Origin: Auanema rhodensis
Taxonomy: Eukaryota; Animalia; Nematoda
DNA length: 64,000 bases
Assembly: GCA_964057225.1 (NCBI GenBank)
Contig: OZ059895.1
Span: 16,492,001-16,556,000 of the forward strand
Direction: 5' to 3'
In this document: in pieces, positions 1-64,000 of the stretch
How positions within the stretch are numbered: the first letter of the stretch is position 1
How the letters are laid out: every line of letters starts with the position of its first letter
Notes under the pieces: model-generated
Seen by the model: only the letters and a program-made list of their open reading frames with translations
What the model was told of the DNA's origin: nothing
The model's database searches: none
Position numbers and translations under genes: made by a program

Positions 1-1700
1 TTGCTGTACCAGTTCAGCATATGAACAGGACCCGGAAAGAAGGAAAAGCATTTGAAGCATGTGTATGTCTATATGTTAGTGCGTAAGCTAGTAGACTAAG
101 TAACTTCATTTTGAATGAAAAACGAAAGATTTACTGAACGAAATACATGCAGCCTTCCATAGCTTACAAGTTGTCATTCATTGATGTATACGGTAAGAGC
201 TGATGTCGTTACGACGACGATGAACATTCCCGGAAATGAATTAGGAATTGTTCCAAGACGGAAAGGATTTTACTTGGCAGCGAATAGATGTTCAAAAGCA
301 GTGGTGAAGCATTAGGGGTTAACTATCAGTCTCAACTTCGTGTGTCTCTATTTCATGTTGCTCAACTAATCTCTCAGTTCGAACACACACAAACCTTCAA
401 GCTTTTTCCGAAATAAGAGCTTAAAGTCTCTTTTGACTATTATTACTCTCTCAAGATCTATTAGTCTATACTATATGTATAGAGAAGCAACAAGAAGATG
501 ACAATCAACTTCTCGATCCTAAATGAATCATCATGGCTTTACTAGACATAGTTGACCTAAGTTGGATTATTTAAATCGTTTTTTTCGTGTCCGACGCTTT
601 TGGAGCATTCATTTTCTGCCATCCTGGATTTTCAGCCAATGCTTTGTATGAAAGTCGTTCACAAACTTCTAACATACACACAAATATCGTACTATTTTGC
701 ATCTTAAAAACAAAGAAAAAGACAACAGATGATATGCTTGAACTTCATTTCTTACTACTCAACTCCTATATTAACTCAAATTATAGCCATACATGTATTC
801 AATGGAATGATCAACATCATATTACAGCATGACAACCTTAACAGTATCTTAATCAGTTGATTAATCTATAATCAACTCTGATTAATGTACTTGATGAACT
901 TGAATCAAGTTATCTATCAAATGTGTATATCTATCAGATTTCAAGTGTTTTGACCATCATGATCATAATCTACTTCTCACCTGTGCAGCATGTTGCAACT
1001 CTAAATCTATGCGGGAAAGCATGATGATGGATGACAACGTAACTTTCAGCGAAATTCTGCTACAACATGGTAATGAAGATGAAGAGATTAGAATTTCATG
1101 AATGAAATCATCAGGTAAAATAACGCTGGTAATGAATCAATCAGCTCATGTCACCATTACAGGTGATACATAGCACCTGATTTGATAGTCATAATCGTGT
1201 TCAATCTCGAACAAAAAAACCTCTTAAGATTGTAATCAGTGAAGGACATGTATAGTGACTCTGTCTACAATACATGAATCTTCTGGTGTTAGATGTTGAT
1301 TTAACTTCGTTGTAGCTATTAAAGATCATTATCTAACTGTGCTACCTACACAGCTGTAATCAACTGTGTACTCCAGCCAATCCACAGTTTCTAATACACT
1401 GCTTTAAGACTAAAGATATGAAATCCTTTAAGAAATAATGATTAAAGCAATTGCGGATGTAAAAGATTGCTATCAGAAGACATAGAACATGACTGGCATC
1501 CTCTGATGTTTCAATGAATTCACTCTCTTTCCTCTTAACTTCGTTCTTTCTTCCAAAACTCTCTTCATACATCACCAACACTAGCCCAGTATGTTTCCTT
1601 CAAAAGCCATTTTCTTACACAATTTGTACAAATTGGTTACAAGAATCTGAAGATGAAGATCTAAGATGACGATAAGAACGAGCGACAAGTGGAGGCCGAC
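1..1700 (+). other. Decayed intronless coding-like sequence of unknown origin (possible mobile-element or viral remnant)
   Basis: Complex, non-microsatellite sequence. Protein-like reading frames persist over hundreds of nt but are broken by scattered stops (e.g. IKCVYLSDFKCFDHHDHNLLLTCAACCNSKSMRESMMMDDNVTFSEILLQHGNEDEEIRIS* from ~916). No family recognised. Confidence 0.25.
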
Positions 1701-4129
1701 AGCAGCAGCCGCCTCAGCAGCCGTGATCTATATACGTGCCACAGCATATTATGAGCAAATTTAACGATATATGGCTAGGTGAGGGACTGACAAAATAGCA
1801 AAAAAAATACAAAAAATAGCATAAATAGCATAAATAGTATAAATAATAATTCATATAGTATAGTAAACAAGATTGATGATGTTTATAGAGTTTAAGTACG
1901 TAGTGCTTGTAACAATTGTAAAAATACAATATTAGAAAAGCAATTTGATAAAGATTTGTTATAAAAGATTTATATTTGTTTTAACAAACGATAATAGCTG
2001 TCTATGTAATATATATATATGATGTTTTATATGATATAGTATATATATATATATACATATATGATATAGAATATTTTATATTATAAAACAAAATACATTA
2101 ATTGTCTCTTATATGTGTGTGTGTGCCTTGTGTCTTTCAAAAATATTCCTTATCTTTATGACAGCATTTATATTATATTCTTAACATATATATATATATA
2201 AATTTATTTATATAAGAGAATAATCAATAGTTTTTTTAATTATATCATATAGTTAGCTAGAAAACTATAACTTTGAATTTTCAAGTTTTAATTTACTATG
2301 AATATCATTTTTATTTCATAAACGCTGTCTCATTCTTGTTTCTAATTTAATCTTAATTATATAATTAAGAATTACAATATTACTATGTGCTCTAGTTTGA
2401 GTGTGTTTTGAGACTTTCGATGTTCTTCCTCGTCTTCCTCTGAATCGTTTTTATCATTTGTAGCATGTAGTTTAACCATAAACTGATTCAAACACATCAA
2501 ATCAACAATAGTTTTGATGTTTTAAAAGCTTTTTTTGTAGAAAAATTTCAGAAATATCTATATATGTGTATTTTTATTATGTAAAACATCTTTTTCTTTC
2601 TTTTTATCTCTATAACATACAAGAGATACGAAGTGAACGAGGAAGGAGGGGGTGAGCTACATAGAGAAGAGATTAGTTTTTTTTTTAATTTTCCATATTA
2701 TTTCTCTAATCAATGACCATGAACAACTTTTTTCACTCTTGTGTTTAAATATTTTATGACTAAAAATGATGTTATGATTCTCTTTCATCATCTGATAGTA
2801 CTAAAAGATAGACCCAATAAGAGAGAGAGAAGTTAGGGGAACTCATAGAATAATCTTCGATTGATAATACAATATCTTGACTCTTTAAGATTTCATTCAA
2901 ATTTCAAGTTATTTATGGTAATATAGTTGAGAAACTTGTTTATAACCTTAATGCTATATGCACATAGTATATAATCTGTTCGTTAAGTTTCATATAAGAA
3001 CATGAACAACTCAGCATGAATCAGCTAATCTCAACCAAAGTATTTTGAAGATTCATAAGAAATGGATTTGCATATTTTTCAGTTATTTATATGGAGAATT
3101 CTTTGAATATTTCAAGATTATATATACATCTTTTCGTTCTTAAAGGCATCTTCACATTCATATAGTTAAGCAGATTATATAGAAAGTCAGGGTTGAGGAC
3201 AACCTTTCTTACCTCTCTTAGCCGTTTAAGTAGAACGGATTAGTAGTTCTTTCATCATCTTCGTCTTCTTTTTTTGTACTTTATCTTGAAACTTATTGTG
3301 TATATATACATATATGTTTAATAACAATCTAACTATACGAGAGGGACCCAATTCTTATAGTTTAAAACGAATTTTTTGGGAACTCCGCTTCAGGGGTCAA
3401 AGTATACGACGACTGGTTCTTAAGATTCATTACCTTATTCGTTTGTTTCTAATTCCGCGATTAGAAAACACATTTTGACGTTCAAAACCAAAGAATGAAC
3501 TTCGAATAAGCTTTTACTTTCTTCTTTTGATAAACAGATTGTTATATTTCTGTTGTATTGTGCTCTATGGTATCAAAGCATCATTTAACACAGCAACTTA
3601 TGATTAGTGACGTAATATTACATATAGATAACTCATGTTAACTATTTATTATTTAAAAGTCTGTTTTTTCAAATGAAATTACTTTGGAGCTTTATGATTG
3701 ATAGATTGAAGATTTATGATATTGTATAATAAGGTTAAATCTATCAGAAAAATGACGACAACAACTATAAACTGAGATGAGACAGATGACATTTGCTCTT
3801 CCGGGTCTGTTAATAGCAGAAGGCAACAGTAGAGTTAGAAGATGAAGATGATGAAGAAGAAGAAGAAGAAGAAGAGGTAATAGTAGTAGAAGTAGTAGTG
3901 TGATTATGATTGATCACTTGTCATATATCGACACTTTTCAATTGTAAAATTTATTTAATTTGCTATATGTAATCTGAAACAAGCTTTTCCTAAACATATA
4001 TATGATGATGTATGTTTTAAGTGATTTAAATTAACATTAACTATAATTAAAATTGAAGAATTGCCTCTTTAACTCTTTTTATAATTATATATTATATAAT
4101 TTCAATCATTGAGAGCACGAGGTACTAAG

Positions 4130-5460
4130 GTATAATACATGATAATACATTATAATTAAGATCATATGTAATACTTAATTATAAATATATATTTATAGTT
4201 AGCTATGTGTGAGTTATAATTTCAAAATGATGAACTTTGATGTAAGTATCAACTGAGAAAAACTGATTCATGCTCACGGTACACGAACATATGATTCTTC
4301 TAAATAGCATAATGGGAGAAGTAATACGGTAATGAGATGATGAAGATATCATATTGCTATCTGAATTGACTGTTGATTATGTAAGAGCTGAATCTGGTGT
4401 AAACAGCATTTTATGCTTCTCATCATCATCATCATCATCATCGTCGTCGTCATTATCGTCATCACAGCTGTTTGTTTTTCTAATGACCTATTGACCTTTG
4501 AGCTTCATATAAGCCAGCTGGTATTGCTGACTTCAGTAGCAGATATCGCCTTAACTTCTATTAGAAGCCTAAGAGTATGAAGTATCATACGGAATGTAAC
4601 TGATATCAAATTATATAATAGCAAATATAGTCGATTATATGTTTGCATAAGATGATTTTGCTTCAATTTCAATAGCATTTTACCATCTGGATTACGGGAG
4701 AAGAAATCAGATGTGTGATATTTCAGATAAAACTTGGCAGAATTTATACTAAAACTAGCAGATAAAACTTAATTAGAAGGAGAAATATTTCTTATTCCGG
4801 AAATATGGCTGTGATTTAGATAGTACACTCCATAATATTAAGACCATAATTATATAGATATAGATGTTTTAAGTAGATTAAACTTTCTGAAGTGAGCTCT
4901 TTACACCTGGCATGATGTTGGATTTGATGATCTCATAACCATCAGGAAGTTGATGATCTAGCATCACGACTCTTCGGTTCCTTTATACACTAAATGCAAT
5001 TCATGACGTAATACTAGCCATCTGTATTGACTTCCTTCTCAACTCACATCATCTTGATTACTGTATGATCAAAGGAAAGGTTCCGACAAAATGCAACCTA
5101 TCCTCTACATGACGTCATGATTGACTGTAAATATCTTAAGTGGAGTGGTGGTTAAGTGAGAGAAAATGAAACAGTTAGTATAATATTCTTCATGATAGCC
5201 TAAAATCAAATGTCATATTGCCATATGTTTCTGAGCTTAGATATGATCAGATCGTATTGCAACACTTATTCAAGCTGTAAGCAGGTGAATCATTAAGCTA
5301 AAAACCTGTCAACAGTCGCTACAACCTCATGCTCTGAAAGTTGATCATTTTTCTAGCACTTGATCAGCTTACAGTTAACAGAAATCCTGACAGATGTTGG
5401 TTATTTTCATTTCATCTTCATTTAATGACGAAATGATATGTTGACTTAACATACTATGGT
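4130..5460 (-). other. Second block of decayed coding-like sequence
   Basis: Minus-strand protein-like frames interrupted by stops and frameshifts (RNRRVVMLDHQLPDGYEIIKSNIMPGVKSSLQKV*; VIRKTNSCDDDNDDDDDDDDDDEKHKMLFTPDSALT*). No clear splice pattern and no family recognised. Confidence 0.25.
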
Positions 5461-5804
5461 TCTAGCAGAAAGACGGGGGATGGGAAGTTAATTTACAAAA
5501 ATATTTCCTTTTTTTATGTTGTTTTCTATTATTTTTTTTTAATATGAAAAGTTGTTGATATTGATATTATATTGTTGAATTTAAATTGTATATAATTACC
5601 AGAATAATATAATGAGCTTTATTGTTTTTCGAATTCATTGAAAGAGAACGGATTGTAAACATCACTTTTTGCATTCTAAATCATTAGAGAAAGTTAAAAC
5701 TTCCTGAAGAAAAGCATATGCATAACAGGTAGTTGAAATCATCTTTGAATCAAATGATATAGATGATTATCCAAAAAGATATTCAGATAGTGAAGAAGCT
5801 GTTA

Positions 5805-7292
5805 TTATGTTTCAGCCTGAGGCACAATACGACTCGAATTATTTGAAGGCTGTATCGATGATGCTTGATTAGTCTGCAGTTGCCTGCTTGACCATGTGGT
5901 AGTTGTTTTAGCACCTATATGTGAAATTATACTTTTACTATTGAGAGCTGAAAACTTGCTTGTCGAAATGAATAAATCAGGTGAATATTTGAGAAACATT
6001 TTGAGAATTCCATGTCGTATAGATCTATTGAGGATCAGGTATATATAAGGTGGAAGACCTGAATAAATTAAAAGTTAAAAAGATTAAAACAATATATACT
6101 TGTGGCTAGTTGATAAAATACTCCAGCAAGTTTTTGGAAACTAATAGGACATTCAAATAAAGAATTTAAAAGATATGCCACAGCTGCTATATTGCATAGA
6201 CTAACTATAGCTAGACATTGGAAGAAAAGCTGAAACACTGTATATGTATAATTAGAAAATATCATACGACATACAGTTGCTTGACGGCTTCTATCTATTG
6301 CGGATCCGAAGTTTTGTTGAAGCTTTTTAGATATGTTAAAGCATAGACAAATACTCAAAACACTATTCAGAGACACGACAATAGTATCATTGAATAGCAT
6401 CACTGGACTGAAGTACTATAGATTCAAATAATAATTTAATTTCAATTTTAAGTAATGAAACTAACTAGTGATGAAGCATTTTCATATATTAAAGGATCCC
6501 ACATAGCTAAACTGATTTTTGGGTTAAAAATTAAAGATGGCTCACGCATGAAATTGTAAAACCCTGCTATTACTGGCAAAATTAATACAAAAGGAGTGTA
6601 CTTGCCATTGAAAATATTTATTAATAACTTATTTCTAAAATTATTTATCAAGATAAATGAAATATGAATTAATACTTACTCAGTAGACTTTATTTCAACC
6701 AAACGATTGATTATAAGAATTGAGGATAGTAGAGAACCTGTATTCCAGGCACCTATAACGTAAAACGAAAAATGTTTCATTAAATCATCAGCTTATATTA
6801 GATATTATTACGAACTTGTACCAGTTGAACCAGCGATGTATATAACATTTGGAAACTCACAAAACGTCGTACCCATATAAGCGATAAAGCCTTTAAAAAA
6901 ATTCAAAATAATGAAATTTAGCATAAAACCTCTACCGAACACAATACTATTCACAACAATTCCAATCATATCACAAATAGATATGGCAACCATAATCTTA
7001 TATGCCGGATATGAAAAGTTGGCTGGTTCTAACATGACTTTCACGCAAAGGATGAAGAAAATCTTCGAGATTAAAATAGAAAAGTTTCAAGAAGATTCAA
7101 CTTACTTCGTTTACGATTCCCAACGTCATACAACCTATGCCAGCAACAGGGTTAGGTTCAGCCAAAGATTTTTCAATTAGTTCCGGGGTACGAGCACTTA
7201 AAAATACTTTAGTGAGATATAGACATGATCACAAACCTGCAGTTATAAAGAGGATCATTTACAATATTTCCATAACGAAGTATACGATCCAT
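5805..7292 (-). CDS. Srt-family serpentine chemoreceptor (7TM GPCR), copy 1, ~10 exons
   Basis: ATG at 7292 (MDRILRYGNIVNDPLYNCSARTPE). Srt hallmarks LYNCS, AYKIM..I.ICD, G..FC..P..IYIAG, LIINR, WDPLIY, LFFQC...SLCN, LPPYIYLILNRSIR. Short introns keep the frame; TAA at 5805. Confidence 0.92.
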
Positions 7293-7794
7293 TATCAGCA
7301 CCAATAAGAAATCTGATTTTGTTTGATAAATAAGCGATGAAATGAGAAATGCTTAAAAAGTTCGCAAATTGAACAGAATTTTATTTCAGTTGATTAAGAA
7401 AAATTCTATACAATATAATATCAAAATGTATATATACCTGCAAACTATTCCAATTCAGTAGAAATTCAGGCACAAACAGGCAAATTGTTGAATAATTCTC
7501 ATTATTCAATAATACGACTGTACTATAATGTATTTCGTATTAATTCTTAATTTAGGTTAATATTGAGAGTACCTTACATTCCAATAATAGAGCAGCTGTC
7601 ATAAATTATTCATATCACTTTTAGTTTGGTGTAGCGATAATTAAAGCAGATAATTCAATATAAAAAATTATCTCATATATCGAATGTGGAATTCGCAAGG
7701 GAAATTAAAAGAGTTTCAATAACAAGAATCAATTCATGCAGCCCCAATTCTTAAGCAACAGATACTAATATTTAAATAAATTTTGGAAGTAGCA

Positions 7795-9292
7795 CTACGT
7801 TGTATGAATATGCTCAAGGTGATTTTGGGAGATAGAATAGATTTTCGAACTATTCAAAATACTTTTTCGATGATTACTTGTTGCTGTTGCCATAGTTTTG
7901 GAAGCTAAATAGAATATTTTGTTATTTAATAAACTTAATTAACCAATTGATAGAAGCAGGTATGGTCTGTATTTCACAAATATTCTGATGATTCCCTGGC
8001 GAATTGATCGGTTCAGCAGAAGGTAGATATAAGGTGGCAGATCTAAAATGATCTAAGACTAGCAGATGAGAGTGAAAAATACTTGTAGATAGTTGATAAA
8101 GGATCCCAGCCATTTTTTCGTAAAGTTTTGGACATTTGAAGAAATATGTTGGAAGATAAAACAAACAGCCACCATTGCATAGACTAACCATGGCTAAGCA
8201 TTGAAAAAGGAGCTGAAAATAAGTTTTGTAATCTGGAAAACATAGAACACACACCGAAGCTTGACGCCGTCTATCTATCACGGATCCGAAGTTTTCTTGA
8301 AGGTTTTTAGATATGTTAAAGCATAGACAAATACTCAAAACACTATTCAATGAAACAATAGCAGTGTTATTGAATATCAGCATTGGGCTTAAATACTGAA
8401 TAAAGAAGATTATTGCGAATGTTCTTCCTAAACAAAACCAACCAGTGATGAAGAATTTTCGTAAATTAGTGGATCCAAAAACGTTAAACCATTCTTTGGA
8501 TGAAGAATTACAGCTGGTTCGAAAATGAAATAGTACAATCCACACGATACGATAGTGAGAATGGTAAGCACTGTATATTTGCTATTAAAGATATTAACCA
8601 AAATCTTATTTCTGAAGAGTTGCAATGAGAAAAGAAGTCAATATGAAGTTATACCTCGCAGAATTGATTTCAACTAATCTATTGATTATCAGAACAGTAG
8701 ATAGCAGTGTACCAGTTATCCAGGCACCTGAAAATAACCTTAATTGTTTCTCAACTCCAATGACCAAATCATTACTTGCTGCAACACAGCCAACTACATA
8801 AATGATGTTGGGAGAATCACAAAAATCTGCTCCAAAATAAGACATAATGCCTCAAGAGAATAAAAACTGTTGAGAGAAAACAAAAAATTCATACCGAAAA
8901 GAACAAAATTCAAGGCTGTACCACATAAATCACAAACAGCTATACCAATCATAATTTTATAAGCTGGGTATACAAAGTTCGAAGGTTCTAACATTACTTT
9001 CACACATAGTAAGTAAAGAATCTAAATAAAACTTGGCATTGATGCTCTAGGATTCGACTTACTAGATTGATAACACCGAAAATAAAACAGAAAATGCCAT
9101 ATACAGGAGCTGGTTCAATCACAACATTTGCAATGCTTTCAGGAGTTCGGGCACTTAAAACAGAAATGTAAATTCAACTAAAAACATCAATGTTAATTCA
9201 AAATAAAGAAAATGAAAAGGAAAACATAAAGACTACCTGCAGTTGTACAGAGGATCATTGATGATATTTCCATATCTGATTAGACGCTCCAT
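7795..9292 (-). CDS. Srt-family serpentine chemoreceptor, copy 2
   Basis: ATG at 9292 (MERLIRYGNIINDPLYNCSARTPE). Same exon structure and Srt motifs as copy 1. Last exon follows a 39-nt intron and ends in TAG at 7795. Confidence 0.9.
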
Positions 9293-9789
9293 GCCAGATA
9301 TACTGTTGATGTAGTTCAGATTTTAAAAATTTCAAAAGAAATCACTTTATAACTCATCTAAGAAAAAGTTCGTTTTGCTTTCTTCGTCAAATTAAGCGTA
9401 TTGAACATGTGTTCTGCAGAGTGCACTTCATTAAGAATGAAAGCTTCAGATCCTTTTCAAAGAACATAGAATATACGTTTCCATTATTATCAGATAATGA
9501 GAAATTTTTATTATTTACAATTAGCTACTATTTGCAAACACGAGGAAAATGTTAGCAGAAGCATCCGTTTTGAACTTTAATTGAAGTAAGTAATTGCAAA
9601 AGCGATTTATCGAAGTTGGAATTCATAAGTGTAAGTATTTTGATATTCGTAAGCAGATTTCACGTCACGTAGTTCACTTCACTAGTAACGGATGAAATAT
9701 GCTAATTACCAAAAAAATGAATTACTATTCAAATCAACACTCCGTTGCTGACTATGATACAATTCATAATCAAAATTAAGATTTGAATA

Positions 9790-10100
9790 GCATTTGAGAA
9801 AACTGCCACAGAATGTTCATGCAAGAACCAGAATTAATGTCAGATAAGTTGATGTAAAGACACTCATAATGAAGCTTGATAAATTCATTGAAACGGAAGA
9901 CGTAAAAGCAGAAATAAACTACATAAATCTAATAACGGGTATAACAATTATAATTGCAAACGCAAGTTGTCAAGTTCTAAAATTACAAGGGATCTTCTAA
10001 AGCAGTAGATAATTGTAATATCTCATACAACGGGAACATCAGATGAGTGAAGTAAGATTACGATTAAAAATGTAAAGTACGTTATGCCCCGAATAAATTA
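9790..10100 (+). mobile_element. Possible decayed BEL/Pao-type LTR retrotransposon gag fragment
   Basis: Stop-interrupted frame HLRKLPQNVHARTRINVR*VDVKTLIMKLDKFIETEDVKAE resembles, from memory only, the KLP...L..FI..EE segment of BEL/Pao Gag. No LTR seen. Confidence 0.2.
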
Positions 10101-10788
10101 TATTTTTTTTCCAAATGCTTGAAACTTTTCTGGACATTTCTTTTGGAATAACTAATTTAATACAATGAGTGTTTCGCAATTGCAAAGTGGATAATTAGCA
10201 AATATCATACATAACTATGTTTTTAATTTTTTTTTTGTTTTTAAAAAATATTTATATTTCATTAGCTTAATGTTTAATGGAGATGTTCCATATTATATAT
10301 TGCTTATTATTATATTGTATAGTTATTTAATTATTTATCATGGTTTAATTGATTTCTTACCAATGTTCAAGCAGATTCTATTATTTTTAAACACGATGAT
10401 AACGTTATTGGTATACAAATCTTGCCTCATCCATATTTATATTTAATCTACCTATGTCGTAATATTATATAAATAACTTTATAGCAGAAACATATTTACA
10501 AGAATAACCGGAATAATTTTGCTCATTTCTTTAAATTATTACAAAATTTTTACTTCACCTGTAATACTACTGGAATAACAAAGTATGAGCCCCTCACATT
10601 GTATTTTTTCACTTGTTCTACTTTTTTATAGCATTAACCTAAGAATAATTTTGAACTGAACTTATTATTTTTCCGAAATTCTAAATAATCAACGTCATAC
10701 AACGAGTACATCATTATATAGCTTACAAGTGGTTACAATTGAATATGATATCTATTTAAGGTTGTTCTTGAGATGCAATAGTAGGCTT

Positions 10789-12256
10789 TCAAGCGATTGT
10801 AGCGATTTTCGAACCATTGAAAACACTTTTTGGATGATTACTTGTTGCTGTTGCCATAGTTTTTGAATCTAAATAGAATATTTTGTTATTTGATAAACTT
10901 AATTAACCAATTGATAGAAGCAGGTATGGTCGGTATTTCACAAACATTCTTATGATTCCCTGGCGAATTGATCGGTTCAGCAGAAGGTAGATATAAGGTG
11001 GCAGATCTAGAAGAAATGCTTAAATAGAGAAAAAAAAGAGCTTATACTTGTACATAGTAGATAAAGGATCCCAGCCATTTTTTCGTAAAGTTTTGGACAT
11101 TTGAAAAAGAAAGTTGGAAGATAAAACAAACAGCCAGCATTGCATAGACTAACCATGGCTAAGCATTGAAAAAGGAGCTGAAAATAAGTTTTGTAATCTG
11201 GAAAACTTAGAACACACACCGAAGCTTGACGCCGTCTATCTATCACGGATCCGAAGTTTTCTTGAAGGTTTTTAGATATGTTAAAGCATAGACAAATACT
11301 CAAAACACTATTCAATGAAACAATAGCAGTGTTATTGAATATCAGCATTGGGCTTAAATACTGAATAAAGAAGATTATTGCGAATGTTCTTCCTAAACAA
11401 AACCAACCAGTGATGAAGAATTTTCGTAAATTAGTGGATCCATAATAGCTAAACCATTTTTAACATCAGGTATTTCAGATGGTTCGAAAATGAAATAGTA
11501 CAATCCACACGATACGATAGTGAGAATGGTAAGCACTGTATATTTGCTATTAAAGATATTAACCAAAATCTTATTTCTGAAGAGTTGCAATGAGAAAAGA
11601 AGTCAATATGAAGTTATACCTCGCAGAGTTGATTTCAACTAATCTATTGATTATCAGAACAGTAGATAGCAGTGTACCAGTTATCCAAACACCTAAAAGT
11701 AACCTTAATTGTTTCTCAACTCCGATGACCAAATCATTACTTGTTCCGATGGCTCCAGCCACATAAATAACGTTCGGAGAATCACAGAAATGTGCTCCAA
11801 AATAATACATAATGCCTTAAGGAAGTAAAAGCTGTTAAGAAGGAAAAAAACTCTTCACCGAATAAGATGCCAGTATAAGCTGCACCATATATATCACAAA
11901 CAGCTATACCAATCATAATTTTATAAGCTGGGTATACAAAGTTGGAAGGTTCTAACATTACTTTCACACATAGTAAGTAAAGAATCTAAATAAAACTTGG
12001 CATTGATGCTTTAGGATTCGACTTACTGGATTGATAACACCCAAAATAAAACAGAAAATGCCATATACAGGAGCTGGTTCAATCACAACATTTGCAATGC
12101 TTTCAGGAGTTCGGGCACTTAAAACAGAAATGTAAATTCAACTAAAAACATCAATGTTAATTCAAAATAAAGAAAATGAAAAGGAAAACATAAAGACTAC
12201 CTGCAGTTGTACAGAGGATCATTGATGATATTTCCATATCTGATTAGACGCTCCAT
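10789..12256 (-). CDS. Srt-family serpentine chemoreceptor, copy 3 (recent duplicate of copy 2)
   Basis: ATG at 12256, TGA at 10789. Near-identical to copy 2 including most introns and ~150 nt of upstream sequence. Confidence 0.9.
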
Positions 12257-12950
12257 GCCAGATATACTGTTGATGTAGTTCAGATTTTAAAATTTTCACA
12301 AGAAATCACTTTATAACTCTTCTAAGAAAAAGTTGGTTTTGCTTTCTTTGTCAAATTATGCGTTTTGAGCATGTGCTGTGCAGAGTGCACTTCATTAAGA
12401 AAAAGATCTTGAGATACTCTTCAACAAAAATAAAATATACTAACCTTTTTGATACTAAAAATCATTAAGTACTAGAAGGTATTAAAAAATCAAAATTTTG
12501 ATTAAGCAGATAGTTCTATAACCAATTATTTGGTTCATTTAGGCTTCTGTCAGAAAAAATAAATTGGGAACAATATAGGCTGACTTCATGTTTTTATCAG
12601 TTCTTATTGAACAACACTTCTAGAACCAAGAAGAAGTGTAGGCACATGAACGTTAACACACGCCCGAAATTGTATTTACTAGTGAAAAGTGATAAAGGCA
12701 AAATGCCACAACTATTTTCAAGTATAGAAAGAATGTTAATAAGGTAAGAACAAAGCAACGATTTGCGGATCACACGCATAAGACATAATATTATTTTATA
12801 TCGTAGATGATGAATTTTACCATTTGATATGACTAGCACATTCAAAAAGTAGCAAATAAAATAAGTCATAATATTCTTCACTGTTATCCAGTATTATTTT
12901 CGGCCAAAGAGTTTTTCTGTGAAAATTATTTTAGAAAGAAGGCAAACCAC

Positions 12951-14447
12951 TTAGTTTCGAGATTCAGGTATAATGGTACTGTTAAATATGCTTGTTTTGC
13001 GTGTGGATGACATTTCGTTTCTTTGTTTTCGTTTATCTAATGTAGATGAAGTTGTCATAGCAGCTAAATACAAATTTGAATTGATGAACTTTCTCAATTT
13101 ACTAACTCGTTGATACGGACAATTTGAGTGGATATGTAGCAAACATTTTAAGAATTCCATGTCGTATAGATCTATTGAGGATCAGGTATATATAAGGTGG
13201 AAGACCTGAATAAATTAAAAGTTAAAAAGATTAAAACAATATATACTTGTAGCTAGTTGATAAAATACTCCAGCAAGTTTTTGGAAAGTGATAGGAAATT
13301 CAAAGAAGCCATTCGATAGATATGTCACACCAGCAATGTTGCACAGACTAACCATAATTAAGCATTGAAAATAAAGCTGTACCAAAGATGTTATTGGTAA
13401 AAGATATGCAGATATTACCGCAGCTTGTCGTCGTCGATTGATGACAGAGCCAAAGTTTTCCCTCATATGTTTAGATAAATTGAAACAGAGTAGAACGCTC
13501 AAAAAGCTATTGAATGAAACAATAATAGAGTCATTGAAGATAGATAATGAACTGTAGTACTGGAATAACTTGAATCAATTACCTTTGATAAGAGAAAGAC
13601 CTACTTGAGATGAAGCATTTTCATAAATTTGTGGATCCCAATATGCTAATCCATCTTTTGGGTTAATCAAAAAAGATGGTTCGTGAACGAAATAGTATAT
13701 TCCGATCAATGCAGGTATGCAAATAACAATAGATGTATATTTTCCATTAAAAGTATTTATCAAAAACTTATTCCTGAAAACATTGCTTAGAAAAAAGAAA
13801 TAGAAAATGAGGATCACTGTGTGGCCTTTATGTCAACTAAACGGTTAATGGTTAAAATAGTAGACATCTGTGAGCCTGATAACCAAGCACCTGTAAAACA
13901 AAGTAAAACACAGTACGAACTTCTTAACCTTGAGAGATGTAATATCAAAAACGTTTCTTATATATATCTACCTCCTCCAATGGATCCCGCGATGTATATA
14001 ATATTAGGAGATTCACAGAATGATAGTCCGTAGTAGTATATAGAGCCTTAAAAAAATTCAAAATAATGAAATTTAGCATAAAACCTCTACCGAACACAAT
14101 ACTATTCACAGCAACTCCAATCATATCACAAATAGATAAGGCAACCATAATCTTATATGCCGGATATGAAAAGTTGGCTGGTTCTAACATGACTTTCACG
14201 CAAAGTATGAACAAAATCTTCGAGATTAAAATAGAAAAGTTTCAAGAAGATTCAACTTACTTCGTGTAGTACACCGAGAGTGATACAAGCGCTGCCGTAG
14301 GCATGTGAAGGTTCAGCCAAAGAGTTTTCAATTAGTTCCGGGGTACGAGCACTTAAAAATACTTTATTGAGATATAGACATGATCACAAACCTGCAGTTA
14401 TAAAGAGGATCATTTACAATATTTCCATAACGAAGTATACGATCCAT
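12951..14447 (-). CDS. Srt-family serpentine chemoreceptor, copy 4
   Basis: ATG at 14447 (MDRILRYGNIVNDPLYNCS), TAA at 12951. Srt motifs present. 5' and 3' blocks are near-identical to copy 1. Confidence 0.9.
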
Positions 14448-14697
14448 TATCAAAGTTGTTACTTTCAAGCTTCACAAGAATGTTGATATAAACCATTGCA
14501 GAATTTTATATCACTTAAGAATCTAAAATTCACTTTTTCGACGATACAAATAATCCATAAGTGTAAACATTATAATTAAGTACATTACATCAATGTTATC
14601 GAAAACATTTGCAGACATAGCCACATTGATATTCTATTCAACAGATCAGCTGTATTAGTTATTGAGAAAAGAGTTTTCTAACGTAAACCAAATTGTA

Positions 14698-15044
14698 TAC
14701 GTGAAATATGGGTTGACGTGAACGGTATATGTCCTAATTATGTAAATTTATATTTTAGTTAATCTATTTTTATCATTGGAGCGCGCTACACTTATATTTT
14801 ATTTTGCAAAAGAGTTCTCATGGCAAATCACCAGGAAATGCTAATAGAAACAGTTATACTGCTGTTTCAATACTTTAAGTATATTGTTTTGAAAATCAAA
14901 GAAAAGATTTTAATTTACTTAGAATATGTATTAAAATTTTGAATACAAGTTATAATGTAAAAGTTCACTTTTAGTTGATTAATGACACCTTCACGTGTGA
15001 CTCACGTAAAAGTTCACGTAACTGATACATGACTGGTTCACGTG
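14698..15044. promoter_or_regulatory. CACGTG/TCACGT (E-box-like) cluster
   Basis: CACGTG at 14992 and 15039; TCACGT at 15002 and 15014; ACGTGAA at 14699 and 14716. Lies between the divergently oriented srt copy 4 and the GIY-YIG gene. Confidence 0.5.
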
Positions 15045-16069
15045 TGTATACTAGGTTAACAAGTAGAGTATCCAGCCTATTCCATTATAAACTGGTTAAA
15101 CTAATCTATGTACATTGTTATATTTAAATTTTATTTTGAACCGTTAGCAACATATTCAGAATTCAGAAGGAAATATCGGAAGATAGAGAATGTCCTGTTT
15201 CTTATTCTACATTTTTCAAGAATCTGCCAAGTATTCCATAGCTGATCTTTTCGAATAAATCGGATGTAACCTTAAGGGGCTTTGTCCAAGTTTAAACTTA
15301 TTCCTCAAAGGTTTTTCTATTGAGCATTATATAATATTATGAGGCGGAGATTGACGAGCCTAACAAAGCAGAATCCAGCCTTTTCCTTGCAAAGCTAAGT
15401 TTTAAATTTTCAAACGGAATAAGAGAAAAAATTATAGTTTCAAGAACAAAATCTGTATATAGAATTTAGTAGTAATAATATTTTTGTTAACTTATGTGTA
15501 TTGCACGTGAACCTCATTCAAGTATGTTGTCATTATATTAAATAGAAGCATGATTATGAATACGTTTGCATGCTCCAACGCTAAAAGTATGCTGTTCGGG
15601 GTGGCTATATAGGCTAATAGAAGTTTGAATCGTATTAAAATGCCTATTAATCCATATGTAATAATTAATTAATTGTTTAATTAAGCATTGTTTACTGATT
15701 TATATTTATTTATTTATTGAATCTTTGTTTTTGTATTTTTAGTCAAATAGACTCAATATACGGGGATGTCATGTGAAGATGAATCATCGAATATTGATTT
15801 TTCAAGAGAAAGATGAATCATCAGCAAGTTGTTGAATTAAATAGAAAATCTTTATAGCCCATGTAGCGTTATCAAAGAAAAGATAAACTGAGCATGACAA
15901 ATAGTATTTCGACCCATATGAGCTATCAATATTTGTCAGAGTATTGTTTCTCAATCAGTTAGTTAGTGGTTTGATAATTTGAGAATTTGATTACTTAAAT
16001 TGTCAACACTTTTCCTTTCGTATTTTCTTAATTTTCATGAATATAATTAAAAATATTTCATAGTTAACT

Positions 16070-17514
16070 ATGCGTTGCTATTGCAATAAAATTGCTGGTT
16101 CTTGTGTTTGTGAATCGACATATGTCGTTTATAAATTGAAATGTAGAGCATGTTTTCAATGCTATATCGGTAAGGTCAAAGTTAGGCTAATCACTTCACA
16201 TTCATGTATTCAGGAAAAACTAAACGTGCTTTCTGGATTCGCATAGCAGAACACATGAAAGGTCTTCTTCGATATAATGGAACTACACTTGCTAATCATA
16301 AGGTATAGTTAATATGATTACCTACCTATATGTTTATTCTTAATTTATTTTTGTTTATTCTCAATATTTCAGTGTCAACTAGGCTTTGAAATTCAAGTTT
16401 TAGCCCGTTCTCAACCGAATTCCAAAGCGTTAGGTATATTGGAAGAAAAAATGATGAACGTAGGTTGAACTTTTTAACATGTTATTGCAAATATTATATA
16501 CGGTAGTGGAATATACTGTACTTCGTAATATGCACGAGATTTGAACTTACATATACATTAGATTAGTTATTACTGGGTTACGGTATTTCACTGTTTTATG
16601 GATTACTGTATATCTACCCTTTGACCTTATTGGTCCTACCTCTTCCTATTAAATAAAAAAAGAAAGTGAAAGAAGTTTTGAATGATTAGTGCAATGATGT
16701 TGAAATAGAGATAATATTCGTGGCACTAAAGTGAAATAATTTGTATAATTACATGTTAAAAACAAAGAAATTAAATTTTTATATTTCTTTATCAATTTCA
16801 TATTAGAAAATTGATAAAGCTTACAAGAAGAAGCTTTTGTTCTAGGTTGGAAGATACCCCACCCCTCTATGACGTAAGTATAAGAGAAAAGAAAAGCATT
16901 CTTTAAAGATATTGAAAGATTATAATTATAATTTTTAATTTTCGAATAACGATAATAGAATGTCTAGCAAATTATATTCTTTATATAGTTAAATATATTA
17001 TAAAATAATGAAGACTTTATAGAAATATAAGCCAAGAATCAACATCAAAAACGAGAAAAAGGCTCAAGAAGAAGCAGCTCGATTGGGGATGGCTTTACGC
17101 GATGTAAGTAACTTCTACCAATATGATCAGCTTTTTTTTGCAAATTTAGAAAGGTCTTTGTAAACCTTTTGATAAACTCCGCGAAGCGAATGAAGATAAT
17201 GAAGATCAATTTGAATATTGGGTAAGTATTCTAAGAAGGATGAGTAGATAAATGATTTTATGTGTATTAGATTGGATCTCCTGATTTTGTATCATCACAA
17301 GTTGATCGTGAAGATGATGCTAGTTCTATAACAGAAGAAGAAGCTAGTAAGTTGCACTTTGAGGAATAGCATGATGAATGATCTGTTACAGGTAAATTCA
17401 CGGAAGGAGAACAATATTGTATTTTCAGTAGATATGACGTGAGTTTTGAAAAAAAATCTAAAATGTGATAGTTCTTTCATTTAGTTGCAAGCTCTAAGGT
17501 CTATTCTTGCTTAG
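16070..17514 (+). CDS. Stand-alone GIY-YIG endonuclease of the Penelope-like-element (PLE) type, 8 coding exons, 193 aa, with acidic C-terminal tail
   Basis: Exons 16070-16169, 16214-16302, 16373-16459, 17023-17103, 17150-17221, 17271-17346, 17392-17438, 17485-17514. All introns are GT-AG; total 582 nt, open frame. Product: MRCYCNKIAGSCVCESTYVVYKLKCRACFQCYIGKTKRAFWIRIAEHMKGLLRYNGTTLANHKCQLGFEIQVLARSQPNSKALGILEEKMMNKYKPRINIKNEKKAQEEAARLGMALRDKGLCKPFDKLREANEDNEDQFEYWIGSPDFVSSQVDREDDASSITEEEASKFTEGEQYCIFSRYDLQALRSILA. Motifs: VVY-x3-C-x2-C-x3-YIG-x-T-x-R, R-x2-EH, LE, P-x-IN. Confidence 0.88.
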
Positions 17515-17766
17515 TCATTTGACTCATGTAATTAAGCTAAAGCAACTAGAGTTATTTTCTCTGACGTAAGCAACTCATGTTGTGTTTTTGGGGAGAATCA
17601 AGGTTGATAATCGTTTATTTGTTACAACTTCATTTGAGATAATCAGTATGATGATCTAAGGCGAAAACGGAGTGCTCCAATGCGAATAACATCGAATGTG
17701 CAGTGTGATCAGTGTATTTAATGTTTTGTTTATACACATATAACATGACTTCGATACAGATAAATG

Positions 17767-17772
17767 AATAAA
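17767..17772 (+). terminator. Candidate polyadenylation signal of the GIY-YIG gene
   Basis: AATAAA ~250 nt after the stop codon, just before the stop of the convergent GPCR gene at 17819. Confidence 0.45.
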
Positions 17773-17818
17773 TAATTAAAGTTTAACCAAGAAATCTTTA
17801 GTCTATAATTAGAAATTA

Positions 17819-19880
17819 TTAGAGTGAGATAGTCAATCCTTGAGGCCTTTCCTTTTCCGAGGAAAACTGTCTTCTATCCATTAGGTTATTCTGTGGAGTT
17901 ATGTTACCAGTTTTTTCACGGCTTTTCCGTTTACAGAAGAAACGACGATTACTGAACAGTAGGAAACAAGGAATGATCATATCCGGCAGATAACAGAAGA
18001 CATTCCACCAGCTTATGGCAATGATAAGATCAACATTCTTTAAGTTGAGCACACCGATGATTTCAATGGATATTCCCAGCAGCTGAAAAGAATATAGCAT
18101 TTTGATGAGAAGAATCTTCTAACATACCAAATGAACTATTGTCAATACAACAGCTTGAAGTAAGATACCTTTCTTAACATTTGTCATCTTAGGTGATTTC
18201 GACAAATGCGTAACCAAATTCCGCTGTTTTCGTATTTTACAAAGAATCGGAGGATAAAAAATGATTGAAAGCAGAGTAATAAGTATTTGAAATCGTTGAT
18301 ATAACTGAAAAGCTTGTATCAATTTTGAATAACTTGGTAACTGTTGTAAAATCAGTCAAGTTACATGATGTTGTATATAGTCAGAAAGACCAAACACAAT
18401 ATTGCTTTTAAAAAAATTAAAACATCGAAAGTGATAATACCGAATAGTGAGATGTTTGAAGAACGACATCCATATATCCAAAACGTTTCATATAAAATCG
18501 AGAAATTTCGTAATAACGCCAAACAAATATTGATAAGCCAAGAGAAATAATGAAAGCAATTACTACATGAATAAGATATCGGTTACTGTAGTGAAGGGCA
18601 TATTTCTGTTTTTGTTTGAAAAAAAAATGAAAATTACCTGCTAAATAGCAAATCATCTAAACGTGAATTAGTAATTATTGTATATCGATTAGCTGATATA
18701 ATTAAAATCATAAAAAGTAAAAAATTGCTGAGAAAATGATTGGAAATGATTGCTATAACTCCTAGATATTCCGGTACAACATCACCAGTTGTAACAATTG
18801 ATGGGATTGATTTACATGATAGCAGTAATAACGAACGAATAGCTATAGTAAGTGAGCATACCAGAATCATTTTGAAGAATATACTCTGAAAGTATAATGT
18901 TTTAAATAGATTTATTTGTCGTTTGTACTATAAATTTATTTAAATTTAATATCTTATCGCAGTAAAAAACACCTATGACACCGTTACAGTAATCCATGAG
19001 CTACCGTAGGAATACGTAAACTCACACTACAGACGTTAACGTAAAAATACGTAGCCATGCGCAACCTAGGAATACGTATCCTTGCGCTACCGTAGTAATA
19101 CATAATTTTAAACTACGGTAGAAAAAATACCGTAGTGTGAGATGGAGAAAGAGTGCGAATTTTCTTTTTTATATGTTATAATGTAATAAGTATACACGAA
19201 GTTAATTGGATAATTAATAAACATTTAAATATATTTAAACAATATATTTAAATTTCGAAAACATATATATACGTAAATGTATAACAGGCTATTACTAACC
19301 ATGAATTTTTTTTCTAAATTTTCATAATGATATTATATAACTATATATTATAATATCATAAGAGTAGCACCTGACTATAGCATAAGATAGGAAAATTGAT
19401 TAAAAATATCAAAAAACATTATCGTAAAGTTGAAGATTTGAAGTATAGTTGCAGCTTACTAAAGTGATAAACACAACCGTTCAAGTAATATGATTTATAT
19501 AAATACATTACACGTGTTTTCACGTGAAAAAGTGCTGATTTATGCTAATTGGGTAAAAAAAAGCAATTTGAATATTTCAAGTATTAGTAAAGATTTGAAT
19601 TTGAAAAATGATACAAAACGAATAAATATACCTCGTCATATGATTTATATTTAATTATTATATATATTAAAATAATATTAAGTATTATAGATAAGATATA
19701 TACACCGATTGTGATATACAGTATTTCAATTAATACAATTTGTGTTGGAGGCGTAGGTAATGATGCAGGTGCATCAATGATTTCTGAACAAATATGTCGC
19801 CCAGCTATCAAAACTTGACATTCAACACTTGAAGCAGAAACTACGGTTTCTTCATATTGCACAGGACCACAAAATGTCAT
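17819..19880 (-). CDS. Serpentine 7TM receptor (Srx/Srv-like, Srg superfamily); 5' end uncertain
   Basis: Exons ~19890-19632 (Cys-containing N-terminus + TM1), 18885-18638, 18585-18441, 18304-18128 and 18082-17819 splice in frame. Seven hydrophobic segments, ISANRY after TM3, ILLQAV at TM6, LPDMIIPCFLLFSN at TM7. Further upstream exons near 19940-20125 are possible but unresolved. Confidence 0.8.
18985..19141. repeat. Small intronic repeat element with a ~26-nt internal unit and a 10-bp inverted repeat (MITE/Helitron-like remnant)
   Basis: Three degenerate copies of catgcgctaccgtaggaatacgta. CTCACACTAC (19021-19030) and GTAGTGTGAG (19132-19141) are inverted. A related 13-mer occurs inverted near 16600. 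Confidence 0.45.
19470..19526. promoter_or_regulatory. AACACAACCGTTCA 14-mer plus two CACGTG sites (intronic)
   Basis: 14-mer at 19470-19483; CACGTG at 19511 and 19521, 10 bp apart. Confidence 0.5.
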
Positions 19881-20604
19881 GTCTTTACAAGCTTAAATTG
19901 TTTAGCTCGAATGGACAAGCAGTATTGGGTCTGAACTTGAAGTAGCAATGGCTATAAAATTAGAAAAGAGGTATAACAAGCAATGAGTAGTCTAGTCAAG
20001 AAATTAATACAAGGGTTGTGAAGGCTTAGAGCCAGATACAGCATATTCGTGAAATGAGGCGGGAGGAACTAATACGTGCAGGCACATAGATAGCAATTCC
20101 AAATAAAGTTTATCGAAATCATTTTCTGAAAATGTTCTTCGATGTTGTTAATGAATATGATGATGATAACGACTTTGATTGAACTCAAAAATGGAGAATT
20201 TTCTTTAAAATGTTGCTACGAAATGAATGAAAGCAACTTATATTAAATTTTGAAATAACTAATAATATTTGATTTAAGACAGATAAATTTATTTTGTTTA
20301 TAAGCAAGTTACTCATAATACAACGATGATCATGTTAAAAATATGAATGGAGATTCATAGAATGGTTAAACTTAAGCTCTAAGCTGTAATACTTTCTCCT
20401 TACTTACGTCATCAAAGTGTTACTCTTTATATTTGAAATTTCTGATAGGAGATACTCAGAAATAAAAATTCACCATTCCTGTGAAATGTATTTGAGATAT
20501 TTCAATGTTAAACTTATATTTTTAAACTTCCGGGTATCTAATAATCACATAGTTATGAACACTGTTATGGAAAATTTAACAATAAAAAGGCATACAGAGA
20601 GTGA

Positions 20605-20608
<4 letters not shown>

Positions 20609-20672
<64 letters not shown>

Positions 20673-20673
20673 A
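20609..20673 (+). repeat. (GA)n microsatellite
   Basis: About 30 GA units read directly. Confidence 0.95.
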
Positions 20674-20994
20674 ATTTTGATTATTATCAGAATGTTGTTG
20701 TTGTTTATATCAACCATATACAAACATATGAATAACAACTAAAAACTTTAGAATAGAATATGATTGATTTGAAATTCCTTATTGGATTGAATACAAGCTT
20801 ATAACTCTATTGAATTCCTTCAGTTTACGATTGTCATTTGAAACAATCAGAAATATAATTTTGAATTGAGATCGAAGTTAAAAAAGACAAAAAACAGAAA
20901 TGTAAGCGATAACTTCCGTCTTTTAATATGCTGAAGTTGGCAAAAACTTGAGCATTTCTTCCAATATGCGATAAGTTTATGAAATAGAACTTAC

Positions 20995-21279
20995 GTTAGT
21001 ATATTGTTTTTGTGATAATTTAATAAAAAATATAATAATAATATTAGTTGATATAGTTGAAAAATGAATAATTGTTGATATATAATAAGTTAGCATAATA
21101 GTATCATCTATTGGATTTGTATTAATATTTGGGTTTGAGTTTGATGTTGAATAAGCGATCAGTGATTGAACACGACTATAGGGTACGGTATGAGTTACTG
21201 TATCCTGAGCATTTGAATCACTCACATACAATGTGATTGAGAATATTGAATCACTATCTTCATCAGTGATCATAGCCAT
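20995..21279 (-). CDS. Orphan or alternative first exon encoding an N-terminal segment plus one TM helix (TM1-like)
   Basis: 95 open codons, MAMITDEDSD...LTYYISTIIHFSTISTNIIIIFFIKLSQKQYTN, ending at a perfect phase-0 donor (AAC/gtaagt). No second 7TM body found downstream. Confidence 0.5.
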
Positions 21280-22523
21280 CGATGATCACTGATGGAGAAA
21301 CTTGGAGGACAAAGATCTTTTGAGAGAAAGAATGTGAAGAAAAGGCTTTTTTATCACATATGATGTGAATGTTACAGTATTTATGTGATATGTCGAAATA
21401 ACGATGAATTGAAGATTGTGGGGTGGTATATAGAAAGCTTGTTAGCTAAATGGGCGGAGAGGGTAATAAGGGGGGGAAGGAGGAAGGAGAGAGGAGGTAG
21501 GGTAAGAGGTAGTGATATACACTATATCGCAAGAGCATAATGATTAAATATATGAAAATCAATGTTTATAATAGTGATTGAAATCAAAACTTAGAGCAAA
21601 AACCAGAAATACTTTAATAACTATATCATATATTCAATATATTATATACGTTAATATTAAAAATAAATTAAAAGCTTTGAGATAAATCCATTTGATCTAA
21701 TGTTTTAATACTCAATAGATATGCTAACTAGCAATTATAAGATTGAAGAATCCAAAATACATTCATAGAATGAAAACATTGAATATGAAATTTGAGAATT
21801 TGTCGTTAAGCATGACGAGCGGGTGAAGGTTATCAGATAAGCTACACAGAGCTTAATGCTGAAAAGACGATTAGGAATACCATAAATAGTTATTTTCTAC
21901 TAACTTATACTAACTTCTATAAGATTTTTTTATATATTTTTTTATTTTTTAAAAAGAACTTTCGATATTATATGTGATAATATATATTTTTCGGTAAACC
22001 ATTAGGTCGTTATACTTAACTTAATTTCTTTTCTGCTATTGCAAGCCAATATTAATTGAATTTAACGAAAAAAAAGTAAAATATTTCTAAATTATATATA
22101 TATATATATAGTATATAGTATATATATATATATATATATATCAATTATATAGAGAATACTGACTATGAAATATAAACTATATAGTTATGTTAGAAGATAA
22201 TTTATAAACAAAATTATATGTTTATTGCTTATAATTATCGATAAAAAATTAATTTTGCGGTAGATAATATGCTAACTATATATGAAATATAAAAAAGAAA
22301 AAGCTGGAGACATATCTATAAACATATAATTAGAGATTGACTCACATATAGTTATGGTTTTGAAACAGTTTAGTCCACTTTCACAACTAATATTTGATAA
22401 CAAACTATATGAATCTTGTATCTCATTCGATGATATTCTTAATATAAATTGTATTTTGTTGAACTCTTCTATCAAATTTATGCAAAATATATAAATTAGC
22501 ATATTATATTATGCTTGTTAAGT

Positions 22524-22623
22524 CAAGTCACGTGAATCAACATCACGTGACTTGCACGTGAGTTTACAATTCAAGAATTCAGTTTTCATTTTCATTTCGG
22601 AATCACGTGTGAACGGTTGTGTT
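22524..22623. promoter_or_regulatory. Dense CACGTG cluster with a 12-bp inverted repeat and the 14-mer
   Basis: CACGTG at 22529, 22544, 22555 and 22604. Inverted repeat CAAGTCACGTGA-7 nt-TCACGTGACTTG. TGAACGGTTGTGTT (reverse complement of the 14-mer) at 22610-22623. Confidence 0.55.
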
Positions 22624-25129
22624 AGCATTATCTAGTCAGGATCGAGTGTGAGTTGTAATTCAGAATATGACATGCCTGTATAGTTAAGTTTAAGTATATT
22701 ATAGTTAAGTATACTAATATATGATTTATACTATATTGATATTGATATACCAATGCTTAGTGACCTGAATGATAGTACAGAAATCGTGAAATTCTGATGC
22801 ACATATGTGATTGAGCTGTTGCTATTGCTTTATTGATAATCAAAATAAATAAGAGATGTGTGTAAGTGTATGTTTAGCATGTAAGCTGTTGAGATAGATT
22901 ACTTTGAGGCGTTGTATTAGACAACATATGTTTGTAATCATGCCATTCTGAAGAACAACTGTGTAAATTCAGATTATTGACATCAACAAAATCAACTTCT
23001 GAAGCATACACACAAACAGCAAATACCAGATAATTCGTGAACGCTACATCAACATCACGGACGACAAAATTTGAATTGCATCATTTGAATGAAAATGACA
23101 AAAAAGCTTTGAATATCTAATCCATACCAAATCTACATATATCTATCTAGTACTGTACCATATTCAGCACTGTTTCAAAGAAAAAAAAAGAAAAGATTGA
23201 AGTATGAGAAATGAAGATTTCTTGTTAATCTGCCTTTCATACCAAGTACAACAAGTGAAATTACAAATATTTTAATATTTAAAAAAAAAAAAGAAAGATA
23301 AATCTTCATTCATTTTCTTTTGTCTTTTACCATAACATCAATAAGTTGTTTTTATTATCTCAAAGTCTAACAGGCTTCTTCTCTTCATCTTCATCATCAT
23401 CCTCATCATCCACTCATCCACGAACACACACACACACACATACTCACACGCATCATGTTGCCATTTGTTTTCTTTTTATGATTGTTTCTTCTTCTTCATT
23501 TCTTTTTTTTCAATTCAAATTCCATTCATTCCACAGCTTAATGACAATTCAATTTTCAAATTTATTTTTTTAATTTTTATGTTTTGTCATCCACCCCATT
23601 TCCCTCTTGATATCAATCTCTCTCTCTCTCTTCCCCTCTCTCTCTCTCTCTCTCTCAACTCCCTCCTCTCTTCTCTCTCTCTCTCTCTCTCTCTCTCGCA
23701 CAAAAAAATATTTTTATTCTAAGCTCTTTGAACTTTAAATGTGTGCTCATTTTTCTCATCATTACATTGATATGTCAATTGAATTTCATGTGCCATTCTA
23801 CATACCAGAATCTAAATCCCAGGTATTTCACATCAGACACACACATGCACATGCACATTGAGCTTCAAACAGAAACAAGCTTTCCATTTTGCTCATTTTT
23901 TCATTCAATATTGTTTCTTCCTCTCTCCTACTTATGCTCCCCCCTTCTCCATCCTTCTCTCTCTTTCACCCTCTATACTACTTCTTCTCCTTCATCTTCT
24001 TCTTCAAATGTGTTTCCGATTTGAGCAGTTATTGAAATCGTACACATCGTTCTTGAGAATTTTTCCTTTATTCACACAAACATACAAACTTTTGCAACTT
24101 ATCCATCTTGTCTTAAACAACGTTTTTCTTTTTTTTTTTTAAAAACCCTAGATTCAAATAAGAATCTACGTACATATGTATGTATATATAAGCAATTTTC
24201 ACAAAAAAAAGCCAAACTTAACATCGGAAAACAAAGCCAATTTGACTATTATTGTTCAAACGTTTTCGACTTTTAGTGAGATTTTCCATTTCTATTACGT
24301 CTGTAAAAGCTTTGTAAACACATTGAAATGAGAATAATGAAGGAAATGGACTATAACATCATCATGATGAAGCTTTATGCTTAATGATAAGATTTGGAAT
24401 TAGATTCTGGCCTTCAGATTTCTACAGAAGATCTTTTGAACTCGAAAGCTCAGTGATAACTGAGTCCAACTGATAATGTGATCTTATACTAGATTTCTTA
24501 ATTTATTTCTATTTCGATACATCATTCATCAGTACTATTTCTCGAAGATAATCAGAAAATGACTCTGTATTCGTATCAAAATCTATGCTTCTCACGTAGT
24601 ATGTTGTATAGTATTTGCAATTGAAATGCCCTGAGGGAACTTCATCATCATCGTTATTCGTTTTCTCTTTTCCCTTGTATGTTTCAATCGTTCTCATAGT
24701 CTTATACAAAGCACAGAGAGTTAGCGGTGATGATGACGACAACGACGATGATGGAGCCACTTCCATTACGCCATTTGCTCTTGATCCTTCTTTTTTCTTC
24801 TGTTTCAGCAAGCCTTACATTTCGTTTCTTCAATTCTTTGAAATAATCTCTTAGAAAATTCATTATTCTCTCTATCTCTTTTAACTCCTTTTCCTCATTC
24901 TTCTCTCCTTTTTTGCTTTTATCTTTCCTCTTCTTTCTGTTGTTGACGAGTGAACAATACGACTTTTACGATGTGGTAATGACCCGAAGGAAAGTCTGGC
25001 GGCAAAGCCACGATGAGCCAAGAACTTTGTTCTTTTATACTTTTATATCATTCTCTTCCTACTTTTGCTCCTGCTCCTTTCCACCCCCTCAATCCCTTGC
25101 ATTGCCTCCCCTTCCCTGCAACTCCCCCT

Positions 25130-25182
<53 letters not shown>

Positions 25183-26708
25183 ACATCTTCCAATATTTCC
25201 AAGCTATAGCCCATGTTATTAAAGCACAGCCACAGACCCAAGATAGCTTTCCACATACAAATTGTCTAGGTTTTTGCTGATTGTCAACATAATTCTAAGC
25301 TTCAATATGGCTTTCTATCTTTATTTACATAATCTTCCTCCTAATGCTTTCACACTTCTTACCCATCATAAGTATTCATGTTTTCTTTGCTCAAGCTTGA
25401 TTTCGTTGAGGAAAATAACGAAAAACTGAAATCATGAAACAAACAGAAAAGTAGAGAGAGAGGGGGGGGGGTAGATAGAGAGAAAGAGAGAGAGAGCTTT
25501 TGTTCGCTTTATCAAATAATTCCGAAACTTATTCACAGGTCATCAATAATTATATCACAACTAGGAACATCTACCTAGCTAGTTCTTCCATTCTCCCTGT
25601 TTTTTCTGTTTATTCGAAATAACTCATCTCTCTCTCTCTCTCTCTCTTTGAATCATTAATATCTCAAGTACTGGATATTATCATAAGTAAAACAAAACAA
25701 TTTGTTGTTAAAAACAGTCAATTTGTCTTTCCTCTTTCTTTGCCCTTATCATTCATACTTCCAGTTTTTTCAATCGAACTCTCAGTTCTTTCTATCTAAT
25801 TTCATATTATTCTATGTTATTTTTGAATTTTAAATTTTAAATTTATTAAAAATCAAAATGAAGATAGTTGAGAATTGGATTATTGAACAATACTTAAATA
25901 CCTTAATTTTCATGTAATGTACACTTTCCATCAAAGAACACAAATGTCGTTTTTCTGCAAAATTCTCAGAAAATATACGATTTGCTCTTTTTTTTGACAA
26001 ATTTTGAATTGAAATGAAATGAATACAATATGAGAAGCACTATGAGGTAGTCAACCTAGCCTGTCACCCCCTCAGTTTTTCCTATGTCACTCTCTGCCTG
26101 CCTCCCTTCTAATTCTAATTTCCAATCTGTCTCTCTCTCACTCTCTCTCTCTTTATGTTATTTTGTACCTTTTAACTGTTACTATTTAGCTCCTTTTCTT
26201 TTTGGTTATCAGTATTTTTCTTGGATTCTGGCTCTCTTCCATCGTTAAGTCTCCAGACCTGTATTGAAGCTCATGTTACTACTCTGATGTGTTTCACCTC
26301 AACATCGTTTCGTTTCACTAAACTACTTCATCGGAATTCTTATTACTAAGTATTTAACGAAAAGAAATAAATTTTGATGAAAAACCCCAAAAAGCTGAAA
26401 AAAGTGAAGAAAAAGTAATTCTTTATTATTTATTTATGCAAACTATATACATATACATAAGCTTTCGTTGAGCTTTATGTCATAAAAAAACTTTTTTTTA
26501 GTCAAATAGAAGCTGAAAAGTAAAATATTTCTTTTACTTTGAGTTAATAATGAAAAATAATTATTTTGGTAACTATACTACATATGATTTGGTTGGATTC
26601 CATAGAAATATATAAAGAGAATGGACATTTCCGATTATTTTCTGGAGGGTTATGAAGATGCAAGACATCAGAAGTTAAAAGGAAGGTAATAATGAATTAT
26701 AAGAAAGA

Positions 26709-26765
<57 letters not shown>

Positions 26766-27058
26766 AGACTGAATGAAGGAGGGGGATGTAGAGGATGAGA
26801 CAACCTGCAAGATCGAAGAGCACAGCACTTTGCATGGAAATGCTGTTGCTTATTCAAACTGACCTCCTGGCTGAATGACCTCCGTTCTAAATAAGAATTA
26901 AGCATGCTTCATCGAAGCATGCTTAGGTTGTTATGTCTGGCTAACGACAAACTTTGCTACATGAGATCGTTCAGTGCAGATGGTTGTAGGGATACATCAC
27001 CCTGCCCTCCGAGCTCTCCTATAGCTACTACTACTATTCCCACTACTACTATAGGGAG

Positions 27059-27091
<33 letters not shown>

Positions 27092-28871
27092 TTCTTTCTT
27101 TCTTTCACTCTCTGACTATCTGCTCTCAATAATCTACCTTACTCAACATATTCCATTCTTTCTATTCATTTCCCTGTTTCCCTCCCCTTCATTCCTCAGT
27201 TTTACTCACTAGCTTGCTCTAGGTTATGTTGTGTATGTAGTAGCTTTATGTAGGTTTGGCTATCCTTCAGCCATCATCCAATACCTTGTGTCCAACACCA
27301 TGTTGTCATGGCAGCCAGAAGTTATATCAACATAGCAGTTGCATATAAAGGTTTTGAACTTCATTAAGAGCGTTCTCTCTCTCTCTTTCTCTCTTTCTTC
27401 AAGTTTTTTGACCTCCCTTACTCCTTCGTAGGCAAGGATTTAACAGACTTTCTCCAACTAATCTTCATCGTTATTCTTTAAAGAAATCGCTGTTACTACC
27501 CAAATAAATTCTTTTTTTTTCTCAGTTAACTTACTCATCTGACAACTTGAATAACGAATTGGATTCCCATTCATCAAGCCGTCGTCCGCCAACCAACCAG
27601 AAGATAAGACTAAAGCATTTTCAAAATGATTTTTCTATATAGTTATCTCTAACTATTCTCTTTTAGTTAATCTGTCTTTCGTTTTTTTTCTTTCCTTCAT
27701 TTGCTACAGCCAAACACGCAATTTCTTCTCCTTCATTTTCAGCGTCGTCTTCCTCTTTGCCATCATTCTCCTCCTACTCCACCATCTCCTTCTCCATCTC
27801 GTCCTCATTCTCATTCTCCTTCTTCTTCTTATTTTTTCGTCTTTCTTCTCTTTGGTCCCCAAAGGAGATGAAGAAAAGAGCTTCGCTTCGTTCTGGACAA
27901 CGACCATAGACTGTGCTCTGACCAGAGACGCCAGACAGCCAACATGTGGATCGATGAGCTCGGCCCATTGCCATTCGGTCCGTCTCTCCTTTCTCGTCGT
28001 TTCAGAGCCTATTTATCTATCCAAATTACCCATATTTGGTCATTTTTGTCATTTTCCCAAGCTCGTGTTCTTCTGACCTCCCTCTATCACTTTAATTCTA
28101 TTTCTCTCATCTCTTGTCTCAATCGTCATGTTTCCATCTCTGCTGATGTCGTCGTCGCACACATCTTCAATTCATCCATATTATCTCCATTAGTTAGTTC
28201 ATTTTCTTTTTTTCTTTATCCTCACTATACTTTTTTTAGAATTCTCTCTCTTTCTCTCTCCCCCTTTCTCTCTCTTTCTCCCCCCTTCTCTCTCCCTCTC
28301 TCTATCTCTCAATCCTTCCCTCTCTCTCTCTTTCTCTCTCTCCTTTGTATTATTTGCAAAAAAAAAAAATTCTCCTCCTCCCCTTCAAAAAGCTGAAGAA
28401 GAAGTTAGCATGGTGTGTTCCTCATCCTCGTTCACTCATTCTCTCTTAAACGTTTTACAACATTTTCGTTTCGGGAAACACCACAAAAAAATAATTTTTA
28501 CTATTACTTTATAGTTTATAAAGTTAAATTATAATCAAGACAAAAGATAATAACTTGAACATATGATTAAAATCTGGTTCATCACTATGAACATCTGATG
28601 TTCTCTGTTCCACAGCAGCACAAGAGACTTCACTGCTTGAAAATTTAGCTTAACAACTAAATTCCCTCTCTCTCTCTCTCTCTCTCTTTCTACCTCTTTC
28701 AGTCTCTCTCTCTCTCTACCTCCCCTATCTCTCTCTATATATATCCCTCCTATCTCTCTCTCTCTCTCTCTCTCTCTCTGTTCATACATAAACATATTTC
28801 AGTTTAATTGATTTAAATCGATTTCTATTATAATTCAATAAGAATGAAAGACATAAGAATGAAAAAAAACT

Positions 28872-28917
<46 letters not shown>

Positions 28918-29478
28918 AGATCTTGGTAGAGTTATAGAGAGCTCATATAAGATAAATCAAGCATACTACCTACATAGATCAAGCTCTCACATACACACCC
29001 ACTCACTGTTAGTCACTTGTTGACCATATAATTTTTCTTTTTTTTTTATTTCTGATTAATATCTTATATATTTCTATATATATAGTATATAGTATAGATA
29101 TCAATATCTTATTTATTTCTTTTAATTTAAGCTGCATATTCAAGCTTTAAGCTGAGGTTATACACACTCTCTCTCTCTCTCTCTCCTTCTACCATGAACT
29201 TTTAAGATATATTTGATCATTCCAAACATATACACATAGACATCAAATGGCGAATTCATCGTTTATTATTCCATCACATATACATATATGATTTCATTTT
29301 CAATTGAATTAGCTTTTACTCATTGTCTAGAGTTTTATGCTCAAATGGATCATTTTGATTCATTCATTTCAGTTATTTTTTCATTTTTTTTTTGAATTTA
29401 CTTATATATACTATATGCAAATGATAGAGGTCTATTTCTCTCTCTCTCTTTCACTCTCTCTCTCTCTCTCTCCTTCTC

Positions 29479-29515
<37 letters not shown>

Positions 29516-29935
29516 TTCACTCTTTATAGTCATCAAAGTTTTTCGTTGCTATTTTTGGCTTTTCATATAACTCTTCCTTCTTCCAAGCCCTTACATACCA
29601 CACATACCACACATAGATACATGTAGAGAGACTTATACCAAAACCTTTCTATCTCTGTTTCTCTCTCCCTTCCCCCCCCTCTCTCTATCTCTCTCTCTCT
29701 AATAAGTATCTTTGTCAATTATTTTTCTTATTATTACCACTATGTAGAGTTTATTTCAGATTTTCACTTATTTTTTCCGTCCAGAACATTACGTGAAGTG
29801 TTCACGTGACCGGCATACGCTTATTTTCAAAAATTGCACGCACACTTACCGGTTTATTTCTATTTTGCTCTCCTGTCTTCTGATTATTCTCTTATTGTCT
29901 TTCAACATCTACCTTCTTCTTAGTAAATCTTCGAC

Positions 29936-29983
<48 letters not shown>

Positions 29984-31054
29984 CATCGACCAATCCTACT
30001 CTCTTAGTTTTCTTCTTCTTCTGATTTTTCTTTATTTCAATCTACTTAATATTTTTACTCTTTCTCCTGTCTCTTATATCTAATATTCTCTTTCTTTCTT
30101 CTCTTTTTTCAATTCTTTTTTTTGAAAAAAAAATTTACATGAAAAGATGCACATAGACACATCTTGCAAACATCAACTATTCAACTAGCTAATATATTGC
30201 ACATCGATAATCAGGCAACTAATTCTGAAATTTCATGAACGTCTTGGACCCTCTTTTTCTAGTCTTTCTATCCGCCTTCTCTTTTCTCTCTCCCTCTCTC
30301 TCCCCCTCTCTCTCTTCTTTTTGGACTTACTTTCTATATTATAAAAGTTTAAAGGTTTTATTTTCTGTGAATTACTTGTTAATCTATACTTTTTTCTTGT
30401 TTGGACTTTGCAGCCATATCGTCGCATGTCATCATCCAACTAGCCACTCATCCAACCTAAAATGCAAAAGCCAAGCAACATCTTCATTTTCATCATCATG
30501 CTTATCAATCTATTTTTATCAACGTACAATAGTTAGAGCATGTGTTATGAATGCTCTAACTGTATTGACCTTCATAGCATTTCTTCCAAAAACCTACCAA
30601 CAACGTTGTTTTCACTTACAATTTTTTTTCTTTTCATTCATCGCATCCAATCTCAACATTAGCGTCAATGTTTAGCCTCAAGTGCTCTCAAAACCTCTTA
30701 TACCTATCTTTCACGCTCATCTTTATCTCTTGTGTATGCAGGTTGATTTCAAAAAAAAAAAATGAAGATGCGCTCACACCTACATATCTTAGCATCTTCA
30801 TAGTTTGACCGTGCCCAGTTTTCCGGCGACATTTTTCTCTTTCGCCGGCTTCTTTTTTTCATATTTCTTCTCACTCTACTTCAGATTATTCCTTTGGTTT
30901 CTTTTTTTCTCATCTCCTTCTTCTTCTTCTTCATCGTATTCGTTCAAACTGGTATGAAATCGGATGCCGTCGTCCTTCTTCTCTTTTTGTCATCAACTGT
31001 ATAGCCTCTCCTTTCTAATCTTTTCCCGTTCTGCACCCATCTCTCCCTCTCTCC

Positions 31055-31092
<38 letters not shown>

Positions 31093-31516
31093 ATATTATA
31101 TATTTCTCTTTTTCCTCTCCATTTATTATCTCTCATAGTTTATTCTCAAATCTTCCTCAATCCTGCCTCAGTCACTGTGCTATTTAGCCCTGTAGCATAT
31201 GCTACTTCACTTACTTTTCCGATCGCATATGCTTCATTATTCGCCGAAATTCATTTTTATTCTTCATTTATTGGCAGATTGTATCGTTTTTTCCTATTTT
31301 TCTTTGTCAAAAAGTTATTTTTAACCCTCATATACAATATTTAGAATCTTGCCTTCATTGTGCAGAAGCGCAACTCCAGGCATTTTCGTTTGCTCATCTG
31401 TTTATTCACGCCTCGTGTTTCAAGTTCGACCCAGAAAATCTTAGCTTCCCGTATACCTCCTTCATTTCATCCTTCCTCTCTCCCTCTTTCATCCTTCCTC
31501 TCTCCCTCTTTCATCC

Positions 31517-31612
<96 letters not shown>

Positions 31613-32332
31613 CTCAATTTGCTCGACATATTTCCATACGATCTATACATATTTCCGATTTGTTGATGAACAGAACTGTTTTGTAAGAAGACGGAACAAA
31701 TCAGCCAATTTCTTTTTTCTCTTCTTCTCTCTCTGCTCTTAAGCTTTCTTTCCCTCTATTTCCACTCTGCCGCAATCATTGAAAACCTTTCCGACACCGG
31801 ATACTTTTTGTCTTTCCATGTTGAGCACCCTATTCTGCTGCAAATCTTTTCAGTTTTCTCAAAACTCTCTCCCTCTCTCCACCTCATTCTTCAGCGATTT
31901 TACTATGTTTATTGTAAGATTCTTTAATTTCACTATTTTTCAACACTTTTCATCTTCTTGCTCTTTATCGTCAAGTTTTCCTTATTATAGTAGTTTCTCT
32001 ATACCCTTCCCCCTCTTATCTCCTTCCCTCCCCCCCTCACTCTTTCTCTCTCTCTCTCTCATTACTATTATTCTCTATTATTCTCTCCTATATTGTCTTT
32101 ACCTCTGTCAGTTTCAAAGTTGTACTCTTCTTATGTTCATCATCACCAACATCACCATTTCTTCACACCCCCTCAACATACACAAATCGTTCATTACCAC
32201 CCAACACGATTTTTGTTTAAAAAAAAGAAAAAAGGAGAAGGAAAACCGCAAATAGCTAACACATACAATAAGCGAAGGGATAATGAACAACAGATTCAAC
32301 TGATTATGAACGATTTTTTTTCCCCAAAAAAA

Positions 32333-32364
<32 letters not shown>

Positions 32365-32365
32365 T

Positions 32366-32429
<64 letters not shown>

Positions 32430-33021
32430 CTCTCAAATCTGTCAGCAGAATCATAACTTCATGTTCGCTTTGTTTCTTTTTTTTTGTTTTTTCAACATTT
32501 TTTTATAAAAAAAACCCAAAATTTAATAAAATGCTAATCATAATACGATAAATATTTTATAAATTCTCTTCTAAAATGCCTTATCGTATTAAAAAATATT
32601 TTATTTGAACTTTATATAGTGAGTATAGTTGAATATATACTATATCTATCTATCTATCTATCTATTTATAAATAAATAAAAATTATATCTTTTTAATTAA
32701 AATTTATCATTTTATCATAAAACTACTCTCCTTTCATTTTAAATATTTGATCAACTCAATACAACTCTCTCTCTCCATCTCCCTCTCTCTCTTCTTTCCA
32801 AATAGAAATAAAAGATTCAATATCTCTTTTATCTCTTTGTGTTAATAACAATTCTTCCTTTATTCTTTACTAATTCCTTCTTATTCTCTTTTTTGATTCC
32901 AAAAACATACAGATATCTTTGGAATCTACTTCATGAATATCGAAGATCATGAACAGAACATATGTTATAAGCTGATGTTAATGCTTCTTCTTCTTCTTCT
33001 TAGACTATACTATCTCCCCCT

Positions 33022-33059
<38 letters not shown>

Positions 33060-33279
33060 ATTTTCACATGATTTTAAAGAAAAATAAATAAATTCTATTT
33101 AAAGATAAAATAGAATTACATACATAGACATACATATAATCATTTTTCATTTTTCATTATCTTATTCAAATAGTTTATTCTTGTATTAATAATATATTTT
33201 TATATATCTAAAATAGCATAGTAACTAGATAATGAATTGCAAAGTTTACTTATATAAGCCTTGTTCTCATACAAACATA

Positions 33280-33334
<55 letters not shown>

Positions 33335-33559
33335 GCTCCTCATTCTCGTAATTATCGATAATTGGCTATATCTGTCTGCCACCCACCTACACATTCTTAT
33401 TTTTTTTTCTTTTTCAAATTCCGTAACATTAGCTTTTCATAGCTAGCAACTTGCTCTCGAAGACATTTGCATATTCAGCATTTCATCTTCTGTAGATATT
33501 GAAGGATGTCTTCGTTCCTTTAGAGAACAACATTATATATACATTTGACGATAGCTAAT

Positions 33560-33610
<51 letters not shown>

Positions 33611-34252
33611 GTTCCTCCTCTATGTTCCTCCTCTATTTCTCCTTCTATACATCCATTCTTGCCTTCCTCCATTCCACCCACCCCCACCCAACCATTCTTC
33701 TTCTCTCTATCTAATAGACATCTTACTCTTATTCTTACCAAAACGAAAACCTTAATTTCATATATAATTTTCTATTTTTTTCTATTTTTCCTTAAACTTT
33801 ACTCTTCTAACTGCTAGCAGAATATTCTACAATTCACATCTTCCCTCTATTTTCTGAATTATCAACAACAACAACAACAACAACAACAATAATAAACATC
33901 GTTATCATCTACTTATACCTTATGTCTCTTATCAATTTGCTCTTCGCCATTTCCATCTTTCATCTTGTTTTCTTCTGCTCCGCTCATTTGCATCATCATA
34001 TTCACTCAGTTTTTCTTTCCGCCTCATCTTCTCATACAATCCCAAAATAGCCAAGAAAACACTATGAGAGTATATATACAACGATGACAACCTTCTTCAT
34101 CTGTTTTTTTCCATCTAAAATTAACTATGTGAATATACTTAACTATATATACATATGTATGAATGTATGCACATATATATACATCCAAATATCCTCCTGA
34201 TTTTCTCTTTCATGTTGTTGCAACTATTGCTGATCGATTGTCTCTTTCCTTT

Positions 34253-34289
<37 letters not shown>

Positions 34290-35365
34290 TTCCGTCCCGC
34301 CTGCTATCATACCTAATCCCTCTTCCGAACAGTCTGTGCTTCAAACTTTCAGCCTTTCCAACTTTACTCATTATCACAACCTGCTTCTTTCATCCTTTTT
34401 TGTCTCTTTTTCTTTCCAACTCCAACAGAGAGCAGAGCATAACATCATCATCATCATCCTCATCATCCTCAACTGTCTTCCAGCTCATATTTCTCAGTGA
34501 TGCATCCACTTTCTTATGTCTTCAACGTTTCTATTATTTGATTATTTTATTGGCCAACAAATTAACCTTTTTAATATTCTTTTCCGATAGTTTTCATTCT
34601 CTAAACCTTTCATGATCATTGTTCTTTCAATTTTCTTCCATTTTTTGGCTCGAAAAAAAGCTTATCTGTCAAATGACTCTTGTTCATTCATGAAGAAGAA
34701 ACCTTCACATCTATATGACATGCTCTCCATTTTTCGTTCATTTTTCCCTTTTTTTTTGAACAAAAAAAAGAGAAGGAAATTTGAAAAAGATGAAAGAATC
34801 CATTTATTTTATGTATTCTTTCCACTTCCCTCTCAATAGTCTCATCCATTCTGATAGATTTATCTGAAAAATGATAAATCCCGTTTGCAAGAAATCTCTG
34901 CTCCCATATCAGCATTGATGTTGAAAATAAAAAAGAATTCCGGGCAATAAGCTTAGTATTTCCCTCCTCCTCCTCCTCCTCATTCTCTCTCTCTCTCTCT
35001 CCCTCTCTATCTCTCTCTTTGTCTGTCTTTCATAGATCGTCTCGACATAAATGGATGATGTAGAAATACAGATTTCTGCTAAGCTTTATCTTCCTCATTC
35101 GCAAACATCTACATACACCACATCTCAGTTTAGTCTTTTCTCTTTCAATCCTTATCATCCGCTCTTTTTTCTTTTTCTTTTCAACAATTTTTACTTCATT
35201 CTCTTCTCTCTTGCTTTCATAACTCTTCTCTTTAACCCTTTAACATATCGTTTATTTCTTCTTCCCAATCTCTCATTTACCGTTGAAGCTCAAAGTCAGT
35301 CATCATGGCTTCACTCCATAGATACATAGGTGCAACCGTCAAACCATCCGTCAGTCAAATCTCTT

Positions 35366-35400
35366 ACTTCACGTGACGGCTCACGTAAGTTCACGTTGAA
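35366..35400. promoter_or_regulatory. CACGTG/TCACGT triplet homologous to the cluster at 14989-15020
   Basis: cttcacgtgacggctcacgtaagttcacgt here versus cttcacgtgtgactcacgtaaaagttcacgt at 14989. Confidence 0.5.
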
Positions 35401-35485
35401 CGACCAGAAACTATTTTTCGTTTGTCAATTCATGTTGATCGGTTGCATTTACTAATTCTTGTTCTCAATTTCATTGTCTTCATCT

Positions 35486-35527
<42 letters not shown>

Positions 35528-38513
35528 CTCTATATGGTCCCTCTCTTTCTCATCATCTTTATAATTACAAATACTTTTGAAAAGAAAACCATTTTCAACT
35601 ATTATTATATTGCTAACTATTTCATCTATTAATTACTCTAATTATACTATTTATATCATCAAAATTGAAATTTTATTATTTTTCTTCATTCATAATCATC
35701 ATCATCATCATCCTCATCATCATAATTCATATTATTCTACTTTTCATACATTATTTTCAATAATCAATTGTCAGTTTTCTCTTCTTGTTTAAAGAGGATT
35801 ACTTAACGCTCAGCCAAATCATTCCATCAACACACTTGTCACTTTTTTGTCTCATCATCTATTGTCTTTTTCACTCAAATTAATGTTCTTCTAGTTTAGA
35901 TTTTCTCTGTCTCTTTTCCTTCATCTTCTTCATTTTCATCTGTGTTCGCTTATATCACTTTCTTCCTTTGTGTCGCCGTCCCCCCCCCCATCTTTCCTCA
36001 TTCCTCCCTCCCTCTCTTCTCTTCTTCTATTCTTGCCCTCACCCCTCCCGTCTCCCCTTTTCTTCTTTTTTTTCTCTCTCTCTTTATCACTCTCTCTCTC
36101 TCTCTCCATTTTTCCCTCGTTGTCATCTCAGGCCTCAAAGTCAGCCTGATGTTCGTCTCATCGGTCATTATAATCCGTAGTTTCATCTTGCTCTTTTCGC
36201 TTTTTTCGGCCTCAAAACCCGTTCGACGATCACAGAAAATACATATATCAATGTCGAGTTCCAGTCTTTATTTCCTCTTTCTCGTCCTGTCTCTTTCTCT
36301 TGTTTCACACTGTCTATCTGTATGCGAGAAAATAAAACTTTTTTTTTGCTGTTTCTCACACTTTAGCTCATTTTTGACTTTATTTCGCCTCTTTTGAGAT
36401 TCCTCTTTTTTGTGTTTCGCGACTTCAGTTACTATCTGGTTTTTAGTTTTTTCTCTCTCTCTCTCTCCCTTCTTCTCTCCATTTTTCCCTCTCTTCTTCC
36501 TTCCCTCCCTCTCTGAGTAGCAGTTGTTTCATTCCTGAGACTCAATTTGTTTGTACTCTCTTGTATATTTCCTTGTATATCCAATGTTTCAACTTTTGCT
36601 TTTCAGATTGTCCATTCATTATGCAATATGATATGTAAGAAGCAAGCACAACTCAGGTGATACGGACTGCTTTGTACCATTAACGCATCGAATCCCTTCC
36701 TTTTCTTGGACTACTAGCTATTTCTATGATATGTTAACTCTCTCTATCTCTCTTTCTTTCTCTCTCTCTTCCTCTCTCTGGTCTTCATATTCTTTTTCAT
36801 TTTTCTCTCATAAGACGTCACCTGTGTGCAATTCGAGATATTCCGATTCACAGACGATGATGATGATGTGTGGTAGCTGTAGACGACCATAACGTAACAC
36901 GACGTACAATCAGTATACAACAAACTAAGTACTTCCTTGAGCAAAAGCAATATTTGACGTCAAACGATAGAAGAATTCGTCTCCACGAATTTCATTCTCT
37001 TCTGTTACAAGCACATTAGCGATTTTTGCGTTTTTTTTTCGTTGTCGCCTTCTTCTTCTTCTTCTTGGCTTTTCATTCTCAACATCTCAAACACATTAAT
37101 CAGCTTCATGTTGTTCAATTCCTGTCAACCATCACATAAGTGTTTGAGAAGTATATTTGGCATCATGAAATTCCAGAAAAAAAACTGCTCCACATCATCC
37201 CAATTTCCTATGGATATTGGAGATTCAAAAGCAACGAAGCAGAGGGAGGATGAGAGTAATATGTAACTCGAGTAAGTTTGCTTTCTGATCATCGTGCATA
37301 TCATTGCATTAACGATATCTTTACTCTCTCATGATCTTTTAATGTTTTTATCTGATGAGATGTACCGAATGAGTCTACTTCAACGTCTACTTAACTGTCA
37401 TTTCCCTCCTATCTATCTCGATGTCGTTTTCTGTTGTCGACATGTGATAACGTCCCCCTTCTTCAGCCAGAGCACCTACTCTTCATTTCCTCCCCCCCCC
37501 CTTTTCCGACATTGCAGCATCGGCTGCTGTTTATATCTATCGTTACGTCGTCACTGATTTGCTCATTCTACTATTCTCTGTGCTCATGTAGCATTGAAAC
37601 CCATTGTGTCATCAAGGACCTGTGGTCAGTAAGCTTAATCGAGCCAGGATTACGTTGTTAATTACAAATCCTGGCAATTACTTGCTGGACTAGCATGTGC
37701 TTGCTCTCAGCCTGATATTCACTAGAGGCCACATCTGACCTTTTCTTGTATGTGCATGTATGTATGCGCTTGTATGTGTCTGCCATTCTCCATTTGCTGG
37801 CCATTCTCCGTCTGCCACAACCGATATTTCCTTGTTTGATCATTGACAGAGACAAGGCTGACTTCAGTTGACAACAACGTGAACGTGCAAGCATACATAT
37901 GTCGCCAATGATGAGCATGAGGAGACAGAAGAAAGAAGAAGCATCATCAGAAGCACTACCACTAGCATTAGCAGCAGTAGCAGTAGCATCAGCAGCAGCA
38001 GCACACACACACATACAGACCAGACCCCAGTAGTAGTTAGCAGCATGATGAGCAATTCATTCTGCTTGTTTATCTCTTATTTCACTAATAGATATATACA
38101 GATGTGTGAGAGAATCTGTTCCTCTAAATCATTGTATAGAAACATTGTTCTGTTCCAATTCTCTTTTAACCTTTTATTTTCTATTTATTCCTCATTTCTT
38201 CATCTATTTTACATCAGACGCACACATACACACACTCACACGCACATATACTCATGTATTTGTGTCGTCTTTCCATTATTTTTCTTCAAAAAGCCTCCAC
38301 AATTGTTTTTTCTGTCTAAATTATACTAATTAAACGTTTTTCAATCAATTTGTTGATCCAAAAATAGATGGAAACATTCAACATTTGTCGTTTTTCCTTC
38401 TTCTCACGCCAATATCCTTTCTTGAACTTATTTTATTATTATAATAGAGTAAACGAATGGCTAGTCTGAGAATTCAGAAAGCCAGCTAGACGATATGATG
38501 TAGAAGATGTTGC

Positions 38514-38572
<59 letters not shown>

Positions 38573-39739
38573 CTTTAGTCTATCTTTAGCTATCTTTTGA
38601 GTCTTTTTTTAAAGAATTTTCATAAAAATTAATTAATGTAATTGAACTTTGTGTGTCGATAGAAGTAATTACAAATCAGAGATGCTTTTCTATTCATGCA
38701 TGGGATCAGTAAAGATTGGAACAACACGAGAAGAATCTATTATGAGATGAGAGAGAGCAGAGATAGAACAATAGGAAGGCCAAGCTGAGTAAATTACTCT
38801 TGAGTAGCTTATTCATTCTCCTTTCCTCTCCCTCTTTCTCTCTCTTCCACTCGTCTCCCACTTCCCCCACCCCTCCTTCTCTCCTTTTCTTCTCTCTTCC
38901 AATTCTCTCATTTTCTCTCTCTATCATTGAATCTCCAGAAATAGCCGAAGCTACACCAATTTCGCGCCAATCAAGCTCTAATTTCGTGTCAATCAAAGCC
39001 AATGTGCCCTGAGGGACACGGGCAAGAGCATGAGAGTAAACGAAAGGATGAGATGCATAGATGGATTGAAAATGAAGGAGAAAAAACTAAAAAGGGAAAT
39101 AGATAGATAGAGAGAGAGAGAGGGGGAAGAGAAAGAAAAGGAGAGAGAGAGAGATCAAAAAAGCAAAGCATAAGGAAAAGGAAGTGCCGATTTTAAAGAG
39201 CAGTATGATCAGCTTTCAGCTATTCTTGTACATTATTCGACACTTTTCTATTACATATACACATTTGCATAGTTAAGCTAACTATAAGATTCATTCTTCT
39301 TATTCTATTATTAGAACTAAACTTTCTAAGAACAATTCATCATCGTTGATAAGATAAGTAAATACTTTCAAACAATCTATTGAAATTTTAAATTGAAATA
39401 TTTGTTCGAATTGTTGTCCATTTTCTTATCATTTTTTCCGAAACGACTGAAAGAGAAAGTGTGGATTCATTATTCAGTTTGATAATTTTTATTTTTTGGC
39501 CGACATGCTTCCTACCTTTTCACATCTTGACTGCTTCTAACCCAGCGTCATCATCATCACCTTCCAATCAACATCAAAATGACGAAACAGCCTTACTCCA
39601 TTAAGTTCCTTGTTTCTAATCTTTATTCTCTTAAAATTTACTTGAAGAACACAGAACAAGAACTTTATTTAAATATTAATACTCAAATTATACATATAAT
39701 TAGTGTATATAATATATAAGTAAAGTTGTACCTCGCCTA

Positions 39740-39835
<96 letters not shown>

Positions 39836-40278
39836 TTTAAATTTTCTTTCTCATTTCAAGCTCAAGCTGATAACACATCATCTTTATTTTTAGGAAAAAT
39901 ACTTATACAAGAGATTGTAAACCATCAATACTATTTGCTGATTAAAGAGCATCTGAACAACAAAAAAATGCTTAAGTTATAATTCAAACTAAAACTTTGA
40001 AATAAAACACATTTGAACGAATTCAAAAAATTTTATTATTGTTGCTAAATCATTTTTGTTTTGTTTTGTTTACCATTACATCAAAATCATGCAATTCTGA
40101 TCAAACTATTCAATTTCTAATCAGATATACTTACATTATTGTTTATTTTAGTTTAAAAACATAATTTATAAAATTATAACATTATGCTTATTTAGTTATA
40201 AGAATAGCTAGAAATAGTTATATTTACTATGTGTATATAGTTTATATTTTAAGCTTGTAGTTAAGCATATACTATACT

Positions 40279-40331
<53 letters not shown>

Positions 40332-41142
40332 TATTTAAATTTTGTAAAAAAAACCATTTTGTCTTGTAACTATGCATGTATATACTATCTCTCTCTTTCT
40401 CTTCATTGCTCCCTCTCTCTCTATCTCTCTCTCTCTCTCACTCTCTCTCTTTACTTTTATTGATTTACATCTGATTATTCATTTATTCAGAAAATATTTC
40501 TTCACTCTCGAACGCCAGCATCCCTCCTCTCTCCTACCCCCACCGTGTTTCACGTCAAAAATTTGAATTTTACGTGAAATATTTGCATTTGTCTGCTTAT
40601 CATTTTTCATTGTAAAAGCAAACAAGTTGGTCATAATACAATCAGGAACATACACGTATGCTCTTCTCTTCGTAAAATCTCTAATTCCGTAAGTGAATGT
40701 TTCAAATCTAATCTTGCTAGCATGTATGTATGTATGTATGTATGTGAATGTATCTCTATCTATCTATCTATTTAACTATATGTGTATATACGTATGTACA
40801 TGTAATGAACATATAGTTAATATAGTAAAGAAGTAAGATTTTGTATTTTTAAAAAATGAAATATACTATATGGTATAGTATATGGTATAATATATAATAT
40901 TATATATTAATCTATGTATATATATATATATATGTGTGTAGATGTTGATGTTGATATATAATTTTTAAACATATCGATGATATGATTAGTATATTTACAT
41001 AATTATATTCTAGTATATTTCTATTTTTGTTATATAACTCTTCTTTTTGGTTCGAATGTCATTTCATATGTATCATATACTGTCGAAGAGAAATTAGAAT
41101 CTGAAAAGAATACAGATAGATTGAATAAGGGACTTGAACATA

Positions 41143-41209
<67 letters not shown>

Positions 41210-42339
41210 TGCGATGGCGTATAAGAGAGAAAGAGTCAGAATAGCGTTAAGGAACAGAAATAGAGGGAATAAGAGAAAGAGGGAGAGAGATCTTGTAGAA
41301 GAGGAGCAGAAGGAGCCAAAATTGGCGTCTATTTATGGTTAGCTCGCCCTTTCCTACACGTTCGGATGTAGTTGATTTCGTTAAGGGCAACGAGGAATCC
41401 GATTGATCGAGTCGACGACGACGACACCCTTTACTTTCTTTCTTTCTCGTCACCCTTATATAACTATATATACATATATATGTATATATATAGTATATTA
41501 TATATATATATAACTATATCTACATAAATATATGTATATATAGTTGTATATAGTTTAAAAAAATCCTGGAAAAAAAAATATTTTGATATATGCCATGTGT
41601 ACCTCTTGCATTTTTTTTCCTTTACTTCTATTTCCGCTCTTTCATTCCTCTATTCCTCTATTCATCTTTTTTCTCTCATTCTCACTTGGTATCATGCTTC
41701 TTCTGTTTCTCTTCATTGGCATTTTCCCTTCCTTTTCCCATCATCTCCCTCCCCACCCCCCTCCACTCTCTTTTTTTCTTTCTTTCTCTCTTTATCTCTC
41801 TAGATTTCCTTTTTTTTCTTGCATTTCTTACTCTAGTCCATTCAGAAAGAAACAGAAAAAATAATGAATATTGCTCACTGACCAATATGAGCCTTTTGCA
41901 ACATTTTCTTCAGCTTACCTTGTTTTATAGAAAATGTATACGTTGAGCAAATAAGGTTGATGTGTGCGTGTGTATGAGTGTGTGAGTGTGGGGAGATAGA
42001 AGAAGGATATCTATCTGATCAATGAAGTATGTATGTATAAGATATGATGCTAAATCCTTAATAATTCCTTTTATGATTGCGAACTAGTTATCTTTTCAAT
42101 TGTTTTTCCCTGTTTTCTCTCTCCTCACTCCTCCCCCTCTCTTCTTCCTTCCCCTCCCCCCCCCTCTCTCTCTCTTTCTCTACCTCCCTCTTTCTCTTCC
42201 TCTGTCGTTTCTCTCCTTCGTCCACTCTAAGCTTTCACTGTTCTCATATAAATTCATCTGGAACCCATATGAAGCATTCAACCGGCCAGAAGGCCTAAAG
42301 TTTTTAGAGTTTGTTGTTGTGGATGTGGCTAGATGATTA

Positions 42340-42690
42340 GCCGGCTTGGCTTGGCATGCCTTGCCTTGCCTTGCTTGTCTCGCCCTTCCTTGGCTTAGCT
42401 TAGCTTGCCTTGGCTCAGCTTGGCTTGACTTGGTTCTGCTCTACCCTGCTCGGCTTGACTTGCCATGGCATAGCATGGCTTGGCTTAGCTTAGCTTGCCT
42501 TGCCTTGTCTTGTCTCCGCTTGGCTTACATTGGCTTGACTTGGCTTGGCTGAGCTTGGCTTGCCCTGACTCGCCTTGGCTTGCAATAGCTTGCTTTGGCA
42601 TGCCTTGGCTCCACTTGGCTTAGCTTGGCTTGACTTGGCATGGCTTGGCTTGCCTTAGACTGACTCAACTAGCTGGTTGGTTGGCCTGGG
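42340..42690 (+). repeat. Degenerate pentamer satellite (GCTTG/GCTTA/CCTTG)n, ~65-70 units
   Basis: Clear 5-nt periodicity: ggcttggcttggcatgccttgccttgcc...ttggcttagcttagcttgcc. Confidence 0.9.
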
Positions 42691-42818
42691 CTATCTAGGC
42701 TAACGGCTTGCACCACGACGACGGCACGCACGGCAGAGGGCCGACTGAGCGGAAAGCCCAACATCCGGATAAGGCCAGCACCAACATAGTCACTACCTCT
42801 CTCTCTCTTTCTCTCTTT

Positions 42819-42859
<41 letters not shown>

Positions 42860-43595
42860 AAATTCTTTTTACTCTTTCCACGATCTCATGCTATACCTTT
42901 CCTTTGCGAATGTTTCTTCCATTTTCCTTTTGTAAACTACGCCTTTTTTCAGTTCACCTATTAATAAGCTCAACTGATATACTAGCAAATTCTGGTGTTT
43001 GAAACCAAAATATGCTGCTGAGATGAGAAATTAGTCAGCTTTTCTTGGCAGAAAATCACATTTTTCACATAATATATATACTACTAGCGCTGTTATACTA
43101 CAAACTAAAATTCTATTTCTATTTCATCTCTAAAAAAATATTTTATTTTTTTTTTTCTTTTTCTCTCTATATAACATATAATATATAGTTTTTTTGTGCT
43201 CTTGCTACAGCTACTACTACTATTACTACTACTGCTATTGCTTGTAGGGGCTTATGCTGCTACCGCTACTTATGCTGCTGCTGCTCCTCTTCTTGCTCTT
43301 CCGCCTATTAATATTGCCCCAACAAGAAATAATACTGTTTCATGTCATGTCAATGTTCATCTTTTTGTCTTTTTCTCTTTTTTTTTGTTCACATATTCAT
43401 CGATCGAACTTGATATGATCTATCAATCCATATAGTAAACAAAAGTTTGAAAATATTTTCTTTTTTTTGCCTTCATTTGATTTTTAGTCGAAACTTTCTT
43501 AATTTATACCTTCATTGTATTGTTTTGTATAATCTATTTTTTAGTTAAAATGTCTATAAATAACCATTTGTAGACTTTTTTCCCTTTCTCTTTAT

Positions 43596-43675
<80 letters not shown>

Positions 43676-44744
43676 ACTGCTCTCCCTCCATCGTCTACTT
43701 ATGTTCAATGATGATTATAGCTGCTTACTCAATATTGATTTTTACTTTTCTTTTTTTTTTCATTGAATCCGACTCAATGTCCACGTCGACTTTTTATTGT
43801 ATTCTAGTTCGTATGAGCATGATTCTGATGAACATGTTTATGATTAACATCAAGATGTTGAGCTTGCTTTTAGCATTTAGATGGACCACATCGTTTTTCT
43901 CAGTTTGGTGTTTGTTCTTCGTTTCGTTCGTTGACAATACAGGGTATGAGAGCTTTGCATAATGATTACAAGGCTCATGTCTCTGATACTAAATGCACGG
44001 TGCTCTTCAGTTCCTTACATGTACATTTCTCACTATTCATGTTTCAACCATTTTTTTATTATTTCATCGTTTTCTCTCCATCTTTCTCTTTTTCCCCCTC
44101 TATCTTCCTTCTCTCTCTCTTTCTCTCTCTCTTTCTCTCCCTCTCTCTATCTCTATCTGTCTCTCTCTAGCTATAGAGGTTTTTGTCTTGTTTGAACTCT
44201 GCTTCTACTATTCTACGTTCTCAAGCATTTCCATCATTCTATGCATCCTTTCATGTCTCATTCCCTCTCTCATCTGTCTCCTATCTCGTTTCCGCTATCG
44301 ATTGCATTGCCATGTGTCCCTCTTCGCCTGCGGGCAGCAAAGCTGGTCCTCTTATTCTGCCTTCTTCTCTTCATCTTTCTCTCACCCTTTAGCCATTTTC
44401 TTTCCTCTGTCTCTCTCCATCTCATTTCTACATACAATTTTGTTGCTACTTCCTTGCTCTCCTCTCTCTCACCCCACTCTCCAAGCCTCAGGAGCAGTCT
44501 GGCCTACCCACAGCTGAAGAAGAAAAACGAAATAAGGAGACTGGGAGAGAGACGAGAAATATGCGGGACTGAGCTTGAGATGGTGCAGAGAAAAGCCGCG
44601 CAAGACAGCATCTACATAGCATGCATCTTGAAGAGAGAGGAAGGCAATAGGATTTTTCTCCCTCCTCTTCTCCTATTCGAAGCGAATGTCTGCATCTCTC
44701 GCCCTCTTCTCCATCCAGCCAAAAGGATCCCCAGCACCCTTCGG

Positions 44745-44869
44745 CTGCTTGCTGGCCGGCCGGCTTGCTTGCTTGGCTTGACTAGGATTGGCTTGGCTTG
44801 GCTTGCCTTGCCCTAGCTTGCCTAGCCTTGCCTTGCCGCTGCAGACGCGGACGCTGCCGTCGCGTCTGC
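44745..44869 (+). repeat. Second, shorter pentamer array followed by a GC-rich hairpin
   Basis: Same unit family as 42340-42690. GCAGACGCG (44841-44849) and CGCGTCTGC (44861-44869) form a perfect inverted repeat. Confidence 0.8.
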
Positions 44870-45661
44870 TGCCCTGGAATCGGTCCCAACGCGCCCTCCA
44901 AACCATTCAGGACTCACCCGTTTTTCGTCTCTCGCTTTTACATCATCTCTAGATCTTTTTTCCTGCTTTCATCTCTCTATCTCTTTTTTTGTTCCACTCT
45001 CCTGCTATTCCTGTGTTTCTTCTCTCAGCTTTTTTTTCTTTGAGCTTTTGCCCTTTTCTGGCAATCGTCCAGTAATGTGTAGCAATAATGTTTCATCGTT
45101 CTTCAATTTGTTCTGTGTCACATCATGTACAGTCGCTTGTTTTCTGTGCTCGATGAGCATATTCGTTCAAGAAAAGATGTTTTTTGCTTCTTCAAACTAA
45201 TCGATATAAAGCGAATTTCATTTGCCATTCCATCAATATATATATATATATTTAATTATTATACTCAATTATTATATTTCATAATATATATGGTAAAATA
45301 TAATTTTTGAGTTGTTTCTTGCTGCCCTATTCAGCTCATTAGCTAATCTATCTCATTACCTTCCTTCGTTCATTAGTTTTTTTTTTTTGATAATTTCCGT
45401 TTGCCTTTTGCGATGGTTCTTCTATTTTTTTGCTTTCTCTCGTACCTCTATCGTATCTCTCTCACTTTCAACGTTACTCGGCCAAACTCTAACTGCTTTC
45501 CTCTCTAAGCAGATGCCATACTACCGATACCGCCATCTCCATCATCCAGCGTCAGTCCACCTTTCCTATGCTACCACCTTCAGCCCTTCATCCGTCCTCT
45601 TTGTATTTTCTCGTACACCTCTCCCTGATATTCTATTCCATTTCCCTATATCTCTCCTTTT

Positions 45662-45722
<61 letters not shown>

Positions 45723-46555
45723 GATTTCCATCTTCCACTCTCTCTCCCTGTCTCTCTCAATCTATTCTCTTTTCTCTTTATATGTAGATAATTTTCTATT
45801 ATTTTATTACCATTATTCTCTCGAAATGCAGCCTCATCCTCGCAATACTTCATGGACAAGCTGTTAGATTTTGTCTCTGATTCATCCTCCTCCTAATCAT
45901 TATCCATTTTTGAATCATTTAGCTAGCTTTTAGCTGATTGCTCAGACATATGAGCTGTTACCGGTATCATCAGAGCATGACCAGCTGCATGGCCAAACGG
46001 ACCAGCTGCATCCATATGATGCTTATTGATTTTGTTTTTATTGATCTGCCTTTAATCTGTTTCTTCCTTTCTTCATCTAATTTTCTGATCTTTGCTCGTT
46101 TGTCTTCTGCTATTTTTATATTATTTTTTCTTTAATTTATAATATTAAACTATATTATTTCAGTTAACCATGCTAGCATATTTAACCACAACAAGCCTAT
46201 CAAATAGAATCTTCACTAGCAAATACAAGCATATTCATCATTTCTGTTTTCTGTTTTATCATTCGTAATGCTACCTGTCAAATGTCTCTTGATGATGCTA
46301 CTATGTTCAATCTCATCAGATTCTAACTTCATGCCAATCTAGCTATTCGAACCATCTGTTATATAGACATTCGGCTTATTATATCCACTCTTTTCCCGTC
46401 TTTTTCCAGCATCTTTATGGCTCTTTCACCGAAATATCGATCGGACACAAAAGGTCCCTTTGCCTATGCTGTGTGTGGCCACAGCATCTACACAGCAGCA
46501 GCAGCAGCAGCAGCCTCCCCCGCAATTCATGCGTCCCCTACTACCACTAACACAC

Positions 46556-46590
<35 letters not shown>

Positions 46591-47675
46591 TACACACGCG
46601 CTTGCCTGTGGCCTCTTAGATTTTCTTCCTCTCTGTGCTCCTGCCTTGTTTCTCTCTCTCTCTCTCTGCATCTCTTGTTATATCTAGCACCCTCAGTCAG
46701 TCTTTGTCATCAAGCCAGGCTTTACCCTGCCTTCATCCCCCTCTCAATCCTTCAAGCTCTCTACGCTCTAGTCTATCTTACTAAGTCTCTCTCTCTTTCT
46801 TCGTTTCTCTTACTATTGCTTCTATCTCTTCTTCAAGCTCTCCTTCTCTCTCATTTTCTGTTCCCTTCATATATTCGATGTCTCTTACTATCGAAAAGGG
46901 GTGGCCCAAGCGTTAGACCTGTGCTCTCCGAATACGGAATAGCTTCATACATCAGAAAGGGCTACTTCTACTACTCCTACAACAACTACTACTACTCCTA
47001 CTACTACTACTACTCCTAGAACTCCTACTACTCCTACTACCATTACCACTGCAGCAGCTGCCACAGCTACTATTCTGTTGCTGCAGTTGTTGTTGGTGAC
47101 CATAAAGCTTAGCTTCATCTGCAACCAAATATGAGATCGTTTTGATCGTGAATTATGCTCGGATAAAGCACGTCGGATGATCTTCTAATCGCGGCTAACA
47201 AACGAGAAAAAAGTCAAAAATATGAAATACGGTTCCAAAAGCTGCAAATTTTGAAAAAGTGGGGAGGCGAAGAAGGGAGAAAAAGCAATGCCTTTATCGT
47301 TGATTAGCTGGCAAGCTTGGTGTGATATTACATTTTCCTCAATATTGTTTGTTGGCGCAAACAGTTCAAAGTCATAATAGGAAAAAGAATTGAGAAAATG
47401 GTTCGGTAGTATAATATTGTTCTGGAAGGCCACAACAAGCACACACACACACATACACATACGCATGCATACAGCTTATAGCAGTTGCTTTGCTTTCATC
47501 CCCCACATCACTTTATAACGTTTTCGATGGCATTGTCGTTCACTTTTGACAACAACCTATCCTCGGATTGCAGGTTATGTGAATTCAAGCTTTCCTGGCT
47601 TCCGTTATTTGTCTCCTATTGCCTGCATCTCCTAGTATTCAACCTATGCCTCACCCTCCAACTCGTCCCCTCCCC

Positions 47676-47752
<77 letters not shown>

Positions 47753-49613
47753 CTTTCTCTCACACATACACACACACTCTGTATTTCTCTCAGCTATTCG
47801 ATCTACCTCGTATATCTTCAAGCTCTATTGCTTGAACATCTGACTTGGATGTGGATCTTCACGTGTGTCTGCTAAGCTAACACGTGAATCGTGGGTATCT
47901 AGTGTGATTTCATCTTATTCATCTCAGCATCTCTCTCTCTCTCTCATACACATACACATGGAGACGTCCTGTTCATCATCTGTATGCCCTCTCCCTCAAT
48001 CCCGTCAGCTGTGCCTGTACATGCAAATACACATCGAAAATTGCACGCATTTTGCAATTTTTAATCGAGAAGAACTATCGAAATTCTATTCTTCTTTCCT
48101 TTCTGGCGTCGTCGCAAAAATAATTATTCAAATTTTTGTCGATTTATGATCTCAAAATGTATAAATTGTGAGAATGACGTCTACGTCAATGATTATGATG
48201 ATGGCGCATGATGATTGTGACAATGCACTCTGCTTGGATAGCTATAACCTATCCGACCAGCTGAGCTCAAGTCTCGTTCAATCACTCACACCACCAACTG
48301 ATATCACTACAAGCGCTAAAGTTGATTTTTTGAATTCTATGATAACGTCATCATCAGCAGCAGCAGTACTACGAAAACCATCCCACCACTATATCCTGGA
48401 GATAGAGTACATCATCCTGATCATGAGGACAGTGAAAGAAGTGAGTAGAGAGAGAGAGAGAGAGAGGGAGAGACGTTTCCGGTGAAAAAACCTTTTCCAA
48501 ACCTCATTGCAAGCTTTCTATTGCCTTCAATAAGCTGTTTATCTACCTTATATTATACTATGTTTACTACAATCAGTTTTATATTATTTCCGTTCATTCT
48601 TAAGCATTTTCCACTTTTTTTCGTTTCACATAATTCGTATTTCAAACTATAAGATTGCTTCTACACTCACTTTTCTTTTCTTTTTTCTTTTTTTGGAAAT
48701 TATTCAAATGATTACATCATTTTCAATATTGTTATTACTTTCTCTCTCTCCTCTTTTCTCTCTCTCTCTCTTGTTCTCTCTCTCCCTTTCTCTCTCTCTC
48801 TTTTCTCATTTTTCTTGTCATCATATCAATGCCTCAACTATCATCCTTATTCTATCACATATTCTTCTTTGTCAGTTTCTTTTTCTCATCTTTCACCCTT
48901 TTGCTTTACATCTTCTTCGTCATATTTCTATCATGCATGTCTTCATACAGATATACATAACATCTTTGATGATTTGTCATCAAACCCCAAGCAAGATCTG
49001 TTAGCCATCTCTTTGCGTCAAACCGTTTTGAGGTCTCTACTTCAGCCTCCCCCCTCTCCTTCTCTCTTTTCTTCTTCTTCTTCTTCTCTTCCTCCCTTTT
49101 TCGAGCACTAGTTCGATCAGAGGCAGTGCAAGTGCCTCAGTCGTTGTCGATCAGCAAGCCTCATCGACGTTGTCGGCTGGTCCGGTGACCAATATGGTCG
49201 TTAGCCAATGTTAGTCCTCATCGTCCTGCCTCTGACTGACTGGCGCCAAATTCAAAAAAAAAAAAAAAAAGAAACGGCGGAATAGCAAAATGAGAAAAAG
49301 AGTGTTGGAAGAAGGCAATATGTTACATTAGGACGTGAGACAACCTTTGTGACATCTCAAAACATGACTTTAAACCATCAGATTACTATTTATGTGTCAT
49401 CATGTATTAGATTTAAACTATATGTATGCAACCCAATGTACAAATATATAATATTATACGTTTACATACACATATATCCAAACTTAACAGTTTCATTTCT
49501 TTTTTGCATCCATTTTTAGGTCATTTGTTTGTAAAACTCAAAACCAAATACAACAGATTCCTCAATGTGTGATCCACATTCAGAATATATCGCATTGGTT
49601 TATGCCTCCCCCC

Positions 49614-49664
<51 letters not shown>

Positions 49665-50040
49665 TATTCACATCGCATTTGTATACCTTTCTCAGCTGTG
49701 CTTCACACTCATGTTTTTTTTATTTTTTCGTTAAAATTTCAACATTTCACTATTATTTCCGCTCTTTTTTCTATATTTTAATATCTCTATATCTACCTCA
49801 TCTCTTTGTTCACCTTTTCTTTCATTTTTTTTGTTTTTTTTCTGATCTCATCTCGTCAATATTATTTTTCTTTTTGCTCTTATATTTTGTTACTTTATAT
49901 CTTAAATTACTTTTGATTAATTTCTATATCGTTCTAACAATTCAAGACTAATTGTTCGTATTTTCAGGCATTTTCGCACTGGCCTTGCTCTGTTTTTTCC
50001 AAATAATTATCCGACGATCACCAGCTAATCTCTCTTCATT

Positions 50041-50079
<39 letters not shown>

Positions 50080-51939
50080 ATTTTCGTCAGCGTTATATTA
50101 TATATTATATTATATAATATATACTTTTCATAGGCTTCATGTTCCAACTCGCTTTTCTTTCCTAACTATTCTACTCTCGTATCCCACTCGTCTCCTTTCT
50201 CGTCCTCTCATCTTCTGCCCTAATATGAAACAATACCCAGCTGTGTCTATAAAGTAATACACAGTTTCCGTGCTTCTTTACTTCATTGTCGTTCTTTTAG
50301 CCTTCAAGCTCATCCTCTGCGTTCCCAGAATATGTCTAAGGGGAGGGAGTAGTGATGGGGGGAGAGAAGGAAAGGAGCGATGAGCTTGTTGTGCTTTTAC
50401 ACGAAATTCATTACAAGGTTTTACGTTGAAGATGATGATGAGCATGATGAGCATCATGATGTTGACAATAATGTTCAAACATCTTGTTAAGCACAATTAT
50501 CTTTGACTATATTGAATATGGAAAAACCTTAGTTTCTCACTCTTTGCTCTCATATATGGATAAATATCAGCTAATGAGATTAACAGCAATCTGAAGACTA
50601 CAAATCTAGTATGATCCATCTCCCTCCCTCTCCCCCCTCTCTCTCTCTCTCTCTGTCTCTTTCTCTCTCTATGTCTCTTTACCATCATATTCCCTATATC
50701 TCATCGGTTTTTTCTTCATTGTTTAAAAATTTTTAGTTGAACAACATTACATATGTAAGTGTATGAAGTACATCAAGAAATAGCTCGATGTCAACTTTCG
50801 TTCTTAAATTCAACTGCTTCGAAAAAAAGATGAAAAGGAAGAAGAAGAAGAGGCTATATGAAGGAAACAAGTTAATTGATCTCAACCTTCTAGGGCAAAT
50901 GATGGTGCCATTAGCTCAATCTCACATCTTCTCCCTCCCCCCTCTTTCTCTCTCTCTCCCTCTTCCTCTCTTCATTTTAAAACTTTTGTGAGATAACGCT
51001 GTAGCTGACTAATGCCGAATTGGTTAGCTTAAGGTTTGTGAGAGAGGAAGGACTGGAGGTTAACCGGTTGTCAGCTCGTGTGTCTGGTGTGCTGTGTCCT
51101 AAGAGAATAGCTAGCCATTAAAGCCATTCCTTATATGGTTTAAGGGTTCTAAAGGGTAGGTTTGAGCCGGTTGAGGAGATTGGCTATGCGGCGCCTTGCC
51201 AATTATTTCTATCGATTGCTCAAACGTGGGGGGGGGGGGCAGATAGGGAAAGAGGGAGAGAGACAAGAGAGAGAGTAAGGGAGAGTGGGAGGGGAGATGT
51301 AAGAAGCCATGGCGAGACTGAGAAGAGGGAGGAAAATGAAGAGATATGGAGATAGAAAGAAAGAAAATGAGAATAGAGAGAAAGAAAAGGATGTAGGCAA
51401 CGACGAGAGGGAAAGAATATGGCAAAAGACAATACGTTATGAAGAGATTCAGACGAATGAATATGCGTGAAGAGATGTAGAGGAGCAAAAGGGAAGAAGT
51501 GGATGGAAAAACAGCAGCAGCAGCAGAAACAGCAGTAGTAGTAGCAATGAGTAGAGGAAAAAGGAAAAGGGAGGAATAGCAAGATGGAGATAGAGAGAGA
51601 GCATGAGGGTGATGATGAGAGGGAGAAGAAGGGGCTGAAAGGGAAATATATAGCAAAGAAAGAGGGAAATAGGGAGAGAGGTTGAGAGAGAGGGAGGTTG
51701 AGAGAGTGAGGTTGAGAGAGATTGAGAAGGCATGGCTATATAGCATATGCACACAATCTATATATGGAAATATGAAGCATTTCTTATCGGCTTCTTCTCA
51801 TCACTTATCATAATTCTTATATATTATGATAGAAAAAAAATAATTATCTCATCATCACATCTATACCATGTGTATGCTGTTTAGTATACGAAATAGATTT
51901 ATATGTTTCGGCGAGCCACACATAGCATAGCACTCGAGC

Positions 51940-52165
51940 AGCATCTGCAGCAGCAGCAGCAGAACCAGAACACCACCAGCACCACCACCACCACTACTAC
52001 CACCACCACCAGCATAAGCACAAGTAGTAGTTATAGTAGTTGTAGTTGTTGTAGTAGTATTCACCTACCCATCCTCCTTTTCCTACTCCTTCTCCGTCTT
52101 CTACTCCTCCTCCTCCTCCTCCTTCCCCTCCTCCTTCTCGTAGCATCAACATCATCATCATCATA
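51940..52165 (+). repeat. Compound trinucleotide microsatellite (CAG)(CAC)(TAG/TTG)(CTC)(CAT)
   Basis: Successive triplet runs read directly. Confidence 0.85.
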
Positions 52166-53853
52166 CAATTCTTTTTCGGCCAACGATGTTTTTTCAAAAT
52201 TGATGAGTTAAAGAATTTATGCCATAAAATCATCCCGTGTTTGTGGTGGTGGCGGCGGCTTCATCATCCTCATCATCGTCGTTGTCGTCGTCGTTTTTTT
52301 TGGCGCCTGCGCCTGCATGCCGAAAACAAAAAAAAAACAAATAAATAAACATCTATTTGTCGATTTTTGTTTTATTTTTCTTTTTTCTCTGTGTGTGTAT
52401 ATGTGAAAACTATTCATTTGCTGTCGTTCAAGAGAAATGAAACTATAGCCTATGTTCATCCACCAACAGAAATTGAGATAATTTCAGTTATTTTTTTCTG
52501 ATGAAAAAAGTCCTACAACTCTCTGACTGTCACTTTCGTACATACACATGCATGATCTTTTCTTCTTCTTCTTCTTCATCGTCGTCGTCGTCTTCTTCTT
52601 CTTCTTTTTTTCTATTTTTTCGTCTTCATTCCATCTTTTTTTTGTTCTCTCTTTCTTTCCTTTTTTAATTCATACTAATCTTCTTCATTTCATATATATG
52701 CGGGAGTATATAACAATATAATTTTTTTTCATTAATTATATCATATAGTATATGTGTATGTATGTATATAATATCAGTTTTCTGTTTCTTTTCCTTTTTT
52801 TTTCTCTCATCATCTAACACAGCCTTGGCCACCCTTCTACTTCTTCCTTCCTTCCCTCCCTCCCTCTCTCTCCTCCCTCTTTCTCCCTTCTATATATGGA
52901 TGTACTACAAATTAAGCTGAAACCCTGAGGGCTAACGATGAAAAAAGAAGAACAAGGAGAAGAATAATATAAAAAAAAAAGATTTTAGAAGTTTCCTAAC
53001 ATATGAAATGAAAACGTGTTGGCGTATTAAACCTATAATGCTTCGACTAGTACATATTTCGGAAGAATAATTTTCTATATTCATAGTGCTGCTGCTGTTG
53101 CTGTTGCTGTTACGGCTTGTGCTATAATGCTACTGCTTTTTGCTGAGCAACTTTATAACTTATTAAAGCTATATAGTTTATATAGCTATTCAACTAACTA
53201 TATATGCTCCATTTTTCTAGTTCCTGGCATGTTACTAAAAAAGGACATATAATATATTACATTTACGGATAGATATTTCCTTTTCTTTCGTGCTTTCCCG
53301 TCTAATACCTGCCCAACTTCGGCTTCTGCTGCCCAGCAACCGGATTGAACTAGCTTTGTCCGTGGGGGTCTGTGCAAGAGCTTCTTGTTGCTGCTCCCAA
53401 CCTAAGCAAGCCTTTTCCCTTCACCCACTCTCTGTCTCTCCTACTCTCCTTCTCTCTTTCGTTTTCTTCCCTGTAATGTTCTCTCTTTGTGACAAGCTTT
53501 CCCTCTGTATTTCTCTCTTCTCGTCGTTTACTCTCAACTCATCCTCTTAATTCGACATGTGCAAGATAGGGAATGATAGAAAAAGAGAGAGAGGGGGAGA
53601 GAGAAACCGAGGGAGAGTATGTGAATGAAAAAAAGGAAAAGGAGAAACCTAAAAGACGTTCAAGAAGCTGACTAATTGTGTCTGTTGTGCTTCTACGTCG
53701 TCATTAGCTTTGCTCGTCGAAGGTTCATTCAATCATTCCTCATTCCTTCTGTGTGCCAATGTGCCTTTTTTAGTTTTTATTCTTTTAAAAGCACAACAAA
53801 CCACAAACATGTTTGTCGTATTTCATATGGTGCTCTCTCCCTTCCCCTTCCAC

Positions 53854-53885
<32 letters not shown>

Positions 53886-56210
53886 CATTTATCTCATATA
53901 CATATATACCTATTCTCTTCATTTTATTCCTCTTTATCTGCCTTCCTCTCTATCCTCAAATGTTCACATTCTCTAGCCTACGTTTCCCTTATTCTCTTTC
54001 CTATTCACCTCTCTTTGTTAGTTTTCCATTTCCCTCCACCCAGCTCTCCCCTTCCCTTCTACTTGCTCTACTTACCTTTCTCTCTCCCTCTCCCTCTCTC
54101 TCTCCCTCTCCCTCTCTCTCTCTTAATATATATATATATATATATATATCATCATGTTTATCAACTATTCCTTCTTTCACTCTCAGTATTACTCCTATCA
54201 TAACCAAAATTATCAGAAAAGCTGTGAATAAAGCAAAAATTACTGATACAGAAACTAAACAAGAATAATAAAGTGAATGAGAGTTGAAGAGGAAAATAGA
54301 AAGAAAACATGTTAAATAGTTTGGGTGGAAAAGCTCAACTGGCACTTCTCTTTTTCTTTTCCACGTCTCACTCAATCTCTTTCTCCTTCTCGTCGTCTTT
54401 TGATTTCTTCTGACACTTCTTGACAAGCTGTTAGCTACTCTTCTTCCGACCTATCGTTCCCATTGAATATTGATTTCATTTGTGTGTCTCAGCTTGTTGT
54501 TGTGACGTTTTATTTGTGTCTGTGTATGCCTGTCTAGGCCTCAATGATTTTACTTAATTCAAGGTAAAAGCTGATTATCTGTCTTTCACAGCCAACCTCA
54601 CTTTATCCTGTCTGCTTACCTCCTAATATTCTCTGACTCTCTCTCTCTCTTTCTCTCTCTGTATCTGATTAGTTAGTTATCTCCGTCTTATCTATATTAT
54701 ATTTATATTTTTTTATATTATAATCTTCTTTCAGTTTTGTATTTATTAAATTTATTTATATATTTCTTTTTAAAAATTGCCACTTAGTTTGTGGCAAATT
54801 AACCGAATCCATTCATTCATTCTTCATTTTGCTCATCTTCGAATGCTCTCTAAGTTCTTATTTACAACTAATTCTCTAATAATTGTTATAACTTTATTGA
54901 AAAGCAACTTGCTTATAGTTCACTGAAACTATAATTTCAAGCATTTATTGTTTTTTTTTCATAATTTACACTTAGAGCATACACACAACACACACACATG
55001 CACACACACATACTCACTCACATTCACCAGCTGAAGAAGCAAAAACACAACCGTTCATCTGTTGATCGAAACTAAAAATAAAAGAAAAAAATCAATTAAT
55101 GTGATTCGCTAACAAGCTGCTCTCACGTCATTATGTGCCATTTTACATGACTTATCTAGACATATAACTATATTCTATTCATTCTTTATCTTCAAAAATA
55201 TTTATAATTACTATAATTATTCATTTTTATATATTATTTATATTTACTTTCTATATGTGATATGTATTATAATATTATATGTTCATTTCATACTTTTATT
55301 CTCTTTTACTTTTTTCAAACAATCCCTCTCTCCCTCTCTCTCTCTCCCCCCCCCCCTACTTTCCCATACAACTTTTTGATTCTTTCGTTTCATTTTTTCT
55401 CTTCTTCTTTCTTTTTTCTTATTTATTCTTCTTTTTATTTCATGAAAAATTGTTTTAAAGTTCACCTGTCCCATCATTTCATTGTCAAATGATCATTAGT
55501 TATCTTGACCAGGACTTGTATTGATAAGCCTCCTTCATCAACGTTTTTAAATTTAACATGAAGCCCGCCGTTTATAGGCAAAACCATTCAAATTCAAATA
55601 TTTTTCCTTTCATGAATTGTTTATTAATATATTATTCATATTATATACTATTTTCTCATAATTTTCTTAATAATATTCACATGAAATCATATTTGTAAGA
55701 TGCAACTAGCACTGCCAACTCCCTTTATTCTCTCTCTCTCTCTTTTCTTTCTCTCTTTCTATCTCTTGGTCGTTCTTGTTACCTTACTGACTTCTCCCTC
55801 TCATTCTTTTGCTATTCCACTTCCGTTAATTTCTGCATTTCTTGCTCATCCTCGTTCGTTTTTCTGGTTTTCACGTCGTTTCCTCTGTGTATTTTTATAT
55901 TCTTTTTGAACGAGCCTATCGAACAAAAGTCAAGCACTAACGGCTTGATCACATTGTGCTGCTGCTGTTGCTACTGCTGCTGCTGCTCTGCAGGTGCAAT
56001 AGATTCAGAATACTCTATCGTTCTACTTCCTCTCATCTATGTTATTCTCTTCATATTCTTATGTTTCATGTTCATATCGTGATATCCACTTATTATATCG
56101 CATATTTGAAACCGTTCTCATCGATTTATGTCGGCGTTTCCGTCTTGTTTCGTTATCGTTTATGCATTTATTTCTTCTTTTTCTTACAATATTTAATTAT
56201 TATGGCATCT

Positions 56211-56219
56211 TTCTTCCAG
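56211..56219 (+). promoter_or_regulatory. Splice acceptor 55 nt upstream of the goa-1 ATG (likely SL trans-splice site)
   Basis: T-rich tract ending TTCTTCCAG with no obvious partner coding exon upstream. SL trans-splicing is standard in nematodes. Confidence 0.55.
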
Positions 56220-56274
56220 GAAAACTCGTGCTCATCTGCGATAGTGTGAGGCGCCGGACTGCGCTGTTCTCAAC

Positions 56275-59200
56275 ATGGGGTGCACCATGTCGCAGGAGGA
56301 GCGCGCAGCGCTCGAACGGTTCGTGCAATTTTTCTTTTTAAATATTTTTTTATGTTGCTGATTGATTTGAAATAAGACATATTTCAATGTGAAAATTACA
56401 TTTTCCATAAATTTCTGATTATTGTGACTTATGTACATGAGTATATTTGGGTAGGCATACACATAGAGTGCAGCGAAAGTGAGAAGCTTCGAAAAGGGTG
56501 GGGGGGGGGGGGAGATGATTTTAATCCACAAAAAAGGATAGCAAAGCATGTAGTGCAGTTGATGCTTAGCTAGCTGTCTAGGCTAGGTTGTCACTAGCCA
56601 ACAAGCTGCTACAGCTTAATGACCTAAGCTACTTTGCGTGTTTCTCGATTTAAAGCAATGTCTAATGTGCTTAGAGCATAGAATAGCCTATTTTGAATTT
56701 GAATTGATCCAGCCCCAATGAGAAGCGTGTAGTGTATTAGCCAACGTTTTCATACAAAAGACAATTTGTTTCATCTTGTTATCTTTTCAGATCAAGAATG
56801 ATTGAGAAAAATCTGAAAGAGGACGGCATGCAAGCTGCTAAGGATATCAAGCTTCTCCTCTTAGGAGCTGGAGAGTCAGGAAAATCAACCATTGTCAAGC
56901 AGATGAAGTAAGATTTTTTGATTTTGCTCTCCTTTTCACATTTCTTATAACTTTGTTTCCAGAATTATTCACGAGTCCGGATTCACGGCAGAAGATTATA
57001 AGCAGTATAAGCCAGTAGTTTACAGTAATACTGTCCAATCTCTCGTCGCTATTCTTCGTGCCATGACTAATTTGGGTGTTGGCTTTGGTGCATCCGAAAG
57101 AGAGGTACGATAGATGAAACGCATCACTTTAACCATTGAAATTATTTTTATTTTCTATTTAAATTGCTTATATTAAGTATGATTACTTGCTCAGTTCATT
57201 TAATTTAATCCATCTACTCTGTTAGACGATGATGATGGTGATGATGATGATGATGAAGGCGAGCACGAAGCTGACTAACTGGCATTCATGATGAGAGTGA
57301 TGAGGATGATGAACTCGCTGATGATGTAATTGAGAATAATCTGCATATCGTCATCACAATGATCATCTGAAAACCATCAGAATTCGTTATCTTGCCATCA
57401 GACAGCATATCCTCAATAGCCAACTGATTTGTTTTGTGACGGAAAAGGCGAATATTTAAGAGAGACGAGATGGCAACAGAAAAATTTAATTTTCTGTTGT
57501 GGCTAGGGATTAACGACGTCTTCGGCAAGCTGACAACATTTCGATTGGCCAATCAGAATTTAACAGAGTGAAGGGTTTAAAGCAATGGAGAGTTGAAAAA
57601 AACAGAGAAAGGGGAAGAAGATGATGAATTAGACATCAAGAGTATGGAAGAGACATGCTGTGAGAGGGGTATTGGAGAAAGAGAAAGAGAGAGAATATGA
57701 TGGAAGGCACGAAGAGTGCAAAAGTAAGCTCGGAAGTATTGTAAAGTAGATTTTTTTACTCATTTTGTGGCTGGTTCCACTCCGCATATGTTCGAATTAA
57801 CAAAAGAAAAGAGAAAAAGAGATTGCTTGGGATGAGGGTTAATACAATTAATTTGCTGTTCATAGACGAGCATTCTGGGACATTATTCAGATGCACATTA
57901 CAGAAAAAATGGCAACAGAAATGCAGATTGAAGAAATATTACATATTTACGAGAGAATTAGAGAGAATTGAACAAATTACCAAAGGGTGACGAGGAGATA
58001 TTAAGTAACTCGTAAACTTGAATAAGCTTTATGATCTAAAGTCTGCTGACTATATGGCTGGCAATGTTACAACACATACGTACAGCATGCTCTATTCAAC
58101 ATGAAAAATCTTCTTATTTTCTGTTAATATGGCGAAGAAGAGAGATGATTTTCTCCAAATATGCAATGTGAACTATAATAAGTCAGAGCAGCAGATGAAT
58201 CAATTAGAGCTAAGTAGTTCGAAGCTGAGCACAACACATACACAGAGCACAAAAAAAAGTTTTATTTCCCCAATGAGCAAGATTTTCTTCTTTTTTCTTT
58301 TTTTTTTTGACGAAAAATGTTTGAGTAGGTGGGAAAAGATTAATTCAATTCGGTTTCATCTGCCTCTTATTATTTTAATTTGTTTCAGATTGATGCTAAG
58401 TTAGTAATGGATGTTGTCGCTCGTATGGAAGATACTGAACCATTCTCAGAAGAATTACTAGCTGCCATGAAGCGACTGTGGGCAGATAATGGTGTTCAGG
58501 AATGTTTTGCTAGGAGTAACGAATATCAGCTCAATGATTCAGCCAAATAGTAAGTTTTTAAAAATGCATTTAGACATTGGAAACATTGTTGAAGCCTTAA
58601 GAACGGCTACATTAGAAAGAAGGAGAAAAGGGGAGGAAGACAGAAAAGGATGTAACTGGCTTGTTAGGAAGGTTTAATTCCATTGCTGCAGCAACATCTT
58701 TTTGCAATTCGAATTTTCTTCAAGCCATGTTAAGCTGCGAATTTGGGTGATGCGACATGAAAACTTCAGTCGTTTCAACGAATATCGGTAGCATTACAAA
58801 TAGTTAAAACAAATAATTGTTACAATGAAATTATGCTGATAATACATATAATAGAGTTAAACGATTTATTTGAAAAACTAAGAGAGACAGGCTTAGAGGT
58901 GCATTTAACAGAAAATAGCCAAGAGAGGAAATATCATTTATCATGAATATTACGAATATGGCAGAACTTTCAGTGAAGATATAGCTTAATGATCTGTTTC
59001 TGGAAGCATAAACTGAAAGAAGTTCATATCTCTCTTTCTTCAATTTCTAATCGTTTGCTTCATATCGTTTACACGTGAAAGTCACGCATACACGTGGGCG
59101 TCCACGACGTTGTTTACGTGAAACTGTATTTGTAGCTTCACGTGGACATGCCTATCGGTTGATGCTTCGTTTTTTCTTGTTTTATTTTATTTTTTAAGCC

Positions 59201-61553
59201 CTCGTTATAAGCTAGATGTCTCCCACTCGAATTCATTTTATTTTTTTTTGGATGCACGAAAGAGGGGGACACCAAGATGCAAAGATCTCAAACACGCTGT
59301 GTGGTCTGGTTTCTGGCATTGGATTACAAATCCCTCATTGAGCTCCTTTTCGCAAAATCTTGAAACTCTCGTATTTGGCCAAACTATTTCGTAATCGCTC
59401 TCAGCTCTGCTTTTTTCGAGAATTTCAACTTGAAACAACAGCAGCTTTGATCATTTACTAGTCATAGAAGAGAAGAGCAGAAAAAACCACTTTCTGTAGG
59501 TCTTACTGCTGTAAGAAGGGAGAGAGAAAGGGAAGGAGGGAGAATAGAAGATAATTTTCAGAAATATCTTAATATATTAATATTTCTATGACAACAATGA
59601 CATTTTTCAGCTTCTTGGATGATTTGGAGCGATTAGGAGAATCTACGTATCAACCCACTGAACAGGATATTCTTAGGTATGTTCAATACAAGATTAACTT
59701 CTTTTAATAGAATATAACAATATTCTTTTCATTAGTAAACATCTATATCTATATTTCTTTATTTCAAATTTATTTGTTTTCTTTTCAGGACTCGAGTAAA
59801 GACAACCGGTATCGTTGAAGTGCACTTCACTTTCAAGAATCTCAATTTCAAGTAAGTATTATAACTTGAATATTACGTAAAAGCTTAAAAGCCTAAAACG
59901 ATATTATTGTGAAAAATGAATTTGAATTAACAAAAACTATATTTCAGACTATTTGATGTTGGAGGTCAACGATCTGAACGAAAGAAGTGGATTCACTGCT
60001 TCGAAGATGTAACAGCTATAATCTTCTGCGTTGCTATGTCGGAATACGATCAAGTTCTACACGAAGATGAAACAACTGTATGTTTATCCGCTTATCACAA
60101 GCCAATCATTCAAATCTCATTAATCTGTGACCTGTATCTACCTAGTATACTATCTCAGATCCTAATGACTTTCAAACCAAACATTCCAAGCCGTCTGCAG
60201 TTGGCTGAAAAAAAAATTTTCTGCTTTTGTTGAGCAAAAATTGGTTGCATGACGGATAAATAATGTTTTTGGTTTCAATGAAATAGGGCTATTTGGTCAC
60301 AAATTAATTTGCCGTATCTTTATACACTTTCTCTCAATTTTCTTTCTCTTCTACTATATTTCTCTCTTTTTCTCCATTTTTCTTCAATTTTTTAAATTTA
60401 TTACTTCGCTAAAGGAGCAAAAATGACGGAAATTCATAAAAAAGATAGAAGAATAGGAAATGCCAAAAGTTTATGAAGCTTGAAAAGCCAAGTAGAAGTT
60501 CAAATCTAACTTAATCAACATGAAGGGGAACATTACTAACTGAAAAATTTTAATGATATCAGTCAATTTCAATATTTTCAGAACCGTATGCATGAGTCTC
60601 TCAAGCTTTTCGATTCGATATGCAACAACAAATGGTTTACTGATACTTCTATCATTCTTTTCTTGAACAAGAAAGATCTGTTCGAAGAGAAGATCAAGAA
60701 GAGTCCTTTGACTATCTGTTTCCCTGAATATACCGGTAAGTCAAACTTTGATATTTTCTCTCGTCCTCTCTTTCTCACAATCATCATTTGATCGATTTCG
60801 AACTCATGCGTTTTTGACATAAATCGATTCTCTCATATGTTAAGCTTTAGTTATTGATGCACAACTGATCGTAAATATTTTTTTGTCGCTGAGAACACTA
60901 TTTTCATGTTCGCCTAATATCTTTATTATTAAGAAGATAGATCCTCATGTCCTCAATGTGCCAAACGCTCGAACCAACTGACATCTGGAAGAGAAAATAT
61001 AGTTTTCTCTCTGTCTTTATTTTTTTAGAAAACAAAAAGCAAAACTTATTGGTTTAAAAGAGAAACGCATTTTTTTTTGGTAAAAAAAAAACATAGAGCA
61101 GCTTAATGTATGAACTGAAGTTCAAAAGATTCCGTCGCCCCCATTTTCGTGTCAAGACCATATTGCCACGGAATTCATACTATTCTTATAGCTTTTAATT
61201 CCTCTTTTCTCATCGGTTCAATTGTTGTGCATGAAATGAACTTAACAAAAATGATTCTATTGTGACATTTGGAGCCAATGATTCTTCGACTACTAATCTC
61301 TCATCAATTTTAGGTCGGCAAGATTACCATGAAGCTTCTGCATACATTCAGGCTCAATTTGAAGCTAAAAACAAGTCAGCCAATAAAGTAATAAATCAAA
61401 TAAAAATATATTTTCTTTACTTAATCATCTTAATTACAGGAAATTTATTGTCACATGACATGCGCTACCGATACGACGAACATTCAATTTGTATTTGATG
61501 CCGTGACAGATGTAATCATAGCTAACAATCTTCGTGGATGCGGACTTTACTAG
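56275..61553 (+). CDS. goa-1: Heterotrimeric G-protein alpha subunit G(o), 354 aa, 10 coding exons
   Basis: Exons 56275-56318, 56791-56907, 56963-57104, 58389-58549, 59611-59676, 59789-59851, 59948-60077, 60582-60735, 61314-61387, 61440-61553 total 1065 nt. Motifs: [53 protein letters not shown]-terminal NNLRGCGLY. Confidence 0.99.
59072..59144. promoter_or_regulatory. CACGTG cluster in goa-1 intron 4
   Basis: CACGTG at 59072, 59091 and 59139; TACGTGAA at 59115. Confidence 0.5.
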
Positions 61554-62446
61554 AACCATTACCCAGTTTCTATTGTCCAAGCTACCGTCATTCTATCTAT
61601 TAAAGTCGCGATTCCCTTTTTTAGTTTCGAAGTTCCAATTTCGATATATTCTCGGTTCCTCCTGGAGAGGGATATGCACGAGCTTTTTGTGGCCGTCCCC
61701 GTCTCTCTCATTCTCTTAAATCCATTGAACCTTTCTACATTTTAATTTCCTTTCTGCCTAGGCTGTCACACTGCAAAGCTATATGTTGCAATCTATTAAC
61801 TATACATATATTTTATTTTCCATATAAGCACATTGCTCCCCCTTCTCCCTGTTCTACTTCTTTTTCTTCTTCTCTCCCCTTTCAATCTCTCTTTCTGTCG
61901 CTCCCTGTATGATTTCTTTTCTTAACTTCTCCCTGGCCTACGCACTGATGCACATTACATGATACCATTTCTTGTATTTATGTTTGTTGCAGCTCCATAA
62001 TTCTTCTTTGGCACTCTCCCGTGATCTTTGTACTATTTATATATTTAACAGTATTCAGTGTTAATTATATTACAGTAATTGAACTGTATTCCACACAACA
62101 GCAGAACCTAGTCAATTTCTTCCATTTTTATGTGCTCCAGAGCTCTCTCTTTCTCTCTCAAAATATAATAACGCTTTAATATCAAGTTCCGTAGATGAAG
62201 TTTAATTCTCCGGCTTCAGTTCTTAAGGTAATTTGTATTGATGTTTTGCATTAGCGACTAAATCGAGGCAACTTTCTCTAGTCTTTGATATATTAGAAAC
62301 GTTGCGTTCGTTTCACTCAAATTTTCTCATTCTCCCTCATTTCTATCGGTTTTGCGCCCTACTATCCTTGTTTTCCTCTTATTCTAGCGCATAGTTCTTA
62401 TGCGCACAATTATTATCATATATAATATATTATTTTATAATTATTG

Positions 62447-62452
62447 AATAAA
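62447..62452 (+). terminator. Candidate goa-1 polyadenylation signal (~900-nt 3' UTR)
   Basis: AATAAA followed by a T-rich stretch, at the end of a pyrimidine-rich UTR-like segment. Confidence 0.55.
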
Positions 62453-62688
62453 GTTTGTTTTGCTCCTAATTGAGATTATCTTGTATAAATCAAAAATATA
62501 TAATCAGTATAGTCAAAGCGTATTGAAAAAAATTTAACTTGGTGTAGAAATTGAAATTAAATATTAAAAAATATATATATATTTATTTATTTATATTTAT
62601 ATATATAATAGTTAAAAGCAAGTTTTCACAACATGATTCAAATTAGTGTTCCCCAAATTAAAACAAACATTCTAAGCTAGTATACATA

Positions 62689-62815
62689 GGCCGAGACGAG
62701 TTTTCTCTCCAGAACGTACTGGCCTACCAAGCGCCCAGTTAAAGGGCGGTGGTCAAAAGGTCCCGCATCGATTGTCTTGGTACCTCTTAGCCGTGACGTC
62801 ACGATGTTGTCACTT
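62689..62815 (+). promoter_or_regulatory. GC-rich promoter-like island with a CRE palindrome upstream of the MATH gene
   Basis: Local GC/CpG enrichment. Perfect palindrome CGTGACGTCACG at 62792-62803, ~210 nt before the acceptor at 63010. Confidence 0.5.
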
Positions 62816-63016
62816 GAATCGATCGATTTTTATTTTATATTTATTTTTTTTAACGCTCGTACGAAGGCAAGAATTATTCAAGCTCACGATAATAACTAAT
62901 CTGAAATGCAGTTTTAAATTGTCAAACTAATTCTCAAAAGATTCCCAAAAGTAACTTTGTAATTCGTATAAAGCTCTTTCCCAATATTAATTGCCTATCT
63001 GTTATTTTAGAAGTGT

Positions 63017-64000
63017 ATGGAGGGTGATCTTATATATCCTCCTATTGTTATTGGGGCCATTGAAGATATTCGACATCCTCCAGAGGTAGAAATAAGACGT
63101 CAACCTGAGATAGAAGCTAGACGTGCAGTCTTTGAATTAGATCATGCACGTCGTGCGATTTTAGAACGAAACGACAGTATTGCTGGCGATATATCACAAC
63201 AGAGTGGAGCTTCCGTTAATCGTTGTAAGTTATAAATATATTGAACTCATTTAATAAATATTTTACTCTTAGCCGATTCAGCACTATTTTCATCAAAGTT
63301 TAATAACCGGCAAAGAGACCACGAATGTGTAACTCATGTTGATCCTATAATTTTACATCAAAGATGGACTGTAAGTCAAAAAAAAAGATAATCATTGGTA
63401 TATATATTTATATATATATATAACTTTAGATAGCTAATTTCAACTCTCTTATCAAACTATCAACCCCTGGAAGCTGCCTACGGAGCTCGGTTTTTAGGTT
63501 AGTGATAATGTTAATAAAGACAAAAATACTTTTTTTATCAATTGTAGAGATCCTGGTCAGCCTCAATCATGTTGGCAATTATGTATTTACCCAGGGGGAA
63601 AGCGGCAAGAAAACGCTGAAAATGTATCCCTTTTTCTTAAAATGTCATCTACAGTTCCCAATAAAGAGGTGCCTAACATTTTTCATCAAATCGTGCATGA
63701 TTTTTTATAATTACAGGTCGTAGTCAAAGCAGAGTATCGTTTCTATTTTCTTGATGATAACGAGAAACCTCGCTTTACAAATGTAAATGTTGGAGATTTT
63801 CACGCTAAACCACCTAAAGGTGGTCACAGTTGGGGTTTAAGAAATATCCCCAAACAAAAGGCTTGTCTCATAGCTTAAGCACGTGATTAATTTAATTCTT
63901 TTAGGTATTGAACAGTATCAGATCTGATAATTCATTAGTAATCTCATGTATCATTGAATTAATGCCAGATGTATCTCGCATACCTTGTAAAAGAATTAAC
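63017..64000 (+). CDS. bath-40: MATH-domain protein (probable BTB/MATH Cul3 adaptor), 5' part; runs off the window
   Basis: Exons 63017-63224, 63273-63370, 63430-63497, 63548-63668, 63717-63860, 63905-end. Translation HQRWTIANFNSLIKLSTPGSCLRSSVFRDPGQPQSCWQLCIYPGGKRQENAENVSLFLKMSS...KAEYRFYFLDD...FHAKPPKGGHSWGLRNIP is a MATH domain. The symbol rests on recalled similarity to C. elegans BATH-40; the BTB domain would lie outside the window. Confidence 0.85.

What the first reader, a model, noticed from the sequence alone, without database searches (positions are those of the whole stretch)
16070..17514. Hidden intron-rich gene encoding a stand-alone Penelope-type GIY-YIG endonuclease (candidate domesticated retroelement nuclease)
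Seen: eight tiny exons (30-100 nt), all missed by the ORF track, join through seven GT-AG introns into one uninterrupted 193-aa frame. It carries VVY-x3-C-x2-C-x3-YIG, R-x2-EH, a second His (LANH), LE and P-x-IN. One intron splits the Gly codon of YIG itself. Known: two Cys between the GIY and YIG motifs plus two downstream His (CCHH) typify PLE endonucleases, and the Tyr/Arg/Glu/Asn residues form the GIY-YIG active site. In PLEs this domain is normally fused to a reverse transcriptase. Here no RT or pseudo-LTR is visible in the window, and the domain has a CxC-x6-CxC N-terminus and a ~90-aa charged/acidic tail spread over the last five exons. It lacks the layout I would expect of SLX1 (C-terminal RING) or LEM-3/ANKLE1 (ankyrin/LEM). 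Inference: a catalytically intact, host-domesticated nuclease, or a new endonuclease-only element. Caveat: some PLEs are known to retain introns.
Basis: partly seen in the sequence, partly recalled or inferred. Interest (0 to 1): 0.92.

Follow-up and report, generated by a model that had tools for sequence, protein, structure and literature searches.

The report
Stand-alone Penelope-type nuclease gene in nematode
A nematode carries one expressed, eight-exon gene for a small DNA-cutting enzyme of the kind normally built into Penelope-like retrotransposons, here without the rest of the transposon, so it may be the first such nuclease taken over by a host.

Summary

The first 100 residues are a GIY-YIG nuclease core of the Penelope-like-element (PLE) type.
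- A profile built from 113 PLE endonuclease fragments scores it 51.3 bits; the best of 2000 shuffles scores 8.0.
- An independent I-TevI-family profile scores it 17.0 bits against 10.1 for shuffles.
- All catalytic and Cys/His positions are present.

It is not a transposon copy.
- It is single-copy in the 181-Mb genome.
- The window has no PLE reverse transcriptase, no flanking repeats and no hammerhead ribozyme.
- No PLE was found elsewhere in the genome.

The genome is a nematode's: it holds about 3450 SL1 copies.

Domestication is plausible but not shown. I found no orthologue and could run no selection test. The branch in the endonuclease tree is very long.

The spliced protein has no reference, so I could not send it to Pfam, the large protein databases or structure prediction. 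I found no paper describing a host gene derived from a PLE endonuclease. The scan had not reported this on other DNA.

The parts
15691..16069 (+). Unspliced 5' leader of the transcript. The start is extrapolated to about 15691-15748. It contains short upstream ORFs. Possible SL1 acceptors lie at 15742/15743 and at 16063/16064 (tttcatag|TTAACT before the ATG).
   Evidence: Contig lengths and offsets. Sequence. SL1 is present in the genome. Trans-splicing was not observed.
16070..16169 (+). Exon 1: Met1 to Ile33 plus the first base of Gly34. It holds the Cys cluster CxC-x6-CxC (16076-16111), the GIY-equivalent VVY (16124-16132), and C25, C28, C31 and Y32.
16170..16213 (+). Intron 1 (44 nt, phase 1, GT..AG). 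It splits the Gly codon of YIG.
16214..16302 (+). Exon 2: rest of Gly34 to Lys63. It holds T36, R38, R43, E46, H47 and the second His, H62.
16303..16372 (+). Intron 2 (70 nt, phase 0).
16373..16459 (+). Exon 3: Cys64 to Asn92. It holds the catalytic Glu (E86, in ILEE).
16460..17022 (+). Intron 3 (563 nt, phase 0). It holds an inverted repeat at 16471-16497 / 16736-16762. It also holds a 120-nt piece (16858-16977) that is 85% identical to C3:15861578-15861698, probably a repeat insertion.
17023..17103 (+). Exon 4: Lys93 to Asp119. It holds P95-R-I-N98 (the catalytic-site Asn), the end of the nuclease core near 17046, and the start of the charged tail.
17150..17221 (+). Exon 5 (tail, residues 120-143). 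Intron 4 is 17104-17149.
17271..17346 (+). Exon 6 (acidic tail, residues 144-168). Intron 5 is 17222-17270.
17392..17438 (+). Exon 7 (tail, residues 169-184). Intron 6 is 17347-17391, phase 1.
17485..17514 (+). Coding part of exon 8 (residues 185-193 and the TAG stop). Intron 7 is 17439-17484.
17515..17760 (+). 3' UTR. The end is extrapolated to about 17703-17760 from contig lengths.
   Evidence: The 3' exon is held by at least 6 RNA-like runs of study P1.

Best explanation
This is a single-copy, transcribed and correctly spliced nematode gene. It encodes a 193-aa stand-alone nuclease. Residues 1-100 are a Zn-stabilised GIY-YIG catalytic domain homologous to the endonuclease of Penelope-like retroelements. 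Residues 101-193 are a lineage-specific charged, acidic tail. The most likely history is this (inferred): the endonuclease module of an ancient PLE, either a canonical C-terminal EN or the N-terminal EN of a Naiad-type element, lost its reverse transcriptase. It stayed in the genome as a host gene, gained seven spliceosomal introns and acquired a new C-terminus. The most likely activity (inferred from the family, not tested): it nicks or cuts DNA by the usual one-metal GIY-YIG mechanism. Y21 and Y32 would position and activate the nucleophile. R43 and H47 would stabilise the transition state. E86 would hold Mg2+. N98 would brace the active site. C25, C28, H47 or H62, and perhaps C31 and C64, would bind structural zinc. 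The N-terminal four-Cys cluster would help DNA recognition. The acidic tail would bind a partner or mask the DNA-binding surface. Shown here: the gene model, expression, single copy, homology to PLE endonucleases, intact motifs, and the absence of RT, pLTR and hammerhead. Inferred: derivation from a PLE, catalytic activity, and a host function.
For: Four contigs skip all seven GT..AG introns with no mismatches. The frame is 193 aa with coding-type GC periodicity. A profile of 113 PLE EN domains scores 51.3 bits over residues 18-107. The best of 2000 full shuffles scores 8.0. Shuffles that keep the selected motif average 23.2 (sd 2.65, max 37.9). Members of that family carry PF01541 and PF26215. 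L086 has PLE RT sequence upstream of its EN. An independent profile of 107 I-TevI-family proteins aligns GIY, YIG, R, H and E in register and scores 17.0 bits, against 10.1 for the best of 2000 shuffles. In the tree the protein joins the RT-linked L086 family with 95/98 support. The own-genome searches found only one copy. The strict PLE motif pattern gave one chance hit in the genome. Seventeen long PLE ORFs hit only EN exons 1-2 in the window. No hammerhead appears at E<=1 in 9000-25000. No flanking repeats were found. The criteria for a PLE endonuclease are taken from PMC8557442.
Against: No orthologue or paralogue was found, so nothing here shows purifying selection. The terminal branch is 2.39 against a median of 0.31; that could mean relaxed constraint, and it makes the tree position unsure. 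The comparison set was ascertained with the motif, or with a profile that included this protein's exons, which inflates similarity. The motif-masked score is only 12.7 bits. The 5' leader of about 330-380 nt carries upstream ORFs, which could limit translation unless the mRNA is trans-spliced. All RNA evidence comes from one study, from assembled contigs. Pfam, the database searches and a fold of the whole spliced protein could not be run. No protein or activity data exist.
Confidence: 0.6

Rival explanations
1. It is a transcribed relic. The gene would be the leftover endonuclease of a dead PLE, for example the N-terminal EN of a Naiad-type element cut off from its RT. It still has an open frame and is spliced, but it has no host function and is drifting.
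For: The terminal branch in the EN tree is very long. No orthologue was found. Naiads occur in nematodes, carry the EN at the N-terminus, lack hammerheads, and lose the EN-RT link through frameshifts in an A-rich KR block (PMC8557442). Exon 4 after the EN core is A-rich and Lys-rich. A decayed PLE copy that is transcribed and carries an intron is documented in a rotifer (PMC3846280).
Against: All 193 codons are open across eight exons (chance 2.7e-6). Third-position GC is depleted, as in coding sequence. Every catalytic and Zn-ligand position is intact, although the rest of the domain is only 31-37% identical to the nearest PLE ENs. All seven splice sites are used. No RT remnant lies downstream or anywhere else in the 64-kb window. 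No other PLE trace was found in the genome. A relic that old would be expected to be broken.
Confidence: 0.25
2. It is an old free-standing GIY-YIG gene that never belonged to a retroelement. It would be a relative of whatever nuclease the PLEs themselves captured.
For: PMC8557442 discusses the possibility that PLEs acquired ENs carrying Zn-finger motifs from free-standing nucleases, and notes stand-alone ENs with both motifs next to Terminons. This protein's N-terminal CxC-x6-CxC cluster does not match the CX2-5CxxC linker of Neptune, Nematis and Naiad. The branch is long.
Against: In the tree the protein sits inside the PLE EN set, next to an RT-linked family, and not between the PLEs and the I-TevI outgroup. 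It shares family-specific details with that clade: a third Cys just before YIG, a His-Cys pair after EH, and KPRIN-K-E-K at the domain end. The same paper states that homing ENs with these Zn motifs have not been found.
Confidence: 0.1
3. It is a real host protein that no longer cuts DNA. The GIY-YIG and Zn module would be kept only as a DNA- or protein-binding domain.
For: Some positions that are invariant in the nearest PLE family differ here: T162, A165 and L166 of alignment A5 correspond to I, E and K in this protein. The second His is shifted by two positions.
Against: Y21, Y32, R43, H47, E86 and N98 are all present with family-typical spacing. Inactive GIY-YIG relatives usually lose some of these residues.
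Confidence: 0.05

Closest known systems
GIY-YIG endonuclease domain of Penelope-like retroelements (NCBI cd10442). The nearest sampled set is an RT-linked family represented by L086 and P0149-P0268.
   Same: Same catalytic core and spacing. Two Cys lie between GIY and YIG, with His ligands after them (CCHH). A third Cys precedes YIG. The motifs T-x-R-x4-R-x2-EH, E-x8-P-x-I-N and K-x-E-x-K at the domain end are shared. Profile score 51.3 bits; identity 31-37% over about 95 aa.
   Different: It is not fused to a reverse transcriptase. It is single-copy, has no pLTR or hammerhead, and is interrupted by seven introns. It starts at its own Met with a CxC-x6-CxC cluster. It carries a roughly 93-aa acidic tail that the PLE ORFs lack; they end about 10 aa after the domain.
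Naiad-type PLEs (N-terminal EN, reported in nematodes among other phyla; PMC8557442)
   Same: The EN lies at the very N-terminus of the ORF, preceded only by a Cys-rich Zn-finger-like motif. There is no hammerhead. The EN is known to detach from the RT.
   Different: The Naiad linker is CX2-5CxxC, not CxC-x6-CxC. No KR block, CxC motif or RT follows here. I could obtain no Naiad sequences, so similarity was not measured.
I-TevI-type homing endonuclease catalytic domain (PF01541)
   Same: It aligns over the whole roughly 85-aa catalytic domain, with GIY, YIG, Arg, His and Glu in register.
   Different: I-TevI has no Cys/His zinc site inside the core. It has a C-terminal DNA-binding domain. It is encoded in a phage intron.
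SLX1 and LEM-3/ANKLE1, the known eukaryotic host GIY-YIG nucleases
   Same: They are host-encoded GIY-YIG nucleases acting on chromosomal DNA.
   Different: SLX1 is a separate gene in this genome (C3:8526096) and belongs to a different GIY-YIG subfamily. I saw no RING, ankyrin or LEM motif in the 193 aa. The locus that another reader called LEM-3-like (L133) shows no similarity.

Membership tests
GIY-YIG nuclease superfamily (PF01541) | GIY-type and YIG-type motifs 10-11 residues apart | tested here: met
   V19-V-Y21 and Y32-I-G34; the Tyr-to-Tyr distance is 11. They align to GIY and YVG of the I-TevI family.
GIY-YIG nuclease superfamily (PF01541) | Conserved Arg and His after YIG, with Glu and Asn further on | tested here: met
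   R43, H47, E86 and N98 align to the family positions in two independent profiles.
GIY-YIG nuclease superfamily (PF01541) | Significant match to a family profile | tested here: inconclusive
   Pfam itself could only be run on single exons, and it found nothing. The spliced protein has no reference and was not typed in. A home-made profile of 107 proteins that all carry PF01541 scores 17.0 bits, above all 2000 shuffles (max 10.1). A Seg-type profile did not separate it from shuffles.
GIY-YIG nuclease superfamily (PF01541) | Alpha/beta GIY-YIG fold | not tested
   Structure prediction takes only referenced sequences, and a spliced product has none.
PLE endonuclease domain (cd10442) | Two Cys directly between GIY and YIG, plus two His (CCHH) | tested here: met
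   C25, C28, H47 and H62 are present. PMC8557442 says the position of the second His varies. An extra C31 and C64 are shared with the L086 family.
PLE endonuclease domain (cd10442) | Closer to RT-linked PLE ENs than to other GIY-YIG nucleases | tested here: met
   51.3 bits to the PLE EN profile against 17.0 bits to the I-TevI profile. It joins the RT-linked family at 95/98 support, though on a long branch. In 28 of the 80 motif-selected loci a PLE RT lies upstream of the EN on the same strand.
PLE endonuclease domain (cd10442) | Upstream CX2-5CxxC linker (Neptune, Nematis and Naiad only) | tested here: not met
   The upstream cluster is C3-x-C5-x6-C12-x-C14. Penelope/Poseidon ENs lack the linker, and Hydra ENs have CxCX5C (PMC8557442).
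Penelope-like retroelement (the mobile element) | PLE reverse transcriptase in the same ORF or unit | tested here: not met
   tblastn of 17 long PLE ORFs against the 64-kb window hits only EN exons 1-2, and nothing else below E 0.3. The ORFs of 90 aa or more between 7.9 and 28.4 kb have no Pfam family.
Penelope-like retroelement (the mobile element) | Pseudo-LTRs, or tandem or inverted partial copies | tested here: not met
   No direct or inverted repeat flanks the gene in 13000-21000.
Penelope-like retroelement (the mobile element) | Hammerhead ribozyme in the terminal repeats (canonical PLEs; absent in Naiads) | tested here: not met
   No Rfam hammerhead at E<=1 in 9000-25000.
Penelope-like retroelement (the mobile element) | Several dispersed copies | tested here: not met
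   The DNA, exon 1 and exon 2 each find only this locus. The strict motif pattern gives one chance hit. A PLE RT+EN protein and a PLE EN profile find nothing in the genome. These searches work exon by exon and are lower bounds.
Domesticated (exapted) transposon gene | Syntenic orthologues under purifying selection | not testable with these tools
   No eukaryotic genome collection was available. Protein searches found no orthologue, but they could use only exon 1 or a mixed profile.
Domesticated (exapted) transposon gene | Single copy, intact frame, expressed, and stripped of the transposition machinery | tested here: met
SLX1 | SLX1-type GIY-YIG domain with a C-terminal RING/PHD finger | tested here: not met
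   The only PF01541 hit in the genome is a different locus with the typical SLX1 sequence. I saw no RING pattern in the tail here.

The most novel reading that the evidence does not exclude
This would be the first endonuclease of a Penelope-like retroelement to be domesticated by an animal host. It would be kept because the nematode uses it to make programmed DNA breaks, for example in programmed DNA elimination, in germline genome defence against transposons, or in a repair or resolution pathway. The acidic tail would tie it to a host partner.
Probability: 0.1. Interest if true: 0.9.

Novelty: new variant of a known kind. Interest (0 to 1): 0.62.

Why it matters
Hosts have repeatedly recruited transposon nucleases and transposases; RAG1 and PiggyMac are established examples (from general knowledge). 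In four full-text searches I found no paper describing a host gene derived from a PLE endonuclease. The one study I read that looked for this, in a bdelloid rotifer, found none (PMC3846280).

If this gene is conserved and active, it would add the PLE GIY-YIG nuclease to the list of domesticated transposon enzymes. It would also be a small (22 kDa), naturally free-standing version of an enzyme that has mostly been studied as part of a large RT fusion.

It bears on an open question raised in PMC8557442: where did PLE endonucleases with their Zn motifs come from, and do free-standing forms exist?

If it turns out to be a drifting relic, it is still a useful case. It would show how long an orphaned transposon domain can remain expressed and spliced.

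Tried and rejected
**Left out on purpose**
I therefore did not run Pfam, NCBIfam or PDB searches on the whole protein, did not run the search for homologous proteins, the listing of cluster members or the look-up of encoding contigs on it, and did not predict or search its structure.

**Tried without result**
- Pfam on single exons: nothing relevant.
- PDB sequence search with exons 1 and 2: nothing.
- Exhaustive representative search with the 33-aa exon 1: only a spurious Cys-rich repeat protein.
- ESM Atlas with exon 1: scores below 0.9 to eukaryotic clusters carrying PF01541 or HTH_animal. This is a lead only.
- PF26215 is not in the local Pfam copy.
- MAFFT alignments of the exon pieces onto a scaffold protein (A1, A2) scattered the pieces. 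A3 and A4 were only partly correct. A4 was used as a mixed profile, so its hit list is biased towards the L086 family.
- A T4 SegA-type profile did not separate the protein from shuffles; that subfamily is too divergent.
- One T4 region I fetched did not contain I-TevI.
- The contig holding P0248 gave no clue to the host taxon of the nearest PLE family.

**Considered and rejected**
- A chance ORF chain: rejected by the RNA contigs and the open-frame statistics.
- SLX1: it lies elsewhere in the genome.
- Kinship with the GIY-YIG locus noted by another reader (s1-422584): no similarity.
- An active PLE or an 'endonuclease-only element': single copy and no terminal structures.

Full report
**1. 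The observation**

The region 16070-17514 holds no long ORF.

I searched public runs with window:15900-17700 and found four runs of one study, labelled organism A, that held about 35% of the sampled words. That is roughly the exonic share. I laid their contigs on the stretch. Each run has one contig of 1093-1207 nt with no mismatches. Each contig skips exactly seven segments, and every skipped segment has GT..AG ends on the + strand.

Intron 1 is phase 1 and splits the Gly codon of YIG.

The contigs run unspliced from about 15691-15748 to about 17703-17760. This gives a 5' leader of 330-380 nt containing short upstream ORFs. An in-frame TAG at 16061-16063 fixes the start at the ATG at 16070.

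The 3' exon is held by at least six RNA-like runs of the same study. It is also held by DNA runs of three other studies.

Statistics argue against chance:
- CDS GC is 0.359 against 0.265 for the introns.
- GC by codon position is 0.469/0.376/0.232.
- The chance that 193 codons stay open in this composition is 2.7e-6.

**2. The organism**

The canonical nematode SL1 22-mer occurs about 3450 times in the 181-Mb assembly, in tandem arrays with periods of 252 and 341 bp. The genome is therefore a nematode's, and trans-splicing is available. Acceptor-like sites lie at 15742/15743 and at 16063/16064, the latter six bases before the ATG. Contigs cannot show whether either site is used.

**3. What the protein is**

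The spliced protein has no reference, so I could not send it to the database tools. Single exons are too short for them. I worked locally instead, using sequences fetched by reference.

(a) *An independent GIY-YIG profile.* I-TevI from the T4 record gave 107 relatives, nearly all carrying PF01541. Their profile matches residues 19-100 at 17.0 bits, with GIY, YIG, Arg, His and Glu in register. The best of 2000 shuffles scores 10.1. A Seg-type profile was uninformative.

(b) *PLE endonuclease loci.* I back-translated the published PLE signature C-x2-C-x3-Y-[IV]-G-x-T-x-R-x4-R-x2-E-H into a DNA pattern and scanned the metagenome contigs. At least 120 loci matched, and 80 were fetched. In 28 of them a PLE reverse transcriptase lies upstream on the same strand, sometimes with the inverted partial copy typical of PLEs. 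The pattern therefore does pick out PLE endonucleases.

(c) *The nearest family.* The best match to the nematode protein is L086, at 40 bits, and it is RT-linked. A mixed profile of L086 and my exon pieces retrieved 120 related fragments. Many are annotated with PF01541 and PF26215. None is an orthologue: the best scores 39.8 bits, with 31-37% identity over about 95 aa.

(d) *A profile of that family.* A profile of 113 of these domains, built without my sequence, scores the nematode protein at 51.3 bits over residues 18-107. The controls were:
- Full shuffles reach 8.0 at most.
- Shuffles that keep the 23 motif residues average 23.2 (sd 2.65, max 37.9).
- With the motif masked, 12.7 bits remain.

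So the similarity is real and extends beyond the motif I selected on, although the motif carries much of it.

(e) *Shared family details.* These include a third Cys right before YIG, a His-Cys pair after EH, and the domain end KPRIN-K-E-K.

(f) *Tree.* In a maximum-likelihood tree with I-TevI as outgroup, the protein joins the L086 family with 95/98 support. Its branch is 2.39 against a median of 0.31, so the placement is unsure.

Against the criteria in PMC8557442, the CCHH feature and the R, H, E and N residues are met. The CX2-5CxxC linker is not; here the upstream cluster is CxC-x6-CxC.

**4. What it is not**

It is not a transposon copy.
- The DNA, exon 1 and exon 2 find only this locus in the genome.
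- The only other DNA hit is a 120-nt repeat piece inside intron 3.
- The strict motif pattern gives one genome hit. That hit lies opposite what looks like a Ski/Dachshund-type exon and is followed by a stop, so it is a chance match.
- A PLE RT+EN protein and a PLE EN profile find nothing in the genome. These searches work exon by exon and are lower bounds.
- Seventeen long PLE ORFs hit only EN exons 1-2 in the 64-kb window.
- There are no flanking direct or inverted repeats and no hammerhead ribozyme.
- The ten ORFs of 90 aa or more between 7.9 and 28.4 kb that I scanned have no Pfam family.

It is not SLX1, which lies at C3:8526096. It is also unrelated to the GIY-YIG locus noted by another reader.

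**5. How it most likely works**

*Shown:* an expressed, spliced, single-copy gene for a PLE-type GIY-YIG domain with every catalytic and zinc-ligand position intact, followed by an acidic tail of about 93 aa (pI 4.46).

*Inferred from the family:* Mg2+-dependent nicking or cleavage of DNA. PMC3846280 reports that the Penelope EN domain cuts DNA in vitro.

*Inferred from context:* the module was orphaned from a PLE long ago and kept by the host. The arguments are these:
- The frame and all key residues survive, although the domain is only about a third identical to its nearest relatives.
- No other PLE trace was found in the genome.
- The gene has seven introns.
- It has a new C-terminus.

I put 0.6 on 'functional host nuclease of PLE origin'.

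**6. Rivals**

- *A transcribed relic (0.25).* Naiad-type PLEs occur in nematodes, carry the EN at the N-terminus behind a Cys motif, lack hammerheads, and lose the EN-RT link through frameshifts in an A-rich KR block. That fits an ORF that begins with a Cys cluster and the EN, and is followed by an A-rich, Lys-rich stretch. I could obtain no Naiad sequences to test this.
- *A free-standing nuclease that never belonged to a PLE (0.1).* The tree speaks against this, but only weakly.
- *A non-catalytic role (0.05).* This is unlikely given the intact residues.

**7. Novelty**

Four full-text searches found no report of a host gene derived from a PLE endonuclease. PMC3846280 looked for exapted PLE ORFs in a rotifer and found none.

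I rate this a new variant of a known kind: a known enzyme family in a new genomic role and architecture. Domestication remains unproven.

**8. Limits**

- RNA support comes from one study and from assembled contigs only.
- There are no orthologue data and no selection test.
- There is no Pfam hit and no fold for the whole protein.
- The comparison sets are ascertained through the motif or through a profile that included this protein's exons.

Noticed in passing
G000:C3:6741531-6766485 and C3:14134320 onward (loci L008, L009): The nematode SL1 spliced-leader 22-mer occurs about 3450 times in the assembly (2592 forward, 859 reverse). It sits in long tandem arrays with periods of about 252 bp and 341 bp. 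I recall roughly a hundred SL1 genes in C. elegans, so this count looks very high.
   Followed up: no
window 16471-16497 / 16736-16762 and 16858-16977 (inside intron 3): Intron 3 holds a 27-nt inverted repeat pair 238 nt apart, which looks MITE-like. It also holds a 120-nt piece 85% identical to C3:15861578-15861698. These probably explain why intron 3 is 563 nt while the other six are 44-70 nt.
   Followed up: partly
window 20580-20687 and 20684-20755: An (AG)n microsatellite of about 100 nt. Directly beside it is a sub-threshold Rfam match to mir-392 (31 bits against a gathering score of 62, E 0.011). The match is probably a low-complexity artefact.
   Followed up: no
window 17819-18100 (- strand): A 93-aa open frame rich in hydrophobic residues ends about 60 nt from the extrapolated 3' end of the nuclease transcript. 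It looks like the last exon of a convergent membrane-protein gene. It has no Pfam hit.
   Followed up: partly
L006 (G000:C6:4156097-4159131), around 1380-1540, - strand: The only genome hit to the strict PLE motif pattern lies opposite an exon whose translation resembles a Ski/Dachshund-type domain (by eye, not tested), so the motif match is a chance one.
   Followed up: partly
L003 (G000:C3:8524596-8527733): This is the genome's SLX1-type GIY-YIG gene, split by short introns. It is the only PF01541 hit in the own-genome search.
   Followed up: partly
window 17485-17700 in runs X13 and X14: DNA runs filed under two other organism labels (B and C) hold the 3' exon with all sampled words. They may be very close relatives, or the same nematode sequenced under another label.
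   Followed up: no
L014 (metagenome contig, ORF 556-2661): A 702-aa ORF has a CxC-x8-C-x5-C cluster directly before a CC-type GIY-YIG motif. Its flanks did not match any of the five PLE RT probes. It may be a different kind of element or gene carrying a PLE-like endonuclease in the middle of a long protein.
   Followed up: no
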